A stretch of DNA of 64,000 nt from Gammaproteobacteria bacterium. Its GTDB lineage: Bacteria > Pseudomonadota > Gammaproteobacteria > Steroidobacterales > Rariloculaceae. Every line of letters begins with the position of its first letter. The stretch's first letter is position 1. The translations under genes were made by a program, and so were the position numbers. The stretch lies in contig DATBLZ010000040.1 in the NCBI GenBank assembly GCA_036555065.1, positions 119 to 64,118 on the forward strand, in the 5' to 3' direction. Below are positions 1 through 64,000 of the stretch, piece by piece. The notes beneath the pieces were generated by a model. That model ran no database searches. It had not been told where the DNA came from and worked only from the letters and a program-made list of their open reading frames with translations.

Positions 1-1
1 A

Positions 2-403
2 TTCATGGACGGGCTGTACGCCGGCCTCGAGCGCATAACGCGCATGAATCTCATGCTCGAGCAGCTCGGCACGGCGAAGCTCAAGCCGCCGATCGCGACG
101 CTGCGGCCCTTGCATACGTTGGTTATCGTGCCCAAGGAAGATCTTCGCCACGTCGCCGCGCGGCATGTCCACGAGCTGCCACGGCCGCTACGCCTTTTGC
201 TCAAGGGCTTCGGCGCCTTGAACCAGGACGGCATGCAGCTCGTGAGCTACTTGTTGTTCGAGTCCGGTTTTACGCGCGAGCTCATCGAGATGGGGTACCG
301 CGACGCGCTCGCAATGGAGGAGGAGCTGCGCGCTTTCATCTTCGACCAGCCCATGGAGACGCTCGACGCGCCGATTCACCTCAAGCTCGATCTCACGCGG
401 TAG
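2..403 (+). CDS. C-terminal fragment of a patatin-like phospholipase family protein (5' end outside window)
   Basis: The frame is open from the window edge to the stop at 401-403. The tail (LVIVPKEDL...LLFESGFTRELIEMGYRDA) resembles the C-terminal region of RssA/patatin-type lipases. The family call is from recall only. Confidence 0.45.
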   Translation, partial: FMDGLYAGLERITRMNLMLEQLGTAKLKPPIATLRPLHTLVIVPKEDLRHVAARHVHELPRPLRLLLKGFGALNQDGMQLVSYLLFESGFTRELIEMGYRDALAMEEELRAFIFDQPMETLDAPIHLKLDLTR

Positions 404-405
404 GC

Positions 406-1263
406 TTACGGAAGCTCGTGGTGGCGCGTGCGGATCGGCCCGTAGCGCTTCGCGAGCGCCTGAGCCACGGCTTCGGCGATATAGACGGAGCGGTGCTGGC
501 CGCCCGTGCAGCCGATCGCGACCGTGAGGTAAGACCGATGAAAGTCGCGATACCGGGGAATCCAGTGCTCGAGGAATGCCGTGATGTCGGCAATCATCTC
601 TTGAACGCGCGGCTCGGCGTCGAGAAAGGCTCTGACTGGCGCGTCCTTGCCCGACAGCGGCCGCAGCTTCGGCTCCCAATACGGATTCGGCAAGCAGCGC
701 ACGTCGAACACGAAATCGGCGTCCGCCGGCAGGCCGTGCTTGTAGCCGAACGACTCGAGCAGTATCGATAGCGTGCCGGGCTCGCGGTAGCCGATCCGTT
801 GTTGGATTTGCTGGCGGAGCGCGTATACCGTCGTGCCCGTCGTATCGATGACGAGCTCGGCCGAGTTGATGATCGGACCCAAGAGCTCGCGCTCTTTGGC
901 GATTGCCTCCGGCAGGCTCACGCGTTCGTTCGTCAGGGGGTGCTTGCGCCGCGTCTCGCTGAAACGCGAGAGCAGCACCTTGTCATCGGCCTGCAGGAAA
1001 ATGATCTCGCAGACGATTCCGTCGGCGCGCAGCTGCTTGATGAGCTCCGGAATTCTCTCGATGTCTTCGGGACGATTGCGGGCGTCGAGGCCGACGCCGA
1101 CGTTCTCGTAGGCGCGGTCGCTGCGCCGCAGAACCTCGTCGACGACGGACCGCAAAAGCGGCGCCGGGATGTTGTCGATGCAGTAAAAGCCCAGGTCCTC
1201 GAGGACGTGCAGGGCCACGCTCTTGCCGGATCCGGATAGGCCGCTGATGACGATCAGGCGCAT
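406..1263 (-). CDS. rapZ: RNase adapter protein RapZ (YhbJ)
   Basis: 285-aa ORF starting MRLIVISGLSGSGKSVALHVLEDLGFYCIDNIP (Walker A). Full-length RapZ-like sequence in the conserved position downstream of rpoN-hpf. Confidence 0.95.
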   Translation of the reverse strand: MRLIVISGLSGSGKSVALHVLEDLGFYCIDNIPAPLLRSVVDEVLRRSDRAYENVGVGLDARNRPEDIERIPELIKQLRADGIVCEIIFLQADDKVLLSRFSETRRKHPLTNERVSLPEAIAKERELLGPIINSAELVIDTTGTTVYALRQQIQQRIGYREPGTLSILLESFGYKHGLPADADFVFDVRCLPNPYWEPKLRPLSGKDAPVRAFLDAEPRVQEMIADITAFLEHWIPRYRDFHRSYLTVAIGCTGGQHRSVYIAEAVAQALAKRYGPIRTRHHELP

Positions 1264-1281
1264 GCATCCATCCGGATGCCG

Positions 1282-1590
1282 TTACCGGTACCGCGACTTC
1301 TCGGCGTCGCGCGCGTGGTGATCGGTGAGCTTCTCTTTATGCTTGGTCACCTGGCGGCTCAGCTTGTCGACGAGACCGTCGATCGCGGCGTAGACGTCGG
1401 TTTCCCGCGAGTCGGCATAGAGCGTGCCGCCCCCGATGTGGACCGTAGCCTCGGCGCGGTGGACCGCCTTCTCGACGGAGAGCACGCAGTGAATGTCCGT
1501 CATGTTGTCGAAGTGCCGCTCGAGGCGTCGGAGCTTCGTGTCGACATATTCACGCAACGCCGGCGACACCGCGAAATGATGTCCCGTCAC
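1282..1590 (-). CDS. hpf: Ribosome hibernation promoting factor (short HPF/YhbH type)
   Basis: 102-aa ORF with HPF-like sequence (VSPALREYVDTKLRRLERHF...LYADSRETDVYAAIDGLVDKLSRQV), immediately downstream of rpoN. Confidence 0.9.
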   Translation of the reverse strand: MTGHHFAVSPALREYVDTKLRRLERHFDNMTDIHCVLSVEKAVHRAEATVHIGGGTLYADSRETDVYAAIDGLVDKLSRQVTKHKEKLTDHHARDAEKSRYR

Positions 1591-1627
1591 GGTCAGCTGA
1601 ATTCACGGTTCTCTGCGTGCACTTGCG

Positions 1628-3052
1628 TCAGCCTACCAAATTATCGCGGCGCCGGTCACTCGACGATGGAATCTTCAGAGCCTCTCGGTATTTCGCGACG
1701 GTGCGGCGCGCGACCTTGATTCCGTCCTCGAGAAGCAAGCGCGTGATCTCGCTGTCGCTGAGCGGCTTGTCGGGATTTTCGCTGCCGACGAGCTTGCGAA
1801 TCTTGGCGCGCACGGCCGTCGAGGACTGCTCGCCGTCGTCGCCGGTAACGTGGCTCGAGAAGAAGAACCGAAACTCGAAGACACCGCGCGGCGTATGCAT
1901 GTATTTGTTCGTAGTTACGCGCGATACCGTCGACTCGTGCATCTCGATGGCTTCGGCGATGTCGCGCAGCACCATCGGCCGCATGCGTTCCTCGCCCTGC
2001 TCGAGAAAATCGGTCTGGCGATGCACGATCGTGAGCGCGACTTTGAGCAGCGTCTCGTTGCGAATCTCGAGGCTGCGGATGAGCCAGCGCGCTTCTTGGA
2101 GTTGGGTCTTGAGCGCCGAGTACTCGTCGCCGCGGCCGAGCGAGCCCGCATAGACCGAGTTGACGCGCAAGCGCGGCGCGATCGCGTTGTTGAGCTCGAC
2201 CGTCCACTGGCCGTCGACGCGCCGCACGAAGACGTCGGGAACGACGTACTCCGCCGCCGGCGCAAACACGCTCGCGCCCGGCCGTGGATGACAAGCGCGA
2301 ATGAGAGCAAGCGCATGCTCGAGCTCATCGTCGGACGCGAGTAGAGCCCGTTTTAGCAACGAGTACTTGCGCTCCGCCGCGAGCTCGAGGTGCTCGCGCG
2401 CGATGCGCAACGCGAGCTCACGCCCGGGTGTGGCCGCATCGAGCTGACCGAGCTGCAGCGCTACGCACTCGCTGACCGACCGTGCCCCGATGCCGACCGG
2501 ATCCAATTGCTGGATCAGGCCCAAGGCCGTCTCGATTTCTTCGACCGTCGCGAGCAAATCCGGGGCCAAGGTCGCGCGAATCGTATCGAGATCGTCGGTC
2601 AAATAGCCGTCGTCGTTGATTGCATCGATGATCGCGCGACCGATCGCGGTGGTTCGGACATCGAGATTCGCAAGCTCGAGCTGCCACAGCAGATGATCCT
2701 TGAGAGTCTCTTCCGAGCGATCGGCGGGCTCGTATGGCGCCGTCGAATCGGCCTTCCGTGGTGTTTCTGCGGGGCCGGTGCGTTGGACCTCGTCCCATTC
2801 GGGCTCCGCGCGGACGTCGAGCTCCGGGGGTTCGTCGTCGTCGGCTGCGTAATCGTCGGCTGTCTCCGCGGCCTCGAGCGTCTCCGCTTGCTCCGGCTCG
2901 TCGACCTCGAGCATGACATTCTGCTCGAGCGCGAGCTCGATTTGCGCCTGCAGCTCCATGACGGGCAGTTGCAGCAGCCGGATGGCCTGCTGCAACTGCG
3001 GGGTCATGGTCAGCTGTTGCGCCAACCGCAATTGCAGGGACGGTTTCAACAT
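1628..3052 (-). CDS. rpoN: RNA polymerase sigma-54 factor RpoN
   Basis: 474-aa ORF. N-terminal MLKPSLQLRLAQQLTMTPQLQQAIRLLQL and the C-terminal RpoN box ARRTVAKYRE are diagnostic. Confidence 0.97.
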   Translation of the reverse strand: MLKPSLQLRLAQQLTMTPQLQQAIRLLQLPVMELQAQIELALEQNVMLEVDEPEQAETLEAAETADDYAADDDEPPELDVRAEPEWDEVQRTGPAETPRKADSTAPYEPADRSEETLKDHLLWQLELANLDVRTTAIGRAIIDAINDDGYLTDDLDTIRATLAPDLLATVEEIETALGLIQQLDPVGIGARSVSECVALQLGQLDAATPGRELALRIAREHLELAAERKYSLLKRALLASDDELEHALALIRACHPRPGASVFAPAAEYVVPDVFVRRVDGQWTVELNNAIAPRLRVNSVYAGSLGRGDEYSALKTQLQEARWLIRSLEIRNETLLKVALTIVHRQTDFLEQGEERMRPMVLRDIAEAIEMHESTVSRVTTNKYMHTPRGVFEFRFFFSSHVTGDDGEQSSTAVRAKIRKLVGSENPDKPLSDSEITRLLLEDGIKVARRTVAKYREALKIPSSSDRRRDNLVG

Positions 3053-3066
3053 CGAATCGGAGGACG

Positions 3067-3792
3067 CTAAAGCGAGAATCCCTCTCCTAGATAGACTTCG
3101 CGGACGTTCTTGTTGGCGAGCACCTCGTCGGGAGTACCGGCTGCCATGAGCTCGCCATTGTTGAGGATATAGGCCCGCCCGCAGATTCCAAGGGTTTCGC
3201 GCACATTATGGTCGGTTATCAATACGCCGATGCCGCGCTGGCTCAAATGCCTGATTATTCGTTGGATATCGAGAACGGAAATAGGATCGACGCCCGCAAA
3301 AGGCTCGTCGAGCAAAATGAATTTCGGCTCCGAGGCGAGCGCGCGCGCGATTTCGACGCGCCGTCGCTCGCCGCCCGAGAGGCTCAAGCCGAGGCTGTCG
3401 CGGACGTGGCCGACATGGAGCTCTTCGAGCAACTCCTCTAGATGCGCTTGCTGCTCGGCGCGACTCAAATCGGCGCGCGTCTCGAGGATCGCGAGCACGT
3501 TGTCGGCGACCGTGAGCTTGCGGAACACGGAGGCTTCCTGCGGCAAGTACCCGAGGCCGAGCTGCGCGCGCCGGTGGACGGGGAGGCGCGTGATGTCCTG
3601 ACCATTGAGCACGATGTTGCCGCGATCGCAGCCGATGAGTCCGACGATCATGTAGAAGGCCGTCGTCTTGCCGGCACCGTTCGGGCCGAGCAAGCCGACG
3701 ACATCGCCACTCTCGATCGTCAGCGACAGCTGCTTGACTACATCCCGCGTGCGAAAGCGCTTCGTGATTCCGAGCGTTTCTAGCTTACTCAT
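3067..3792 (-). CDS. lptB: LPS export ABC transporter ATP-binding protein LptB
   Basis: The ORF track gives 330 aa. Conservation starts at internal [13 protein letters not shown] (ATG at 3792-3790). Walker [10 protein letters not shown] and ABC signature LSGGERRR are present. The upstream 89 codons are Arg/Pro-rich and overlap lptA. Confidence 0.95.
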
Positions 3793-4435
3793 CGTTCGGC
3801 GGGGCTTGCCCGGGCTCTTGCGCGCCGTCGCTCGGTCGCAGGTAACGGATCTCGAGCGGATCACCGCAAGTCGCGATGGACTCCGACTCGCCGGTTGCCA
3901 GGTCGTAGCTGATGTCCCCACAGCCGCGCATCTCGAAGTTGGGGCCGACGAGGGAGTTACCTTCGCGCATGCGCAGCCGGGCCGTCTGCGCAACGTTGTC
4001 GTAGTAAATGGTCTGGGCCGTCGCGCGCGCACGCAGCGTACCGTCGGTATTCGTGCCACGGTCTTCGAGCACCGCGGGAACGCCGCTGAGCTCGCCGAAC
4101 AAGAGATTGCTCGCCGCGAAGCCGAGCGTCGCGCTATCCGCGGTGATGAGTGCGGCTGCCGACTCGATACGGACGTTGCCGTGCATTTCCCATTGCCCTT
4201 CCTGCGGCACGACCTCGCTCGCCTCGGCTTCGTCGGCGGCGACCGCGACGCCTTCGCAGGTCAAGCGGATGCCGCGAAACTCGCCGCGATTCGTTTGTGC
4301 GTTGAGCACGGTGGAATCGAACGCGAGCGAGCATGTCGTCGGCTCGGCGCTCTGCTGCGCAAAGCTTGCAGCGCCGGCGGCTCCGCCGAGCACGAGCAGC
4401 ACGAGAACCCTAGTGGTCGAGCCGACCATGACCAT
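3785..4435 (-). CDS. lptA: LPS transport periplasmic protein LptA (OstA family)
   Basis: 216-aa ORF with an N-terminal signal peptide ([18 protein letters not shown]). It sits between lptC and lptB with 8-nt and about 26-nt overlaps, and has an OstA-like beta-rich sequence. Confidence 0.8.
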
Positions 4436-4958
4436 TTTCCAACGTTATTTGGTCTTGCTTGAGATCGGCGCGGAAGCTCTGCGCTTCGACGCGCGCGTCG
4501 CCGCGCGATAGCACGACGGGGTGCTGTGAGCGCGCGAGGTATGTCTCTGCATCGAAGTCGAGCTCGTCGGTCTCGATGACCAACGCATCCGCTCCGGGCT
4601 CGGGAAGGCTCGTGAGCCGCGCATCGTTCAGTTGCATGGTTTCGTCTTCGTTCAACGTCGCGCGCACGGCGGTCACGAGCCAGGGTATCTTTTCGCGCGT
4701 CTCGTATTCTACGCGGACTTCGTTGAGCACCAGCGGCTGGTCCTGCCCGGGCTGCTCGACCATCTTCGCGAATACACGGTAGGAGACGTAGCCGCTCGGA
4801 TCCGTGCCGAGAATCGCCGTGTCGCGCATATAGAACGTACGCGGTGCGGACGCTTCGCTCGCGGCGATGACCGGCGTCTCTTGCCGGCCAAGAAGCCAAG
4901 TCGCGACTGCGAATACGGCGAGCACGCCGAGCAGAGCGCCGTTGCGCAGCGGTGTCAT
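4410..4958 (-). CDS. lptC: LPS export system protein LptC
   Basis: 182-aa ORF with a single N-terminal TM anchor (GALLGVLAVFAVATWLL). Position directly upstream of lptA-lptB. Confidence 0.75.
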   Translation of the reverse strand: MTPLRNGALLGVLAVFAVATWLLGRQETPVIAASEASAPRTFYMRDTAILGTDPSGYVSYRVFAKMVEQPGQDQPLVLNEVRVEYETREKIPWLVTAVRATLNEDETMQLNDARLTSLPEPGADALVIETDELDFDAETYLARSQHPVVLSRGDARVEAQSFRADLKQDQITLENGHGRLDH

Positions 4959-5086
4959 CTCTGACGAGTTCCTGTGTCACGCATGGTGCGCTGCGATTGT
5001 ACGCCAGCCCCGGCCGTTCGTTGTCCGGCCGGTCGGTCGTCGCTCGCGTGCTAGACTACGCGGCCTTCCCCCGGACGACTCGACAC

Positions 5087-5329
5087 ATGGCGCCCGACGA
5101 AATCGCTGAGCTCATCGAGAAATCCCTCGCCGGCGCGAAAGCGCAGGTGACGACGGACGGCATGGGGCATTACGAAGCGATCGTCGTCAGCGACCTGTTT
5201 GCGGGCAAGCGCAGCGTCCCGCGCCATCAAATGGTGTACGCGGCGCTCGGCACGCGCGTCGGCAACGAGATTCACGCATTGGCCGTAAAGACCTTCACTC
5301 CCGCGGAATGGGCCGAAGCGAAACCTTGA
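5087..5329 (+). CDS. ibaG: BolA-family protein IbaG (YrbA)
   Basis: Conserved part starts at MAPDEIAELIEKSL. BolA-type motif RHQMVYAAL...IHALAVKTFTPAEW. Directly upstream of murA, as in other gammaproteobacteria. Confidence 0.8.
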   Translation: MAPDEIAELIEKSLAGAKAQVTTDGMGHYEAIVVSDLFAGKRSVPRHQMVYAALGTRVGNEIHALAVKTFTPAEWAEAKP

Positions 5330-6601
<1,272 letters not shown>

Positions 6602-6619
6602 CGCGCGTCGACCGTCGGG

Positions 6620-7690
6620 TCAGGTACCGTCTCGCTGCGGACGCTCCTCGAGAACGGCTTCGGTTTCGAAAACCTCACCGCCGGCGCGCGCGACTCGGAT
6701 CCGCACGCGGTCGCCGGGCCGGCCTGCGGCGATGAGATTCGTCGCCTGCCGCTCGCTCGCGACCTCGTCCGCGCCGATCGCGGCGAGCACATCTCCGGCT
6801 TTGAGTCCGGCGGCCTCGGCGGAGCTTCCGGGCGCGACGACGTCGAGCCGAAACGCCGGTCGCTCGAGCCCGTAGACGCGTGCCAGACGCGGCGGAAGAT
6901 CCGTGCCCTCGATGCCGAGGTGCCCGCGAATGACGCGGCCGTTGGCGATGAGCTCGGTCATGACGCCGCGGACGAGATTGATGGGAATCGCGAAGCCGAT
7001 TCCCTCCGGCGGTTCGGGGTCCCGCGCCGTCGAGCTCGTGACGGCCGTATTGATGCCGACGAGCTCGCCTTTGGCGTTGACGAGCGCGCCGCCGGAATTG
7101 CCGACGTTGATTGCGGCATCGGTCTGAATGAAATCTTCGAACGTCGTCACGCCGAGCTGGCCTCTGCCCGTGGCGCTCACGATGCCCATGGTCACGGTAT
7201 GGCTTAAGCCCAAGGAGTTGCCGATCGCGAGCACGACGTCGCCGACTTGCAGGCTATCCGACCGGCCGAGGGCGATGCTCGGCAGATTCGGCGCGTCGAT
7301 TCGCAGCAGCGCGATCTCCGTGTCGGGATCGGCGCCGACGAGCGTCGGCACGGCCACGCGCCCATCGGCGAGCTGCACGCGGATGCGATCCGCACCGCGG
7401 ATCACGTGCCAGTTGGTCACGAGATACCCATTCGGGTCGATGACGACGGCAGAGCCGAGCACGCGATCCGGCGCCGCCGCGCCATCGAGGCGGTTGATCG
7501 TCGTATAGACGTTTGCGACCGCAGGCGAGCTTGCGGCGACGGCTGCCGCATAACTGGCTCGCGCCACATCGCCGGCGTCCGCCGCTGGACGGATGAGGCT
7601 CGGTTTGACGAGCACGACGATAAACGCGACCGCGAGGCCAAGCAGGACCGACTGGACGATCAAGGCGGTGACTTTGAAGCGCGAGTCCAC
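6620..7690 (-). CDS. degS: DegS/AlgW-type membrane-anchored S1C serine endoprotease with one PDZ domain
   Basis: Trypsin-like catalytic motifs: TNWHV (His), DTEIALLRI (Asp), GNSGGALVN (Ser). N-terminal TM segment and C-terminal PDZ-like region. The start is uncertain. GTG at 7690 gives 356 aa, whereas the ORF-track start at 7834 adds a non-conserved extension reaching the petA start. Confidence 0.8.
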   Translation of the reverse strand: MDSRFKVTALIVQSVLLGLAVAFIVVLVKPSLIRPAADAGDVARASYAAAVAASSPAVANVYTTINRLDGAAAPDRVLGSAVVIDPNGYLVTNWHVIRGADRIRVQLADGRVAVPTLVGADPDTEIALLRIDAPNLPSIALGRSDSLQVGDVVLAIGNSLGLSHTVTMGIVSATGRGQLGVTTFEDFIQTDAAINVGNSGGALVNAKGELVGINTAVTSSTARDPEPPEGIGFAIPINLVRGVMTELIANGRVIRGHLGIEGTDLPPRLARVYGLERPAFRLDVVAPGSSAEAAGLKAGDVLAAIGADEVASERQATNLIAAGRPGDRVRIRVARAGGEVFETEAVLEERPQRDGT

Positions 7691-7833
7691 GCCCGAGTCT
7701 AGCAGCTTGCGTCGCCGCTCGGTGGTCAAGCCGTTTCTGCGCTGTGTATAATGGAATCGTCCGATAGGCCATCGGTGCCCCGTCGCGCAGCTGGAACAGC
7801 GCGGGATGTGCCAGCAAGCCAACAAAGTGCGCA

Positions 7834-8445
7834 ATGACTGACAGCTCGGGGTTCACGAGACGACACTTCCTGACGGTCGCGACGGCCGCGACCGGAGTCG
7901 TCGGCGGCATATTCACTGCCGTGCCGTTCGTTGCCTCGTTCAAGCCCAGCGCACGCGCGCAAGCGCTCGGTGTGCCCGTCGAGGCCGATATCAGCAAGCT
8001 CGAGCCCGGCGCGCTGCTGAAGCTCGAGTGGCGAGGCAAAGCGATTTATATCGTGCACCGCACGGACGAGATGCTGAGCTCGCTCGACCGTGACGTCGCC
8101 CGGCTCCGCGACCCGAACTCCGAGGACGATGGATCCAAACAACCGGAGTATGCGAAGAACCCGCATCGGAGCATCAAGCCGGCGTTTCTCGTGCTCGAGG
8201 GCGTCTGCACGCATCTCGGCTGCGCGCCGCTCGCGCGCTTCGAGGTCGGCCCCGCCGCCGATGCCGCGGAAGTCGGCGGCGACTGGCCGGGCGGCTTCTT
8301 CTGCCCGTGTCATGGCTCGAAGTTCGATCTCGCCGGACGCGTATTTTCCGGCGTGCCGGCGCCCTACAATCTCCCGGTCCCGCCGCACCGCTACGTCAAC
8401 GACAACACGATCGTGATCGGCGCAGACGCGGGGAGCAGCACGTAA
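7834..8445 (+). CDS. petA: Ubiquinol-cytochrome c reductase Rieske iron-sulfur subunit
   Basis: 203-aa ORF with a TAT-like RRHFL motif and Rieske boxes CTHLGC and CPCHGS. Confidence 0.95.
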
Positions 8446-9701
8446 TGGCGAGCACGGAAGCCGACGTCTTCGACCGTCTTGGCCGGCGCTTGGGCGCCTT
8501 GGGCGCGTGGATCGACGCGCGCTTTCCGATGACGAAGCTCATCAAAGAGCACGCGACCGAGTACTACGCCTCGAAGAACTTCAATATCTGGTATGCGTTC
8601 GGCGTTCTCGCGACCGTCGTGCTCGTGATTCAGCTCGTCACGGGCATCTTCCTCACGATGAGCTACAAGCCCTCGGCCGAAGGAGCGTTCGCCTCGGTCG
8701 AGTACATCATGCGCGACGTCGAATGGGGATGGCTCATTCGCTACCTGCACTCGACGGGCGCGTCCGCGTTCTTCATCGTCATCTATTTGCACATGTTCCG
8801 CGGTCTCATGTACGGCTCGTACAAGAAGCCGCGCGAGCTCGTTTGGCTGATCGGCATGGCAATCTACGTCTGCCTCATGGGCGAGGCGTTTTTCGGCTAC
8901 CTATTGCCGTGGGGCAACATGTCGTACTGGGGCGCGCAAGTGATCGTCTCGCTGTTCGGCGCTGTGCCCGTCGTCGGCGAAGGCATCGCCGAGTGGATTC
9001 GCGGCGATTTCTACATTTCGGACATCACGCTCAATCGCTTCTTCGCGTTCCATGTCGTCGCCGTGCCGCTATTGCTCGTGCTGCTCGTCGTCGTGCACAT
9101 CATGGCGCTGCACGAGGTCGGCTCGAACAATCCCGACGGCATCGAGATAAAGGAGCACAAGGATGCGAGTGGAAAGCCCGTCGACGGCGTCGCGTTCCAT
9201 CCGTATCACACGAGCAAGGATCTCGTCATCATCATCGTGTTCCTGATCATCTTTGCGGGCGTCGTGTTCTTCGCGCCCGAGATGGGTGGATACTTCCTCG
9301 AGCACGCGAATTTCGAGCCTGCCAACACGCTCGCGACCCCGGAGCACATTGCTCCTGTCTGGTATTTCACGCCGTTCTACGCGATGCTGCGTGCCGTCCC
9401 CGACAAGCTGCTCGGCGTGCTGCTTATGGCCGCCGCGATCATCTTGCCGTTCTTCCTACCGTGGCTCGACCGCTGCCGCGTGAAGTCCATCCGCTATCGA
9501 AGCTGGGTCTACAAGACCGCGCTCGGTTTCTTCGCCGTAAGCTTCCTCGCGCTCGGCTACCTTGGGCTACAGGTGCCGACAAAGCTATACACGGCGCTCT
9601 CGGCCGTGTTCACGGCAATCTACTTCGCGTTCTTCATCTTGATGCCGTTCTACTCGAGCTTGGAGAAGACCAAGCCCGTGCCGAACCGCGTGAGCAAATG
9701 A
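8445..9701 (+). CDS. petB: Cytochrome b subunit of the bc1 complex
   Basis: True start MASTEADVF at 8445 (TAATG overlap with petA). Polytopic sequence with [14 protein letters not shown] and PEWYF-like ([10 protein letters not shown]) cytochrome b motifs. Confidence 0.95.
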
Positions 9702-10432
9702 GCGCTAGGTTCACCGCTGTGCTCGTTGGCTTGGCGATTTGGTCGGCGGGGAACGCCGCGAGCAAGATCGAGCTCGAGCCCGCGGGCAACAACATAGCGA
9801 GCACGGCGTCCTTGCAGAACGGCGCGAAGTACTACGTCAACTATTGCTTGGGCTGCCATTCGGCGAAATACGTTCGGTACAACCGCCTCGCGGCCGATTT
9901 GCAGCTCAGTGAGGAGCAGCTCGTCGAGAATTTGATGTTTACGGGCGAGCAACCGTTCGACACGATGGAAATCGCGATGCGGCCCGAGGACGCGATTCGC
10001 TGGTTCAAGGTTGCGCCGCCGGATTTGTCGCTGATCGCGCGCAGCCGCGGTACCGACTATTTGTACACGTACTTGCGCAGTTTCTACGCCGCGCCCGAGC
10101 GGCCGATGGGCGTCGACAATCTCGTGCTGCCTGGAACATCGATGCCGCACGTGCTCTGGGAGCTGCAGGGAATTCAGGTTCCGATCTACGCGGACGACCC
10201 GGACCACCCTGACCATAAGATCTTCAGCGGTTTCGAGATCGTGCGCCCCGGGACGCTCAGCCCCGGTGACTACGATCGCGTCGTTCGCGATATAGTCAAT
10301 TTTCTCGACTACATCGGTGAGCCCATGCAACGGGAGCGCGAAGCGCTCGGCATCCGCGTGATTGCGTTCTTGTTCGTGTTTCTCGTGGTCGCGTTCCTTT
10401 TGAAGAAAGAGATTTGGAAAGACGTCAAGTAG
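9698..10432 (+). CDS. petC: Cytochrome c1
   Basis: Start [12 protein letters not shown] at 9698 (ATGA overlap with petB). Heme motif CLGCHS and a C-terminal TM anchor. The 641-aa ORF in the track is an out-of-frame run-on across petB. Confidence 0.9.
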
Positions 10433-10451
10433 CCGCACCGCGAGCTCCCCT

Positions 10452-11081
10452 ATGGCGGCAATCTCCATCCATCGATCCGTGATGACACTATTCTCAAAGC
10501 CTCTCGACCCCTGGAGCCACCGCACGCGGCTCGTGCTTGCGGAGAAGAGCATCACTATCGACATCGTCGATGTCGAGGACGGCAATCTTCCCGAGGATCT
10601 GCTCGACCTCAATCCGTATAACAGCGTGCCTACGCTCGTCGATCGAGACCTGGTCCTTTACGATTCGCGCGTGATCATCGAGTACCTCGATGAGCGTTTT
10701 CCGCACCCGCCGCTCATGCCTGTCGATCCTGTCACGCGGGCGCAGTTCCGCCTCGCGCTGTTTCGCATCGAAAAAGATTGGTACTCGCTTGCTGCGGACG
10801 TCGCCGCAGGCGGCGAACGCAAGCCCGTCGCGCGCGCAGTACGTGCGCTCGAGGAGAGCATCATTTCGAGCGCCGATATCTTCGCCGCGAAACGCTTTTT
10901 CCTGAGCGACGAGTTCTCTCTCGTCGACTGCACGATCGCGCCGATCCTGTGGCGGCTACCGATGTTCGGCATCAAGCTGCCGAGCCAGGCACGGCCGATC
11001 AATGTGTATATGGACACCGTGTTTTCGCGTCCGTCGTTCCAAGCGAGTCTCACGGAGCAAGAGCAGGAGATTCGCCAGTAG
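10452..11081 (+). CDS. sspA: Stringent starvation protein A (GST-like)
   Basis: 209-aa ORF with MTLFSKPLDPWSHRTRLVLAEK...NPYNSVPTLVDRDLVLYDSRVIIEYLDERFPHPPLMP. The internal ATG at 10482 is an alternative start. Confidence 0.93.
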   Translation: MAAISIHRSVMTLFSKPLDPWSHRTRLVLAEKSITIDIVDVEDGNLPEDLLDLNPYNSVPTLVDRDLVLYDSRVIIEYLDERFPHPPLMPVDPVTRAQFRLALFRIEKDWYSLAADVAAGGERKPVARAVRALEESIISSADIFAAKRFFLSDEFSLVDCTIAPILWRLPMFGIKLPSQARPINVYMDTVFSRPSFQASLTEQEQEIRQ

Positions 11082-11084
11082 CCG

Positions 11085-12482
<1,398 letters not shown>

Positions 12483-12495
12483 GGATCCGTGGACG

Positions 12496-14331
12496 CTACT
12501 GCGACGAGAACACCGCGGTCGGAGGCGCAAGCAACGCTGGGCGGCCGTTGCGAAATTGCGCGAACGGCAAACCGCGCCTGATCTTGCCGAACGCGTCGAG
12601 CTCGAGCGCGCCTGAGAATCCCGCGACGGGCCAGGCGGCTCCGTCCTGCGCAAACAACGCGTCGACGAGCACGTAAGCATCGAAGCCCAAACCATAGAGA
12701 CGCAGCCACTGCTGCGCGCGCCGCGGCCAATGCGCCTGGAGCGCTTGCGTCAGCGCGGCTGCGCGGGCGTCGGGGCTCACGAGCAGCGGAACGTCCGGGA
12801 ACACGACGCCCTCGAGATCGGTATCGGTCGCGCGGTTCGTGGGCTCGTAAATCTCTGCGGTCGCGTAGGTCGGAATGTCGCCGGCGTAGTAGAAACGCAG
12901 ATTCGGCGCGAGCAAACGCCCCATCGGCGGGCTCGCCTGCACGAAGATCATGTCGATGTCCTGGCGCCGCCGCGCCTCGAAAGCGACGTCGACGCCGAGA
13001 TTCGCCTCGAGCCGACGATGGCGCTGCTCGCTGCGGGAGACGTTCAAGAGGTCGCGGATCGCGCCCGAGACGTCCTGAGCATCCGGAACATACCCCGCCG
13101 AGTTCAGCAGCTGCCCGCCGAGCGCCTCGAACTCCGTGCGAAACGTATTGAGAAGGCGATAGCCGCGCTCATCGCTTGCGACGATCGCGACCGCCGTCTT
13201 GTGGCCCGCAGCCACGGCCTGGTGCACGATCGCCGAGATCTCGTCTTCGGGAGCGAGGCCGAACTGGTAGAAATTCCCGAAACCCGGCGTCTCCGTTTGG
13301 GCCCAATTGAGACTCAGCGTGGGAACGAAGCCCCCTTGCTCGAGTACTGAATCGACTTCGTTGCGCAGCAACGGCCCGACGATGAACTCGGCGCCGTCGA
13401 GCTGCGCTTGCAAATAGGCGCTCGCAGCACCCAGCGCGCTCGTGTCGTAAACGCTGACGGTGGTTTCGCGCAGCGCCCGGGATTCGAGGTGCGCGGCCAT
13501 GAACCCGTCGCGGACGGCGAGGGCTTGGGTACGCTGCGGCGAATCGAGCGGGAGCAGCAATGCAATCTTGCTCGGCCGCGCGCCCGCGACTCGTTGCGTG
13601 CGCAACAGGTCCGCGAGCACGCCGGATGCCGCGGGATGGGCGAAGTAAACTCGGCGCCACTCGAGCAGCAGGCGGCGAAACTCGACGGGATCGGCTTGCG
13701 CGTTCGCGGCTGGGCTGAGCGCGAGCCAGCCGTCGACTATTTCATCGCCGGTCGGCTGCGACAACGGCGGCGGCACGAGAGAATCCCAAATGAGCCGCTG
13801 ATTCGCGAGAATCTCAGCGGAGCTCTCGAGCCACGCCTCGCGCTCGACGAGCGCAGCGATACCCTCGGCGTGACGGTTCAGCGCGAAGAAGGCGCGTGCG
13901 CGGGCTTCGCCTGCCGCGACGAGCACGGGCACCGTGATCGGCGCGCTGAGCCGGGCGAGCGTCTCAAGCGCACGCTCTGGGTTGCCTGCCGAGAGCGCGA
14001 TTCGCGCGTGCAACGTGAGGATCAAGTTTCGCTGTTCCTGGCTTGCGCCTGGAGCGGCCTCATCGAGCCAACGCTCGGCCGTCGCCGTCTCTTGGCGCGC
14101 GACGAGCAAGTCGGCGCCTTCGAGGAGGTAGTCGACGCGCTCACTGCCAGAGCTCGCGTCCGCGAGCTCGCGATAGAGCGTGACTGCCGCAGTGGAATCG
14201 CCCGCCTCGGCTGCTGCGCGCGCGCGAGCCTCGATAGCGGACTTGTCGATTGGCGTGGTCGTCGGCTGCGGCGCGCACGCAGCGAGCAACGAGGCGCCGA
14301 TCGCGAATACTATGTAGCTCGGAAATCTCAT
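12496..14331 (-). CDS. lpoA: Penicillin-binding protein activator LpoA (outer-membrane lipoprotein)
   Basis: Start MRFPSYIVFAIGASLLAAC (lipobox LAAC) at 14331. TPR-like N-terminal part plus a periplasmic-binding-protein-like C-terminal part. Divergent from rsmI, as in E. coli and Pseudomonas. Confidence 0.85.
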   Translation of the reverse strand: MRFPSYIVFAIGASLLAACAPQPTTTPIDKSAIEARARAAAEAGDSTAAVTLYRELADASSGSERVDYLLEGADLLVARQETATAERWLDEAAPGASQEQRNLILTLHARIALSAGNPERALETLARLSAPITVPVLVAAGEARARAFFALNRHAEGIAALVEREAWLESSAEILANQRLIWDSLVPPPLSQPTGDEIVDGWLALSPAANAQADPVEFRRLLLEWRRVYFAHPAASGVLADLLRTQRVAGARPSKIALLLPLDSPQRTQALAVRDGFMAAHLESRALRETTVSVYDTSALGAASAYLQAQLDGAEFIVGPLLRNEVDSVLEQGGFVPTLSLNWAQTETPGFGNFYQFGLAPEDEISAIVHQAVAAGHKTAVAIVASDERGYRLLNTFRTEFEALGGQLLNSAGYVPDAQDVSGAIRDLLNVSRSEQRHRRLEANLGVDVAFEARRRQDIDMIFVQASPPMGRLLAPNLRFYYAGDIPTYATAEIYEPTNRATDTDLEGVVFPDVPLLVSPDARAAALTQALQAHWPRRAQQWLRLYGLGFDAYVLVDALFAQDGAAWPVAGFSGALELDAFGKIRRGLPFAQFRNGRPALLAPPTAVFSSQ

Positions 14332-15193
14332 GGGTACACAGGCGAAATCGAGCGGAACGCTCTTCGTGGTTGCCACACCGATCGGCAATCTCGAGGACTT
14401 GAGTCCGCGTGCCCGCAGCACGCTGTGTGCAGTCGAGATCGTCGCAGCCGAGGATACAAGGCGCACGCGCGGATTGCTATCGAGTATCGGCGCAGAACCG
14501 CGAGTTTTGGCTTACCACGAGCACAACGAAGACGCGCGCACGGCAGAGCTCATCGAGCGGTTGCGCGGTGGCGCGGACATAGCGCTCGTCAGCGATGCTG
14601 GCACGCCGTTGATCAACGATCCCGGGTGGAGGCTCGTCGCGGCCGCGCTCGCCGCAGGTATCGAGGTCCGCGCCGTTCCGGGGCCGAGCGCCGTGCTCGC
14701 CGCGCTCGCCGTGAGCGGGTTGCCCACCGACCGTTATGCATTCGAGGGATTCTTGCCGCGCCGCGCCGAGCAGCGCGCCCTGCACTTACGCAGCTTGGCC
14801 CACGAGCCGCGCACGCTCGTGTTTTTCGAATCCGTGCATCGCCTCGCCGATGCGTTGCGCGCGCTCGCGGAAGAGCTCGGCGCGGACCGGCGCGCGGCGC
14901 TCGCGCGCGAGCTCACGAAGGTTCACGAAGAGGTCTACACGGGCTCGCTCGCGGAGCTCGGTGCTCGGCTCGGGCACTCGATCCCGCTCTTGGGGGAATT
15001 CGTGATCGTCGTGGCGGGTGCTACCGAGGACGCGCCTGTGGAAGCAGACGAGATACGGCGCGTTTACGCGCTGCTCCGCGCAGAGCTTCCGCCGGACAAG
15101 GCGACTGCGCTCACGGCGGGCATCACCGGTGCCTCGCGGAACACGGTCTATCGGCTCACGCGTATCGCGAGAGAGCCCGACCGAAGCGATTAG
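14330..15193 (+). CDS. rsmI: 16S rRNA (cytidine1402-2'-O)-methyltransferase RsmI
   Basis: 287-aa ORF with the N-terminal GTLFVVATPIGNLEDLSPRA motif typical of RsmI/tetrapyrrole-methylase-fold enzymes. Confidence 0.93.
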   Translation: MGTQAKSSGTLFVVATPIGNLEDLSPRARSTLCAVEIVAAEDTRRTRGLLSSIGAEPRVLAYHEHNEDARTAELIERLRGGADIALVSDAGTPLINDPGWRLVAAALAAGIEVRAVPGPSAVLAALAVSGLPTDRYAFEGFLPRRAEQRALHLRSLAHEPRTLVFFESVHRLADALRALAEELGADRRAALARELTKVHEEVYTGSLAELGARLGHSIPLLGEFVIVVAGATEDAPVEADEIRRVYALLRAELPPDKATALTAGITGASRNTVYRLTRIAREPDRSD

Positions 15194-15227
15194 GCAACGC
15201 TGCCGCCGCCGCGGTATTCTTGCCTGC

Positions 15228-15569
15228 AAGGAGTCGGCCGAGTGGCCGCCGGGGCAACCCGGAGGAAAGTCCGGGCTCCATTGGGCAGGGTGCCAGGTAA
15301 CGCCTGGGAGGCGTGAGCCTACGGACAGTGCAACAGAAAGATACCGCCGCGGTGCATAGCCGCGGTAAGGGTGAAATGGTGCGGTAAGAGCGCACCGCAC
15401 AACTGGCGACAGTTGCGGCACGGCAAACCCCACCCGGAGCAAGACCGAATAGGGGAACGCTCGAGTGTGCCCACACGAGTTCCCGGGTAGGTCGCTCGAG
15501 GCACGCGGTGACGCGTGCCCAAGAGGAATGGCCGCTCTCGACAGAACCCGGCTTATAGGCCGACTCCTT
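15228..15569 (+). ncRNA. rnpB: RNase P RNA, bacterial type A
   Basis: Universally conserved blocks GGAGGAAAGTCCGGGCTCCA, GGGTGCCAGGTAACGCCTGGG, GGTAAGGGTGAAA, GCGGTAAGAGCGCACCGC and ACAGAACCCGGCTTA. The P1 helix is formed by AAGGAGTCGGCC (15228-15239) and GGCCGACTCCTT (15558-15569). Same rsmI-rnpB-mraZ position as in Pseudomonas. Confidence 0.93.
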
Positions 15570-15622
15570 ACTCGACCTGTTCTAACTTACTGTCGGTACA
15601 AAAGAAATCGCGCTACGGCCGG

Positions 15623-15652
15623 TTGACAGCCGGGAGCCGCAGTCCCTATAGT
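15623..15652 (+). promoter_or_regulatory. Candidate sigma-70 promoter of the dcw cluster (Pmra)
   Basis: TTGACA (15623-15628), an 18-nt spacer, then TATAGT (15647-15652), about 50 nt upstream of the mraZ ATG. Confidence 0.55.
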
Positions 15653-15690
15653 GTGGGCCATAGTGGCCCAAAGTGGGATGAAGTGGATTT
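15651..15690 (+). promoter_or_regulatory. Candidate MraZ operator: four (A)GTGG(G) direct repeats at exact 10-bp phasing
   Basis: GTGGG 15653, GTGGC 15663, GTGGG 15673 and GTGGA 15683. This resembles the E. coli MraZ operator, which has TGGGN repeats with a 10-bp period just downstream of Pmra. Confidence 0.6.
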
Positions 15691-15702
15691 GGCGGCCCGC
15701 TT

Positions 15703-16158
15703 ATGTTCCGCGGTTTCTCAAAAGTCACCTTGGATGCCAAGGGACGACTGGCAATTCCGGCTCGGCACCGCGAGCGCATCATGGCGCGCGGAAACGGCGA
15801 GCTCGTCGTCACTCTCAACACCGCCGACTACTTGCTGATTTATCCGTTCCCCGACTGGGAGGAGATCGAACGCAAGCTGACTCGATTGCCGTCCTTTAAC
15901 AAAGAAGCCATGCGGCTCAGGGGACTCATGCTCGCGCATGCGACGGATCTCAGATTGGATGGACACGGGCGCGTCCTGTTGCCGAAGGAGCTGCGCGAAT
16001 ACGCAGGCCTCGAGCGCCAAGCTTTCTTGATTGGCCAGGGCAACACGCTGCAGCTCTGGGATGAAAAACGTTGGGACAAGCAGAGGGCTGACTGGCTCGC
16101 GAGCGAGAGCGGCGACGGGTCAGGACTGCCCGAAGAATTGCGCTCGCTGTCGCTCTAG
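15703..16158 (+). CDS. mraZ: Transcriptional regulator MraZ
   Basis: 151-aa ORF starting MFRGFSKVTLDAKGRLAIPARHRE, with a duplicated SpoVT/AbrB-like half. Confidence 0.95.
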   Translation: MFRGFSKVTLDAKGRLAIPARHRERIMARGNGELVVTLNTADYLLIYPFPDWEEIERKLTRLPSFNKEAMRLRGLMLAHATDLRLDGHGRVLLPKELREYAGLERQAFLIGQGNTLQLWDEKRWDKQRADWLASESGDGSGLPEELRSLSL

Positions 16159-16178
16159 CGCGTAGCGAGGGAAGGGCG

Positions 16179-17120
16179 ATGGTTGAGCATGAGCCCGTGC
16201 TCGTGGCGGAAGTGCTGGCGGGGTTGGCGTTGACGAGAGATGGTTGGTACGTCGATGCGACGTACGGACGCGGGGGGCACAGTACGGAAATACTCGCGCG
16301 GTTGGGGGACGACGGAAGGGTACTCGCGCTCGACAAGGATCCGGAGGCCGTGGCGGACGGCCGCAAACGTCTCGGCGCCGATGCGCGATTTCAAATCGTG
16401 CACGCAGGCTTCGAGGACCTAGGTGCCGTCGCCGGCGCCTGGCTCGGCTCGCGCCGCGCCCAAGGCGTGCTGCTCGATCTCGGCGTCTCGTCCCCGCAAT
16501 TGGATACATCCGAGCGCGGCTTCAGCTTCATGCGGCAGGGACCGCTCGATATGCGCATGGATTCGACCACAGGAATGACCGCCGCGGAGTGGCTCGCGCG
16601 AACGAGCGAAGCCGAGCTCGCGCGCGTGTTGCGCGATTACGGCGAGGAGCCGCGCGCGCGCAAGCTCGCGGCGGCTCTCGTTGCGGCGCGTCGGGAAAAA
16701 CCGATCGAGACAACCTTCGAGCTCGCGCGGCTCGTCGCGGAAGTAGCGCCGCGCAGCCAGGCGCGGATCCATCCCGCGACGCGCGTATTCCAGGCGCTGC
16801 GCATCGCCGTCAATCGCGAGCTCGAGGCGCTCGAGAAAGCGCTCGCTGCGAGCGTCGACATCCTTGCGAGCGGCGGCCGCCTCGCGGTGATCAGCTTTCA
16901 CTCGCTCGAGGACCGCATCGTTAAGCGATTCATAGCGCGCGAGGCGCGCGGCGATGAGCGCTACGCGGGATTGCCCGACGTGCCCGCGGACGCCGCGCCG
17001 CGTCTGACGCCGATCGGCCGGCTCGTCCGGCCGCAGGCCGCCGAGACGGCGCGCAACGCGCGGGCGCGCAGCGCTCGGCTGCGCGTCGCGGAGCGCCTCG
17101 AGCTGCGGATCGCTGCATGA
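16179..17120 (+). CDS. rsmH: 16S rRNA (cytosine1402-N4)-methyltransferase RsmH (MraW)
   Basis: 313-aa ORF with HEPVLVAEVL, DATYGRGGHS, DLGVSSPQLD and ISFHSLEDRIVK motifs. Confidence 0.95.
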   Translation: MVEHEPVLVAEVLAGLALTRDGWYVDATYGRGGHSTEILARLGDDGRVLALDKDPEAVADGRKRLGADARFQIVHAGFEDLGAVAGAWLGSRRAQGVLLDLGVSSPQLDTSERGFSFMRQGPLDMRMDSTTGMTAAEWLARTSEAELARVLRDYGEEPRARKLAAALVAARREKPIETTFELARLVAEVAPRSQARIHPATRVFQALRIAVNRELEALEKALAASVDILASGGRLAVISFHSLEDRIVKRFIAREARGDERYAGLPDVPADAAPRLTPIGRLVRPQAAETARNARARSARLRVAERLELRIAA

Positions 17121-17404
17121 GAACGCAAATACTCGAGCTCTGCGCGGCGCTGGCTTTTGCAGCGTCGGCGGTCGCATCGGGCGTTTGGATCGTCGCGGCG
17201 AAACAGGAATCGCGGCAGCTCTTCGCGGAGCTCCAAGAGCTCGAGCGCGAGCAGGACCGCCTGCAGATCGATTGGGGGCGATTGCAGATCGAGCAGAGCT
17301 GGCGGGCCGCGAACGCACAGATCGAGTCGCGGGCGCGTGCAGAGCTCGGGCTCGCCGAGCCGAGCGACACGCAAATGAAGATCGTCGTCGAGCCCCGTCC
17401 ATGA
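17117..17404 (+). CDS. ftsL: Cell division protein FtsL
   Basis: 95-aa bitopic protein (TM AALAFAASAVASGVWIVA) followed by a coiled coil. Located between rsmH and ftsI with ATGA overlaps on both sides. Confidence 0.85.
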   Translation: MRTQILELCAALAFAASAVASGVWIVAAKQESRQLFAELQELEREQDRLQIDWGRLQIEQSWRAANAQIESRARAELGLAEPSDTQMKIVVEPRP

Positions 17405-19122
17405 GAGATGCGCCGCGACCGAAGGTGCTGCACGCGCGCAATTGGCGAGGCACGGCGCTGCTCGGCGCCTTCGCGCTCGTGGCGATCACGCTCGAGGCGC
17501 GCGTGCTGCAGCTGCAGCTCATCGACCAAGAGTTTCTCGCGGCGCAAGGCGACGATCGGCACCTGCGGACCATAGAGATCTCGGCGTACCGCGGAACGAT
17601 CACGGACAGACACGGCGAACCGCTTGCCGTCAGCACACCCGTCGACAGCATCTGGGCGAACCCAAGCGAGCTCAAGGCGGAGCTCGGCCGCCTTCCGGAG
17701 CTTGCGCGCGTGCTCGAGGTGGACCCGGAGTGGCTCATGCGCCGCATCACGAGCAATCTCGATCGCGAATTCGTGTACCTCAAGCGCCATCTATCGCCCG
17801 CCGATGCCACGGACGTGCTGCGACTCGACATTCCGGGCATCGGCACGGCGCGCGAGTACCGCCGCTTTTACCCCTCGGGGGAAGTCGTCGGCCACGTGAT
17901 CGGCTTCACCGACATCGACGACCACGGGCAAGAAGGGCTCGAGCTCGCGTTCGATTATTGGTTGCGCGGCGAAGCCGGCAGCAAACGCGTGGTGCAGGAT
18001 CGGTACGGGCGCATCATCGGCGACGTCGAGCAAGTCAAAGCCGCGCAACCCGGCCGGACTTTACGCACGAGCCTCGACTTGCGCCTGCAATACCTCGCGT
18101 ACCGCGAGCTCAAGGCCGCGGTCAGCGAAATGCGCGCCCGCTCCGGATCAGTAGTCGTTCTCGACCCGCGCACGGGCGAGATTCTCGCGATGGTCAATCA
18201 GCCATCGTTCAACCCGAACAACCGCTCGTCGCGCGATCCCGCGTTCTACCGCAATCGCGCGGCGACCGACCCGTTCGAGCCCGGATCGAGCTTCAAGCCT
18301 TTCGTGCTCGCGGCCGCGCTCGAAAGCGGTCAAGTCACGCCCGATACGGTCATCGATACGGGGCCCGGATACTTGGCCGTCGGCGGGCGCTCCTTGACCG
18401 AGGATCCGGTGCATCTCGGGCGTATCTCGGTCACGGGCGTTCTCGCGAAGTCGAGCAACGTCGGCGCAGGACGCATCGCGCTTGCGATGGAGCCAGAGGC
18501 GATCGCGCGAGTTCTCCACGGGTTCGGCATCGGCCGCGTGACCGAGAACGGCTTCCCCGGCGAGTCCGCGGGCCGGCTCGACGATCCGCGGCATTGGCGG
18601 CAAGTAGGCCAAGCAACGCTCGCCTACGGCTACGGCCTTTCGGTGACGACTCTGCAGCTCGCGCGCGCCTACTCGGCGATCGCTGCGGGCGGCGTGCTGC
18701 GCCCGCTGTCGCTCGTCGCCGTCGACGCAGCTCCGGAAGGCGAGCGCGCGATCTCCGCCGCGACGGCGGACCAGCTCATCGAAATGATGCAAGCCGTCAT
18801 TTCGCCGCAGGGCACGGGCCAGCGCGCGGCGGTCAAGAATTTCTCGGTCGCCGGCAAGACGGGCACGGCATGGATCTCCTCCGCCGGCGCTTATACCAAT
18901 CGCTACACGGCCGTGTTCGGCGGCATCGTGCCCGCGAGCGACCCGCGGCTCGTGGCCGTCGTCGTCATCGCCGATCCGCAGGGCGCGCAGTACAACGGCG
19001 GCGGCGACGTCGCGGCTCCGGTGTTCGCGCGCATCGCGACTGGGGCGCTGCGCCTCCTGGCCGTGCCACCGGATCGGCCGCTCGAGCCGCCGCTGACGGT
19101 CGTCGCCAAGGCTGACCTATGA
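17401..19122 (+). CDS. ftsI: Peptidoglycan D,D-transpeptidase FtsI (PBP3)
   Basis: Start MRDAPRPKVL at 17401. Motifs SSFKP (SxxK), SSN and KTGT are present. Confidence 0.95.
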   Translation: MRDAPRPKVLHARNWRGTALLGAFALVAITLEARVLQLQLIDQEFLAAQGDDRHLRTIEISAYRGTITDRHGEPLAVSTPVDSIWANPSELKAELGRLPELARVLEVDPEWLMRRITSNLDREFVYLKRHLSPADATDVLRLDIPGIGTAREYRRFYPSGEVVGHVIGFTDIDDHGQEGLELAFDYWLRGEAGSKRVVQDRYGRIIGDVEQVKAAQPGRTLRTSLDLRLQYLAYRELKAAVSEMRARSGSVVVLDPRTGEILAMVNQPSFNPNNRSSRDPAFYRNRAATDPFEPGSSFKPFVLAAALESGQVTPDTVIDTGPGYLAVGGRSLTEDPVHLGRISVTGVLAKSSNVGAGRIALAMEPEAIARVLHGFGIGRVTENGFPGESAGRLDDPRHWRQVGQATLAYGYGLSVTTLQLARAYSAIAAGGVLRPLSLVAVDAAPEGERAISAATADQLIEMMQAVISPQGTGQRAAVKNFSVAGKTGTAWISSAGAYTNRYTAVFGGIVPASDPRLVAVVVIADPQGAQYNGGGDVAAPVFARIATGALRLLAVPPDRPLEPPLTVVAKADL

Positions 19123-20585
19123 TGGCTGCCGCGATCGCAGCGATGACGCTTGGCGAGCTCTTGGGTCCCGCGGCCGGGCTCCATTCGCGCCTCGCGATCA
19201 CTGACCTTGCGCTCGACGATCGGCAGGTGACTGCCGGCACGGCGTTCGTCGCCGTCGCCGGCGCCGAGAGCCACGGCTTGCAGTATGCGGATCGCGCCCG
19301 CGCCAACGGCGCCGCGGTCGTTCTGTACGAACCGAGTCCGGACTTTCCCATCGTCGCTGAGCCGTCCGTGGCGGTTCCTTCGCTCAAGCACCGACTCGGG
19401 GAGCTCGCGCGCGCGTTCTATGCGCGCGCATATGGTCAGCCTGCGCTCGCCGGCGTCACGGGCACGAACGGCAAGACGACCGTTGCCTATGTGCTCGCGC
19501 AAGCGCTGCAGCGTCGCGGAGCGGCTTGCGCGTACATCGGCACGCTCGGCTTCGGCGTGCCGCCGAATATCACGCCGCACGCGCTGACGACACCCGACTG
19601 CCTGACGCTGCACCGCGAGCTCGCGATGCTCAGAACGCCTTTCGGCGCTCTCGAGGTCTCCTCGCATGCGCTCGCGCAGGAGCGCGTCGCTGGGCTCGCG
19701 TTCGATACGGCGATGTTCACGAACTTGACGCGCGACCATCTGGATCATCACGGCGACATGGCGAGCTATGGGCGCGCCAAACAGCGCCTGTTCACGCGTC
19801 CGGAGATTCGCACGGCCGTGATCAATCGCGACGATGCGTACGCGGAGGTGCTGCTCGGGGTGCTGGCTCCCAAGGTTCGCGTGATCGGCACGAGCCTTGC
19901 GGGGATAGCCGGCGCCGAGCTCGCCGCGCGCTTCGTCGCGCGCGGGCTCGACGGCATGACGCTCGACATCGGAGGCGCGCTCGGCAAAGCCGTGCTCGAT
20001 TCGCGCTTGGTCGGCAAGTTCAACGCCGAGAATCTGCTCGGCGCGCTCGGCGCGCTCGTCGCTTGGGATGTGGCGCTCGAGGACGCTTGCGCGGCGCTCG
20101 CGGAATGCCGACCGCCGCCCGGACGAATGGAGATCTCGGGCGGCGGCCCTGTGCCGCACGTCGTCATCGACTATGCACACACGCCCGACGCGCTCGAGCG
20201 CGTGCTTGCGACGTTGCGCGAGCTCTCTGCAGGAGAGGTTTGGTGCGTGTTCGGTTGCGGCGGCGAGCGGGATCGTGGCAAGCGGCCGCTCATGGGCGGT
20301 ATCGCCGCGCGGTACGCGCACCATGTCGTGCTGACCGACGACAATCCGCGCAACGAAGACCCCGCTCTGATCGTCGCGGACATCCGCGCGGGGCTCGCCG
20401 GACACGCGAGCGTCGCCGTCGAGCACGCGCGCGAGCTCGCGATCGCGCGGGCGATTCGCGCAGCGCGCTCCGGTGACGTCGTGCTCGTCGCCGGTAAAGG
20501 GCACGAAACCGTACAGACCATCGGCAAAGAATCGCGTCCCTTCGACGACCGCGTTGCCGCGGCAGCTCTGTTGCGGAGGTCCTGA
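19119..20585 (+). CDS. murE: UDP-N-acetylmuramoyl-L-alanyl-D-glutamate--2,6-diaminopimelate ligase MurE
   Basis: 488-aa ORF with the Mur ligase P-loop GVTGTNGKTT and the DNPR motif (DDNPRNEDP) typical of mDAP-adding MurE. Confidence 0.95.
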   Translation: MMAAAIAAMTLGELLGPAAGLHSRLAITDLALDDRQVTAGTAFVAVAGAESHGLQYADRARANGAAVVLYEPSPDFPIVAEPSVAVPSLKHRLGELARAFYARAYGQPALAGVTGTNGKTTVAYVLAQALQRRGAACAYIGTLGFGVPPNITPHALTTPDCLTLHRELAMLRTPFGALEVSSHALAQERVAGLAFDTAMFTNLTRDHLDHHGDMASYGRAKQRLFTRPEIRTAVINRDDAYAEVLLGVLAPKVRVIGTSLAGIAGAELAARFVARGLDGMTLDIGGALGKAVLDSRLVGKFNAENLLGALGALVAWDVALEDACAALAECRPPPGRMEISGGGPVPHVVIDYAHTPDALERVLATLRELSAGEVWCVFGCGGERDRGKRPLMGGIAARYAHHVVLTDDNPRNEDPALIVADIRAGLAGHASVAVEHARELAIARAIRAARSGDVVLVAGKGHETVQTIGKESRPFDDRVAAAALLRRS

Positions 20586-21956
20586 GTGATGACGCGGAGC
20601 ATGGCTTCGGTGGCGCTCGCGGTCGACGGCCGGTTAACGGGCCGCGACGCCGCCTTCGGCGCCGTGACGACGGACACGCGCGCGCTTAGGCATGGTGCCC
20701 TGTTCGTCGCGATCCGCGGCGAGCGTTTCGACGGCAACGATTTCATCGCCGAGGCGCATGCGAAAGGCGCGGCCGGCGCGCTCGTTTCGCGGCTCGCGCA
20801 ATCGGCGCTGCCGCAAGTCGAGGTCGCCGATACGCGCCGCGCGTTCGGCGTCATGGCGCGCGCGTGGCGGCGCAATTTCGCCGTTCCCGTCGTCGCCGTC
20901 ACGGGCAGCGCGGGGAAGACGACGGTCAAGCAGCTCATCGCCGAGATCCTCGGCGTGCGCAGGCGCGTCTGCGTCACGCAAGGGAATCTCAACAACGATA
21001 TCGGCGTGCCGCTGACGCTCATGCGCCTGACGGCCGAGGATGCCGCGCTCGTCGTCGAGCTCGGCGCCAACCATGCTGGCGAGATCGCGTATCTAGCGAG
21101 TCTCGTCGAGCCTACGGTCGGCGTCGTTACGAACGCGGGGCCGGCTCATCTCGAGGGGTTCGGCTCGCTCGCGGGCGTTGCGGCGGCAAAAGGCGAGCTC
21201 TTCGATCACCTGCCGCGCGCAGGCACGTCCGTGATCAATGCCGATGATCCGTTCTGCGTCGAGTGGCGCACGCGCACGCGCACGGAGTTCGTCGCGACTT
21301 TCGGCCTCAGCGCCGATGCGGATTGCCGCGTGATCGGCGCGCCGCGGCTCGAGGCCTTACAAACGAGGTTCACCCTGCGGCTGCCGGACGGCGAGACCGT
21401 CGACGTGGTTCTGCCGCTGCTCGGCCTCAAGAACGTCGTCAACGCACTCGCCGCAGCTGCAGCCGCGCACGCCGTCGGTGCCTCTGCCGAGGACGTTCGC
21501 ATTGGGCTTGCGCGCGCCGAAGCCGTGCGTGGGCGGCTGAATGCGCTCGCCGGCATCGCCCGCTCGACGGTCATCGACGACAGCTACAACGCGAACCCCG
21601 CGTCCGTGCGCGCCGCGCTCGATTACCTCGGGCGGCTCCCCGGACGGCGCATCTTCGTCCTCGGCGATATGGCCGAGCTTGGGCCCGAAGCCGCCGAGCT
21701 CCATCGCGAGATCGGCGCGTACGCGCGGTCGCGCTGCGATGCGTTATTCAGCATCGGCGCGCTCGCGCGCCATGCCGCGAGCACTTACGGAGCGGGCGCA
21801 CGGAGCTTCGCGGACTTGAGTCAGCTCGAAACGGCGCTCAAGCCCGAGCTCGACGCCGAGGTCACGGTGCTCGTGAAAGGCTCGCGCGTCATGGGCCTCG
21901 AGCGGCTCGTGCGCGCGCTCGTGCCGCCGCCGACTAAGGGTGGCGCAGCATGCTGA
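20586..21956 (+). CDS. murF: UDP-N-acetylmuramoyl-tripeptide--D-alanyl-D-alanine ligase MurF
   Basis: 456-aa ORF (GTG 20586 or ATG 20589) with [11 protein letters not shown] and DDSYNANP motifs. Confidence 0.95.
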
Positions 21957-23038
21957 TGCTGCTCACCGAGTACCTGACCGACGTCTACTCGGGCTTCAAC
22001 GTATTCAGCTACCTCACGATGCGGGCGATTCTCGCGGCGCTCACGGCGCTCGTGCTCTCGTTCGCCGCGGGGCCCTACGTCATTCAGAAGCTCACGATCC
22101 GACGCGTCGGCCAGTCCGTGCGCGACGATGGGCCCAAGACCCATCTGCCCAAAGCCGGGACGCCGACGATGGGCGGCGCGCTGATCTTGCTCGCAATCAC
22201 GATCAGCACGGTCCTCTGGGGGGACCTCTACAACCGCTTCGTCTGGATCGTGCTCGGCGTCACACTCGTGTTCGGCGCGATCGGCTTCGTCGACGACTAC
22301 AAGAAGCTCGTGCTCCGCGACTCGAAGGGCCTGAGCCCGAGGGTCAAGCTCTTCTGGCAATCGATTGCGGGCGTCGCGGCCGCGATCGTGATGTACACGA
22401 CTGCGGACAATCCGCAAGTCGAGCACGCGCTCCTGATTCCGTATTTCAAGGATCTCTCGATCGCGCTCGGCGTGATCGCCTACGTCGTCATCACTTACCT
22501 CGTCATCGTCGGTTTCTCGAATGCCGTCAACCTGACCGACGGTCTCGACGGCCTCGCGATCATGCCTGCGGTCATGGTCGGGGGTGCGCTCGGCCTCATC
22601 TCATGGGCAGCGGGCAACGTCGTTTTCTCCACTTATCTCGACATCCCCTACGTCGCGGGAGCGGGCGAGATGCTGGTTTTCTGTGCGGCCCTGGCTGGCG
22701 CCGGCTTGGGCTTCTTGTGGTTCAACACCTATCCTGCACAAGTCTTCATGGGCGACATCGGCGCGCTTGCGCTCGGTGCCGCCTTGGGGCTCGTCGCGGT
22801 GGTGGCGCGGCAAGAACTGGTCCTACTCGTCATGGGCGGAGTATTCGTCGTCGAAACCGTCTCAGTCGTAATCCAGGTTGCCTCGTACAAGATGACAGGC
22901 CGGCGCGTTTTTCGTATGGCACCGCTGCACCATCACTTCGAGCTCAAGGGTTGGGCCGAGCCCAAAGTGATCGTTCGTTTTTGGATCATCACAGTTATCC
23001 TCGTGCTCGTCGGGCTCGCGAGCCTGAAGATCCGCTGA
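21950..23038 (+). CDS. mraY: Phospho-N-acetylmuramoyl-pentapeptide transferase MraY
   Basis: 362-aa polytopic ORF with Kx[20 protein letters not shown] and [10 protein letters not shown] motifs. Confidence 0.97.
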
Positions 23039-24426
23039 TGGCAGCTTGGCAACGGCATTGGGAGGAGAGCTCGGGAGAAGCGCATTCAGTGGCAGAGAAT
23101 AGTGCCCCGCGGACGCTGATCGTCGGGCTCGGCGCGACGGGCCTCGCCGTCGCGCGGCATTTGCTCGCGCGCGGCGTACAGGTGCGCATCATCGACAGTC
23201 GCGCCGCGCCTCCCGCCCTGCAGGAGCTGAGGCTAACCGCTCCGGAGGCCGACGTCGTTCTCGAAACCCTCGATCCACGGTGGCTCGAAGGCATCGCGCG
23301 CGTCGTGTTGTCGCCGGGGCTTACGAGCGACATCCCGCTCATTGCCGCCGCCCGCGCTCGCGGTATTCCCGTCGACAGTGAGATCGAGGTCTTTGCGCAA
23401 GCGGCTCAGGCACCGGTGATCGCCGTCACGGGATCGAACGGCAAGAGCACGGTCACGACGCTGACGGCCGAGATCTTGACTCAGCAAGGTTTCAAAGCGC
23501 CGCGCGGAGGCAACTTGGGACCGCCGGCGCTCGACCTCTTGGCGGCGGGCGACGTCGACGCCTATGTGCTCGAGATCTCGAGCTTTCAAATGGAGACGAC
23601 GCGGAGCTTGCGCCCGCTCTCAGCCGCCGTGCTCAACGTGACGCCGGACCACCTCGATCGACACGGGAGCCTCGAGCATTACGCGGCGCTCAAGGCTGCC
23701 GTAATCGCCGGAGCCGCGACCGCCGTCGTCAACTGGGACGATCCGTTGACTCGCGCGATGGGCAAGCAGCTCGCGCATGCCGTGCCGTTCTCGGTGCGCG
23801 AGCCGCTCGCCAAAGGCTACTCCGTCGTCATGCACGCCGGCGCGCGTTGGCTCGCGCGTGATCGCAACCCGCTGATCCGCTCGAGCGAGCTCGCGCTCAC
23901 GGGCCGGCTCGGCGAGGCCAACTCGCTCGCGGCGCTCGCGCTCAGCGCCGCTCTCGACGGCGCAAGGGAGCCAGCGCTTAAGGCGCTGCGCACCTTCGTA
24001 GGTCTGCCGCACCGCTGCCAGAAGGTCAGAGAGCTGAACGGCGTCGTTTACGTCAATGACTCGAAAGGCACGAACGTCGGCGCGACCGTCGCGGCACTCG
24101 AGGGCATCGCCGGTCCCGTCGTCTTGATCGCGGGAGGCTTGAGCAAAGGCGCGAGCTTCGGCGCGCTCGCGGCGCTCCCGCGCGCGCGGCTGCGCGCGGC
24201 CGTGCTCATCGGCGCGGCGGCTCGGGAGCTCGAGACGGCGCTTGCGAACGTCTGTCCGACGCTGCGTGCGGCGAGTCTGCCCGAGGCCGTTGCGCGTGCC
24301 GCCGCCGCGGCCGTTCCCGGCGACACCGTGCTTTTGTCGCCGGCGTGCGCGAGCCAGGACATGTTCAAGGACTATCGCGAGCGCGGCGACGTCTTTACAC
24401 GCGCGGTGCTGGAGATGAACCGATGA
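23038..24426 (+). CDS. murD: UDP-N-acetylmuramoylalanine--D-glutamate ligase MurD
   Basis: Start MAAWQRHW at 23038 (TGATG junction with mraY). Motifs GLGATGLA and VTGSNGKSTV. Confidence 0.95.
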   Translation: MAAWQRHWEESSGEAHSVAENSAPRTLIVGLGATGLAVARHLLARGVQVRIIDSRAAPPALQELRLTAPEADVVLETLDPRWLEGIARVVLSPGLTSDIPLIAAARARGIPVDSEIEVFAQAAQAPVIAVTGSNGKSTVTTLTAEILTQQGFKAPRGGNLGPPALDLLAAGDVDAYVLEISSFQMETTRSLRPLSAAVLNVTPDHLDRHGSLEHYAALKAAVIAGAATAVVNWDDPLTRAMGKQLAHAVPFSVREPLAKGYSVVMHAGARWLARDRNPLIRSSELALTGRLGEANSLAALALSAALDGAREPALKALRTFVGLPHRCQKVRELNGVVYVNDSKGTNVGATVAALEGIAGPVVLIAGGLSKGASFGALAALPRARLRAAVLIGAAARELETALANVCPTLRAASLPEAVARAAAAAVPGDTVLLSPACASQDMFKDYRERGDVFTRAVLEMNR

Positions 24427-25574
24427 GGTTCGCGCTCGCCGCTCCGGCCAAAATCGATCCGGCGCTTGCCGGGGCGACACTCGGGCTCGTCGCGCTCGGC
24501 GTCGTCATGGTCGGGTCCGCGTCGGTCGCGCTCGCGGACCGCACCGCCGGCGAGCCTCTCTACTACTTGCTGCGGCACGTCGCTGCGCTCGGCGCAGGCT
24601 CCGTCTGTCTCGTGCTCGCAATGCTGATCCCGACGGAGACTTGGCACCGCGCGAGCGGCGCGCTGCTCTTGCTCGGCATCGCGTTGCTCGTTTTGGTGCT
24701 GCTGCCGCAGTTCGGTGTGACCGTCAATGGCAGCAGCCGCTGGCTCGATTTCGGCGCGCTCGGCGTGCAGGCCTCCGAGCCCGCGCGGCTCTGCGTGCTC
24801 ATATATCTTGCAAGCTACGCGGTTCGGCATCAGGCGACGCTGACGACGAGCACCAAGAGTTTTCTGCGGCCGATGCTCATTGTCGCGGCGGTGTGTTTGT
24901 TGCTGCTCGCCGAGCCCGATTTCGGCGCGACGGTCGTCGTCGTCGCGACGAGCTTGGGCGTGCTCTTCGTCGCCGGCGCGCGGTTGCGCGATTTCGTCCT
25001 CGCCGCGGCCGTCGCCGGCGGCGCGCTCGGCGCGCTGGCGCTCTCGTCGGCGTATCGCCTCGAACGTCTCACGGCGTTTCTCGACCCTTGGGGCGACCCG
25101 TACGCGAGCGGGTTTCAGCTTACGAACTCGCTGATCGCGATCGGCCGCGGCGACTGGCTCGGCGTCGGTTTGGGCGCAAGCGTGCAGAAGCTGTTTTACC
25201 TGCCGGAGGCGCATACGGATTTCGTTTTTGCCGTCGTCGCGGAAGAGCTCGGGTTCGCGGGCTCGACGCTCGTAATCGGGCTTTTCGCCGTGCTCGTGTA
25301 TCGCGCGCTCCTGCTCGGGCAAAAGGCGCTCGCCGCCGGCCGACAGTTCCAAGGTCTGCTCTGCTACGGGATAGGGTTGATGCTCGGGCTCGAGGCATTC
25401 ATCAATATCGGCGTCAACACGGGGTTGCTGCCGACGAAAGGCTTGACGTTGCCGCTGATCAGCTACGGGCGCTCGAGCGCCGTCGTCACGCTCGCCGCGC
25501 TCGGGCTCTTGCTCCGCGTCGCGTGGGAGCTCGCGATCGAGCAGCAACGGCCGAAACGCCGGAGTCGGGCATGA
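24423..25574 (+). CDS. ftsW: Peptidoglycan glycosyltransferase FtsW (SEDS family)
   Basis: Start MRFALAAPAKID at 24423 (ATGA overlap with murD). SEDS-type polytopic sequence with EAHTDFVFAV and GLLPTKGLTLPLISYG. Confidence 0.95.
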   Translation: MRFALAAPAKIDPALAGATLGLVALGVVMVGSASVALADRTAGEPLYYLLRHVAALGAGSVCLVLAMLIPTETWHRASGALLLLGIALLVLVLLPQFGVTVNGSSRWLDFGALGVQASEPARLCVLIYLASYAVRHQATLTTSTKSFLRPMLIVAAVCLLLLAEPDFGATVVVVATSLGVLFVAGARLRDFVLAAAVAGGALGALALSSAYRLERLTAFLDPWGDPYASGFQLTNSLIAIGRGDWLGVGLGASVQKLFYLPEAHTDFVFAVVAEELGFAGSTLVIGLFAVLVYRALLLGQKALAAGRQFQGLLCYGIGLMLGLEAFINIGVNTGLLPTKGLTLPLISYGRSSAVVTLAALGLLLRVAWELAIEQQRPKRRSRA

Positions 25575-26659
25575 AGGGCGCGCCCATTTTGATCGTGGCC
25601 GGCGGCACGGGCGGACATGTGTTCCCGGGGCTCGCCGTTGCCGAAGCGCTGCGGGCGCGCGCGCGCGCGGTCGTTTGGCTCGGCACACGCCGCGGGCTCG
25701 AGGCGCGTGTCGTGCCGGCGCACGGCATCGACATCGAATGGATCTCGATCGCGGGTGTGCGGCGCCGCGGACTCTTAGCCTGGCTCATCGCGCCGTTCAA
25801 AACGGCGGCTGCCGTCGTGCAGGTGCTCGCGGCGCTCCGCCGTCGGCAGCCCGCAGCCGTGCTCGGCATGGGGGGCTTCGTATCCGGTCCCGGCGGCATC
25901 GCCGCGTGGCTCACGCGCCGCCCGTTGTTGATCCATGAGCAAAACGCCGTCGTCGGCACGACGAACCGCTGGCTCGCGTGCCTCGCCGACCGTATCTTCG
26001 AAGGATTCCCGGGCGCTTTCCCGGCGGCGCGCGCACCGCGCTGCATCGGCAATCCGGTGCGCCGCGCGATCGTTGCCGTGCCGCCGCCGCGGGAACGCGC
26101 GCGCGCACGCAACGAAGCGCGCGCGCGCGTGCTCGTGCTCGGCGGCAGCCAAGGCGCGCGCGCCTTGAACGAGACCGTGCCGGCCGCGATCGCGCGCTTG
26201 CCGTCGGCACTGCGCCCGCAGATCCACCATCAGGCGGGTAATACTCTCGACGCGGCATCGAAGGCCTACGCCGCAGCGGGCGTCGCAGCCGATGTCGTGC
26301 CGTTCATCGAGGACATGGCCGCGGCATACGCCGCCGCCGACCTCGTGATCGCACGCGCGGGCGCGCTCACGATCGCGGAGCTTGCCGCAGTCGGCGTCGC
26401 GGCGATTCTCGTGCCGTATCCGTATGCCGTCGACGATCATCAGACACGCAATGCCGCGTATTGCGTGAAGCAGGGATCGGCCGTCGCGATCGCCGAAAGC
26501 GAGCTCAGCCCCGAGCGCCTTGCGCGGGAGCTTCAGTCGTTGCTTGCCGAGCGTGCGCGGTTGCTCGAGATGAGCGAGCGCGCTCGCGAGATGGCGCGGC
26601 CGCAGGCGGCCGAGGAGCTCGCTACGGCGTGCATCGAGCTCGCGGAGCAGTACGCATGA
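25571..26659 (+). CDS. murG: UDP-N-acetylglucosamine--N-acetylmuramyl-(pentapeptide) pyrophosphoryl-undecaprenol GlcNAc transferase MurG
   Basis: Start [27 protein letters not shown] at 25571 (ATGA overlap with ftsW). Confidence 0.95.
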
Positions 26660-28080
26660 GAAAGCTCATGGGCCCGATCCGTTGTGTGCACTTCGTCGGC
26701 ATCGGCGGAGTGGGCATGGCCGGAATCGCGGAGGTGCTCATCAATCTCGGCTACCGCGTGCAAGGGTCGGATCTCAAGCTCGGCGCAACGACGGCGCGCC
26801 TGACATCGCTCGGCGCCGTCGTCCACGAGGGGCACGCCGTCGAGCACTTGGGCGACGCCGACGTCGTCGTCGTCTCGAGCGCCGTCGCCAAGGACAATCC
26901 GGAGATTGTGGGTGCGCAACAACGGCGCATCCCCGTCGTTGCGCGCGCGCAGATGCTCGGCGAGCTCATGCGCTTCCGTTACGGTATTGCGGTGGCGGGC
27001 ACCCATGGCAAGACGACGACGACGAGCCTCGTTGCGAGCGTCCTTGCCGAAGGGGGCCTCGATCCCACGTTCGTGATCGGCGGCCGCCTCGCGAGCGCCG
27101 GCGCGAATGCGAAGCTCGGCGCCGGCGAGTACCTCGTTGCCGAGGCCGACGAGAGCGACGCGTCCTTCTTGCACTTGCAGCCCATGATCGCCGTCGTGAC
27201 GAATATTGACGCCGATCATCTCGGCACCTACGGCGGCGACATGGGCCGGCTCAAGCAGGCGTTTCTCGAGTTCTTGCACAATCTCCCGTTCTACGGCCTC
27301 GCGGTGCTCTGCAGCGACGACGCGAACACGCGCGAGCTGATCCCCGACGTCGGCCGGCGCGTCGTCAGTTACGGGTTCGGCGACCGCGCCGACGTGCGCG
27401 TCGTCGCCGTCGAGCGGCATGGTTTGCAGACGGAGTTCACGGTCGCCGTGCGCGGCGAGCGCGACGAGCAGAGGTTTAGGCTCAATCTGCCCGGCGCGCA
27501 CAACGTGACGAATGCGCTCGCGGCAATCGCCGTCGCCAACGAGCTCGGCATCCCCGCCGACGCGGTTCGTGCGGCGTTCGAGAAGTTCGGCGGCATCGAC
27601 CGGCGTTTACAGCGGCTCGGCAGCGTGCGCACGGCCGCGGGCCAAGTGACCTTCGTCGACGACTACGGCCACCATCCGACCGAAATCGCGGCGACGCTCG
27701 CCGCAACCCGCGACGCCTGGCCTGGGCGGCGCATCGTCGTCGTCTTTCAGCCGCATCGCTACACGCGCACCCGCGACCTGCTCGATGATTTCGCGCGCGT
27801 GCTCGCGGGTGTGGAGGCGCTCGTTCTCACCGAGGTTTACTCGGCGGGCGAGGAGGCGATTACGGGCGCGGACGGCAAGGCGCTCGCGCGCGCTGTGCGC
27901 GCGCGCGGCGCCGTGGAGCCCGTGTTCATCGACGACTTGAGCGAGCTCCCGGCTGTGCTCGGCAACATCATTCGCGCCGACGACGTCGTTCTTACGCTCG
28001 GCGCGGGCAGCATCGGCGGAATCGCCCCCTCGCTGCCGAAGGCGCTGACCCTGCGCGCGCCGGTCGGAGTCAAGTCGTGA
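26656..28080 (+). CDS. murC: UDP-N-acetylmuramate--L-alanine ligase MurC
   Basis: Start [28 protein letters not shown] at 26656 (ATGA overlap with murG). P-loop [11 protein letters not shown]. Confidence 0.95.
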
Positions 28081-29081
28081 GCGCGGCGATGAGCGAAAAG
28101 CCGCCCGTGCCGCACGTGCTCATCAATGAGTCGTTGCGACGCTACACGTCATGGCGCGTCGGCGGGCCCGCGGATTTGCTCTGTCGCCCCGCAAGCCTCG
28201 AGGAGCTGCAAGCATTCTTGGCGTCCGTGCCCGCCGAGATGCCCGTGACGTGGCTCGGCTTGGGCTCGAACGTGCTCGTTCGCGACGGCGGTATCCGCGG
28301 CGCAGTCGTCTGCACGAGCGGTCTGCCACGCGTGATCGAGCGCCTCGACGCGGGCATGGATGCCCGCGGTAGAGCAACGCAGGGAGCAGTTGCCGACGCG
28401 GGCACGGATGCCCGCGGTAGAGCAACGCAGGGAGCAGTTGCCGACGCGGGCCGCGTGCGTGCCGGTGCCGGCGTGCCGTGCGCGACGCTCGCGCGACGCT
28501 GCGTGCGCTGGAAGCTCGGGCCCGCGGCATTCTTCGCGGGGATCCCGGGCTCGCTCGGCGGCGCTCTCGCAATGAACGCAGGCGCATACGGCGCGGAAAC
28601 TTGGGAGCGCGTCGAGAGCGTCACGACGATCGATCGCAGCGGCGTTTTGCGTGAGCGCCGGCGCGCAGAGTTCGACATCGGCTATCGCCACGTCGCGGGC
28701 GCGCCCGGCGAGTGGTTCGTCGGCGCCGTGCTCGCTTTCGAGGCGAATCGTGTTGGCGAGGCGCTCGTAATGAAGGAGCTGCTCGCGGCGCGCAGCGCCG
28801 CCCAGCCGCTCGGCCGGCCAAATGCGGGATCGGTGTTCAGGAACCCCGCAGGCGATTACGCGGGACGGCTCATCGAGGCCGCGGGCCTCAAAGGGCAGCG
28901 CCGGGGCGGAGCGGTCGTATCGGCGAAGCACGCGAATTTCATCATCAATGAGGGAGGGGCCACCGCCGCCGACGTCGAAGGACTCATCGAGACCGTGCGC
29001 GCCGCCGTCAAAGAGCAGACGGGTGTTCTGCTCGAGCTCGAGGTGCGCGTCCTCGGCGAGCGCGGCGGAGCGCAATCGTGA
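28077..29081 (+). CDS. murB: UDP-N-acetylenolpyruvoylglucosamine reductase MurB (carries a 2 x 16-aa in-frame repeat)
   Basis: 334-aa ORF (GTG start, GTGA overlap with murC). Motifs [23 protein letters not shown] and [10 protein letters not shown]. Confidence 0.92.
28352..28447 (+). repeat. Perfectly phased 2 x 48 bp direct tandem repeat inside murB (one mismatch)
   Basis: Unit 1 at 28352-28399 is GGGCATGGATGCCCGCGGTAGAGCAACGCAGGGAGCAGTTGCCGACGC. Unit 2 at 28400-28447 is identical except T to C at its 6th base. Each unit contains the inverted pair TGCCCGCG ... CGCGGGCA. Confidence 0.97.
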
Positions 29082-29878
29082 TGCGCGCGCGCGTCAATCG
29101 CCGCAAGACGCCGCGACGCTCGTGGCGCCTGCCGCGCGTGCGCATCAACAAGTGGGCAGTACTCGCGCCGCTGGCCGTGCTCGGCGGCGCCGCGGCGCTC
29201 GCCCCAGTCGCGCACGAGCTGCTCGATCGCCCCGTCGGCGCGCTCGTGGTCGAAGGCACGTTCCAGCGCGTCACCGCGATCGAGGTGCAAGAGGCGGCCG
29301 CGGACGCGCTCAGCGGCGGCTTCCTGTCGCTCGATTTGGCGCGCTTACGCGCGAGCATTGCCGCACTCGACTGGGTGGACTCCGTGCGCGTCGCGCGCGC
29401 CTGGCCGGACGTCGTGAGCGTGAGCATTACCGAGCATCAGGCAGCCGCGCGGTGGGGAGAGACCGGCCTCCTCAACGTACGCGGCGAGCTCTTCACCGAG
29501 AACGCGCGCCATGCGTATGCGGAGCTGCCGAAGCTTTCGGGGCCGCCCGGCAGCGAGGCCGAAGTCGCGCGTCTTTATCTCGCCGTGCGCGGCCGCCTTG
29601 CGGACGCGCACCTCGCGCTCGCCGCGTTGCGCATCGACGCGCGCCGGGCCGTCGAGATCGAGCTCGGCACCGGTCAGGTGATCAAGCTCGGGAGCCGCGA
29701 CCTCGACTCGCGCCTCGAGCGCTTTTTCACGGTTGCGGCGCCGACGCTCGCTGCCGACCTCGAACGCGTCGCCTACATCGACTTGCGGTACACGAACGGA
29801 TTTGCAGTCGGCTGGCAAAGCGCAGCGCCCGCGGACGCGACGCTCGCGCGCATGACGGGGGTCGACACTCGTGGCTAG
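29078..29878 (+). CDS. ftsQ: Cell division protein FtsQ
   Basis: 266-aa bitopic ORF with a basic N-terminus, a TM segment (WAVLAPLAVLGGAAALAPVA) and a POTRA-like region (VRVARAWPDVVSVSITEHQAAARW). Located upstream of ftsA. Confidence 0.88.
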   Translation: MMRARVNRRKTPRRSWRLPRVRINKWAVLAPLAVLGGAAALAPVAHELLDRPVGALVVEGTFQRVTAIEVQEAAADALSGGFLSLDLARLRASIAALDWVDSVRVARAWPDVVSVSITEHQAAARWGETGLLNVRGELFTENARHAYAELPKLSGPPGSEAEVARLYLAVRGRLADAHLALAALRIDARRAVEIELGTGQVIKLGSRDLDSRLERFFTVAAPTLAADLERVAYIDLRYTNGFAVGWQSAAPADATLARMTGVDTRG

Positions 29879-31106
29879 ACGCGACGACCGCAACCTCATC
29901 GTCGGCCTCGACGTTGGCACGTCGAAAGTCGTCGCGATCGTCGCGGAGGTCGCCCCCGACGATCGCCTCGAGGTCATCGGCTTGGGCTCGAGCGCGTCGC
30001 GCGGCTTGAAGCGCGGCGTCGTCGTCAATATCGAATCTACGGTGCAGTCGATCCAGCGCGCCGTCGAGGAGGCGGAGCTCATGGCCGGCTGCGAGATCAA
30101 CTCCGTGTACACCGGCATCGCCGGCAGCCACGTGCGCAGCCTCAACTCGCACGGGATCGTCGCGATCCGCGATCGCGAGGTCAGCCAAAGCGATGTCGAG
30201 CGCGTGATCGACGCGGCCCGCGCGGTTGCGATTCCCGCCGATCAGCGCGTCCTGCACGTGCTGCCGCAGGAGTTCATCATCGATTCCCAAGAGGGGATTC
30301 CCGAGCCGATAGGCATGTCGGGCGTACGGCTCGAGGCGAAGGTGCATCTCGTCACGGGCGCCGTCAGCGCCGCGCAGAATATCGTCAAGTGCGTGCAGCG
30401 CTGCGGCTTGAGCGTCGAAGACATCGTGCTCGAGCAGCTGGCCTCGAGCTACGCAGTGCTCAACGAGGACGAGAAAGAGCTCGGTGTGTGCCTCGTCGAT
30501 ATGGGCGGCGGCACGACCGATATCGCGGTTTTCTGCGGCGGCGCAATCCAGCACACGTCGGTCATTCCGATCGCCGGCGCGCAGGTCACGAACGACATCG
30601 CCGTGTCGTTGCGCACGCCCGCGCAGTACGCCGAGGAGCTCAAGATCAAGTACGCGTGCGCGCTGTCGCAACTCGCCAATCCCGACGAGACCATCGAGGT
30701 TCCGAGCGTCGGCGACCGTCCGCCGCGGCGGCTGGCCCGCCAAACGCTCGCCGAGGTCGTCGAGCCGCGCTACGAGGAGCTGTTTCACCTCGTGCGCAAG
30801 GAGCTGCGCCGGTCGGGTTTCGAGGAGCTCATTGCCGCCGGAGTCGTGCTGACCGGCGGGAGCGCGAAGATGGAGGGAGTGATCGATCTTGCCGAAGAAG
30901 TGTTTCACATGCCCGTGCGCCTCGGCGTTCCGCAATACGTCGATGGCCTCGTCGATGTCGTCCGCAATCCGATTCACGCGACGGGCGTGGGTCTCTTGCT
31001 CTATGGCAAAGAGGCGCTCGAGACCAAAGCGCAAGCTCAGCACGCGCGGCTCGGCTTGGGCGGCATGCTGCAGAAGATGAGGTCCTGGTTTCAGGTGAAT
31101 TTTTGA
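29871..31106 (+). CDS. ftsA: Cell division protein FtsA
   Basis: 411-aa actin-fold ORF with LIVGLDVGTSKVVAIV and DMGGGTTDIAVF, plus a C-terminal amphipathic tail. Confidence 0.96.
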   Translation: MARRDDRNLIVGLDVGTSKVVAIVAEVAPDDRLEVIGLGSSASRGLKRGVVVNIESTVQSIQRAVEEAELMAGCEINSVYTGIAGSHVRSLNSHGIVAIRDREVSQSDVERVIDAARAVAIPADQRVLHVLPQEFIIDSQEGIPEPIGMSGVRLEAKVHLVTGAVSAAQNIVKCVQRCGLSVEDIVLEQLASSYAVLNEDEKELGVCLVDMGGGTTDIAVFCGGAIQHTSVIPIAGAQVTNDIAVSLRTPAQYAEELKIKYACALSQLANPDETIEVPSVGDRPPRRLARQTLAEVVEPRYEELFHLVRKELRRSGFEELIAAGVVLTGGSAKMEGVIDLAEEVFHMPVRLGVPQYVDGLVDVVRNPIHATGVGLLLYGKEALETKAQAQHARLGLGGMLQKMRSWFQVNF

Positions 31107-31142
31107 TTCTTCCAATTTGCTCACTTTGAAAGGAGTCTAGAC

Positions 31143-32294
31143 ATGTTCGAACTGATGGACGGCTATAGCCAAACCGCGATTATCAAGGTAATCGGCGTCG
31201 GGGGCGGTGGCGGTAACGCCGTGGCGCACATGGTTCGCCAGGGAATCGAGGGCGTCGATTTCATCTGCGCTAATACGGATTCGCAGGCGCTCAAGAGCAT
31301 CAAAGTCAAAACGGGTCTGCAGATCGGCTGCAACATCACCAAAGGCTTGGGCGCCGGGGCGAACCCCGATGTCGGCAGACAAGCCGCGATGGAGGATCGC
31401 GATCGCATTCAAGAAGTGATCGAAGGCGCCGACATGCTGTTTATCACCGCGGGCTTGGGCGGCGGAACCGGCACGGGTGCTGCGCCCGTGATCGCCCAGC
31501 TCGCGAAGGAGGCCGGGATCCTCACGGTCGCCGTCGTGACTCGGCCGTTCTTGATGGAAGGCAGCAAACGCATGCGCGTTGCCGACCAAGGCATCGCCGA
31601 GCTCGGCAAGTACGTCGACTCTTTGATCACTATTCCGAACGAGAAGCTCCTCACGGTGCTCGGGCCGACGACGACTCTGCTCGATGCGTTTCGTGCCGCG
31701 AACGAGGTGCTGCAAGGAGCCGTCCAGGGAATCGCCGAGCTCATCACTCGGCCGGGGCTCATCAACGTCGATTTCGCCGACGTGCGCACGGTCATGTCGG
31801 AGATGGGCATGGCGATGATGGGCACGGGCATCGCGACGGGCGAAGGTCGCGCGCGCATCGCGGCCGAAGCCGCGATCTCGAGCCCGCTGCTCGAGGACAT
31901 CAACGTCGCGGGCGCCAACGGCATTCTCGTCAACGTCACGGCCGGCCCGGATCTCGCGATCGGCGAGTTCCAGGAAGTCGGCGACACCGTCAAGCAATTT
32001 GCGTCCGAGGATGCGACCGTGGTCATCGGGACCGTCATCGATCCCGAGATGGACAAGGACATCCGCGTGACCGTCGTCGCGACGGGCTTGGGGCAGGCGG
32101 CGGCCGTCGAGCAGGAACCGATCAAAGTGGTTCGCAAGACCATGCGGCCGCGCGAGACGAACTACCGCGACTTCGACACGCCGGCCGTGCAGCGTAAACA
32201 GGCGGCGGTCGAGGAGACTGCGGCGGCTCCCGATGAGGACGCTCTCCAGGAGCTGCTCGATGTCCCGGCGTTTCTGCGGCGGCAGGCGAACTGA
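31143..32294 (+). CDS. ftsZ: Cell division GTPase FtsZ
   Basis: 383-aa ORF with the tubulin signature GGGTGTGAAPVIA and the C-terminal DVPAFLRRQA peptide. Confidence 0.98.
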   Translation: MFELMDGYSQTAIIKVIGVGGGGGNAVAHMVRQGIEGVDFICANTDSQALKSIKVKTGLQIGCNITKGLGAGANPDVGRQAAMEDRDRIQEVIEGADMLFITAGLGGGTGTGAAPVIAQLAKEAGILTVAVVTRPFLMEGSKRMRVADQGIAELGKYVDSLITIPNEKLLTVLGPTTTLLDAFRAANEVLQGAVQGIAELITRPGLINVDFADVRTVMSEMGMAMMGTGIATGEGRARIAAEAAISSPLLEDINVAGANGILVNVTAGPDLAIGEFQEVGDTVKQFASEDATVVIGTVIDPEMDKDIRVTVVATGLGQAAAVEQEPIKVVRKTMRPRETNYRDFDTPAVQRKQAAVEETAAAPDEDALQELLDVPAFLRRQAN

Positions 32295-32378
32295 TCGAGC
32301 AGGAGCTCGGGCAGTTCCTTGCGGCCCGCGCGGCCGCTATGCTAGGGTTCGCGCCTTTCCGCCGGGGACCTGACTGTC

Positions 32379-33290
32379 TTGAAGCAACGCACGCTTAGGG
32401 ATTCGATTCGCGCGACGGGGATTGGCCTGCATAGCGGCGCCAAGGTCTACATGACGTTGCGGCCGGCGCCCGCGAATACCGGCATCGTGTTTCGACGCCT
32501 CGATTTGCCGGAGCCCGTCGACATACCGGCCGATGCCCTGTCCGTCACGCAGACGACTCTCGGTACGACGCTCGAGCGCGGCGCGGGCAAGGTCGCGACC
32601 GTCGAGCACTTGATGTCGGCGTTCGCCGGATTGGGCATCGACAACGCGTTCATCGACTTGACCGCGCCCGAGGTGCCGATCATGGATGGCAGCGCGGCGC
32701 CGTTCGTGTTCTTGCTGCAATCGGCCGGTATCGAGGAGCAGAACGCGGCAAAGCGTTTCATTCGGATCGTTCGACCCGTCGTCGTAGAAGAAGGTGACAA
32801 GTGGGCGCGCCTCACGCCGCATGATGGCTTCCGCGTCAACTTCGAGATCGATTTCGATCACCCCGTGCTGCGCAAGCACCGCCAGAAGGCAAGTCTGGAA
32901 TTTTCGACGACGGCGTTTCTCAAAGAGATTAGCCGCGCGCGGACGTTCGGGTTTCTGCGCGACGTTGAGACGCTGCGTTCCCACGATCTCGCGCTCGGCG
33001 GCAGCATGGACAACGCAATCGTCATGGACGAGTACCGCGTGCTCAACGAAGACGGCTTGCGATTCCGCGACGAGTTCGTGCGCCACAAGGTGCTCGATGC
33101 CGTGGGCGACTTATATCTGCTCGGCTGCTGTCTCATCGGCGAGTTTACGGGTCACAAGTCCGGTCATCGCCTCAACAACCTGCTGCTGCGCGCGCTGCTC
33201 CGCGAGCCTGCGACGCACGAGGAAGTCGTGTTCGACGAAGAGCGGCGTTCCCCGGTTTCCTATCAGCTCGCCCCGGGTCTCCCGGATTAG
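32379..33290 (+). CDS. lpxC: UDP-3-O-acyl-N-acetylglucosamine deacetylase LpxC
   Basis: 303-aa ORF with an apparent TTG start. [39 protein letters not shown] matches the LpxC N-terminus. [10 protein letters not shown] motif present. Confidence 0.96.
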
Positions 33291-33682
33291 CCTTTGGGCA
33301 CGACGCGCACGTGCACTTCGCCGCGTCCGAGCTCGCGGGCGCGATAGCGTACGCGCGCGGCCCAGGCCGCCGAATCGACACCGAGCACGAGCCTTCCTGC
33401 TGCATCCATGCTCGCGCAGACCACGTGCTCAGCCTCGTCGGCGGCAAGGCGAGACCTGACCTCCGCGACCAACTTGCGCCGCTCCGCGGCCTGGGACAGC
33501 AACGTCGCGATGTCGCCGGATTGCAACACATCGGCCAATGGACGGGGACCTGTGCCCCGGGTGTTTTTTGAGACCGGGTTCAACGTTTTGAGGCTAAAAC
33601 CTTGAGTCTTGGGCTGATTCTGGGCATTCTCATGGCTCTCGATAAAGGGCAAACCGTCCGAAAGGACGGGACGCAAAGCCAC
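33287..33682 (-). CDS. DUF721 (DciA-like) domain protein; start codon uncertain
   Basis: The C-terminal approximately 85 aa ([10 protein letters not shown]...[23 protein letters not shown]) look like DUF721, and the gene occupies the lpxC-DUF721-M23-secA position seen in Pseudomonas. The first approximately 45 codons lie in an AT-richer tract with atypical codons and may not be coding. Confidence 0.55.
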
Positions 33683-33823
33683 CGATCTAAGGGGTTAGTT
33701 CCTAAGATAGCGGGGTTGCCGAGTGGCGAATTTCGAAGCAAGCTATAGGCCTGTTGTGTCGGGTCCGGGCCGGGCCCTATACGACAATAATAACCATACA
33801 AAGGGTCGCGGAGGCTCGGGCGG

Positions 33824-34744
33824 ATGCAACTAATCCTGCTTTCAAAGCACCGCGGACACCTTGGACAGCTGCGCCTGAGCTCGCGGCGCGCGTGCGCAGC
33901 GCTCGCCGGACTCGCGATCGTAGTCTGTGCGTCGAGCTTCTTCGCCGGGTTCCGTACGGCGAGCGTCTTCGGCGTCGCGAATCCCGAGATCCAAGTCGCG
34001 CAATGGCGCGCCGAGCTCGCGGCGCAAGAGCAAGCCGTCGAGGCCACGCGCCGCGCGTTGCAGCAGAATATCGACGCACTCGCGTTGCGTATCGGCCAGA
34101 TGAATGCACACGTGGTCCGCCTGGACGCGCTGGGCTCGAGGCTCACGCAGATGGCGGACCTTAGTGACGGGGAGTTCGATTTCTCGAGCCCGCCGTCCCT
34201 CGGTGGACCCGAAGAGCCCATCGCCGACGGTGAAGCGATGCAGGTCGGTAGCGTCGTCACTGCGCTCAATACGCTCGACGTCCAGCTCGCCGACCGCGAC
34301 GCGCAGCTCAGCGTGCTCGAGGATTTCCTTCTCAATCGCAAGCTGCGCGACGAGGTACATCCGGAGGGCCGGCCCGTGACCGCCGGCTATGTGTCCTCGC
34401 GTTTCGGTCATCGGACCGATCCCTTCACAGGACGCCGTGCGTTTCACAAGGGAGTCGACTTTGCGGGCCGTGCGGGCGCCGATGTCGTCGCAGTGGCTTC
34501 GGGCGTCGTGATTTGGTCCGGGCCGCGTTACGGATACGGCGAGCTCGTCGAGATCAACCACGGCAACGGCTACGTGACGCGATATGCGCATAACGCCGAC
34601 AATCTCGTGGTGATCGGCGAGACGGTCAAACGCGGTCAGGTCATCGCACGCATGGGCGACACGGGTCGCGCCACCGGGCCGAACCTCCATTTCGAAGTTC
34701 TGCACAACGGCAAAGCCGTCGACCCGCTGATGTACATCCAGTAA
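33824..34744 (+). CDS. M23-family (LytM-domain) peptidoglycan endopeptidase with coiled-coil N-terminal region
   Basis: 306-aa ORF with an N-terminal TM/signal segment and a coiled coil. M23 motifs HKGVDFAG, HGNGYVTRYAH and PNLHFEV. Confidence 0.9.
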   Translation: MQLILLSKHRGHLGQLRLSSRRACAALAGLAIVVCASSFFAGFRTASVFGVANPEIQVAQWRAELAAQEQAVEATRRALQQNIDALALRIGQMNAHVVRLDALGSRLTQMADLSDGEFDFSSPPSLGGPEEPIADGEAMQVGSVVTALNTLDVQLADRDAQLSVLEDFLLNRKLRDEVHPEGRPVTAGYVSSRFGHRTDPFTGRRAFHKGVDFAGRAGADVVAVASGVVIWSGPRYGYGELVEINHGNGYVTRYAHNADNLVVIGETVKRGQVIARMGDTGRATGPNLHFEVLHNGKAVDPLMYIQ

Positions 34745-34847
34745 GAAAAATGCCAGTGCCTCGCAGTGCTCTGGCCCTTGTTAGGTAAGTAATCCGCCCC
34801 CAATCTCCTTACAATAGCGGCCTTTGGCCGCTTGCTAGGGACGTTGA

Positions 34848-37793
34848 TTGGCGAATCTCCTTACGAATCTTCTTACGGGTGTCTTCGGCAGCCGTAATCA
34901 GCGGCTGCTGCGCCAATACGGCAAATACGTCGCTCAAGCGGGCGCGCTCGCGGCCGCGATGGCCGCGCTCGACGATACGGCGCTCAAGGCGAAGACCGCT
35001 GAGCTCAAGGAGCGCTACGCGGCGCTCGGGACTCTCGAGCCGCTCTTGCCGGAGGCGTTCGCCGTCGTCCGCGAGGCCGCGCGCCGCACGATCCGCATGC
35101 GCCACTTCGACGTGCAGCTCATCGGCGGAATCACGCTGCACGAGGGCAAGATCGCCGAGATGCGCACCGGCGAGGGCAAGACCCTCGTTGCGACTTTGGC
35201 GGCGTACGTCAATGCGTTGACCGGTCAGGGCGTGCACATCGTCACAGTCAACGAGTATCTCGCGCGCCGGGACGCGGAGTGGATGGGTCCGATTTACCGC
35301 TTCCTGGGCCTCGAGGTCGGCGTCATCAAGAGCGGCCAATCGGTCGACGAGAAACGCGCTGCATATGCGGCCGATATCACCTACGGCACCAACAACGAAT
35401 TCGGCTTCGATTACCTGCGCGACAATCTCGCATTCCGCACGCAGGACCGCGTCCAGCGGTCGCTCAACTTCGCGATCGTCGACGAAGTCGATTCGATATT
35501 GATCGACGAGGCCCGTACGCCGCTCATCATTTCCGGCCGCTCGGAGGAGAGCACCGAGCTCTACGTGCGGATCAACAAGTTGATTCCGAGCCTCAAGAAG
35601 CACGACGCCCCATCGGGGCCTGCGAACGAGGCCATTGAAGCGAATCAAATCGAGCTGCTCGATCGTAAGGGAAAGTCGCTCGGCACGATGTCGACCGACG
35701 ACGCGCTCGCAAAAGCGCGCGCGGAGGGGTTACATCTGGTCCAGACTGACGCGGGCGCACGGCCCGTCAAATGTCAGCTCTTCATTCCGGGCGACTACAC
35801 GGTCGACGAGAAATCGAAGCAAGCCCACCTCACCGAGGAGGGGCACGAGAACGTCGAGGGGCTGCTCACGAAGGCCGGGATCCTCGCGGCCGGCGAGAGT
35901 CTATACGATGCCGCGAACATCCGCTTGATGCACCATGTGAACGCGGCGCTGCGTGCACATGCGCTCTTCAGACGCGAGGTCGAATACATCATCGCGAACG
36001 GCGAGGTCGTCATCGTCGATGAGTTTACGGGCCGCACGATGCCGGGCCGCCGATGGTCGGACGGCCTCCACCAGGCGATCGAGGCCAAGGAAGGCGTGCA
36101 TGTCAAGGAGGAGAACCAAACCGTCGCCTCGATCACCTTTCAAAACTACTTCCGACTGTACAAAAAGCTCGCGGGCATGACGGGCACGGCCGATACCGAG
36201 GCCTACGAATTCCAGCAGATCTACGGCCTCGAGGTCGTCGTCATTCCGACCCACAAGACGATGATTCGCGCGGACGCGCCCGATCTCGTGTACTTGACGC
36301 AAGACGACAAATTCGAGGCGATTCTCGAAGACATCGTGGACTGCCAGAAGCGCGAGCAGCCCGTGCTCGTCGGCACGACGTCGATCGAGACGTCGGAGTT
36401 TCTGTCGGGCCTGCTCAAGGAGCGCAAGGTCAAGCACCAGGTGTTGAACGCCAAGTACCACGAGCAGGAGGCGCAGATCGTCGCGGAAGCGGGCCGTCCG
36501 GGCACGGTGACCATCGCGACGAACATGGCGGGCCGCGGCACCGACATCGTGCTCGGCGGCAATCTCGAGGCCGAGCGCGCGGCGCTGCGGGCCGCCGGCC
36601 CCACCGACGCTGCGGCGGAAAAAGCTCTCGAGGACGATTGGCAGCGGCGCCACGACCAGGTCATCGCCGTCGGTGGATTGCATATCGTCGGCACCGAACG
36701 GCACGAGTCGCGGCGCATCGACAATCAGCTTCGCGGCCGATCGGGCAGACAAGGCGACCCCGGCTCGAGCCGCTTCTACCTCGCGATGGAAGACAACCTC
36801 ATGCGGATCTTCGGCAACCCCGAGAACACGAAGCGGTTGCTAACGCGCGCGGGCATGAAACGCGGTGAGGCCATCGAAAGCAAGCTTCTGACGCGCCAGA
36901 TCGAGCGCGCGCAACGCAAAGTCGAGGCGCACAACTTCGACATTCGCAAGCAGCTGCTCGAATACGACGACGTTGCGAATGCGCAGCGCAAGGTCGTATA
37001 CCAACAGCGCTCGGAGCTCATGGAGGAAGAGGACATCGGCGAGGCCATCAAGGCGATTCGTCGCGAGGTCGTCGATGCGGTCATCTCCGAGTACGTGCCC
37101 GCGGACAGCGCCGAGGAGCTGTGGGACAAAGAGAATCTCACGAAGGCCTTGGAGCGAGAATTCGCGCTGCACGTCGATGTCGCCAAGCTCCTCGAGGACG
37201 ACCAAACACTCGATGAGCGCGGACTGCGCAAGCTCGTGCTCGAAAGAATCGAGCAAACCTACGAGGCCAAAGAGAGCGCCGTCGGCCCGCGCGTAATGCG
37301 CGAGCTCGAGAAGCAGATCATGCTGCGGCAGCTCGATGCGCATTGGAAGGAGCACATCGCAGCGCTCGACTATCTGCGGCAGGGCATCCACTTACGCGGA
37401 TATGCGCAGCGCAACCCGAAGCAGGAATACAAACGCGAAGCGTTCGAGATGTTCAGCGCGCTGCTCGACCGCGTTAAGCACGAGACCATCACGATTCTCG
37501 CTCGCATCCAGATCCGGCGGCCCGAAGATGTCGGCGCCGTGGAGCCGCCTGCCCCCGATCCGCGCAAGCTCCAGTTTCAGCATGCGGCCGCACCGTCGTT
37601 GACCGCTGCCGCGCTCGCACCGCCGACCGGCGCCGATGGCGCGAGCGCGCCGCTGCCTCGACCGCGAGCCGCTGCACAGCGGCCGGAGCCGATCACGCCC
37701 TTCGTGCGCGAGCAGCCGAAAGTCGGACGCAATCAGCCGTGTCCGTGTGGATCCGGCAAAAAGTACAAGCAGTGCCACGGGCGGCTCAGCTAG
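34848..37793 (+). CDS. secA: Preprotein translocase ATPase SecA (981 aa, with extra module in the PPXD)
   Basis: TTG start is forced by an in-frame TGA at 34845, with an AGGGA Shine-Dalgarno 7 nt upstream. Motifs [46 protein letters not shown] and the C-terminal zinc finger [14 protein letters not shown]. Confidence 0.98.
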
Positions 37794-37807
37794 ACCCGAT
37801 TCACGTC

Positions 37808-38191
37808 ATGGTCGCGATCATCCGCGACGCCAAGGGTCGGGTTTTGCTCAGCCAACGCGTGCCCGGAGCGCACATGGCGGGCGCCTGGGAATTTCCGGGC
37901 GGCAAAAAAGAGCCCGACGAGACTCGTTTCGACGCGCTCGAGCGCGAGCTCACCGAGGAGCTCGGCATCGCCGTCGTCGCGGCGGCGCCCTTCATCGAGA
38001 TCGCGCATGCTTACCCGGATCGAAACGTGCACCTCGACGTCTGGGTCGTCACGGATTATGCGCGAGAGCCTCTGGCCAGGGAGGGGCAGAGGCTGCACTG
38101 GGCGACCGTGGCGGAGCTCGAGGACTCGGGCCTGCTCGAGGCCGACCGGCCGATCGTGGCCGCCCTGCGTGCACTTGCTGAGCCCTGCTAA
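37808..38191 (+). CDS. mutT: 8-oxo-dGTP diphosphatase MutT (Nudix)
   Basis: ATG at 37808. Nudix box GGKKEPDETRFDALERELTEELG. Aligns along its length with E. coli MutT. Conserved secA-mutT adjacency. Confidence 0.85.
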   Translation: MVAIIRDAKGRVLLSQRVPGAHMAGAWEFPGGKKEPDETRFDALERELTEELGIAVVAAAPFIEIAHAYPDRNVHLDVWVVTDYAREPLAREGQRLHWATVAELEDSGLLEADRPIVAALRALAEPC

Positions 38192-38265
38192 CGGATTCTG
38201 TTGAGTGGGCCGCTTTATGTCTATTTTGCTACACTTCCAAACCTGGGTGCTTATAACAACGCCAA

Positions 38266-38676
38266 ATGCCCAGCTCGAAAACAGCTCGGTCGTGTCTGAA
38301 CGTGGGTCGTGGGCTCATTGCGTGCGTCACGGCCATCACCGCGCACGCATGGGCTGAAGTCCCGGTCGAGGCCGGAGTTCTCGATGCGCTCGCGTCCGGG
38401 CGCGCACGCGTCGTCGTCGAGTTGCGGATCGGAGACGCGTTTCATCCCGAGGGTACTCTCAGTGAAAGCGCTGCCGCTGCCCAACGGCAAGCGATTCTCG
38501 CCGCCCAGCAAGCGACGCTCACCGCTCTCGAGGGCGTCGAGGCGCGAGTGCTGCAAAGACCCGCGACGGTTCCGTTCTTGACCCTCGACGTAGGGCCCGA
38601 TGCCCTCTACAGGCTCAAGGCAATGCCCGAGCTCGTCGTCCGAATTTTCGCGGACAGCTCGGCGGCCGCCAATTGA
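38266..38676 (+). CDS. Small secreted protein, free-standing paralogue of the downstream protease's N-terminal prodomain (I9-inhibitor-like)
   Basis: 136-aa ORF with a signal peptide (GLIACVTAITAHAWA). The mature part aligns colinearly with residues approximately 30-125 of the adjacent S8 protease (RARVVVEL / RTRVIVEL; VPFLTLDV / VPFVALEI; VVRIFADS / AVRVFEDR). A 24-nt gap with an AGGAG Shine-Dalgarno separates it from the next gene. Confidence 0.6.
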   Translation: MPSSKTARSCLNVGRGLIACVTAITAHAWAEVPVEAGVLDALASGRARVVVELRIGDAFHPEGTLSESAAAAQRQAILAAQQATLTALEGVEARVLQRPATVPFLTLDVGPDALYRLKAMPELVVRIFADSSAAAN

Positions 38677-38700
38677 CCGAAAAAGGCAGGAGTAATTCCC

Positions 38701-40914
38701 ATGAGCGTTAGACTGCATTCGATTGTCGCCCTCGCTGCGCTGACGATCATGGCCGGCACGGAAGTCGGTTTCGCGCAATCGTCGCCGACAGTGCCACAGA
38801 TCGTCCGCGATCGCATCGCATCCTCCGGGCGAACGCGCGTCATCGTCGAGCTTGCGGCGACGAGCCTTGCGCCGGACGGGCGCCGGTCGGCCGAGCAGAT
38901 GCGCCGGCAACGGACGGAAATCGCCGCGCAACGCAGCCGCCTGCGCGCGCGGCTCGGACAAGGCGCCCATCGCTTCGTTCACGAATTCGCGAATGTGCCG
39001 TTCGTCGCACTCGAGATCGACGCGTCCTCGCTTGCCGAATTGGAAGCCGCAGGATCACCCGCGGTCCGGGTTTTCGAGGATCGGCTCTTGGCGCCGACGC
39101 TGGCTCAGAGCGTCCCACTCATAGAGGCAGATCTCGCGCATCAAATCGGGCTCAACGGTAGCGGCAACGTCGTCGCGGTCGTGGATTCGGGCGTGGACCG
39201 GACGCATCCGTTTCTCGCGCCGCGCGTGGTCGCAGAAGCTTGCTTTGCGAGTGCCGAATCCGGCGACGGCGGCGATTGCCCGAACGGGCAAGCCACGGAG
39301 ATCGGTCCCGGCGCGGCCGAGAGTTGCGCGTTCGCGCCCTTGGCCTGCGGTCATGGAACCCACGTCGCCGGCATTGCCGCGGGGTCGGGACCCGAGTTTT
39401 CCGGCGTCGCCCCGAACGCGAGCCTCATCGCCGTGCAGGTTTTTCATGCATCCATGCAGTGCTTCTTCTTGCTCGAGGAGTTTCCCTGCCCACGCGCGTA
39501 CGAGAGCGACATCGTCGCCGGCTTGGAATACGTGATGAGCCTGCGCAACCAATTCAACATCGCCGCGGTCAACATGAGCCTTGGGGGAACGGCATACGAC
39601 AGCGCCTGCGATGCTGAAAGCCCGCTCTTCTCAGCCATCATCAACAATCTGAAATCGGTCGGCATCGCGACGATCGCGGCATCGGGCAACGATGGGCTCA
39701 CGGACGGCATCGCCGAACCCGCATGCATCGCCGCGGCGATCAGCGTCGGCGCCACGACCGACGATGACGAAGTCGCGTGGTTTTCGAACGCGTCAGCGGA
39801 CCTCGATCTGCTCGCGCCGGGAACCGGCATCAACTCATCGATGCCGGGCGGAGGTTTCGAGGAGCTCGACGGGACTTCGATGGCTGCGCCACACGTCGCC
39901 GGCGCGTGGGCGATATACAAGCAAGCCCATCCGGGCGCAACCGTCGACGAGGCGCTCGCGAGCTTCGTGAGCACCGGTACGCCGATCGCCGACTCGCGCG
40001 GCGGACCGACCAAGCCGCGGATCCGGGTCGGTGCTGCCGTCGGCATCGAGTCGCCCGTGCCGGTGATCGACTCGATCTCGCCGTCGACGGTGAACGCGTT
40101 TGCATCGGCCTTCACGCTGCGCGTCAACGGCAGCGGATTCATCGGCTCGTCCAAAGTCAGCTTGAACGGCCAGCCGCAGCGTACGACCTTCGTCAATGAC
40201 ACGACGTTGACCGTGACGATCGCGAGCGGGCAGCTTCCCGCGTCCGCAGCCGCAGTTACGGTCGCGGTGTCGACGCCTCCGCCCGGCGGCGGAACGTCGA
40301 ACGCCGCGACACTCAACGTCGTCGTCCCGGCGCTTGAGGTGAGTTCGACGATGGTCGATGCGGGCGATCCCGTCACGTTGACCCTCGTCGACGCGCCCGG
40401 CGGGGCAGAAGACTGGGTCGCGGTCTCGGCGGTCGGCAGCGCGAATACGAGCTACGTGACGTTCGTTGCTTTCGCGAACGCGCCGTCGGGGAGTTGGACG
40501 GTCAACATGCCGCAGACGCCCGGGACCTACGAGTTCCGGCTGTACCTGGACTATGGCTATGGCATCGCGGCCGTGAGCGCGCCGGTGGTGGTGGCGGCCA
40601 CCGAGCCTGAGCCTGAGCCTGAGCCCGAGCCTGCGCCGGTGGCGACGCTGACGGTGAGCACGACGACCGTTGCACCGGGTGCGCCGGTGACGGTGGCGCT
40701 CGCGAATGCGCCGGGCAACCCGACGGACTGGCTGGGGGTCTCGGCGGTCGGCAGCGCGAATACGAGCTACGTGGCGTTCGTTGCCTTCGCGAATGTGGCG
40801 TCGGGGAGTTGGACGGTCAACATGCCGCAGACGCCCGGGACCTACGAGTTCCGGCTGTACCTGGACTATGGCTATGGCATCGCGGCCGTGAGCGCGCCCG
40901 TGGTAGTCCAGTGA
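38701..40914 (+). CDS. Secreted subtilisin-like (S8) serine protease with prodomain, IPT/TIG-like domain and two tandem C-terminal beta-rich domains
   Basis: 737-aa ORF with a signal peptide. Catalytic Asp (VAVVDSGVD), His (HGTHVAGIAAG) and Ser (GTSMAAPHVAGA). An IPT-like segment (ISPSTVNAF...LTVTIASGQL), then a approximately 95-aa domain present twice, separated by a (EP)5 linker. Confidence 0.9.
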   Translation: MSVRLHSIVALAALTIMAGTEVGFAQSSPTVPQIVRDRIASSGRTRVIVELAATSLAPDGRRSAEQMRRQRTEIAAQRSRLRARLGQGAHRFVHEFANVPFVALEIDASSLAELEAAGSPAVRVFEDRLLAPTLAQSVPLIEADLAHQIGLNGSGNVVAVVDSGVDRTHPFLAPRVVAEACFASAESGDGGDCPNGQATEIGPGAAESCAFAPLACGHGTHVAGIAAGSGPEFSGVAPNASLIAVQVFHASMQCFFLLEEFPCPRAYESDIVAGLEYVMSLRNQFNIAAVNMSLGGTAYDSACDAESPLFSAIINNLKSVGIATIAASGNDGLTDGIAEPACIAAAISVGATTDDDEVAWFSNASADLDLLAPGTGINSSMPGGGFEELDGTSMAAPHVAGAWAIYKQAHPGATVDEALASFVSTGTPIADSRGGPTKPRIRVGAAVGIESPVPVIDSISPSTVNAFASAFTLRVNGSGFIGSSKVSLNGQPQRTTFVNDTTLTVTIASGQLPASAAAVTVAVSTPPPGGGTSNAATLNVVVPALEVSSTMVDAGDPVTLTLVDAPGGAEDWVAVSAVGSANTSYVTFVAFANAPSGSWTVNMPQTPGTYEFRLYLDYGYGIAAVSAPVVVAATEPEPEPEPEPAPVATLTVSTTTVAPGAPVTVALANAPGNPTDWLGVSAVGSANTSYVAFVAFANVASGSWTVNMPQTPGTYEFRLYLDYGYGIAAVSAPVVVQ
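40423..40583 (+). repeat. Copy 1 of a 161-bp near-identical intragenic direct repeat in the S8 protease gene
   Basis: GTCTCGGCGGTCGGCAGCGCGAATACGAGCTACGTG...GGCATCGCGGCCGTGAGCGCGCC recurs 315 bp downstream with only about 4 substitutions. Confidence 0.95.
40738..40898 (+). repeat. Copy 2 of the 161-bp intragenic direct repeat
   Basis: Same sequence as 40423-40583, offset by exactly 315 bp (105 codons). Confidence 0.95.
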
Positions 40915-40918
40915 GCGG

Positions 40919-41716
40919 TTAGCAGAGCGCGAGCAGGAAGCGAACGTCCTCGGCGACCTGCCGCGGATACTCGGTAGCCCCGCGCCACTGTGCGAACCGC
41001 ACCGTGAAGCGATGCGGTCCCGCGCTGATCTCGGGGAACAGGTCCGCGTTCGCTGGCAGCAGCACGCGGATCAAATTCACCTGCTCGCTCTTGCCGAGGC
41101 TGTGCTGATATAGGCCGCCGGTAGCGACGCACTCGACCGGCTCGGTCGACTCGCGCGTGAGCCAAAGCACTCGCGTCACGGCATCGCAGAGCGGCTTGAG
41201 CTGACTCAGCCATTTGGCAAGTTGCGTCGCCCGCTCGCGCTCCGGTCTATGCAGCCAGTAGCCATAGTGCGGCAAGTCGAACGCGCAAGTGCCTCCCGGC
41301 AAACCGCGCTGGCGGATCTTGTTCAGAAACTCGTTGTCCCGGAGCTCCGCGAGCAATTGCTTGCCGGCCGAATTGAGCTCGGCGCGCATCGCATCGAGGT
41401 TCTCCATGAGGCTGTCGAGCCGCCCGGCATCGACGCCGCGTGCTTGGCGGTACTGGGCGAGGAGCTCGGAGTGACGGTCGAGCTCCTTGAGCACGTCGCC
41501 GCGGACATCGCCGCGGCCGACGATCGTCAAGATCTCGAGGAGGCTGCCGACGGCCGCGCGTGCGCCGAAATCCGTCGAATCTCCGGCATGAAACACCGCC
41601 TGCCGATAGAGGAGCTCGAGGCGCAGGAATGTCCGCATGCGTTCGTTGAGCGGTTGCTCGAACTCGATCGGCTCCGCGCTCGGTTCCGGCAGAATGGCCT
41701 CCGCGGGATCAATCAT
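40919..41716 (-). CDS. zapD: Cell division protein ZapD (YacF)
   Basis: Start MIDPAEAILPEP at 41716. IEFEQPLNERMRTFLRLELL and the rest match the ZapD/DUF1342 family. Conserved coaE-zapD order. Confidence 0.88.
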   Translation of the reverse strand: MIDPAEAILPEPSAEPIEFEQPLNERMRTFLRLELLYRQAVFHAGDSTDFGARAAVGSLLEILTIVGRGDVRGDVLKELDRHSELLAQYRQARGVDAGRLDSLMENLDAMRAELNSAGKQLLAELRDNEFLNKIRQRGLPGGTCAFDLPHYGYWLHRPERERATQLAKWLSQLKPLCDAVTRVLWLTRESTEPVECVATGGLYQHSLGKSEQVNLIRVLLPANADLFPEISAGPHRFTVRFAQWRGATEYPRQVAEDVRFLLALC

Positions 41717-41720
41717 GGCG

Positions 41721-42347
41721 CTATTCTGCGCGACCTCGCGGGCTCGGGCAATCGCGCGCGTGCTCGAGGTAGCGTGAATGCAAGTCGGCGACCTGTGCAC
41801 GCGTGTGCGCGAGCGTGCCGCTGTTGTCGATGACATCGTCGGCAGCTTCGAGGCGAGCGGCGCGGTCGAGCTGCGCCGACACCACGGATTCGGCGCGCCG
41901 CCGGCTCAACGCATCGCGCCGCATCACGCGCTCGAGCTGCATCTCCCGCGGACAGTCGACGACCAAGACTCGGTCGACGAGAGTCGCGAAGTCGGTCTCG
42001 AGCAACAGCGGCACGACGACGATCGCATAGGGCGCTTTCTCGATCGCGGCCAGGCGGGCGAGGGTCGCGGTGCGGATCAGCGGATGGAGGATCGCTTCGA
42101 GCCGAGCGCGCGCGCCGCTGTCCGCGAAGACGACGTCGCGGATCTTCGCGCGGTCGAGGCTGCCGTCGGGGGCGAGAATTTCCGGGCCGAAGGCCGCGCG
42201 CACCGCCCGAAGACCCGCGGTGCGGGGAGCCACGACCTCACGAGCCAACAAGTCCGTGTCCACGATCGGCACGCCCAAGGCCGCGAACATCTCGGCGACC
42301 TGCGACTTACCGCTCGCAATGCCGCCCGTGAGCCCGACGCGGAGCAC
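41721..42347 (-). CDS. coaE: Dephospho-CoA kinase CoaE
   Basis: GTG start at 42347 gives VLRVGLTGGIASGKSQV (P-loop). The remainder of the 280-aa ORF overlaps pilD and is not conserved. Confidence 0.9.
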   Translation of the reverse strand: MLRVGLTGGIASGKSQVAEMFAALGVPIVDTDLLAREVVAPRTAGLRAVRAAFGPEILAPDGSLDRAKIRDVVFADSGARARLEAILHPLIRTATLARLAAIEKAPYAIVVVPLLLETDFATLVDRVLVVDCPREMQLERVMRRDALSRRRAESVVSAQLDRAARLEAADDVIDNSGTLAHTRAQVADLHSRYLEHARDCPSPRGRAE

Positions 42348-42361
42348 GTATGACCCGCTTT

Positions 42362-43243
42362 TTAGGACAGGAACTGCGCGTACCACGCGCTGAGATCGCG
42401 GCCCCAAAGAAGCGCGATCCACGCGGCCGCGGCGAGGTAGGGTCCGAACGGGATCGCCGCATGCCGCGAGCGACCGCCGAGAACGATGAGGCCGATGCCG
42501 ATGATCGAGCCCACGGCAGCCGACAAAAGAATCACGACCGGCAACACTTGCCAGCCGAGCCATGCCCCGGCGGCTGCGAGCAGCTTGAAATCTCCGTAGC
42601 CCATGCCCTCCTTACCGGTTGCGAGCTTGAAGAGTTGATAGACGCTCCAGAGACTGAGATACCCTGCGGCAGCGCCGAGCACGCTCGAGCGCAAGTCCGT
42701 GAAAAGCGGGGCACCGTCGACCTCGATGAGGCTCAACAGGAGACCGGCCCACAAGAGCGGCAACGTGATGGAATCGGGCAGGAGCTGCGTGTCGAGGTCG
42801 ATGAGCGCGAGCGCAAGCAGCGTCCACGTGAACCCCAAGGCCGCTACGGTCAACCACGTAGGGCCGAATTCGTAAGCCACGATGACGCCGAGTGCCGCGG
42901 CGAGACCTTCGACGATCGGGTAGCGTTTCGAGACCGGTGCCGCGCAAGCGGCGCAGCGCCCCTTGAGCCATAAGTAGCTCAGAACCGGAATGTTGTGCCG
43001 GGCTGCGATCGGGGCGCCGCACTTCGGGCAGGCCGAACGCGGCCAGACGAGGTCGTAGCGCGCTTCTGCCGGCACTGGCGAGACGAGCGGCTCGCTGGGA
43101 TGGCTTTCGAGCTCGCGCCGCCAGGCTCGCTCCATCATGATCGGCAAGCGATAGGCGACGACGTTGAGAAAGCTGCCCACGCAGAGCCCGGCCAAGCCAC
43201 AGACGACGAAGAGCGCCGCGGGCCAGAGCTCGAAGATCTCCAC
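42362..43243 (-). CDS. pilD: Prepilin leader peptidase / N-methyltransferase PilD
   Basis: 293-aa polytopic ORF with the cysteine cluster CPKCGAPI...CAAC and the aspartyl-protease motif GMGYGDFKLLAA. Confidence 0.95.
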   Translation of the reverse strand: MEIFELWPAALFVVCGLAGLCVGSFLNVVAYRLPIMMERAWRRELESHPSEPLVSPVPAEARYDLVWPRSACPKCGAPIAARHNIPVLSYLWLKGRCAACAAPVSKRYPIVEGLAAALGVIVAYEFGPTWLTVAALGFTWTLLALALIDLDTQLLPDSITLPLLWAGLLLSLIEVDGAPLFTDLRSSVLGAAAGYLSLWSVYQLFKLATGKEGMGYGDFKLLAAAGAWLGWQVLPVVILLSAAVGSIIGIGLIVLGGRSRHAAIPFGPYLAAAAWIALLWGRDLSAWYAQFLS

Positions 43244-43254
43244 GTCCGGTTGGC

Positions 43255-44472
43255 TTAGACGACCTTGCCCATGTTGAAGATCGGCAGGTACATCGCGATG
43301 ACGAGACCCCCGACGAGGACACCGAGAATCGCCATGATCAGCGGCTCGAGTAAGCTCGACATGCTGTCGACGGCGTTATCGACCTCTTCCTCGTAGAAGT
43401 CCGCGACTTTGGCCGTCATCGCGTCGAGCGAGCCCGACTCTTCGCCGACGGCGACCATCTGATTCACCATGTTGGGGAAGAGCTCCGTATTCTCCATCGC
43501 GCGCTGGAGGCGCTGGCCCGTCGCGACTTCGTCGCGCATCCTGAGCACCGCCGTCTCGTAGACGATATTGCCCGTCGCGCCCGCGACTGATTCGAGCGCT
43601 TCGACGAGCGGCACGCCGGCCGCGAACGTTGTCGAGAGCGTGCGCGCGTAACGCGCGATCGCGGACTTGTTGAGGATGGGGCCGATGATCGGCACCTTGA
43701 GGATCGCACGATCGACGAAGTGCTGGACCGCGCGCGAGCGCCTCTTTGCATGAAAGAAGCCGAAGCCTGCGGCGACGGCGCCGATCAGCAGCAGGTATCC
43801 TTGCTCTTGCACGAAGTTCGAGATGTCGATGACGAAACGCGTAAAGGCCGGCAAGTCGGCGCCGAAACCCTGGAACAAGCTTTCGAACTCCGGAATGACG
43901 TAAATCATGAGGATCGCGGTCACGACGATCGCCACCACGATGACTGCCGTCGGATAGAAAAGGGCCTTCTTGACCTTCTTCTTGATGGCTTCGGTTTTCT
44001 CTTTGTAGGTCGCGATCTTGTCGAGCAGGGTCTCGAGCGCGCCGGCCTGCTCACCCGCGGCGACGAGATTTACGAAGAGATCATCGAAATGCAAAGGGTG
44101 CTTCGCGAGCGCCTTCGCGAGCGACGTGCCGCCTTCGACGTCGACCTTGATCGCGAGGATCAGCTTCTGCATCGCCGGGTTCTCGTGCCCGGCGCCGATG
44201 ATGTCGAACGACTGCACGAGCGGAATGCCGGCGGCCATCATCGTCGCCATTTGCCGCGAGAAGATCGCGATGTCGGCGGCCGTGACGCGGCCCTGCGGCT
44301 TCCAAAACGAGCTTTGTTTGCGAACGCGCGTCGCGATGACGCCCTGGCGGCGCAGCTCCGTGCGCACGGCCGCCTCGTTGACGGCGACGAGCTTGCCCCT
44401 AACCTTCTTGCCGGCGCGGTCCTTGCCTTCCCAGTTGAAGGGCGCCTGTTTGATTGCAGCGGATTGGGCCAT
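43255..44472 (-). CDS. pilC: Type IV pilus inner-membrane platform protein PilC
   Basis: 405-aa GspF-family ORF with a duplicated T2SSF domain (FSRQMATMMAAGIPL... / YARTLSTTFAAGVPL...). Confidence 0.95.
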   Translation of the reverse strand: MAQSAAIKQAPFNWEGKDRAGKKVRGKLVAVNEAAVRTELRRQGVIATRVRKQSSFWKPQGRVTAADIAIFSRQMATMMAAGIPLVQSFDIIGAGHENPAMQKLILAIKVDVEGGTSLAKALAKHPLHFDDLFVNLVAAGEQAGALETLLDKIATYKEKTEAIKKKVKKALFYPTAVIVVAIVVTAILMIYVIPEFESLFQGFGADLPAFTRFVIDISNFVQEQGYLLLIGAVAAGFGFFHAKRRSRAVQHFVDRAILKVPIIGPILNKSAIARYARTLSTTFAAGVPLVEALESVAGATGNIVYETAVLRMRDEVATGQRLQRAMENTELFPNMVNQMVAVGEESGSLDAMTAKVADFYEEEVDNAVDSMSSLLEPLIMAILGVLVGGLVIAMYLPIFNMGKVV

Positions 44473-44509
44473 GAGTCAACGTCTCCCGTTACGCGTCCGG
44501 GGCGAAAGC

Positions 44510-46231
44510 CTATTCAATGGTAACTCGGTTGATTTCTTCGAGACTCGTAACCCCGTCCTTGACTTTCTTGAGCGCCGAGGTTCGCAGATCCGCGACTCCG
44601 TCGCGCTTGGCTTGGTCGGCGATCTGGATGGCGTTGCCGCCCTCCATGATGATGCGCCCGAGCGTCTCGGTGACGGGCATGACCTGATAGATGCCGACGC
44701 GGCCCTTGTAGCCGCCGTTGCATTGTGCGCACCCCTTCGGGTGATACACCGTGACGCCTTCCTTGATATCGCCAGGCGTGAAGCCTTCCTTGAGCAGGGC
44801 TTCCTTCGGCACTTCGATGGCCTCTTTGCAGTTCTCGCAGAGGCGCCGTGCAAGGCGCTGCGCAATGATGAGGCTCACCGAGCTCGCAATCGCATAGGGC
44901 TTAACACCCATGTCGACGAGCCGCGTCAGGGTCTTCGGCGCATCGTTCGTGTGCAGCGTCGACAGCACGAGGTGGCCGGTCTGCGCGGCTTTGATCGCGA
45001 TCTCGGCGGTCTCGAGGTCGCGTATCTCGCCGACCATGATGACATCGGGGTCCTGGCGCAAGAACGCGCGCAGCGCCGCCGCGAACGTGAGCCCAACCTT
45101 CGGGTTCACGTTGACTTGGTTGATGCCGGGCACGTTGATTTCGCATGGATCCTCGGCCGTCGAGATGTTGCGATCGGCCGTGTTGAGGATGTTGAGCCCC
45201 GTGTAGAGCGACACCGTCTTACCGCTGCCCGTAGGGCCCGTGACGAGGATCATGCCGTAGGGCTTGTCGAGCGTGTCCAAGTAAAGCTTCTTTTGATACT
45301 CCTCGTACCCGAGCGCGTCGATGCCGAGCTGGGCACTCGAAGGATCGAGCAAGCGGCAAACGACCTTCTCGCCATAAAGCGTCGGGCACGTGTTGACGCG
45401 GAAATCGATCGCGCGGTTCTTCGACAGGCGCATTTTGATGCGTCCGTCCTGCGGAACTCGCCGCTCGGCGATGTCGAGACGCGCCATGACTTTGAGGCGC
45501 GCCGCGAGTTTCATCGCGAGAGCCACGGGGGGCTTCGCGAACTCCGTCAAGACGCCGTCCTGGCGAAACCGGATGCGGAAGACCTTCTCGTACGGCTCGA
45601 AATGGATGTCCGATGCGCCGCGCTTGATCGCGTCGACCATGACCTTGTTGACGAAGCGCACGACCGGTGCGTCCTCGACGTCGGCATTCGTAACCTCGGG
45701 GCCGATCTCGTCGTCTCCGGCGGAGACCTCGAGATTGTCCATGTCGAAATCTTCGGCCGACATGCTCGCCATCGACGTGTCGACGGCCTCGATCGCGCGC
45801 GCGACTCGAGCCTCGAGCTTGTTGTGCTCGACGACGATCGGCTCGACGCGCAGCGTCGTCGCGAATTTGATCTCGTCGAGGGCCTGGAGGTTCGTCGGGT
45901 CGCAGACGCCGACGTAGAGGCGCTTGCCGCGCTGGAGCAGCGGCAGCACGCGATGCTTCGTTAGCAGCTTGTCGTCGACGAGCTTGACGACGTCGAGGTC
46001 GAGCTCGACGGCATCCAGGTCGAGCAGGGGCACGCCGAACTCGTGGGCGGCGGCCACGGCGATTTGGCGCGCGTCGGCGAGCTGATTGGAAACCAGATAT
46101 GGAACGAGGTTTGCGGCTTTGCCGTCGATCGATTCTAGGGCGCGGCCCAAGGCATCCTCGGAAAGAATGCCGTCTTGAACCAGCCGCCGAGGCAGTCCAG
46201 TCAGGGGACCTTGGGTTGCAGTCGCAGCCAT
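44510..46231 (-). CDS. pilB: Type IV pilus assembly ATPase PilB
   Basis: 573-aa ORF with Walker A GPTGSGKT, an Asp box, Walker B, a His box and the tetracysteine motif CENC...CAQC. Confidence 0.96.
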   Translation of the reverse strand: MAATATQGPLTGLPRRLVQDGILSEDALGRALESIDGKAANLVPYLVSNQLADARQIAVAAAHEFGVPLLDLDAVELDLDVVKLVDDKLLTKHRVLPLLQRGKRLYVGVCDPTNLQALDEIKFATTLRVEPIVVEHNKLEARVARAIEAVDTSMASMSAEDFDMDNLEVSAGDDEIGPEVTNADVEDAPVVRFVNKVMVDAIKRGASDIHFEPYEKVFRIRFRQDGVLTEFAKPPVALAMKLAARLKVMARLDIAERRVPQDGRIKMRLSKNRAIDFRVNTCPTLYGEKVVCRLLDPSSAQLGIDALGYEEYQKKLYLDTLDKPYGMILVTGPTGSGKTVSLYTGLNILNTADRNISTAEDPCEINVPGINQVNVNPKVGLTFAAALRAFLRQDPDVIMVGEIRDLETAEIAIKAAQTGHLVLSTLHTNDAPKTLTRLVDMGVKPYAIASSVSLIIAQRLARRLCENCKEAIEVPKEALLKEGFTPGDIKEGVTVYHPKGCAQCNGGYKGRVGIYQVMPVTETLGRIIMEGGNAIQIADQAKRDGVADLRTSALKKVKDGVTSLEEINRVTIE

Positions 46232-46362
46232 GCGTTTCCCGGGCTAGCGTATCGTTCCGCTCTTACCCTTTGACAATAACCTCGGTACTTTGGCCGCTAC
46301 CCCCCGAAACTGTCAACAGCAGGGTTCTCCTTTTGTGACAGAGATTTGCGTCGTCCGGGCGC

Positions 46363-46398
46363 GAAAGAAAAAGGCCCTGTCGCAGGTGCGACAGGGCC
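46363..46398 (-). terminator. Rho-independent terminator downstream of pilA
   Basis: On the minus strand: GGCCCTGTCGC-ACCT-GCGACAGGGCC (11-bp perfect stem, 46373-46398), followed by TTTTTCTTTC. It begins about 30 nt after the pilA stop. Confidence 0.85.
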
Positions 46399-46427
46399 AT
46401 TACGACTAGACGTTCAGACAGCTCGAA

Positions 46428-46922
46428 CTACGGGCGGCAGTTCGCCGGCAAATACTTGCCCAAAACGTTCGTGACACCGGCCGGCGCCGCAGCCGTGGGG
46501 ATGCCCCCCTGCTGGAGAGCGACACCGGCGGGGACGGCGGCCGTGCCGCAGACCCACACGACGTCGAGATTCGGGCTCACGTAGGGCTGCATGGCCAACG
46601 TTTTGGTGGCAACTGCAGCGTTGGCTTGGTTGCCGTACGTGACCGTGATAGTCCCCGTGCCCACTACGACGCCAGTGACGTACTTGCCAGAAACCACGCC
46701 CGTGATGCCCATGGCGGCGTTGTCAGCGGGCCAGAAACCCCGCTGCGCGAAGGTCTCGGCGACGCCGGCTTTGAGGGCGCCGACCAACGTCAGACCTTCA
46801 GACACCTGCGAGCGGACGGTGTAGTCCTGATACGCCGGGATCGCGATCGCGGCGAGAATGCCGATGATGGCTACCACGATCATCAACTCGATGAGCGTGA
46901 AGCCGCGTTGAATTTTCTTCAT
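46428..46922 (-). CDS. pilA: Type IVa major pilin PilA
   Basis: 164-aa ORF with the class III signal MKKIQRG|[27 protein letters not shown] and a C-terminal disulfide pair (C126...C162). Confidence 0.93.
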
Positions 46923-46995
46923 CCTAGGAACTCCTCAATGTTTACCCAAACACACACAAAAAAGCGCGACCAGCAGCTGGTCTAGGCATGGGGAG

Positions 46996-47011
46996 TGCAA
47001 TCCCTGTGCCA
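46996..47011 (-). promoter_or_regulatory. Sigma-54 (-24/-12) promoter of pilA
   Basis: The minus strand reads TGGCAC-AGGGA-TTGCA, a perfect match to TGGCAC-N5-TTGCW, about 74 nt upstream of the pilA ATG. rpoN and the enhancer-binding protein gene pilR are in the same window. Confidence 0.85.
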
Positions 47012-47023
47012 TCTCGCGCCTCG

Positions 47024-47086
47024 ATATGTCAACAACCCGGAAACGAGTGGACTTGTCGGCAATCACGGACAGAACGTTCGACATAT
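47024..47086 (-). promoter_or_regulatory. Candidate PilR enhancer sites (TGTC/GACA motifs) upstream of the pilA sigma-54 promoter
   Basis: On the plus strand: ATATGTC (47024-47030), TGTC (47054-47057), GACA (47068-71) and GACATAT (47080-47086). The outer pair is a 7-bp inverted repeat. The P. aeruginosa PilR site contains (C/G)TGTC. Confidence 0.35.
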
Positions 47087-47150
47087 TCCTCGTTGCGACC
47101 TCCTCGCGAAAGCCCGATATGAGTCACAAACTGACCAAAATTGGCACCGC

Positions 47151-50100
47151 TCAAGGCGTGCCCGGGTGCCGCGCCTGGGCGCCGCGGGCCAGCGTCAAGA
47201 TGAGCTCGAGCTCGGGCGTCGTCTCGAACGCGCCGACGGTCGCAGTGCGGTTTTCCCATAGCTCGAGTGCTTTGTCGGGGCGACCGCTCGAGTAGTGGCC
47301 GAGCATGGCTGCGGTCAGGGCATACCGGCGGCGCGCCGGCTCCGACGTGCGATCGAACTCGAGGACGCTCTCAGCGGCCGCGGCCATGCGCAGGGCGTCG
47401 CGCGCGGCTACGGCCCGATAGAGCGCGAACCACACGAGCGCGAGCGCGGAACGTTGCGTTCTGCAGCGCAGCGGCAGCACGGCATCGAGCAGCGCAGTCG
47501 CGGCATCGGCGTCCAAGCGCGCGAGCGTCGACTGGGCGAGGCTCTCGAGCCCGAGCAGCCACGCCTCCTCCGCTGCCGGCGACTCGCAAAACCGGCTCAA
47601 GAGCTCGAGTGCAGTAATTGTCGGCCCGACGGACTTGGCGGCCGACCCAAGCGTGGCTTCGTCGCCGCCCGCGAGCACCGTCTGAATCGAGCGCGCGAGC
47701 GCAATGCTCATCGTGCGCTCGAAAGTCGGGTCGGGCGTGACCTTCCCGAGATCGAACGTGCTTACGCCGACCATTTCGAGCGCCGGCAACGAAGCGACGC
47801 TCCACTCGACGAACAGCGTCGCGACCTGTTGTTGAAACCGCGCTTTGCCCGCATTCAAGTCCAAGAACGGGAAGTAATCCGAATTCACTGGAACCGCCGA
47901 TTGCGCGAGCCAAGGCTTGAGCATCTCGGCAGTGCCGGTCTTGCGAACTAGAAAATCTTCGGCCGCGTGCAGCCCGACGCGCGCCGTCTCCACCCCGAGC
48001 GCGCCGCTCAATACTGTTTCGAACGACGGCTCACCGAGCGTTCCAAACGGCTTTGCGACGATGAGGATATTGATGTCGTCGGTGTTGTAGATGACATAGT
48101 CGCTGAAGTTTCGCGACAGCGCGCGGAGCACGGACAGAACGAGATCGTCGTTGAACTCGTAGAGCTGCAGCCACTGCACGAGGATTCCATCCTCGTTCAA
48201 GTAGTTGGGCACCGTGCGATAGAACTCGTCGGAGAAGAGGCTTGCAACACCGGATACCCAAGGATTCGACGGCTCCGCGACGATGGCGTCGTACTTGTGA
48301 TTCTGGAGCGAGAAGAAGGTCTTCGCGTCCTCGAGATGAATGACGCTGCGCGGATCACTGTAGGTGCGCTCGACGCGCTCTCCGAACCCCTGTGCCGCCT
48401 CGATCATGGCGGCCTCGATCTCGATGGTATCGACCCGGTCGAGGCGGTCGTGCGCGAGCAATGTGTGCGTCGTCAGCCCCGACCCCAAGCCGATATTGGC
48501 TATTTCCCGCGCTGCGGGGTTGTAGGCGAGCGGCAACGTCGCGGCCATGACCATTGTGATCTCGTCGGTCGCGCTCGGCTGCGCGGGGTCCATCTGGATG
48601 GACGCATCGGGTTTGCCGTTGGTCGCGAGAGTGATCTGCGAGCCGTACGCAAAGAGACTCACGCTTGCGGTCTTGCCGTCCTTGTAATAGAGGACGCGTG
48701 CGTCGCCCCTGTCGGCGCGTCCGTAACGGTAGACGCCCGAGGCCAAGCGCTTCGGCTCGAGATCGACGCCAGTGACGACGAGAGCAATGGCTGCCAAGCC
48801 GACGAGGGCGCCGCGGAGCGCGGAGCTCGGGACGCGGCGTTCCTGGCTCCGAGAGAGCAGCACTATCCCGAGCGCGATATCGAGCGCCGCACCGAGCCCG
48901 ATCAAATACTTCAAGCCGAGCAGCGGCATGCCGATGTGGACGGCGAACAGCACGCCGGCGATGGCGCCGAGCGTATTAGCGGCATAAATTCGTCCGATCG
49001 CCTGCTCGCCGTGCCGGCCGCGCAGCAGCACGTACGTGAACAACGGCAGCGTCATGCCTGCCAAGAAGGTCGTCGGAACCATGATCGCGAGCGCGATGCC
49101 GTGACTCGCTGCGGTGAATAGGTTATAGCCGACGTCGGTGCGTTGTAGCCCAGCGACGAGTGCCGCCATCCAATCGAACGTCTGCACGTAGAGGGGCACG
49201 GTCAGAATCGCCATCGCGCCCATGAGGACCTGCACCCACCCCGCGAAGGCGACAGGATCGCCGATCCCGTCGATGCGCCGCTTGATCCAGAGGCCGCCGA
49301 GCGCCAATCCAGTGATGAACGCGCTCAACATGAGCTCGAACGAGTGGGTCGTGGCGCCGAGGACGAGGCTCAGCATGCGGATCCAGCCGATCTCGTAAAT
49401 GAACGACGCCGCACCCGTGATGCCCGCGGCTGCGAAAAAGAGAATCGCGAGCGCGCCGTCGGAGGTCATGGCGCCCGACCCCGACGCTCTGGCGGGCGGG
49501 GCTTCAGCGGCCGGATCGAGCCGCACGAGCACGAACACGACAAGGGCGAGTGCGATATTGAGCAGGCCCGCCGTCATGATCGCTCCCGGCAGACCGACCA
49601 CACCGACGAGCCAGAATCCGCTCACGAGCACGCCGATCGCGGCGCCGACGCTATTCGTGAAATAGAGCATCGAAAGCGTTTCGCCCGGGTGCTGCGGATA
49701 GCGGCGAATGATTCCCGTCGTCATCAAGGGAAATGTCATGCCGAGGAGCACGGACTGGGGGACGATCAAGGCCGCCGCGGCGGTCCATTTGAGGAATCCC
49801 GCGAGCACGGGCGCCTCGAGCGAGGGCAGCAGCGAGAAATAGAAGGCGTCGGAAAGCGATACGAACGTTGCGTGAAACAGGAGCGCAATGACACCGATGA
49901 CGCCCTCGACGAGCGCGTAGACGAGAATCGGCAGACGGAAGCGCTCGGAGAATCTCGCGGACAACCAGGACCCGAGCGCGAGGCCGCCCATGAAAATGAT
50001 GAGCACGAGCGATTGCGCGTACGCGGCGTGGCCGAGGAAGAGCTTGAGGTAGTGGGACCAGATCGACTCGTATATGAGCCCCGAGAAGCCTGAAATCGTG

Positions 50101-50180
50101 AAGATCGCGTAGAAGACCCACTTCGGCGGGGCACTCTCGAGCTTGATCCCTACACCGGTCGCGTCCGTCGGTCCGTTCAT
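47151..50180 (-). CDS. Fused polytopic membrane domain / spermidine-synthase-like (class I MTase fold) / helical C-terminal domain protein
   Basis: 1009-aa ORF. The N-terminal approximately 480 aa form many hydrophobic helices. The central region IANIGLGSGLTTHTLL...IEIEAAMIEAA...YDAIVAEPSNPWVSGVASLFSDEFY...GILVQW is colinear with the SpeE fold. The C-terminal approximately 250 aa are Ala/Leu-rich and helical. Confidence 0.85.
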   Translation of the reverse strand: MNGPTDATGVGIKLESAPPKWVFYAIFTISGFSGLIYESIWSHYLKLFLGHAAYAQSLVLIIFMGGLALGSWLSARFSERFRLPILVYALVEGVIGVIALLFHATFVSLSDAFYFSLLPSLEAPVLAGFLKWTAAAALIVPQSVLLGMTFPLMTTGIIRRYPQHPGETLSMLYFTNSVGAAIGVLVSGFWLVGVVGLPGAIMTAGLLNIALALVVFVLVRLDPAAEAPPARASGSGAMTSDGALAILFFAAAGITGAASFIYEIGWIRMLSLVLGATTHSFELMLSAFITGLALGGLWIKRRIDGIGDPVAFAGWVQVLMGAMAILTVPLYVQTFDWMAALVAGLQRTDVGYNLFTAASHGIALAIMVPTTFLAGMTLPLFTYVLLRGRHGEQAIGRIYAANTLGAIAGVLFAVHIGMPLLGLKYLIGLGAALDIALGIVLLSRSQERRVPSSALRGALVGLAAIALVVTGVDLEPKRLASGVYRYGRADRGDARVLYYKDGKTASVSLFAYGSQITLATNGKPDASIQMDPAQPSATDEITMVMAATLPLAYNPAAREIANIGLGSGLTTHTLLAHDRLDRVDTIEIEAAMIEAAQGFGERVERTYSDPRSVIHLEDAKTFFSLQNHKYDAIVAEPSNPWVSGVASLFSDEFYRTVPNYLNEDGILVQWLQLYEFNDDLVLSVLRALSRNFSDYVIYNTDDINILIVAKPFGTLGEPSFETVLSGALGVETARVGLHAAEDFLVRKTGTAEMLKPWLAQSAVPVNSDYFPFLDLNAGKARFQQQVATLFVEWSVASLPALEMVGVSTFDLGKVTPDPTFERTMSIALARSIQTVLAGGDEATLGSAAKSVGPTITALELLSRFCESPAAEEAWLLGLESLAQSTLARLDADAATALLDAVLPLRCRTQRSALALVWFALYRAVAARDALRMAAAAESVLEFDRTSEPARRRYALTAAMLGHYSSGRPDKALELWENRTATVGAFETTPELELILTLARGAQARHPGTP

Positions 50181-50302
50181 GAATGCCGCAGTCCCTGAGA
50201 ATGTGAACAGATTATGTCTGATCCTGGGGTCGTCACGCGGGACTGCGTCTCACTTCCGGCAGGGCAGCCGGTGCGTGCCGTGCAGCGGCGGCCCGGACGA
50301 TC

Positions 50303-51634
50303 CTAGGACTCGATCTCGAGCTTCTTGATGCGGTAACGCAGCGCGCGAAAGCTGATGCCGAGGAGCTTCGCGGCCGCGGTCTTGTTGTAGCGCGTTTGCT
50401 CGAGCGCTTTGACGATCGCATCCCGCTCGATGTGCTCGAGCTGCGACCCGAGCGTGCCTTCGCCCTCCAAGGCCTGGGCTTCGTCCTCGTCGGGGGCGGA
50501 CCTGAGCTGCAAGTCGTCGACGTCGATCTCGTTGTCGGCGCAAAGGGTCAGCGCGCGTTCGAGGACGTTCTCGAGCTCGCGGACATTGCCCGGGAACCGA
50601 TAGCTCAAGAGAGCATCCTGCGCGGCCCGCGTGAGGCTCGGCTCGGACACGCCGAGCGTCGTGGCCAGGCGAGCGAGCACGTGGTGGGCGAGCAGCAAAA
50701 CGTCGTCGCCGCGGTCGCGCAACGGCGGAACATTAACTTCGATGACGTTGATGCGGTAATAAAGGTCCTCGCGGAAGCGGCCTTCGGCGACGAGCTCGGC
50801 GAGCGCCTTGTGGGTCGCGCTCAGGATGCGGGCGTCGATCGGATACTCTACCGTCTGTCCCACGGGGCGGATCGCCTTTTCCTGAATCACACGCAGCAGC
50901 TTGACCTGCATGTGCAAGGGCAGATCGGCGACTTCGTCGAGAAATAGAGTGCCGCCTTCCGCGGTCTGCACGAGACCGACTTTATCGGCGACTGCGCCCG
51001 TGAAGCTGCCTTTCTTGTGGCCGAAGAACTCGCTTTCCATGAGCTCGGTGGGAATCGCGCCGCAGTTGATCGCGACAAAGGGACCGTCACGTCGCGGGCC
51101 CGCCTCGTGGATCATGCGCGCGACGAGCTCTTTGCCGGTGCCCGACTCTCCGGAGATATGCACGGGAGCCTGGCTTCTTGCGACCTTCGCGATCAGCGTG
51201 CGCACCTGTTCGATTGCCGCGGAGTGGCCGACGAGACCTTGGCTCGTTGCCGCACGCGCCGGCGTAATGCCTTTGAGCTTGAGCGCGGCCGTGACGAGCT
51301 TGCGTAGGTCGTTGAGATCCAGCGGCTTCGAGACGAAGTCGAATGCGCCGAGCTTGAGCGCTCGAACCGCAGCCTCGACGCTACCGTGCGCCGTAATGAC
51401 CGCGACGGGTGTGCCGGGCGCCTTCGATTGAATCCAATCAACGAGCTCGAGACCGTCGCCGTCCGGCAACCGCATGTCGGTAAGACAAAGATCGTAGTCG
51501 TCCTTGCCGAGCGCCTGCTTTGCGCTCGTGAGATCCGGACAGATGCGCGCGCTCACGTCCATGCGCTCGAGGGTAATGGACAAGAGCTCCCGAATATCGG
51601 GCTCGTCGTCGACGACCAATGCGATCGGCTTCAT
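50303..51634 (-). CDS. pilR: Sigma-54-dependent response regulator PilR
   Basis: 443-aa ORF with a receiver domain (DLCLTDMRLPDGDG), an AAA+ domain (GESGTGKE, GAFTGA-like GSFTGA) and a C-terminal Fis-type HTH. Adjacent to pilS and near the sigma-54 pilA promoter. Confidence 0.93.
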   Translation of the reverse strand: MKPIALVVDDEPDIRELLSITLERMDVSARICPDLTSAKQALGKDDYDLCLTDMRLPDGDGLELVDWIQSKAPGTPVAVITAHGSVEAAVRALKLGAFDFVSKPLDLNDLRKLVTAALKLKGITPARAATSQGLVGHSAAIEQVRTLIAKVARSQAPVHISGESGTGKELVARMIHEAGPRRDGPFVAINCGAIPTELMESEFFGHKKGSFTGAVADKVGLVQTAEGGTLFLDEVADLPLHMQVKLLRVIQEKAIRPVGQTVEYPIDARILSATHKALAELVAEGRFREDLYYRINVIEVNVPPLRDRGDDVLLLAHHVLARLATTLGVSEPSLTRAAQDALLSYRFPGNVRELENVLERALTLCADNEIDVDDLQLRSAPDEDEAQALEGEGTLGSQLEHIERDAIVKALEQTRYNKTAAAKLLGISFRALRYRIKKLEIES

Positions 51635-51640
51635 CGCGCC

Positions 51641-53305
51641 TTATTCACTGAGCTGCCAGCGCTTGAGGTCGGAAAATACGATGCGAAAGAGACTACCGCC
51701 ATCGGGGCGCGCGTGGTAGCGCAGCGTCGCGCCATTCCGCTCGCAGAGCTCGCGCGAGATGTAGAGCCCGAGACCCGTGCCGCCCGGCTGTCCAGTGTAG
51801 AACGGCTCGAATATTTGCTCGGTCCTGTCGGCGGGAATGCCCGGGCCGCGATCGGCGACTTCGAGGTAAGGTCGGCGCGAAGCGTCGAGGCGGCCGCAGT
51901 TGATCTCGACGGCGATTGCTCCCGCGGCCTTGCTTGCGTACTTGACCGCGTTGTCGCAGAGATTCCAGACGATTTGGTGAAGGTGCGTTCGGTCCATCTC
52001 GACCTCGAGCTCCTCGGTGTCCACGTTGACGCTGAGCGCAGCCTCGTAGAGCTCCTGCGTCTGCGTGAACTCCTTTGCAAAATCTCTTGCCCAGGCGCAC
52101 AGACGCACCCTCTGCGGATGCGTCTTGTCGCGCTTCGAGAGTGCGAGCACGCTTTCGACGATTTGGCTCACGCGCCGGGAATTAACGCGGATGATGTCTG
52201 TGAGCCGCCGCTCGGCCGGTGCGATCGACGGCGACTCGGCGAGCAATTGTCCCGCATGGCTCAGCGCGCCGAGAGGATTGCGAATCTCGTGGGCAATGCT
52301 CGCGCTCAAGCGCCCGAGCGCCGCGAGCTTCGTCTGTTGCACGCGCTCGGCGATCAAGGACATATCTTCGAGGAAGACGACGACTCCGTCGTTTCGGCCG
52401 GAGCCGAGCGCCGCAAAATGCGGCGCGATGCCCGGGCCCATATCCTTGCCGTCCATGACGATCGTGGTCCCGCCGAGATCGTCGCCGAAGGCGCGCCAGC
52501 GTTGTAGCCGCTCGGCGAGCGGCCCGGATAAGCTCGCGAGCTCGGCGCCGCTCGTCGGCAGCGCCCCAAGCAGCTTGCCTGCCGACTCGTTGATGAGTCT
52601 CACGCGGTCGTTCGCGTCGACGACGACGATGCTCTCGCGCAAGTGCTGAATGATGTAGTCATTGAGCTCCTCGAGATTCTGCAGATCGACTCCGCGCTGC
52701 TCGGCGAGTGCCTCCGTCTCGACGATGCGGCGGCGCAAGAGCTGCACCACGCCCGTAATCACGAAAATCACGGCGCCGAGAATGCCGGTCTGCGCATACT
52801 CGGCTGTCCCCGTGATGCCCTGGAGTTGAGCGAACGTTTGCTCGGCCAAGAGCGCAAACGTCGCGAAGGAGGCAAAAAGGAACGCGCGGTCCGCGGGTAG
52901 CAGCAGCGCGAGGCCGCCAATCGAAACGATGAGGAGGCCCCCGAGGCCGCTGTCGACGCCGCCGCTCGAGTGAACGAGCGTGACGACGGCGAGCACGTCG
53001 ATGCCCCCTTGCGCGAAGACGTGGACCGATCTTGAGAGCTTGCGGCTGCGTAGCAACCAGGCTTCGATGACCCCGAATGCGAGCAATCCGTATAGCACGA
53101 GATGCGCAAGGCGCGGATCGGTATCCCCGATGATGCGCGGATCGGTGATCAAGAACACGAACGCCAGAAACGTGGCCGCGAGCGCGAGCCTGAAGAGATT
53201 CAGGAGCACGAGCACACGCCAAGCGAACTCGTCTGCGGACGCGCCCTGGCCGGGCAGCGCGTGCGAAATAACGCTCGGCGTCTCGGGCGCGGCAGCGATC
53301 GACAT
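51641..53305 (-). CDS. pilS: Sensor histidine kinase PilS
   Basis: 554-aa ORF with about 6 N-terminal TM helices, a PAS-like linker, an H-box SIAHEIRNPL, and N and G boxes (DNAVKY, DRGPGI, GTGLGL). Lies 6 nt upstream of pilR. Confidence 0.88.
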   Translation of the reverse strand: MSIAAAPETPSVISHALPGQGASADEFAWRVLVLLNLFRLALAATFLAFVFLITDPRIIGDTDPRLAHLVLYGLLAFGVIEAWLLRSRKLSRSVHVFAQGGIDVLAVVTLVHSSGGVDSGLGGLLIVSIGGLALLLPADRAFLFASFATFALLAEQTFAQLQGITGTAEYAQTGILGAVIFVITGVVQLLRRRIVETEALAEQRGVDLQNLEELNDYIIQHLRESIVVVDANDRVRLINESAGKLLGALPTSGAELASLSGPLAERLQRWRAFGDDLGGTTIVMDGKDMGPGIAPHFAALGSGRNDGVVVFLEDMSLIAERVQQTKLAALGRLSASIAHEIRNPLGALSHAGQLLAESPSIAPAERRLTDIIRVNSRRVSQIVESVLALSKRDKTHPQRVRLCAWARDFAKEFTQTQELYEAALSVNVDTEELEVEMDRTHLHQIVWNLCDNAVKYASKAAGAIAVEINCGRLDASRRPYLEVADRGPGIPADRTEQIFEPFYTGQPGGTGLGLYISRELCERNGATLRYHARPDGGSLFRIVFSDLKRWQLSE

Positions 53306-53414
53306 AGCGCGAGATTCTAACCGATTGAATCTACGCGAATCGTGACGTGGCGCCGCTTTCGCGGTCGAGCGCTTTCATGGAAAATACGCGCCGACCTTTC
53401 GATTCGAAGGAACT

Positions 53415-54587
53415 TTGTTGAACCTCCATGAATATCAGTCGAAGGCTCTCTTCGCTGAATACGGAATTCCGATTCCTAACGGCCGAGTAGCGGCGAGCCC
53501 TGCCGAGGCGCGCGCAGCGGCGGAGGCGCTTGGCGGGAACATTTGGGTCGTTAAGGCGCAGGTGCATGCGGGCGGGCGCGGCAAAGCCGGCGGCGTCAAG
53601 CTTGCGCGCTCGCATGCCGACGTCGAGAAGGCCGCGCGCGCGATGCTCGGCAAACCGCTCGTGACGCGCCAAACCGGCCAAGAAGGCTTGCCCGTCGACA
53701 AGGTGTACGTGGAGCGCGGCTCGAGCATTGCGCGCGAGCTCTATCTCTCGATGCTCGTGGATCGCAGTGCCGAGCGCGTTGCGATCATCGCTTCGGCGGC
53801 AGGCGGCATGGACATCGAGGAGGTCGCCAAGGACACGCCGGAGAAGATCCTCACCGTGAAGCTGCATCCTGTCGGGGGGATTCAGGACTATCAAACGCGC
53901 GAGCTCGGGTTCGGTCTCGGGCTCGTGAAAGAGCAGCAGGCGGCGCTACGCGACATTCTGCGCAAGCTCGTCAGGCTCCTGCACGAATGCGACGCGAGTC
54001 TCGTCGAGATCAACCCGTTGATCGTGACGACCGACGGCAACGTCGTCGCTCTCGATGCCAAGATTAACATCGAGGACAACGCCCTATTTCGCCAGGCCAA
54101 GCTCGCCGCGATGCGCGACGTCGCTCAGGAGGACGCGCTCGAGCGCCGCGCCCGCGAGCACGACTTGAGCTACGTTTCGCTCGACGGCAGCATTGCCTGC
54201 CTCGTGAACGGCGCGGGCCTCGCGATGGCGACGATGGATCTCATCAAGCTCCACGGCGGCGAGCCGGCGAACTTCCTCGACGTCGGCGGCGGCGCGACCG
54301 CCGAACGCGTCGAGGAGGCGTTCAATATCATTCTCACGAACCGCAAGGTGCGCGCGATTCTCGTCAACATCTTCGGCGGCATCGTGCGCTGCGACCTCAT
54401 CGCCGAGGGCGTCGTCGCCGCGATCAAGAAGGCGGACGTGCGCGTGCCCGTCGTCGTGCGTCTCGAGGGCACGAACGTCGACAAGGGCATGGAACAGCTC
54501 CGCGCGAGCGGCCTCGCAATCGTCGCGGCGAAGGGCCTCACCGATGCGGCCTCGAAGGCCGTCGAGCTCGCGAGGCGGCCGCAATGA
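53415..54587 (+). CDS. sucC: Succinyl-CoA synthetase beta subunit SucC
   Basis: 390-aa ORF (TTG start at 53415 or 53418). (L)[19 protein letters not shown] matches the SucC N-terminus. Confidence 0.96.
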
Positions 54588-55453
54588 GCGTCCTCGTCAA
54601 TGCCAACACGCGAGTCGTGTGCCAAGGCCTCACGGGGAAGCAAGGCACCTTTCACACCGAGCAGTGCCTTGCCTACGGCACGAAGGTCGTCGCAGGCGTG
54701 ACACCTGGCCGCGGCGGCGAGCGCCATTTGGACTTGCCGGTATTCGACACGGTTGCGCAGGCGCGTGCGGCGACCGGCGCGACCGTGAGCATGATCTACG
54801 TTCCGGCGCCGTTCGCGGCCGACGCGATCCTCGAGGCAGCGAGCGCAGGCATGGAGCTCGTCGTCTGCATCACCGAAGGCGTTCCCGTGCTCGACATGGT
54901 GCGCGTCAAGGCCGTGCTCAACGACACGGATTGCCGCCTCATCGGGCCCAACTGCCCGGGAATCATCACGCCCGGCGCCTGCAAGATCGGAATCATGCCC
55001 GGAGCCATTCACAAGCCGGGCCGTATCGGCATCGTGTCACGCTCGGGCACGTTGACGTACGAGGCCGTATCGCAGACGACGGTCCGGGGATTGGGCCAGA
55101 GCACGTGCATCGGCATCGGCGGCGACCCCGTGCGCGGCATGAACTTCATCGACTGCCTCATGCTATTCGAAGCTGACGATCAAACCGACGGCATCATCAT
55201 GGTCGGCGAGATCGGCGGCGCCGACGAGGAGGCTGCGGCCGAGTTCATCGCGGAAAACGTCACGAAACCGGTCGTTGCCTACATCGCCGGAGTCACGGCG
55301 CCGCCGGGCAAGCGCATGGGCCACGCAGGCGCGATCATTGCGGGCGGAAAGGGTACGGCCGTCGAGAAATATGCGGCGCTCGAGCGTGCCGGCGTGCACA
55401 CGGTCCGCTCGCTCGCCGACCTCGGTGACACCATGGCCAAGGCACTTGAGTGA
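54584..55453 (+). CDS. sucD: Succinyl-CoA synthetase alpha subunit SucD
   Basis: 289-aa ORF with ATGA overlap to sucC. Motifs SRSGTLTYE and the phosphohistidine loop MGHAGAII. Confidence 0.97.
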
Positions 55454-57057
55454 GAATTGGGCTTGCCCAGATCAACACGCGCGTAGGCGCGGTCGACGCT
55501 AACGCGAAGAAGGTGCTCGAATACGCGGCGCGCGCGCGCGACGCGCACGATTGCGACCTCGTCTTGTTCCCGGAGCTCACGCTTTGCGGGTACCCACCCG
55601 AGGATCTGCTGCTGCATCACGGCCTGCGCTCGCGTGTCGCAACTGCATTTGCAGAGGTCAGGGACGACGTGCGCGGAATCGCGGTCTATCTCGGCTACCC
55701 GGAATACGTCGGGAACGTCATTTACAACAGCGCGGCCTTGCTCCGCGACGGCAGAGTGCTCGCGAATCACCGCAAGGTCGCCTTGCCCAACTACGCCGTA
55801 TTCGACGAGAAGCGGTGGTTTCAACCGGGCGAGGGCGCGACGGTCGTCGAGCTCGGCGGTCATGCCCTCGGCCTGCTCATCTGCGAGGACGTCTGGCTGC
55901 CGGCGCCGTGCCGCGCTCCGGCCAAAGCGGGCGCGCAGGCGATCCTCGTGATCAACGGCTCGCCGTTTCATATGGCGCAACAGGCGGTGCGCGAGCAGGT
56001 GCTGGCGGAGCGCGCCAAAGAGAACTCGCTGCCGTTGCTGTACTTGAACATGGTCGGAGGACAAGACGAGCTCGTTTTCGATGGGGGCTCGGTCGTCGTC
56101 GACGCCGCGGGCGAGGTTCGGTTCCGCGCGCCGGCGTTCGCGGAAGGGCTCTACGTCATCGAGCTCGACCGGCGAGGCGAGAAGCTCGTGCCGCGCGCGG
56201 CGGACGTCGCGCCGATTCCGCCGCTCGTCGAGCGCGTTTATCGCGCGCTCGTCCTCGGCACGCGCGACTACGTCGACAAGAACGGCTTTCGCGGGGTCGT
56301 GCTCGGGCTTTCGGGGGGGGTGGATTCGGCGTTGACGTTGACGGTCGCCGTCGATGCGCTCGGCGCTGAGCGCGTGCACGCAGTCATGATGCCGTCGCGC
56401 TTCACGGCGGCGATGAGCCGCGAGGACGCCGCCGCGCAGGCGCGGAGCCTCGGCGTGCGCTTCGACGTGCTGCCTATCGAAGGCATGGTCGGAGCCGTCG
56501 AGGAAACTCTCAAGGAGGTGTTCAAAGGCCGCGCGCGCGACGTGACGGAGGAAAACATCCAAGCGAGGTGCCGCGGCATCCTGTTGATGGCGATCTCGAA
56601 CAAGCTCGGCGAAATGCTGTTGACGACCGGTAACAAGAGCGAGATGGCCGTCGGTTACGCGACGCTTTACGGGGACATGGCGGGCGGCTTCGCGCCGCTC
56701 AAGGACTGCAGCAAGACGCTCGTCTATTCGCTCGCCACGTACCGCAACGGTTTGGCCCCCGTGATACCGAAGCGCGTCATCGAACGCGCGCCGAGCGCGG
56801 AGTTGGCGCCCGACCAAAAGGACTCCGACACGCTGCCGCCGTACGCGATCCTGGACGCAATCCTCGAGGCATTCATAGAGCACGACGACTCGGTCGAGCA
56901 GATCGTCGAGCGCGGTTTCGATCGGGCCACGGTCGTCAAAGTGCTGAACATGGTGAAGCGCGCCGAATACAAGCGCCGGCAAGCGCCGCCGGGCGTGCGT
57001 GTCAGCAATCGCGCCTTCGGCCGCGACTGGCGCTACCCGATCACGTCGGGCTATTGA
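55450..57057 (+). CDS. nadE: Glutamine-dependent NAD+ synthetase NadE
   Basis: 535-aa ORF (GTGA overlap with sucD). N-terminal nitrilase/CN-hydrolase domain ([20 protein letters not shown]) plus a C-terminal synthetase domain with the SGGVDS PP-loop. Confidence 0.95.
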
Positions 57058-57839
57058 CTCGTCGGTGCCTGGTCGTCGGGCGCAAGCTGCGCCGTTGCGG
57101 TCTCGTCGCCGAAGGATTCGCTGAGCACGCGCTCGGCGTCGGCTGCGAGGTCGTTCATGCCGAGCTCGGTGTAGGCTATCGCCATGAGATGCAAAGACTC
57201 CTCGAGCTCCGGAGCGCCCGGATAGCGCTCGATTGCGTATTTCGCGCGGCTCACGGCGGCCACGTACGCGCCACGGTCGATGTAGTACTGCGCTACGTGG
57301 TTCTCGTACGCGGCTAAACGATTGCGCAGGAAGACCATACGCCGGCTCGCGTCCTCGACGTATCGGCTGTCCGGAAAGCGGCGGATGAGCTCTTGAAACG
57401 TCGAGAAAGCGAGCAGCGTGTCCTTGGGTGGCCGCATCGTGAGATCGACCCTAAACATCTTCTCGAGGATGTTGGGCGCTTCGTCGAAGTAGACGAGCCC
57501 TTTCATGTACAAGCAGTAGTCGACGTGCGGGTGCGTTGGATTCTCGCGCTCGAACTCTTCGGCTGCGTCGATCGCGGAGTCGGGCTGTTGGCTGCGCCAA
57601 TATAGATATATGAGATCGAGCTTCGCTTGACGCGTTACGTTGGCGAACGGATAACGCGCCTCGAGCTGCGTGAAGTACTCCGTGGCGCCGATATAATTGC
57701 CGGCGTCCATAGCGCCCCGGCCGCGGTCGTAGAAGCCCTCGGCGCCGTAATCCTGCACGGCGTCGCGGCGATTGCCGCAACCGCCGACGAAACCGATCGC
57801 GAAGGCAACGAAGGCGAAGTGCTTGATAACGCTCGACAT
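57051..57839 (-). CDS. bamD: Outer membrane protein assembly factor BamD
   Basis: 262-aa ORF with a lipoprotein signal (FAIGFVGGC) and TPR-like repeats. Divergent from rluD, as in E. coli. Confidence 0.92.
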   Translation of the reverse strand: MSSVIKHFAFVAFAIGFVGGCGNRRDAVQDYGAEGFYDRGRGAMDAGNYIGATEYFTQLEARYPFANVTRQAKLDLIYLYWRSQQPDSAIDAAEEFERENPTHPHVDYCLYMKGLVYFDEAPNILEKMFRVDLTMRPPKDTLLAFSTFQELIRRFPDSRYVEDASRRMVFLRNRLAAYENHVAQYYIDRGAYVAAVSRAKYAIERYPGAPELEESLHLMAIAYTELGMNDLAADAERVLSESFGDETATAQLAPDDQAPTSQ

Positions 57840-57903
57840 TGTCCGTCACAGGTCGAAACCGACGATAAAGTATAGCGGAACTCTCCCGGGCGAAAGCTTA
57901 ACA

Positions 57904-58869
57904 ATGGCTCATGTGTTTCAACGCTTGACCGTTCCAAAGGAATTCGCGGGCCGGCGCCTGGACCAGGCCGCCGCGGCGCTGCTGACCGAGTTTTCTCGAA
58001 GCCGGCTCAAGCAATGGATCGAGGCGGGGCAGCTCACGATCGGCGGAGTGGCGATGGCGCCGAAAACGCGGCTCAAGGGTGGCGAGGAGCTCGTGCTCGA
58101 CGCGACCCTCTCGCCCGCGGCGGGCGTCGCGCCCGAGCCCATCGCGCTCACGGTCGTGCATGCGGACCCGGCGCTCTTCATCGTCGATAAACCCGCCGGC
58201 CTCGTCGTTCATCCGGGCGCGGGCAATCCGGCGGGGACGCTGCAAAACGCGCTGCTCAATCTCGACCCCGCGCTCGCGGCGCTGCCGCGTGCCGGCCTCG
58301 TGCATCGACTCGACAAGGATACGAGCGGACTGCTCGTCGTCGCGCGGACCCTGCGCGCGCAGCAGCTCTTGGCGCGCGCGATCGAGCGCCGCAAGATCGG
58401 GCGCGTTTATCAAGCGATTTGCCAGGGCGCCTTGACGGGGGGCGGCACGATCGACGCGCCGATCGCGCGGCATCCGCGCGAGCGCACGAAAATGGCCGTG
58501 CGCGAGTCGGGGCGAGCAGCCCGCACGCACTATCGTGTGCTCGAGCGATTTCGCGCCCACACGCACGTGGAAGTCGCGCTCGATTCCGGTCGCACGCATC
58601 AGATCCGTGTGCACATGGCTTATATACGCGCACCGCTCGTCGGCGATCCCGTTTATGGAGGCCGTCCGCGCTTCCCGCCCGCGCCGTCCGAGCATCTGCG
58701 CGAGACGCTGCAACAATTCCGCCGGCAGGCGTTGCATGCGGCCCGTTTGACGCTCGCTCACCCGGAGACTGGCGCGCTCGTGACCTTCGAAAGCCGGTTG
58801 CCCAACGACATGGCTGCGCTGCTCGAAGCATTGCAGAGCGATCGCGATGGCGCCGAGGCCCGTCGATGA
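57904..58869 (+). CDS. rluD: 23S rRNA pseudouridine(1911/1915/1917) synthase RluD
   Basis: Start MAHVFQRLTVP at 57904. S4 domain followed by the HRLDKDTSGLLVVA catalytic motif. Confidence 0.94.
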   Translation: MAHVFQRLTVPKEFAGRRLDQAAAALLTEFSRSRLKQWIEAGQLTIGGVAMAPKTRLKGGEELVLDATLSPAAGVAPEPIALTVVHADPALFIVDKPAGLVVHPGAGNPAGTLQNALLNLDPALAALPRAGLVHRLDKDTSGLLVVARTLRAQQLLARAIERRKIGRVYQAICQGALTGGGTIDAPIARHPRERTKMAVRESGRAARTHYRVLERFRAHTHVEVALDSGRTHQIRVHMAYIRAPLVGDPVYGGRPRFPPAPSEHLRETLQQFRRQALHAARLTLAHPETGALVTFESRLPNDMAALLEALQSDRDGAEARR

Positions 58870-59603
58870 AGGCCGGAGGAATCTTTCCCGATTGGCCCGC
58901 GCCGGCATGCGTGCGCGCCGTCGCCACCGAGCGCGGCGGTGGCGTCAGCATCGGGCGTTACGCGAGTTTCAATCTCGCGGCCCACGTCGGCGATACCGCG
59001 GACGCGGTGCGCGAGAACCGGCGCCGGCTCGTCCAGGGTCTCAAGCTGCCGAGCGAGCCCGTGTGGCTCGATCAGGTTCATGGCGCGCGCATTGCCGATC
59101 TCGACGCCGCTCCCGCGGGCCCGGCCGATGGCGCCGTGACGCGAAGGCCAGGCATCGTCTGCGTGATTCTGACCGCCGACTGCCTGCCCGTGCTGCTCAC
59201 GGATCGCGCCGGCACGCGCGTCGGCGCCGCGCACGGCGGTTGGCGCGGCCTCGCCGCGGGCGTTCTGCCCGCGATCGTCGCCGCAATGGGCCTTCCTGCG
59301 CGGGAGGTCCTTGCCTGGCTCGGTCCCGCGATCGGGCCGGAAGCTTACGAAGTCGGTGCCGAGGTTCGGGAGGCATTCCTCGCGCGCGATCCGGCGGCGA
59401 GCGCCGCGTTCGCTGCCAACGCGCGGGGACGCTGGCAGGCCGACCTCTATGCGCTCGCACGCCTGAGTCTCGCCGCGGCGGGGGTCACGGCCATTTATGG
59501 CGGGGGATTCTGCACCGCGACGGATGCCGAGCGGTTCTTCTCGCACCGCCGCGAGGCCCCGTGTGGACGCATGGCGAGCCTGATCTGGCTCGAGCCGCGT
59601 TGA
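58866..59603 (+). CDS. pgeF: PgeF/YfiH family (laccase-domain) purine nucleoside phosphorylase-like protein
   Basis: Start MKAGGIFPDW at 58866 (ATGA overlap with rluD). Motifs LTADCLPVLL, HGGWRG and FFSHRRE. Conserved rluD-yfiH-clpB order. Confidence 0.9.
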   Translation: MKAGGIFPDWPAPACVRAVATERGGGVSIGRYASFNLAAHVGDTADAVRENRRRLVQGLKLPSEPVWLDQVHGARIADLDAAPAGPADGAVTRRPGIVCVILTADCLPVLLTDRAGTRVGAAHGGWRGLAAGVLPAIVAAMGLPAREVLAWLGPAIGPEAYEVGAEVREAFLARDPAASAAFAANARGRWQADLYALARLSLAAAGVTAIYGGGFCTATDAERFFSHRREAPCGRMASLIWLEPR

Positions 59604-59627
59604 TATTGATGTCCCCCACCCCCATGT
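59600..59627 (+). promoter_or_regulatory. Candidate sigma-32 heat-shock promoter of clpB
   Basis: TTGATA (59600-59605), 14 nt, then CCCCATGT (59620-59627). The sigma-32 consensus is TTGAAA-N13-14-CCCCATNT. It lies 37 nt upstream of the clpB ATG. Confidence 0.55.
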
Positions 59628-59663
59628 CGTAAGCCCATAACGGGCCCGGAGCGTCGCACGCCA

Positions 59664-62261
59664 ATGCGCATGGACAAACTCACGACTAGGTTCCAGCAGG
59701 CACTGCAGGACGCTCAGTCATTCGCAGTCGGCAAGGACCATCAGTTCATCGAGCCGATCCATCTCATGAACGCGCTCCTCGAGCAGGAGGGCGGCGGCAT
59801 CGGCGCGCTGCTCGTCAAGGCAGGCGTCGACATGAACCAACTGCGCTCGAAGCTCGGCCAGGCGCTCGAGCGGTTGCCGAGCGTCGAGGGCACGCCCGGC
59901 GAGCTGCATATTTCGAGCGACCTCAGCAAGGTTCTCAACATCATGGACAAGCTCGCGCAGAAGCGCGGCGATGCCTACATCGCGAGCGAGTTGTTCATTC
60001 TCGCAGCGCTCGAGGCACGCGGCGAGCTCGGCCGGATTCTCGAGCAATGCGGAGCGGTCAAAGGCGCGATCGAGAAAGCGCTCCAGGACATCGGCGGCGG
60101 CGCCAAGGTCGAGGACCCGAATGCCGAGGATCTGCGCCAAGCGCTCGCGAAATATACGATCGATCTGACCGAGCGGGCCGAGCAAGGCAAGCTCGATCCC
60201 GTGATCGGCCGCGACGACGAGATTCGCCGCACGATTCAGGTCCTACAGCGGCGCACGAAGAACAACCCCGTGCTCATCGGCGAGCCCGGCGTCGGCAAGA
60301 CGGCTATCGTCGAAGGTCTCGCGCAACGCATCGTCAACGGCCAGGTGCCCGAGGGACTCAAGTCGAAGCGCGTGCTGTCGCTCGACATGGGCGCGTTGAT
60401 CGCCGGCGCGAAGTTCCGCGGCGAGTTCGAGGAACGTCTCAAGGCCGTGCTCAACGATCTCGCCAAGCAAGAAGGCCAGATCATCCTGTTCATCGACGAG
60501 CTGCACACGATGGTCGGCGCCGGCAAAGCGGAAGGCGCGATCGACGCAGGCAACATGTTGAAGCCCGCGCTCGCGCGCGGCGAGCTCCATTGCGTCGGCG
60601 CCACGACGCTCGACGAGTACCGCAAGTACGTCGAGAAGGACGCGGCGCTCGAGCGGCGCTTTCAGAAGGTGCTCGTCGACGAGCCGTCGGTCGAGGACAC
60701 GATCGCGATCCTCCGGGGCCTCAAGGAACGTTACGCCGTGCATCACCGGGTCGAGATCACGGATCCGGCGATCGTCGCGGCCGCGACGCTCTCGCATCGC
60801 TACATCAGCGATCGCCAGTTGCCCGACAAAGCCATCGACTTGATCGACGAGGCGGCCTCGCGCATCCGCATGGAGATGGACTCGAAGCCCGAGGAGATGG
60901 ACCGCCTCGAGCGCCGGCTCATCCAGCTCAAGATCGAACGCGAGGCGCTCAAGAAGGAGTCCGACGAGGCCTCGAAGCGGCGCTTCGGCGATCTCGAGAC
61001 GCAGATCGCGAAGCTCGACAGGGAGTTCGCGGACTTGGACGAGGTGTGGAAAGCCGAGAAGGCGGTCGCCCAGAGCGAGGCGCAGATCAAGGAGGAGCTC
61101 GAGCGCGTGCGCGCCGAGCTCGAGAAGGCCCGGCGCGGCCAGGACCTCGCGCGCATGGCCGAGCTCCAGTACGGCAAGATTCCCGAGCTCGAGCGCCGGC
61201 TCGAGCAGGCGCAGCGCGCGGAGCGCGAAGGGCAGAACAAGCTGCTGCGCAACAAGGTCACGGACGAGGAGGTTGCCGAGGTCGTCTCGAAATGGACGGG
61301 CATCCCGGTCGCCAAGATGCTCGAGGGCGAGAAGGACAAGCTGCTGCGCATGGAGCAGCACCTCGAGGCGCGTGTCGTCGGTCAAAGCGAGGCTCTCGCC
61401 ACGGTCGCGAACGCGATTCGGCGCGCGCGCTCCGGCCTCGCAGATCCGAATCGGCCGAACGGCTCCTTTCTATTTCTCGGCCCCACCGGCGTCGGCAAGA
61501 CCGAGCTCACGAAGGCGCTCGCCGCATTCCTGTTCGACACCGAAGAGGCCATGGTCCGCATCGACATGTCGGAGTTCATGGAAAAGCACTCGGTCGCGCG
61601 GCTCATCGGCGCGCCGCCGGGCTACGTCGGCTACGAGGAGGGCGGTTACCTCACCGAGGCCGTGCGCCGCAAGCCGTACTCGGTCGTGCTGCTCGACGAG
61701 GTCGAGAAGGCGCACCCCGACGTCTTCAACGTGCTGCTGCAAGTGCTCGACGACGGCCGGCTCACGGATGGCCAAGGCCGCACCGTCGATTTCCGCAACA
61801 CGGTCATCGTCATGACTTCGAACTTGGGCAGTCAGCGCATCCAGGAGCTCGCGGGCGCGGCAAACTACGCGCGTATGAAGGCCGAGGTCATGGAAATCGT
61901 CGGCCAGCACTTCCGCCCGGAGTTCATCAACCGCGTCGACGACGTCGTCGTGTTCCATCCGCTCGAGGCCGAGCACATCCGTCGCATCGTCGACATCCAG
62001 CTCGAATACTTGCGCAGGCGCCTTGGCGACCGTGACATCGCGCTTGCGCTCGATCCCGCGGCCCGCGACCGGCTCGCGCAAGCGGGCTTCGACCCGGTTT
62101 ACGGGGCGCGGCCGCTCAAGCGCGCGATCCAGCAGCAATTGGAGAATCCGCTCGCAGAGCGTATCCTGCGCGGCGATTTCGCGCCCGGCGACACGATCCG
62201 CGTGGTCGTCGACGGCGATGCGCTGGGGTTCAAGAAGGGCGTGAAAGAGCAGGCCGCGTAG
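59664..62261 (+). CDS. clpB: Disaggregase chaperone ClpB
   Basis: 865-aa ORF with two AAA+ modules ([15 protein letters not shown]; [15 protein letters not shown]) and a long middle coiled-coil domain. Confidence 0.98.
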
Positions 62262-62267
62262 AGGACC

Positions 62268-62681
62268 ATGCCGATCTACGAGTATCGCTGCGGTGCCTGT
62301 GGGCACCACCTCGAAGCCTTGCAGAAGATGAGCGAGGCGCCGTTGCGTAAGTGCCCCGACTGCGGCAGGTCGCAGTTGCGCCGCCTCGTGTCCGCGCCGC
62401 AGTTTCGGTTGAAGGGCGAGGGCTGGTACGAGACCGATTTCAAAAACAAGAACGAGACCAAGCGCAACCTGGTCGGCGGCGAGTCGGCCGAAGTCGAAGC
62501 GAAAAGCGGCAGCGGCAACGACAGCGCGGCGAAACCGGATGTGCCGAAGGACGGCGCGGCGGCGAAGGCCGACGGCGGCGACGCCGCCGGCGCGAAGCCG
62601 AAAGCCGAGCCGGCAAAAGCCGGCGGGCGCGCGAAGAAACCGGCCTCGCGATTGCGCGCGACGCGATCGGCGCGGCGCTAG
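62268..62681 (+). CDS. FmdB-family zinc-ribbon protein with Lys/Ala-rich basic tail
   Basis: 137-aa ORF with MPIYEYRCGACGHHLEALQKMSEAPLRKCPDCG (CxxC...CxxC), then a low-complexity K/A/G/D tail. Confidence 0.8.
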   Translation: MPIYEYRCGACGHHLEALQKMSEAPLRKCPDCGRSQLRRLVSAPQFRLKGEGWYETDFKNKNETKRNLVGGESAEVEAKSGSGNDSAAKPDVPKDGAAAKADGGDAAGAKPKAEPAKAGGRAKKPASRLRATRSARR

Positions 62682-62781
62682 CGCGCCTTGCGCCACTGTT
62701 CGCTTACCCGTAACATCGCGGGCCTCTCAAGGCGTCACGCCACCTTTCAATTCAATAGGTTAGGCTCAAGGGACTCGAGCG

Positions 62782-64000
62782 ATGCGCAGTCACTACTGCG
62801 GCCAGGTCAACCGCGCGCTCATCGGCAGCGCGGTGACGGTGGCGGGTTGGGTACATCGGCGCCGCGATCACGGCGGCGTGATCTTCATCGACCTGCGCGA
62901 TCGCGAGGGGTTGCTGCAGGTCGTGTTCGATCCCGATCGCGCCGAGATGTTCAAGGACGCCGAGCGGCTGCGCTCGGAGTTCGTGCTTGCGGTCGAAGGC
63001 AGAGTGCGCGCGCGTCCCGAGGGCACCGTCAACCCGAACCTCGCGAGTGGCGAGATCGAGGTGCTCGCGACCAAGCTCACGGTGCTCGCCAAAGCCAAGA
63101 CGCCCCCGTTTCATCACGACGAGCACGCGAGCGAAGAGCTCCGTTTGCGGTACCGCTATCTCGACCTGCGTCGTGAGCCGATGCTGAAGAATTTGCGCCT
63201 GCGGCACACGGTGACGCGCGCGCTGCGCAGGTTCATGGATGAGCACGGTTTCGTCGATGTCGAGACGCCGATCCTGACGAAGACGACGCCCGAAGGCGCG
63301 CGCGACTATCTCGTGCCGAGTCGCACGCAGCCAGGCAACTTCTTCGCGCTGCCACAGTCCCCTCAGCTCATGAAACAGCTGCTCATGGTGTCGGGACTCG
63401 ACCGCTACTATCAGATCGTCAAGTGCTTCCGCGACGAGGATCTGCGTGCCGACCGTCAGCCCGAGTTCACGCAGCTCGATATCGAGACGAGCTTCATGGG
63501 CGAGGAAGACATCCTCGTGCTCATGGAGCAGCTCCTCTGCGAGACGTTCAAGGCGGTGCTCGGCGTCGAGTTACCGAAGCCGTTCCCGCGCATGAAATAC
63601 GCGGATGCGATGCTTCGCTACGGCAGCGACAAGCCCGACCTGCGCAACCCGCTCGAGCTCGTCGAGGTCGCGGACTTGTTCCGCGGCGTGGAGTTCAAGG
63701 TGTTTGCGGGCCCCGCGGCGGACCCCAAGAGCCGCATTGCGGCGCTCAAGCTGCCCAAAGGCGGCGAGCTCACGCGCAAGGAAATCGACGACTACACGGC
63801 GCTCGTCGGCCGCCACGGCGCGAAGGGGCTCGCGTACATCAAGGTCAACGAGCGCGCCAAAGGGCGCGACGGCTTGCAGTCGCCGATCCTGAAATTTCTT
63901 CCCGATGCCGCGATCGCCGGCGTGCTCGAGCGCACGGGGGCCGTCGACGGCGACCTCGTGTTCTTCGGCGCCGACAAAGTCGGCGTCGTCAACGAGTCGT
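62782..64000 (+). CDS. aspS: Aspartate--tRNA ligase AspS (5' part, runs off the window)
   Basis: Not in the ORF track because there is no stop in the window. My own translation from ATG 62782 gives [49 protein letters not shown]...[52 protein letters not shown], the class IIb AspRS OB fold plus motifs 1 and 2. Confidence 0.95.

Follow-up and report, generated by a model that had tools for sequence, protein, structure and literature searches.

Few bacterial machines are as conserved and as well studied as SecA, whose preprotein-crosslinking domain (PPXD) is the moving jaw of the substrate clamp. Large inserts have been described in the SecA of thermophiles, with a length of 50 aa in Thermotogales and Aquificales and of 76 aa in Thermales (Khadka, Persaud and Gupta 2019, PMC7023208). 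According to the abstract of that work, these signature inserts are clade-restricted and exposed on the surface of a highly conserved protein, they belong to the ATPase domain in phyla unrelated to the group described below, and their function is inferred computationally only; the abstract mentions no homology to another domain family. In canonical SecA, the PPXD helix that ends in IPxLK is followed by a plain loop leading to the hairpin GDYxVDEK. This loop has 4-31 residues, with modes of 11 and 16, in 78 other SecAs from GTDB genomes among the matches listed. The E. coli SecA loop has about 16 residues. The window analysed here, a stretch of DNA of 64 kb, encodes a gammaproteobacterial SecA in which the same position, between fully conserved flanks, is occupied by 67 residues predicted to contain a folded domain. 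This domain is homologous to the N-terminal domain (NTD) of the ribosome-binding factor IF3.

The gene, secA, is located at 34848-37793 on the plus strand, as are all other features below unless the minus strand is given. It was identified as an open reading frame and by Pfam, NCBIfam and synteny, and it encodes a preprotein translocase ATPase of 981 aa. The reading frame is intact over the entire interval and the apparent start codon is TTG. The domain set is complete, PF07517, PF21090, PF01043, PF07516 and PF02810 all scoring above their Pfam cutoffs. The corresponding names are SecA_DEAD, SecA_PP_bind, P-loop_SecA, SecA_SW and SEC-C, and the parts covered are the DEAD motor (NBD1 and NBD2), the PPXD, the scaffold/wing and the C-terminal SEC-C zinc motif. 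The NCBIfam SecA equivalogs NF009538 (1239.7, cutoff 814) and TIGR00963 (1096.3, cutoff 800) are both exceeded. Identity with SecA2 was considered and rejected, because every SecA2 model remained below its cutoff (TIGR03714, 694 vs 930; TIGR04221, 612 vs 725; TIGR04397, 860 vs 1085; NF012136, 660 vs 1100). Upstream of secA in the window are lpxC (32379-33290), a dciA-like gene on the minus strand (33287-33682; PF05258, 28 bits vs a cutoff of 24) and, directly 5' of secA, an M23 peptidase gene (33824-34744); a NUDIX (mutT-like) gene (37739-38191) follows directly 3'. No secM was found between the M23 peptidase gene and secA, the former taking the direct upstream place. The window order lpxC, dciA, M23, secA, nudix is conserved in the relatives as ftsZ-lpxC-dciA-M23-secA-nudix-zapD-coaE. 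The chromosomal context is that of a primary secA at the end of the dcw cluster (ftsZ-lpxC ... secA-mutT). Because the SecA equivalogs are exceeded, the SecA2 models are not, and the synteny at the dcw end is conserved, the 981-aa protein is, as judged from its sequence, an ordinary housekeeping SecA. It resembles the SecA2 translocases in being a SecA-family motor that departs from the textbook SecA, and differs from them in the same three respects.

The conserved block on the 5' side of the expanded PPXD loop (...IPSLK) ends at K250 and that on the 3' side (TVDEK...) starts at T318. The loop between them consists of residues 251-317 and is encoded by 35598-35798. The first-pass annotation of this DNA had placed an insertion of about 65 aa in secA at 35598-35792; the insertion is real, and its end is two codons further downstream. 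The nearest insert-free relatives have a loop of 11 residues at this site, LKPQLEEDG/PGDY (the slash marks the site), and the net insertion is thus 56 residues. These residues, 258-313 (35619-35786), are located between G257 and the native PGDY and constitute the globular IF3_N core. The loop length is 67 in 114 of the 120 closest relatives (95%).

The Pfam family IF3_N (PF05198) matches residues 260-325 (35625-35822; profile positions 2-67 of 70). The score is 47.8 bits when the complete protein is searched and 53 bits when the segment is searched by itself, the gathering cutoff being 26.9. The final ten or so residues of this match (PGDYTVDEK) are native SecA and are also present in insert-free SecAs. 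In the opposite direction, a profile of the insert family found ten matches with E <= 0.01 among PDB sequences, all of them IF3 of bacteria or mitochondria (best E = 3.2e-12), and three other matches with E >= 0.06. In an exhaustive phmmer search, SecA fragments of the same group were followed by matches of IF3 length, two of which were checked and are true IF3 proteins. The ungapped alignment with E. coli IF3, from which the homology had been proposed in the first-pass annotation, was reproduced. It has 19 identities in 59 positions (32%), as compared with a mean of 4.05 and a maximum of 14 in 20,000 shuffled trials. The cysteine of the 'P..C' motif, which had been named there as a hallmark, does not qualify as one: at C309, 56% of the carriers have A and 40% have C.

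AlphaFold predicts a beta-beta-alpha-beta-beta core for the insert with a pLDDT of 83-91 (strands 267-271 and 277-282, helix 283-292, strands 296-301 and 307-312). All of the top ten Foldseek matches of this model in the PDB are IF3 N-domains, and 6o6d aligns to it with an rmsd of 1.1 A over 48 columns. The fold and the strand order are those of the IF3 NTD (PF05198; PDB 1TIF and 6O6D; E. coli IF3 residues ~11-70), with which the insert has in common the hydrophobic core and the structural glycines and alanines (N260, I263, V268, L270, G275, L278, G279, A286, A290, G294, L297 and P306). The profile searches and the predicted structure confirm the insert as a homologue of the IF3 N-terminal domain with the IF3_N fold; the segment is predicted to be ordered, and it is not a widespread loop that was already known. 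The linker helix and the IF3_C domain of IF3 are absent from the insert, which is embedded inside SecA. Pfam finds no IF3_C in the 981-aa protein, the infC equivalog TIGR00168 reaches 33.4 against a cutoff of 60 with model positions 7-74 alone covered, and the 64-kb window contains no second IF3_N. A similarity by chance, a frameshift or an assembly chimera is a practically negligible explanation for this architecture, and nothing was found in support of it. The reading frame is uninterrupted, the similarity is significant in both search directions, and the same architecture recurs in assemblies of NCBI, JGI, ENA and Logan, where it was counted in no fewer than 169 clusters, some of the contigs being 0.5-5.4 Mb long.

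The insert is carried by these clusters and by 68 metagenome loci, in every case with the gene order ftsZ-lpxC-dciA-M23-secA-nudix. PF05198 was detected in all 120 closest relatives of this SecA and in 49 further clusters. All carriers belong to one uncultured gammaproteobacterial group of soil and marine bacteria, which adjoins Steroidobacteraceae. Among the GTDB matches listed, mostly distant SecAs, L001 is the sole carrier. With the 90-aa insert as query, a word-indexed search for homologues returned one fragment alone, and a full-length query was needed to reveal the group. In the 50%-representative library the insert was seen in SecA fragments only, the full-length carriers presumably being represented there by insert-free SecAs, so that this library is unusable for carrier counts. 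The matches of P0126, P0127, P0131, P0171 and P0173, which were considered as IF3_N relatives, are inflated by repeats (e.g. DUF5649 and Ig-like repeats), and these were rejected. Full-text literature searches found no publication describing a SecA with an IF3_N insert, in agreement with the first-pass annotation. The thermophile inserts are likewise large, clade-restricted and surface-exposed; the insert described here differs from them in its position in the PPXD and, as far as their abstract goes, in its homology to a known domain family.

While the positions of the fold core are retained, the conserved basic positions of IF3 are replaced by E, E and Q in the insert family. R25, Q33 and R66 of the E. 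coli IF3 NTD contact the elbow of the initiator tRNA (PMC9723500). The invariant R25 corresponds to E269 (35652-35654; E in 0.83 of the insert family), Q33 to S277 (35676-35678; S in 0.71) and R66 to Q310 (35775-35777; Q in 0.85). At E264 (35637-35639), IF3 has R or K (0.74) and the insert family E (0.93); at H296 (35733-35735), the D of IF3 (D52, 0.93) is replaced by H (0.96). On average, the insert has a net charge of about -3.5. A mild acidity (mean -1.9) is also a property of the core of the IF3 NTD, and the charge shift is modest. The replacement of R25, Q33 and R66 argues against an IF3-like binding of the insert to the ribosome or to tRNA.

This result bears on the suggestion, made when the insert was first noticed, that a ribosome-associated fold grafted onto the clamp could be functional. 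Such a graft would give SecA an extra hold on the ribosome, tRNA or RNA, and would couple export to translation. The insert does derive from a ribosome-binding factor and is conserved as a domain, SecA binds ribosomes and nascent chains (PMC6692507, PMC6620043), and the most conservative carrier (L148) keeps an R at the equivalent of R66 along with the DLVE, PNA and PVCR motifs. A ribosome-associated module is unlikely, however, in view of the loss of all three mapped tRNA-elbow contacts and of R20, which is replaced by E, of the net acidic charge, and of the absence of the IF3 linker and C-domain, the source of most 30S contacts. Moreover, the two ribosomal sites are different. The IF3 NTD binds to the 30S platform (PMC5037330), whereas SecA docks at uL23, at the 50S tunnel exit, via its N-terminus and helical linker domain (HLD), and deletion of the PPXD left the SecA-uL23 contact unimpaired (PMC6692507). 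There is only a small chance that the insert, with its tRNA contacts lost, nevertheless links SecA in a new way to the translation machinery, be it to the ribosome, the nascent chain or mRNA; if it did, a whole bacterial group would couple export to translation via a surface that is not known from any studied SecA. The insert probably no longer works like IF3, its former tRNA-elbow face being now a conserved acidic or neutral one (E264, E269, S277 and Q310, with H296), and the loss of the tRNA-touching residues suggests that it does a new job. An IF3 N-domain fold put to use in another protein, its RNA-contact face altered, would be a clear case of domain exaptation.

The explanation that we favour, and consider fairly probable, is an old, single capture of IF3_N by the housekeeping SecA, followed by its selective retention and reuse as an accessory surface of the PPXD. 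A complete IF3 N-terminal domain would have been captured from an infC-type gene in the ancestor of the group near Steroidobacteraceae. Placed in a short surface loop of the PPXD, it would fold independently, and most lineages would have retained it under purifying selection while a few deleted or truncated it. The IF3 fold may thereby have found a new use on the mobile PPXD, as a rigid knob of negative charge. The surface of this knob would allow new contacts with other proteins or within SecA itself, tuning the movement of the clamp or the capture of a basic partner. Candidate partners are the n-regions of signal peptides, the cytoplasmic loops of SecY, or a chaperone. The full-length AlphaFold model (pTM 0.37) is too poor for the insert to be positioned with respect to the rest of SecA, the modest charge shift weakens the case for an acidic knob, and the role of the conserved E, E, H and Q might be to stabilize the insert on the PPXD and not to bind a partner. 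The present evidence leaves the understanding of Sec export unchanged.

The dN/dS of the insert is 0.195 (0.152-0.249), well below 1, which answers in the affirmative the question, raised in the first-pass annotation, of purifying selection on the insert. By comparison, the SecA core has a value of 0.121, the remainder of the PPXD one of 0.078 and the wing/scaffold one of 0.175; the identity to the reference is 58% in the insert and 80% in the core. The faster evolution of the insert, together with its loss or truncation in several nested lineages, also fits a small stable fold that is merely tolerated in a permissive loop and is selected for folding only, with no function of its own. The natural variability of the PPXD loop would make such tolerance easy to understand. 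This reading is possible but rather improbable. A tolerated fold does not readily account for the constant length of the loop, for a dN/dS close to that of the functional wing/scaffold region, or for the near-invariance of E264, E269, H296 and Q310, residues outside the fold core that differ from IF3. Furthermore, the insert is kept in genes with a GC3 from 0.22 to 0.95 and, as the names of the samples suggest, in habitats of several kinds.

Several insert-free lineages nest among the carriers. In one of them, with the SecAs P0247 and P0250, a probable remnant of the insert, 22 residues long, was recognized by its position-specific score against shuffles; it was not detected by HMM search. As the alignment was optimised before scoring, this score is supportive of a remnant but short of proof. 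The nested insert-free lineages and the probable remnant make the insert look dispensable, and its deletion or truncation in a few lineages marks it as an accessory of SecA and not a core part. A folded foreign domain in the jaw of the clamp, selectively kept yet removable, amounts to a natural experiment on the tolerance and tuning of the clamp. SecAs with the insert, with the remnant and without either can be compared at 70-78% identity, which makes swap and deletion experiments easy to design.

The patchy distribution could also have arisen by lateral spread, through homologous recombination of the insert-bearing secA segment, or by two captures. The carriers were monophyletic in 0 of 200 bootstraps of a tree that is a single-gene, NJ tree with short internal branches. 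The loop of the L002 group (PQLEEDG/PGDY) resembles the ancestral type and not a derivative of the carrier loop by deletion, and the insert of L148 is 38% identical to genuine IF3s and 32% to the inserts of the crown group. Against this, the two carrier groups agree exactly in insertion point and insert length, the derived VKCQL motif is common to L143, L140 and the crown carriers, and the probable deletion remnant indicates that loss does occur. Lateral spread or a double capture is therefore conceivable without being likely, and a single capture followed by losses remains the preferred history.

The codon usage of the insert bears on the age of the capture. The first-pass annotation had noted a weaker GC3 bias in the insert and had taken it as a sign of later acquisition. 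This genome does show the dip (0.73 vs 0.83, one-sided p = 0.028). Late acquisition is not borne out, as no dip is seen across 43 full-length relatives, in which the GC3 is 0.813 in the insert and 0.821 in the core and the insert follows its host gene over the range given above. This tracking across the group indicates that the capture is old and fully ameliorated. R231 was examined as a residue that might co-vary with the insert and was rejected; the basal carriers keep Pro at this position, and R231 marks the crown clade only.

A SecA carrying an insert related to the N-terminal domain of IF3 (IF3_N) is a real and well-supported finding. The protein (NCBI HEY7671261.1) is encoded by 981 codons at 34848-37793 on the plus strand, as read from the ORFs of the window, and judged by its domain content it is an ordinary SecA. 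Pfam recognizes SecA_DEAD, SecA_PP_bind (the preprotein-crosslinking domain, PPXD), P-loop_SecA, the wing/scaffold and the C-terminal SEC-C. Both NCBIfam SecA equivalog models score far over their cutoffs, and all the NCBIfam SecA2 models score under theirs.

The insert occupies a loop of the PPXD between two conserved SecA blocks. This loop is expanded to 67 residues (251-317; 35598-35798, plus strand). In an alignment of 80 SecAs from GTDB genomes, taken among the matches listed, the equivalent loop has 4-31 residues in 78, lengths of 11 or 16 being the commonest. In the closest insert-free relatives, among the matches listed, it reads LKPQLEEDG followed by PGDY. Because PGDY is present there and also after the insert in the window SecA, the net insertion is 56 residues (258-313; 35619-35786, plus strand). 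The insert length of 67 aa is kept in 114 of the 120 closest relatives.

This segment is almost certainly an IF3 N-domain. The first-pass annotation had counted 19 identities in 59 ungapped positions with E. coli IF3; the count is correct and well above chance, since over 20,000 shuffles it averaged 4.05 and never exceeded 14. Its assignment to IF3_N is borne out by three independent tests, Pfam, a reverse profile search, and AlphaFold with Foldseek, all of which agree. PF05198 (IF3_N) matches residues 260-325 with 47.8 bits, and the excised segment with 53 bits, the gathering score being 26.9. The match spans profile positions 2-67 of 70, and its end (PGDYTVDEK) is native SecA that by chance is similar to DYGKFxYEK of IF3. 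A profile from 50 insert sequences, searched against every PDB chain sequence, gave ten matches at E <= 0.01, each of them IF3 (E. coli IF3, 3e-12; 1TIF, 2e-10; mitochondrial IF3, about 1e-2); the remaining matches were three unrelated chains at E >= 0.06. AlphaFold predicted a strand-strand-helix-strand-strand fold for the insert, with pLDDT of 83-88 when it is modelled by itself and 83-91 within the full-length protein. The best ten PDB matches of this model in Foldseek were all IF3 N-terminal domains, with 6o6d at 1.1 A over 48 columns. The infC whole-protein model scores under its cutoff against the window SecA because the linker and the IF3_C domain are both absent. Five clusters of long repeat proteins (P0126, 1255 aa; P0127, 2360 aa; P0131; P0171; P0173), with 12 DUF5649 repeats or Ig-like/cadherin-like/CshA arrays, matched the 75-residue insert at E = 1e-12 to 1e-4 via many short stretches; they were rejected as relatives, since these scores look repeat-inflated and imply no homology.

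Full-text literature searches turned up no account of a SecA with an IF3-like module. The PF05198 tag is already attached to carriers (SecAs with the insert) by automated Pfam annotation; the architecture is therefore in the databases, and discussion of it was not found. The closest precedent is a pair of large lineage-specific SecA inserts in thermophiles (PMC7023208). According to the abstract of that paper they are located in the ATPase domain, and it mentions no homology to another domain family, whereas the window insert lies in the PPXD and is of the IF3_N family. The SecA insert is a clear case of domain capture and is easy to test.

Precomputed annotation places PF05198 in all 120 closest SecA relatives, at identities down to 74%; a second search gave a further 49 carrier clusters, and a metagenome scan at least 68 loci with the insert. 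One PF05198-positive carrier (P0273, 1037 aa) exceeds the others in length by about 55 residues. Neighbour-joining (NJ) trees built on core SecA columns, leaving out those of the insert, set the whole assemblage apart from the sampled Steroidobacteraceae MAGs in 194 of 200 bootstrap replicates. GC at third codon positions (GC3) ranges from 0.22 to 0.95 among carriers. The lowest value is that of two low-GC secA loci, L135 (CETH01162650.1) and L136 (CEUA01029210.1), which keep the full insert at a GC3 of 0.22, against 0.83 in the window; the carrier group thus has a very wide compositional range. A late acquisition had been proposed earlier from codon bias, and GC3 in the window secA is indeed 0.73 in the insert against 0.83 in the remainder (p = 0.028; 0.82 expected from the insert's amino-acid composition). 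Over 43 full-length relatives, insert (0.813) and core (0.821) do not differ, the insert being lower in 23, and late acquisition is not upheld. The composition of the insert tracks the host gene everywhere, and the insert is therefore old; the dip in the window is noise or a local effect.

Presence of the insert is patchy among related lineages, and monophyly of all carriers was recovered in 0 of 200 bootstrap replicates. The pattern is most simply read as a single ancient capture, after which the insert was lost two to four times. Two SecA clusters, P0247 and P0250 (933-934 aa), have a 24-residue loop, QQIVAPGTRDNPLTGEQVEILQ followed by AGDF, between LK and GDF, that aligns to insert positions 1-22 with a score far over shuffles (P <= 0.0004). 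This loop is probably what was left of the IF3_N domain when 41 internal residues were deleted; a plain HMM search detected no insert remnant in it. Lateral spread of the insert-bearing secA segment by recombination is a possible alternative, and two observations speak for it. The lineage of locus L002 (four clusters, 86-100% mutual identity) has a short loop without PF05198. Together with the P0247 group it nevertheless clusters with the crown carriers (191 of 200 replicates), and quartet site patterns favour L002 with the crown (16.3 informative sites vs 12.8; 292 of 360 quartets). Its loop (PQLEEDG followed by PGDY) looks ancestral, unlike a deletion derivative, and could be due to allelic replacement by recombination instead of simple deletion. 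The second observation is that the insert of L148, a divergent carrier, is no nearer to the crown inserts (32% identity) than to true IF3s (38%). The divergent carriers L148, L143 and L140 cluster with other insert-free sequences in 123 of 200 replicates. Whether by losses or by lateral spread, the IF3_N domain is dispensable for SecA core function.

L002 (JAHEKG010000017.1, 6001-8781) forms this insert-free lineage with P0243-P0245, and its NCBI label 'Rhodospirillales' looks wrong, its SecA being 78% identical to gammaproteobacterial SecAs. The L148 insert (Ga0316195_10000310), compared with SecA residues 251-317, is the most IF3-like version; it retains the motifs DLVE, PNA and PVCR, among them the arginine equivalent to R66. 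Residue 231 (35538-35540), where the PPXD helix leading to the insert begins, is Arg/Lys in 39 of 40 crown carriers and Pro in basal carriers and all non-carriers; it marks the crown clade, and its coupling to insert presence is not strict.

Columns were compared between 159 insert sequences and 102 IF3-type N-domains. The fold core is common to both (N260, I263, V268, L270, G275, L278, G279, A286, A290, G294, L297, P306), whereas the insert family does not retain the basic surface conserved in IF3. Position 264 changes from R/K (0.74) to E (0.93), 269 from R (0.70) to E (0.83), 310 from K/R (0.93) to Q (0.85) and 296 from D (0.93) to H (0.96). By the E. coli numbering in the profile alignment, positions 269, 277 and 310 are equivalent to R25, Q33 and R66 of IF3, which touch the initiator-tRNA elbow; R25 is invariant, and mutating these residues lowers initiation fidelity and fitness (PMC9723500). 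On the ribosome the IF3 N-domain has its site at the 30S platform (PMC5037330). SecA, by contrast, has been mapped to uL23 at the exit of the 50S tunnel, which it contacts through its N-terminus and helical linker domain, and PPXD deletion left the SecA-uL23 contact unimpaired (PMC6692507). With the tRNA-contact residues replaced, docking placed elsewhere and a mean net charge of about -3.5, the insert is unlikely to bind tRNA or the 30S subunit as IF3 does. The earlier suggestion that it helps SecA dock on the ribosome is accordingly given little credence, and there is at present no evidence of an export-translation link through the insert.

The replaced positions are strongly conserved within carriers, a pattern that speaks for a new conserved surface and against decay. 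Selection was measured as dN/dS (Nei-Gojobori, summed over 15 taxon-disjoint pairs, core dS 0.17-0.78). The insert (258-313) gave 0.195, with a bootstrap interval of 0.152-0.249 that is somewhat optimistic since some pairs share close relatives. The SecA core gave 0.121, the rest of the PPXD 0.078, the wing/scaffold 0.175 and the C-terminal linker 0.233. The insert is clearly under constraint, weaker than that on the motor. The main rival reading is a tolerated passenger domain, which we consider rather unlikely. Tentatively, we propose that SecA has reused the IF3 fold as an accessory domain, rigid and acidic, on its mobile PPXD. Such a domain might offer a new contact, to a basic partner or another SecA domain, and the contact would tune clamp behaviour. 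The full-length AlphaFold model of the window SecA is poor (pTM 0.37).

The window secA is the primary copy, located where the dcw cluster ends, and is not itself a paralogue. The gene order ftsZ-lpxC-dciA(-)-M23 peptidase-secA-nudix-zapD-coaE is conserved. Relatives also share the position of the small DciA-family (helicase-loader-associated) gene (33287-33682, minus strand), which runs opposite to its neighbours lpxC and the M23 peptidase gene. No secM-like leader lies upstream of secA at this locus. The secA start at 34848 is apparently TTG, and the N-terminus matches homologues from the first residues on. The last 55 nt of secA (37739-37793) also belong to the longest nudix ORF, which opens with GTG at 37739; the true nudix start is probably more downstream, because a relative's nudix gene begins 5 nt past the secA end. 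A subtilase (Peptidase_S8) gene at 38701-40914 on the plus strand encodes a C-terminus of two near-identical repeats of about 95 residues (...SAVGSANTSYV.FVAFAN..SGSWTVNMPQTPGTYEFRLYLDYGYGIAAVSAPVVV) with an (EP)n linker between them.

Follow-up and report, generated by a model that had tools for sequence, protein, structure and literature searches.

Described Systems Resembling Fused SpeE-Like Proteins

In fungi, NHMT (AN4663) combines a 7-TM domain with a SpdS-like domain that has a non-acidic residue in its GxG(D/E)G motif (PMC10349129). Its substrates are secreted proteins, which it methylates on the N-terminal His; the TM domain is needed for activity, and a conserved Glu, E340, is required for co-substrate binding (PMC10349129). 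The seven TM helices are reported to be unique to filamentous fungi (PMC10349129). In bacteria, fused proteins of a similar kind fall in the NCBIfam family NF037959, 'fused MFS/spermidine synthase', and in the PRK03612 family (NF002956, a 7-TM 'polyamine aminopropyltransferase'). An initial reading of the letters held that such proteins have no assigned function, and our literature searches agree, having found a published function for neither family. In Pseudomonas, the pilin accessory genes lie downstream of pilA and are co-transcribed with it. Their products, TfpO/PilO, TfpW, and TfpX/Y/Z, are polytopic inner-membrane proteins with a predicted periplasmic working domain.

Here we analyze a 1009-residue ORF in a 64-kb stretch of gammaproteobacterial DNA (the window). 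It is a genuine gene within a type IV pilus cluster, and its product is an inner-membrane member of the uncharacterized 'fused MFS/spermidine-synthase' family.

The Gene and Its pil Cluster

The GC3 of the ORF, 0.83, matches that of the neighboring genes. The order on the minus strand had been read as pilS-pilR-ORF-sigma-54 promoter-pilA-pilBCD, and Pfam matches bear this out (Table 1). The names pilC and pilD rest on gene size and position, on the translations, and on tblastn matches in the pil clusters at related loci; their counterparts in close relatives have T2SSF and Peptidase_A24 domains. The PilD of the window has an N-terminal Cys-rich region, seen in its translation, which we take to carry its methyltransferase function, and the PilD of close relatives has an A24_N_bact domain. 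With that region present, N-terminal pilin methylation is therefore already served by an enzyme.

The gap between pilR and the ORF is 122 nt, and a terminator scan showed nothing terminator-like there. The site between the ORF and pilA, TGGCACAGGGATTGC, is the sole zero-mismatch match to the sigma-54 consensus in the window and lies about 75 nt 5' of the pilA ATG. Perfect or one-mismatch sites are also present 5' of the pilins in 10 related loci. No sigma-54 promoter belonging to the ORF itself was found, so control of the ORF by PilR is not indicated.

The lack of a promoter of its own would also suit a non-catalytic co-sensor or regulator of PilS-PilR, with the MFS-like domain communicating with the 6-TM PilS and with a polyamine, an adenosyl compound, or a pilin segment as the ligand of the periplasmic SpeE-like pocket. 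The MFS protein UhpC, which works with UhpB, provides a precedent. Throughout the gamma clade, the gene and pilSR share a strand and are immediate neighbors: the gene either directly precedes pilS or directly follows pilR, and the gaps are short and contain no terminator. However, in Betaproteobacteria and other clades the gene partners with a pilin gene and there is no pilSR within 10 kb, and the near-invariant catalytic-type set described below (E636, N639, W641, E587, and D618) is more typical of an enzyme. We regard such a sensory role as unlikely.

Table 1. Features of the ORF and of the surrounding pil cluster. Coordinates are positions in the window.
Feature	Coordinates	Strand	Basis or remark
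pilS, sensor kinase	51641..53305	-	Pfam PF25323 6TM_PilS + HisKA + HATPase_c
pilR, sigma-54-dependent response regulator	50303..51634	-	Pfam Response_reg + Sigma54_activat + HTH_8
Whole ORF	47151..50180	-	1009 aa + stop, ATG start; ORF list, translation
MFS N-terminal half, TM1-6, aa 20-220	49521..50123	-	Model helices; Foldseek
MFS C-terminal half, TM7-12, aa 240-444	48849..49463	-	Half-vs-half BLASTP; Foldseek
13th TM helix, aa 452-471	48768..48827	-	Hydropathy 2.06; confident helix in both models
SpeE-fold domain, aa ~490-710	48051..48713	-	Pfam PF01564, Foldseek, phmmer/profile
Glycine loop IGLGSGL, aa 563-569	48474..48494	-	Replaces SpeE GGGDGG; 1inl alignment
E587, acid at beta-2 end	48420..48422	-	Aligns with E of 'CEVD' in T. 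maritima SpeE
D618 (with A619), after beta-3	48327..48329	-	D618 invariant, 140/140
EPSNPW, aa 636-641	48258..48275	-	Replaces SpeE catalytic D-[SC]-[ST]-D-P; 1inl alignment
C-terminal tail, aa 711-1009	47154..48050	-	Mainly helical in model
Family-specific motif NSDYFP, aa 766-771	47868..47885	-	Conservation in 140 relatives
C865	47586..47588	-	One of the protein's only two Cys; conserved 119/140
C906, putative disulfide partner of C865	47463..47465	-	Second of the protein's two Cys
pilA sigma-54 promoter	46997..47011	-	Between ORF and pilA; consensus match
pilA, type IVa major pilin	46428..46922	-	Pfam N_methyl + Pilin; aligns with pilins adjoining homologs
Intrinsic terminator 3' of pilA	46373..46398	-	11-bp stem, 9 GC pairs, then T-run
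pilB	44510..46231	-	Pfam T2SSE

Architecture and Topology

A membrane domain, a SpeE-like domain, and a tail had been recognized from the sequence; all three were found, but the tail is about 300 aa long and not 250. We are nearly certain of the layout, namely, a 12-TM MFS fold, a 13th TM helix, a complete SpeE fold, and a ~300-aa mainly helical tail (full-length AF2 model: pLDDT 88.9, pTM 0.88). The helical membrane region spans aa ~20-471, and the N-terminal 445 aa form the 12-helix MFS transporter fold. Its two 6-TM halves are internal duplicates (31% identity over 194 aa, E = 9e-15, by BLASTP of one half against the other). In a Foldseek search with the model of the membrane domain, the top 50 matches were all MFS transporters, with probability 1.0 and TM-scores (target) of 0.36-0.75, mostly 0.5-0.75, at an identity of 10-17%. 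A Pfam MFS_1 match is on record for some homologs only. Like the MFS transporters OxlT (8hpj), NorA (7lo8), VMAT, and FLVCR, the protein has two 6-helix repeats, even-numbered loops rich in K/R, and a TM2-3 loop that resembles motif A, G-SWLSARFSERFR. Unlike them, it adds the 13th helix and a 540-aa outer domain, and its transport role is predicted from the fold. Conservation was counted over 140 relatives of 38-51% identity. The conserved polar residues of TM1-6 are Y37 (invariant), E38 (120/140, otherwise Q), W41, Q56, E92, and N176; the invariant residues of TM7-12 include E263, W266, R268, E282, N402, and T403, with Y262 present in 139/140.

The family comprises 6,832 clusters at 50% identity (E<=1e-30). 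NF037959 is the sole NCBIfam model that the protein passes (68.2 bits vs. a cut-off of 40). NF002956 aligns to the second MFS half, TM13, and the SpeE-like domain (query 245-668), and the conserved YExxW...G...GLAxG TM motifs are present in both MFS halves. Compared to NF037959 and PRK03612, the subfamily of the ORF unites the two MFS halves in a single chain (6+6+1 TM) and has just one SpeE-like domain, the SEPSNPW motif, and a helical tail with a Cys pair.

In the model, the first ~50 residues of the tail are mixed alpha/beta, and the last ~150 aa resemble a TPR/PPR-type helical repeat. The tail has no Pfam family match even at E <= 10; in a profile search, aa 935-1002 weakly match a designer PPR protein (E = 0.014). 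The NSDYFP motif is well conserved (N766 and S767 in 135/140 each, D768 in 136/140, P771 in 140/140). Both Cys of the tail are kept in 117/140 relatives, and exactly two Cys are found in the C-terminal ~530 aa in 110/140, a pattern suggesting that the tail is probably stabilized by one disulfide.

The termini of MFS proteins are cytoplasmic. Because the 13th helix comes after a complete 12-TM fold and crosses the membrane once more, the SpeE-like domain and the tail would be periplasmic. The K/R residues sit in even-numbered loops, and the family-wide K+R count is 14.5 for loops predicted to be cytoplasmic vs. 2.7 for those predicted to be outside. Taken by themselves, the residues flanking TM13 do not discriminate between the orientations. 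Together, the MFS fold, the positive-inside bias, and the conserved Cys pair make it likely that the SpeE-like domain and the tail face the periplasm. The predicted placement of a periplasm-facing SpeE-like domain behind a true MFS fold is new relative to the sequence-only reading.

A Rebuilt Active Site in the SpeE-Like Domain

The Pfam PF01564 match covers aa 545-696 (E = 1.2e-17) and passes the Pfam cut-off. SpeE alone is matched among solved structures by phmmer and profile searches, and the top 50 Foldseek matches consist entirely of aminopropyltransferases, aligned over 223-302 columns with TM-scores (target) of 0.58-0.72. The domain consists of a four-strand N-terminal beta domain (495-529) and a Rossmann/class-I methyltransferase core. 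In common with SpeE of T. maritima (1inl), E. coli (3o4f), and human (2o06), it has the whole fold including the beta domain, GxGxG, the acid at the end of beta-2, and the gate-loop pattern 'LF..EFY' after motif IV. The Tyr of the SpeE 'YHE' motif was not evident in the alignment on a cursory look. Unlike SpeE, the domain follows 13 TM helices, is predicted to be periplasmic, and is itself followed by the tail.

The motifs had been described as altered, and residue-level alignment to T. maritima SpeE (1inl) confirms that GGGDGG reads GLGSGL (563-569) and DSTDP reads EPSNP (636-640). The acid that recognizes the aminopropyl amine of dcSAM has changed from D to S/T, and the catalytic/putrescine-binding acids from D..D to E..N, which is followed by an invariant Trp. 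The motifs had also been called degenerate, but the altered set turns out to be fixed family-wide. G564, G566, and G568 are invariant; residue 567 is S in 122 of the 140 relatives, T in 11, A in 5, and C in 2, and is never D or E; E587 is present in all 140, E636 in 136, N639 in 139, and W641 in 140. GxG[S/T]G, E587, D618-A619, and S-E-P-S-N-P-W are thus invariant or nearly so, and an active-site-like set kept in this way speaks for a conserved activity and not for a relic. We take the E587 column to be the one where SpeE and SAM enzymes have their ribose-binding acid. Comparison with the SpeE fold, rather than the 1inl alignment, which has Asn there, would put D618 at the adenine-binding position. 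The adenosyl-binding residues are accordingly predicted from sequence to be retained.

Source annotations name the protein 'spermidine synthase' or 'predicted membrane-bound spermidine synthase'. Along with the SpeE fold and a PF01564 score above cut-off, they would fit a true membrane-bound spermidine/polyamine synthase with a cytoplasmic catalytic domain and an MFS exporter for its product. We consider this very improbable. The Asp of GGGDG is S/T in 133/140 relatives and is never acidic, EPSNP stands in place of DSTDP, and the topology and the Cys-pair pattern favor a periplasmic domain. The scores, 67 vs. 249.55 for TIGR00417 and 122 vs. 472 for NF002956, are far under every SpeE equivalog cut-off. 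With both the dcSAM Asp and the second catalytic Asp replaced, the earlier view that classical spermidine synthesis is unlikely holds, and we are confident that the SpeE-like domain is not a spermidine synthase.

Proposed Activity and Its Target

By analogy with fungal NHMT, our best reading, held tentatively, is that the protein may be an MFS-fed periplasmic alkyl- or methyltransferase acting on pilin or another exported target. The SpeE-like domain would most likely bind a SAM-type donor and transfer a methyl or other alkyl group, e.g., 3-amino-3-carboxypropyl, to an amine on the exported substrate. The donor would be delivered across the membrane by the MFS domain, and the protein substrate would be held by the helical tail; the target could be pilin, another pilus component, or another exported protein. 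NHMT and the C-terminal domain of human METTL13 have, like the ORF, a SpdS-like seven-beta-strand domain with the acid of GxG(D/E)G replaced, and E587 may act as E340 of NHMT does. NHMT, going by its published description, also has this domain behind a polytopic membrane domain. The ORF differs from NHMT in its 12+1 TM MFS fold, in place of 7 TM, and in the sequence of motif IV. A search with the family profile at E <= 1 did not recover METTL13. No SAM-dependent chemistry is known to us from the bacterial periplasm, nor any SAM transporter of the MFS family, so the donor-supply step is speculative.

If the protein served the pili, as had been proposed, homologs should be enriched near pilus genes. 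Type IV pilus genes are indeed present in 15 of the 38 well-flanked loci (at least 8 kb on both sides), these 15 being spread over at least seven clades, and in 12/34 without the hand-picked close relatives; about 60% of the well-flanked loci are without them. The arrangements vary: pilSR-X-pilA, X-pilSR-pilA, X-pilin-GT-C/TPR, and pilin-X, where X is the homolog. That homologs repeatedly adjoin type IV pilin genes, and also modification genes of periplasmic type (GT-C-like + TPR), suggests a target among pilin, the other pilus components, and other exported proteins. The conserved rebuilt active site and the pilin adjacency in many lineages make the protein a good candidate for a so far undescribed modification activity linked to pili. 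A genuine functional link to type IV pili is in our estimate somewhat better than an even chance, while direct covalent modification of pilin by the protein is doubtful. The pilins adjoining homologs have the usual type IVa traits and no further special feature in common. The analogy drawn earlier to the Pseudomonas pilA slot proved loose. The ORF does adjoin the major pilin gene, and its product resembles the Pseudomonas ones in being polytopic in the inner membrane and in having its working domain, by prediction, in the periplasm, but it lies upstream of pilA, across the sigma-54 promoter of pilA, and it has no Pfam match to TfpO/TfpW-type, Wzy_C/O-antigen-ligase, or GT-C domains.

The other neighbors bear on the possibility of periplasmic protein glycosylation via lipid-linked sugars. 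Membrane+TPR proteins (GT-C-like, with a weak PMT_2 match) occur in 11 loci, and GT2, TPR-sulfotransferase, and TPR-GT41 genes are found nearby in other loci. A 251-aa GT2 is present in L012, L029, and L050, and five such paralogs surround the gene in L029. Some MFS proteins are lipid flippases; the MFS domain here would act likewise on a substrate that is a lipid or is linked to polyprenyl phosphate, and the outer domains would assist the GT-C/TPR transferases. However, the window and its closest relatives have no GT-C/TPR or GT2 neighbor, and the conserved SpeE-type nucleotide pocket is left unexplained, which makes a role in glycosylation quite improbable.

In a sister Woeseiaceae-like clade (53-54% identity), the gene lies beside csrA/alaS, so the pilus association is not universal. 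There it comes after csrA/alaS/recA; in Burkholderiales, its neighbors are aroC, aconitase, and an MFS gene, and most loci are without pilus genes within 10 kb. A sucCD-nadE-bamD-pil block is shared in Gammaproteobacteria, and in the gamma clade the block sucCD-nadE-bamD...pil...coaE-zapD is wholly syntenic; part of the gammaproteobacterial pilus association may be inherited synteny. These facts suit an envelope or polyamine-related function without a specific pilus link, for example on a small molecule, lipid, or cell-wall amine handled at the outer face of the inner membrane, with the place in the pil cluster being inherited. We give this a minor but real chance. Against it, pilus genes are seen in 35-39% of loci vs. 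1-3% for a random gene, the latter being a rough estimate. Direct pilin adjacency recurs in unrelated clades, namely, Burkholderiales, Rhodocyclaceae, Methylococcales, Chromatiaceae, and Steroidobacteraceae. The gene has also changed place within the cluster, from a site preceding pilS to the pilR-pilA interval, without leaving it.

Genomic setting of the gene

The gene for the 1009-residue fusion protein lies in the order that the sequence-only reading had described (pilS-pilR-fusion gene-pilA-pilBCD), and translation, Pfam matches and a scan for sigma-54 promoters bear out both the ORF and its context. Downstream of pilB follow pilC, pilD, coaE and zapD, whose names are based on translation, on tblastn matching to related loci and on the Pfam-annotated genes that occupy the corresponding positions in close relatives; sucCD and nadE are divergent from pilS. 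The GC3 of the gene (0.83) is at the level of its neighbours and so gives no sign of recent import. A terminator scan found no terminator-like site in the 122 nt that separate pilR from the gene. Neither in the window nor in 22 related loci was a sigma-54 promoter found 5' of the gene, except for two sites with two mismatches, so that direct control by PilR/RpoN is not indicated.

Coordinates of features in the window and in homologue loci from other genomes (L labels)
Feature	Locus	Position	Strand	Remarks
pilS	window	53305..51641	-	Pfam: PilS-type 6-TM domain, HisKA, HATPase_c
pilR	window	51634..50303	-	Pfam: receiver, sigma-54 activator, HTH_8
Fusion gene	window	47151..50180	-	1009 aa, ATG start
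Sigma-54 consensus TGGCACAGGGATTGC	window	47011..46997	-	sole zero-mismatch match within the window
Hairpin and T-run in pilA 5' leader	window	46968-46982	-	
pilA	window	46922..46428	-	Pfam: N_methyl, Pilin
Strong terminator after pilA	window	46398..46373	-	
pilB	window	46231..44510	-	Pfam: T2SSE ATPase
pilD	window	42362-43243	-	
coaE, longest ORF	window	41721-42563	-	
Subtilisin-like protease	window	38701-40914	+	737 aa, S8-type by sequence motifs
TPR-sulfotransferase	L063	12945-14747		
TPR-GT41	L081	13000-15426		O-GlcNAc-transferase-like
Flavin amine-oxidoreductase family	L080	12972-14537		
Flavin amine-oxidoreductase family	L081	4896-6539		
Membrane+TPR paralogues and GT2	L029	18-16825		
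Pilin genes and following genes	L083	16424-23087		

The analogy with the slot next to pilA in Pseudomonas proved loose. There the TfpO, TfpW and TfpX-Z genes are immediately downstream of pilA, whereas the fusion gene is upstream of it, with the sigma-54 promoter in between and a strong terminator after pilA. The protein also has no Pfam match to a Wzy_C or GT-C domain of the TfpO/TfpW type. The gene is thus not one of the pilin accessory genes of that type.

Architecture and family

The sole Pfam match of the protein is to PF01564 (Spermine_synth; residues 545-696, E = 1.2e-17), and one NCBIfam model, NF037959 ('fused MFS/spermidine synthase'), scores over its cut-off (68.2 bits vs 40). The AlphaFold2 model of the full-length protein, built from a 65-sequence alignment (pLDDT 88.9, pTM 0.88), has twelve long helices (residues 20-444) and then a 13th (452-471), beyond which a four-strand beta domain (495-529) leads into an alpha/beta core that extends to about 710; from there to residue 1009 the chain forms a tail that is mainly helical. 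When this model was compared with the PDB by Foldseek, the top 50 matches were all spermidine, spermine or thermospermine synthases, aligned over 223-302 columns, a length that includes the SpeE-specific N-terminal beta domain. Residues 1-485, modelled apart (pLDDT 86.6), gave MFS transporters as all of the top 50 matches (probability 1.0, TM-score (target) mostly 0.5-0.75), OxlT, NorA, VMAT, FLVCR and PepT2 among them. As expected of an MFS protein, the 12 TM helices make two homologous 6-TM bundles, with 31% identity between the halves over 194 residues (E = 9e-15). The TM2-TM3 loop (residues 70-82, GSWLSARFSERFR) is K/R-rich and by eye resembles MFS motif A (G-x-x-x-D-R/K-x-G-R-R/K), although neither the Asp nor the second Gly is in its place. 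With an MFS-type membrane domain N-terminal to a SpeE-like domain, the protein has the architecture of NF037959 and is a member of that annotated yet uncharacterised family. PRK03612 (NF002956), a 7-TM 'polyamine aminopropyltransferase', aligns to the second MFS half, TM13 and the SpeE-like domain (residues 245-668). Because the two halves are homologous and PRK03612 spans only the second of them with what follows, the form of about 1000 residues looks like the product of a duplication of the membrane half. The tails of three family members had no Pfam match even at E <= 10, and a weak PPR-like profile match was the only other signal.

The family is large. A HMMER search over 1.84 billion representatives matched 22,357 of them with E <= 1e-3, of which 6,832 reach E <= 1e-30, and nearly all of the best 150 matches are full-length, at about 950-1050 residues. 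Members occur in at least 596 species (one genome scanned per species), mostly uncultured Gamma- and Betaproteobacteria, Nitrospirota, Geobacterales and Myxococcota. The sources call them 'spermidine synthase', 'predicted membrane-bound spermidine synthase' or 'fused MFS/spermidine synthase'. Searches of the literature for spermidine synthase together with pilus, pilin or periplasm, for the family names and for GSU2502 found nothing on the family or on a link to pili; the family label already exists, and the likely activity, outward-facing topology and pilus linkage discussed below are undescribed in the literature searched. Papers on Lysobacter deal with the canonical SpeE and SpeD. In Geobacter sulfurreducens, GSU2502, annotated 'spermidine synthase', has a cytochrome gene on one side and omcT/omcS on the other and is co-regulated with these genes in a gsu1771 mutant. 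CxxCH-rich genes are virtually absent around the Geobacterales homologues at L062, L064 and L067; in L064 a small ORF with three such motifs lies about 9 kb from the homologue.

Relation to spermidine synthases

In fold the enzyme domain is that of SpeE, with the N-terminal beta domain and the Rossmann core both present. Residue-level alignment to the T. maritima SpeE structure (1inl) upheld the altered motifs read from the sequence, GLGSGL in place of GGGDGG and EPSNP in place of DSTDP. The acidic residue of GxG(D/E)G, which in SpeE binds the aminopropyl amine of dcSAM, is missing in the protein and in all of 140 relatives (38-51% identity), and the catalytic motif D-[SC]-[ST]-D-P is replaced by E-P-S-N-P. 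All SpeE equivalog models score far under their cut-offs (TIGR00417, 67.1 vs 249.55; NF002010, 80.1 vs 260; NF002956, 122.3 vs 472). On these grounds the domain is a relative of SpeE by fold and descent but is outside the SpeE family by membership tests, which agrees with the earlier view that classical spermidine synthesis is unlikely. The 'spermidine synthase' label is contradicted by the sequence evidence for the family as a whole. A true membrane-bound spermidine synthase, as the annotation and the fold would have it, is thus at odds with the motifs and the scores, as well as with the topology described below, and is highly improbable.

The residues around the altered motifs are strongly conserved. 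G564, G566 and G568 of the glycine loop are invariant among the 140 relatives, and position 567 is Ser in 122, Thr in 11, Ala in five and Cys in two, never acidic. Also invariant are E587 and E589, of which E587 aligns to the Glu of 'CEVD' in 1inl, the acid that ends beta-2, and D618 and A619. D618 occupies what we take, by comparison with the SpeE fold, to be the adenine-binding position; its alignment column in 1inl has Asn. E636 is found in 136, N639 in 139 and W641 in all 140 of the relatives, and the tail has a near-invariant motif, N766-S767-D768-x-x-P771. Many polar residues of the MFS helices are invariant as well (Y37, W41, Q56, E92, N176, E263, R268, E282 and N402). By this pattern of conservation and substitution, the SpeE-like domain retains candidate adenosyl-binding residues, and the acids replaced are exactly those responsible for choosing dcSAM over SAM and for binding the diamine. 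The motifs had been called degenerate; they are instead fixed, and a degenerate or relic domain was rejected because the substituted residues are near-invariant. The family is not only large but mis-annotated, with a rebuilt active site that is conserved.

Membrane topology

Both termini of MFS proteins are cytoplasmic. Since a hydrophobic TM13 follows a complete MFS fold here, residues 476-1009, comprising the SpeE-like domain and the tail, should be periplasmic, a placement that we consider quite likely. The basic residues of the protein sit in even-numbered loops, and over the 140 relatives the predicted inner loops carry on average 14.5 K+R vs 2.7 in the predicted outer loops. The only two cysteines of the protein, C865 and C906, are in the tail; both are present in 117 of the 140 relatives, and in 110 the C-terminal 530 or so residues contain two Cys and no more. 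Such a conserved pair has the pattern of a structural disulfide and agrees with the periplasmic placement. If the same logic holds, the canonical membrane-bound SpeE proteins would, by analogy, be half-MFS dimers with outward-facing catalytic domains, which would be unexpected for a dcSAM-dependent enzyme.

Gene neighbourhoods and the link to type IV pili

Homologue loci from 85 sites were searched with the Pil proteins of the window, ORFs were called in the first 81, and the neighbours were clustered. The commonest neighbour families were type IV pilins (11 loci), a membrane+TPR protein of about 600 residues (11), PilR (9), PilB (9) and PilS (7). Of the 38 loci flanked on each side by 8 kb or more, 15 have pilus genes, as do 12 of 34 when hand-picked close relatives are left out, against 1-3% for a random gene by our own rough estimate rather than by measurement. 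The arrangement pilS-pilR-fusion gene-[sigma-54 promoter]-pilA is shared by the window, its closest relatives (86% and 75% identity) and L016. In a clade at about 62% identity the order is fusion gene-pilS-pilR-pilA-pilBCD; in L020 the gene is convergent with pilRS, and in L025, L041 and L066 it is between pilSR and pilBC with housekeeping genes interposed. The remaining arrangements are fusion gene-[sigma-54 promoter]-pilin(-membrane/TPR) in the Burkholderiales loci L011, L019, L021 and L039, pilin-(membrane/TPR)-fusion gene in L043 and L058, and a pilin at most two genes away in L080 (Methylococcales) and L063 (Chromatiaceae). Every pilin of these arrangements has a perfect or one-mismatch sigma-54 promoter. 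In a neighbour-joining tree of the protein, the pilus-linked cases span at least seven separate clades. By analogy with UhpC-UhpB, the protein might be a non-catalytic co-sensor of PilS-PilR, a role that the recurrent position next to pilSR favours and the pilin-linked loci of other make-up speak against; we regard it as quite unlikely.

The proposed association with pilus genes therefore stands as an enrichment, but it is partial, since about 60% of the well-flanked loci have no pilus genes. A sister clade (53-54% identity) has the gene after csrA/alaS/recA, and in many Burkholderiales loci it has housekeeping neighbours. An envelope function independent of pili, with the adjacency to pil genes being inherited synteny, would fit such loci and would have to be squared with the spread of pilus-linked cases over the tree; it is possible, if somewhat doubtful.

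Protein-modification genes are the other recurrent neighbours. The membrane+TPR family is GT-C-like, as judged from a weak PMT_2 match, and a 251-residue GT2 is encoded in L012, L029 and L050. A part for the protein as helper or flippase in GT-C/TPR protein glycosylation would be in keeping with such neighbours; no GT-C/TPR or GT2 homologue was found within the window, and we think this role very unlikely.

Some of the loci merit separate description. Directly beside the homologue, in pilin-linked loci, are genes for a TPR-sulfotransferase, a TPR-GT41 protein and flavin amine-oxidoreductase-family proteins. In the Burkholderiales loci (L011, L019, L021 and L039) the gene belongs to a conserved block at about 0-16 kb, in which a CHASE2-adenylate/guanylate cyclase, a PilB-like ATPase (about 42% identity to PilB), a GAF-HD-GYP protein and a TPR protein are followed by the homologue, the sigma-54 promoter with the pilin, and the membrane+TPR protein. 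With pilSR not nearby, the block has the look of a pilin module in its own right, rich in signalling genes. In L029, on a 3-Mb contig of an uncultured deltaproteobacterium, five GT-C-like membrane+TPR paralogues and the 251-residue GT2 surround the homologue and a pilin is absent nearby, which suggests a protein-glycosylation island. L083 has three pilin genes in tandem and, after them, genes for two Pfam-less proteins of about 620 residues, a GT2 and a class-I methyltransferase. This stretch, wholly downstream of fusion gene-pilS-pilR, is probably an island of pilin variation or glycosylation.

A possible function and its precedents

The SpeE scaffold can become a SAM methyltransferase, as in plant putrescine N-methyltransferase and the C-terminal domain of METTL13, and enzymes of the nicotianamine-synthase type carry out aminocarboxypropyl transfer on a related scaffold. 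We know of no SAM chemistry in the periplasm and of no MFS transporter of SAM. The best functional precedent is the fungal N-terminal histidine methyltransferase (NHMT) AN4663, in which a polytopic membrane domain, required for activity, is joined to a SpdS-like methyltransferase acting on the N-terminal His of secreted LPMOs (PMC10349129). Spermidine synthases need D/E in GxG(D/E)G for dcSAM binding, and NHMT has Ile there (PMC10349129). By this criterion from the same study, the fusion protein, with S567, is like NHMT and the METTL13 C-domain in having a SpdS-like domain with a non-acidic residue at this place (PMC10349129). Its invariant E587 may be compared with the conserved Glu of NHMT that SAM co-substrate binding requires, although the match to E340 of NHMT is by fold position only. 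METTL13 is absent among PDB profile matches of the family at E <= 1. By analogy, the fusion protein may work as NHMT does.

In the scheme that we put forward tentatively, the MFS domain would export SAM or a related adenosyl donor to the tethered periplasmic transferase. The SpeE-like domain would bind this SAM-type donor rather than dcSAM, and an amine would receive from it a methyl group or another alkyl group, E636 standing where SpeE has its catalytic base. The helical tail would capture the substrate, which might be the type IV pilin or another exported protein. As a whole this scheme is unlikely to be right in every part, and it is weakened by the want of any SAM chemistry or MFS transporter of SAM known to us, as noted above, and by three further points: PilD already provides N-terminal methylation of pilins, the adjacent pilins show no shared feature beyond ordinary type IVa traits, and about 60% of the loci are free of pilus genes. 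The case for the protein is built entirely from sequence, predicted structure and genomic context.

If the scheme is true, it would give a function to thousands of 'membrane-bound spermidine synthases', and the family could be a bacterial counterpart of NHMT. An outward-facing, MFS-fed transferase would be a new kind of periplasmic chemistry and, to our knowledge, the first case in which a protein is modified with SAM in the periplasm of bacteria. A new post-translational modification of pilins or a new input to pilus regulation may also come to light, and type IV pili are important in adhesion, motility, DNA uptake and susceptibility to phage. Even without a link to pili, a corrected annotation and the topology of 'membrane-bound SpeE' would be useful.

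Other features of the window

The pilA 5' leader has a small hairpin with a T-run just 3' of the sigma-54 promoter, which may act as an attenuator or be there by chance. About 200 nt of the longest coaE ORF lie within the 3' end of pilD; because CoaE of relatives has 188-207 residues, translation probably begins well 3' of the listed ATG. In the subtilisin-like protease a C-terminal segment of about 95 residues is tandemly duplicated, both copies ending in '...SGSWTVNMPQTPGTYEFRLYLDYGYGIAAVSAPVVV' and being joined by an (EP)n linker, EPEPEPEPEPAP. A Peptidase_S8 gene occupies the corresponding place in one close relative.
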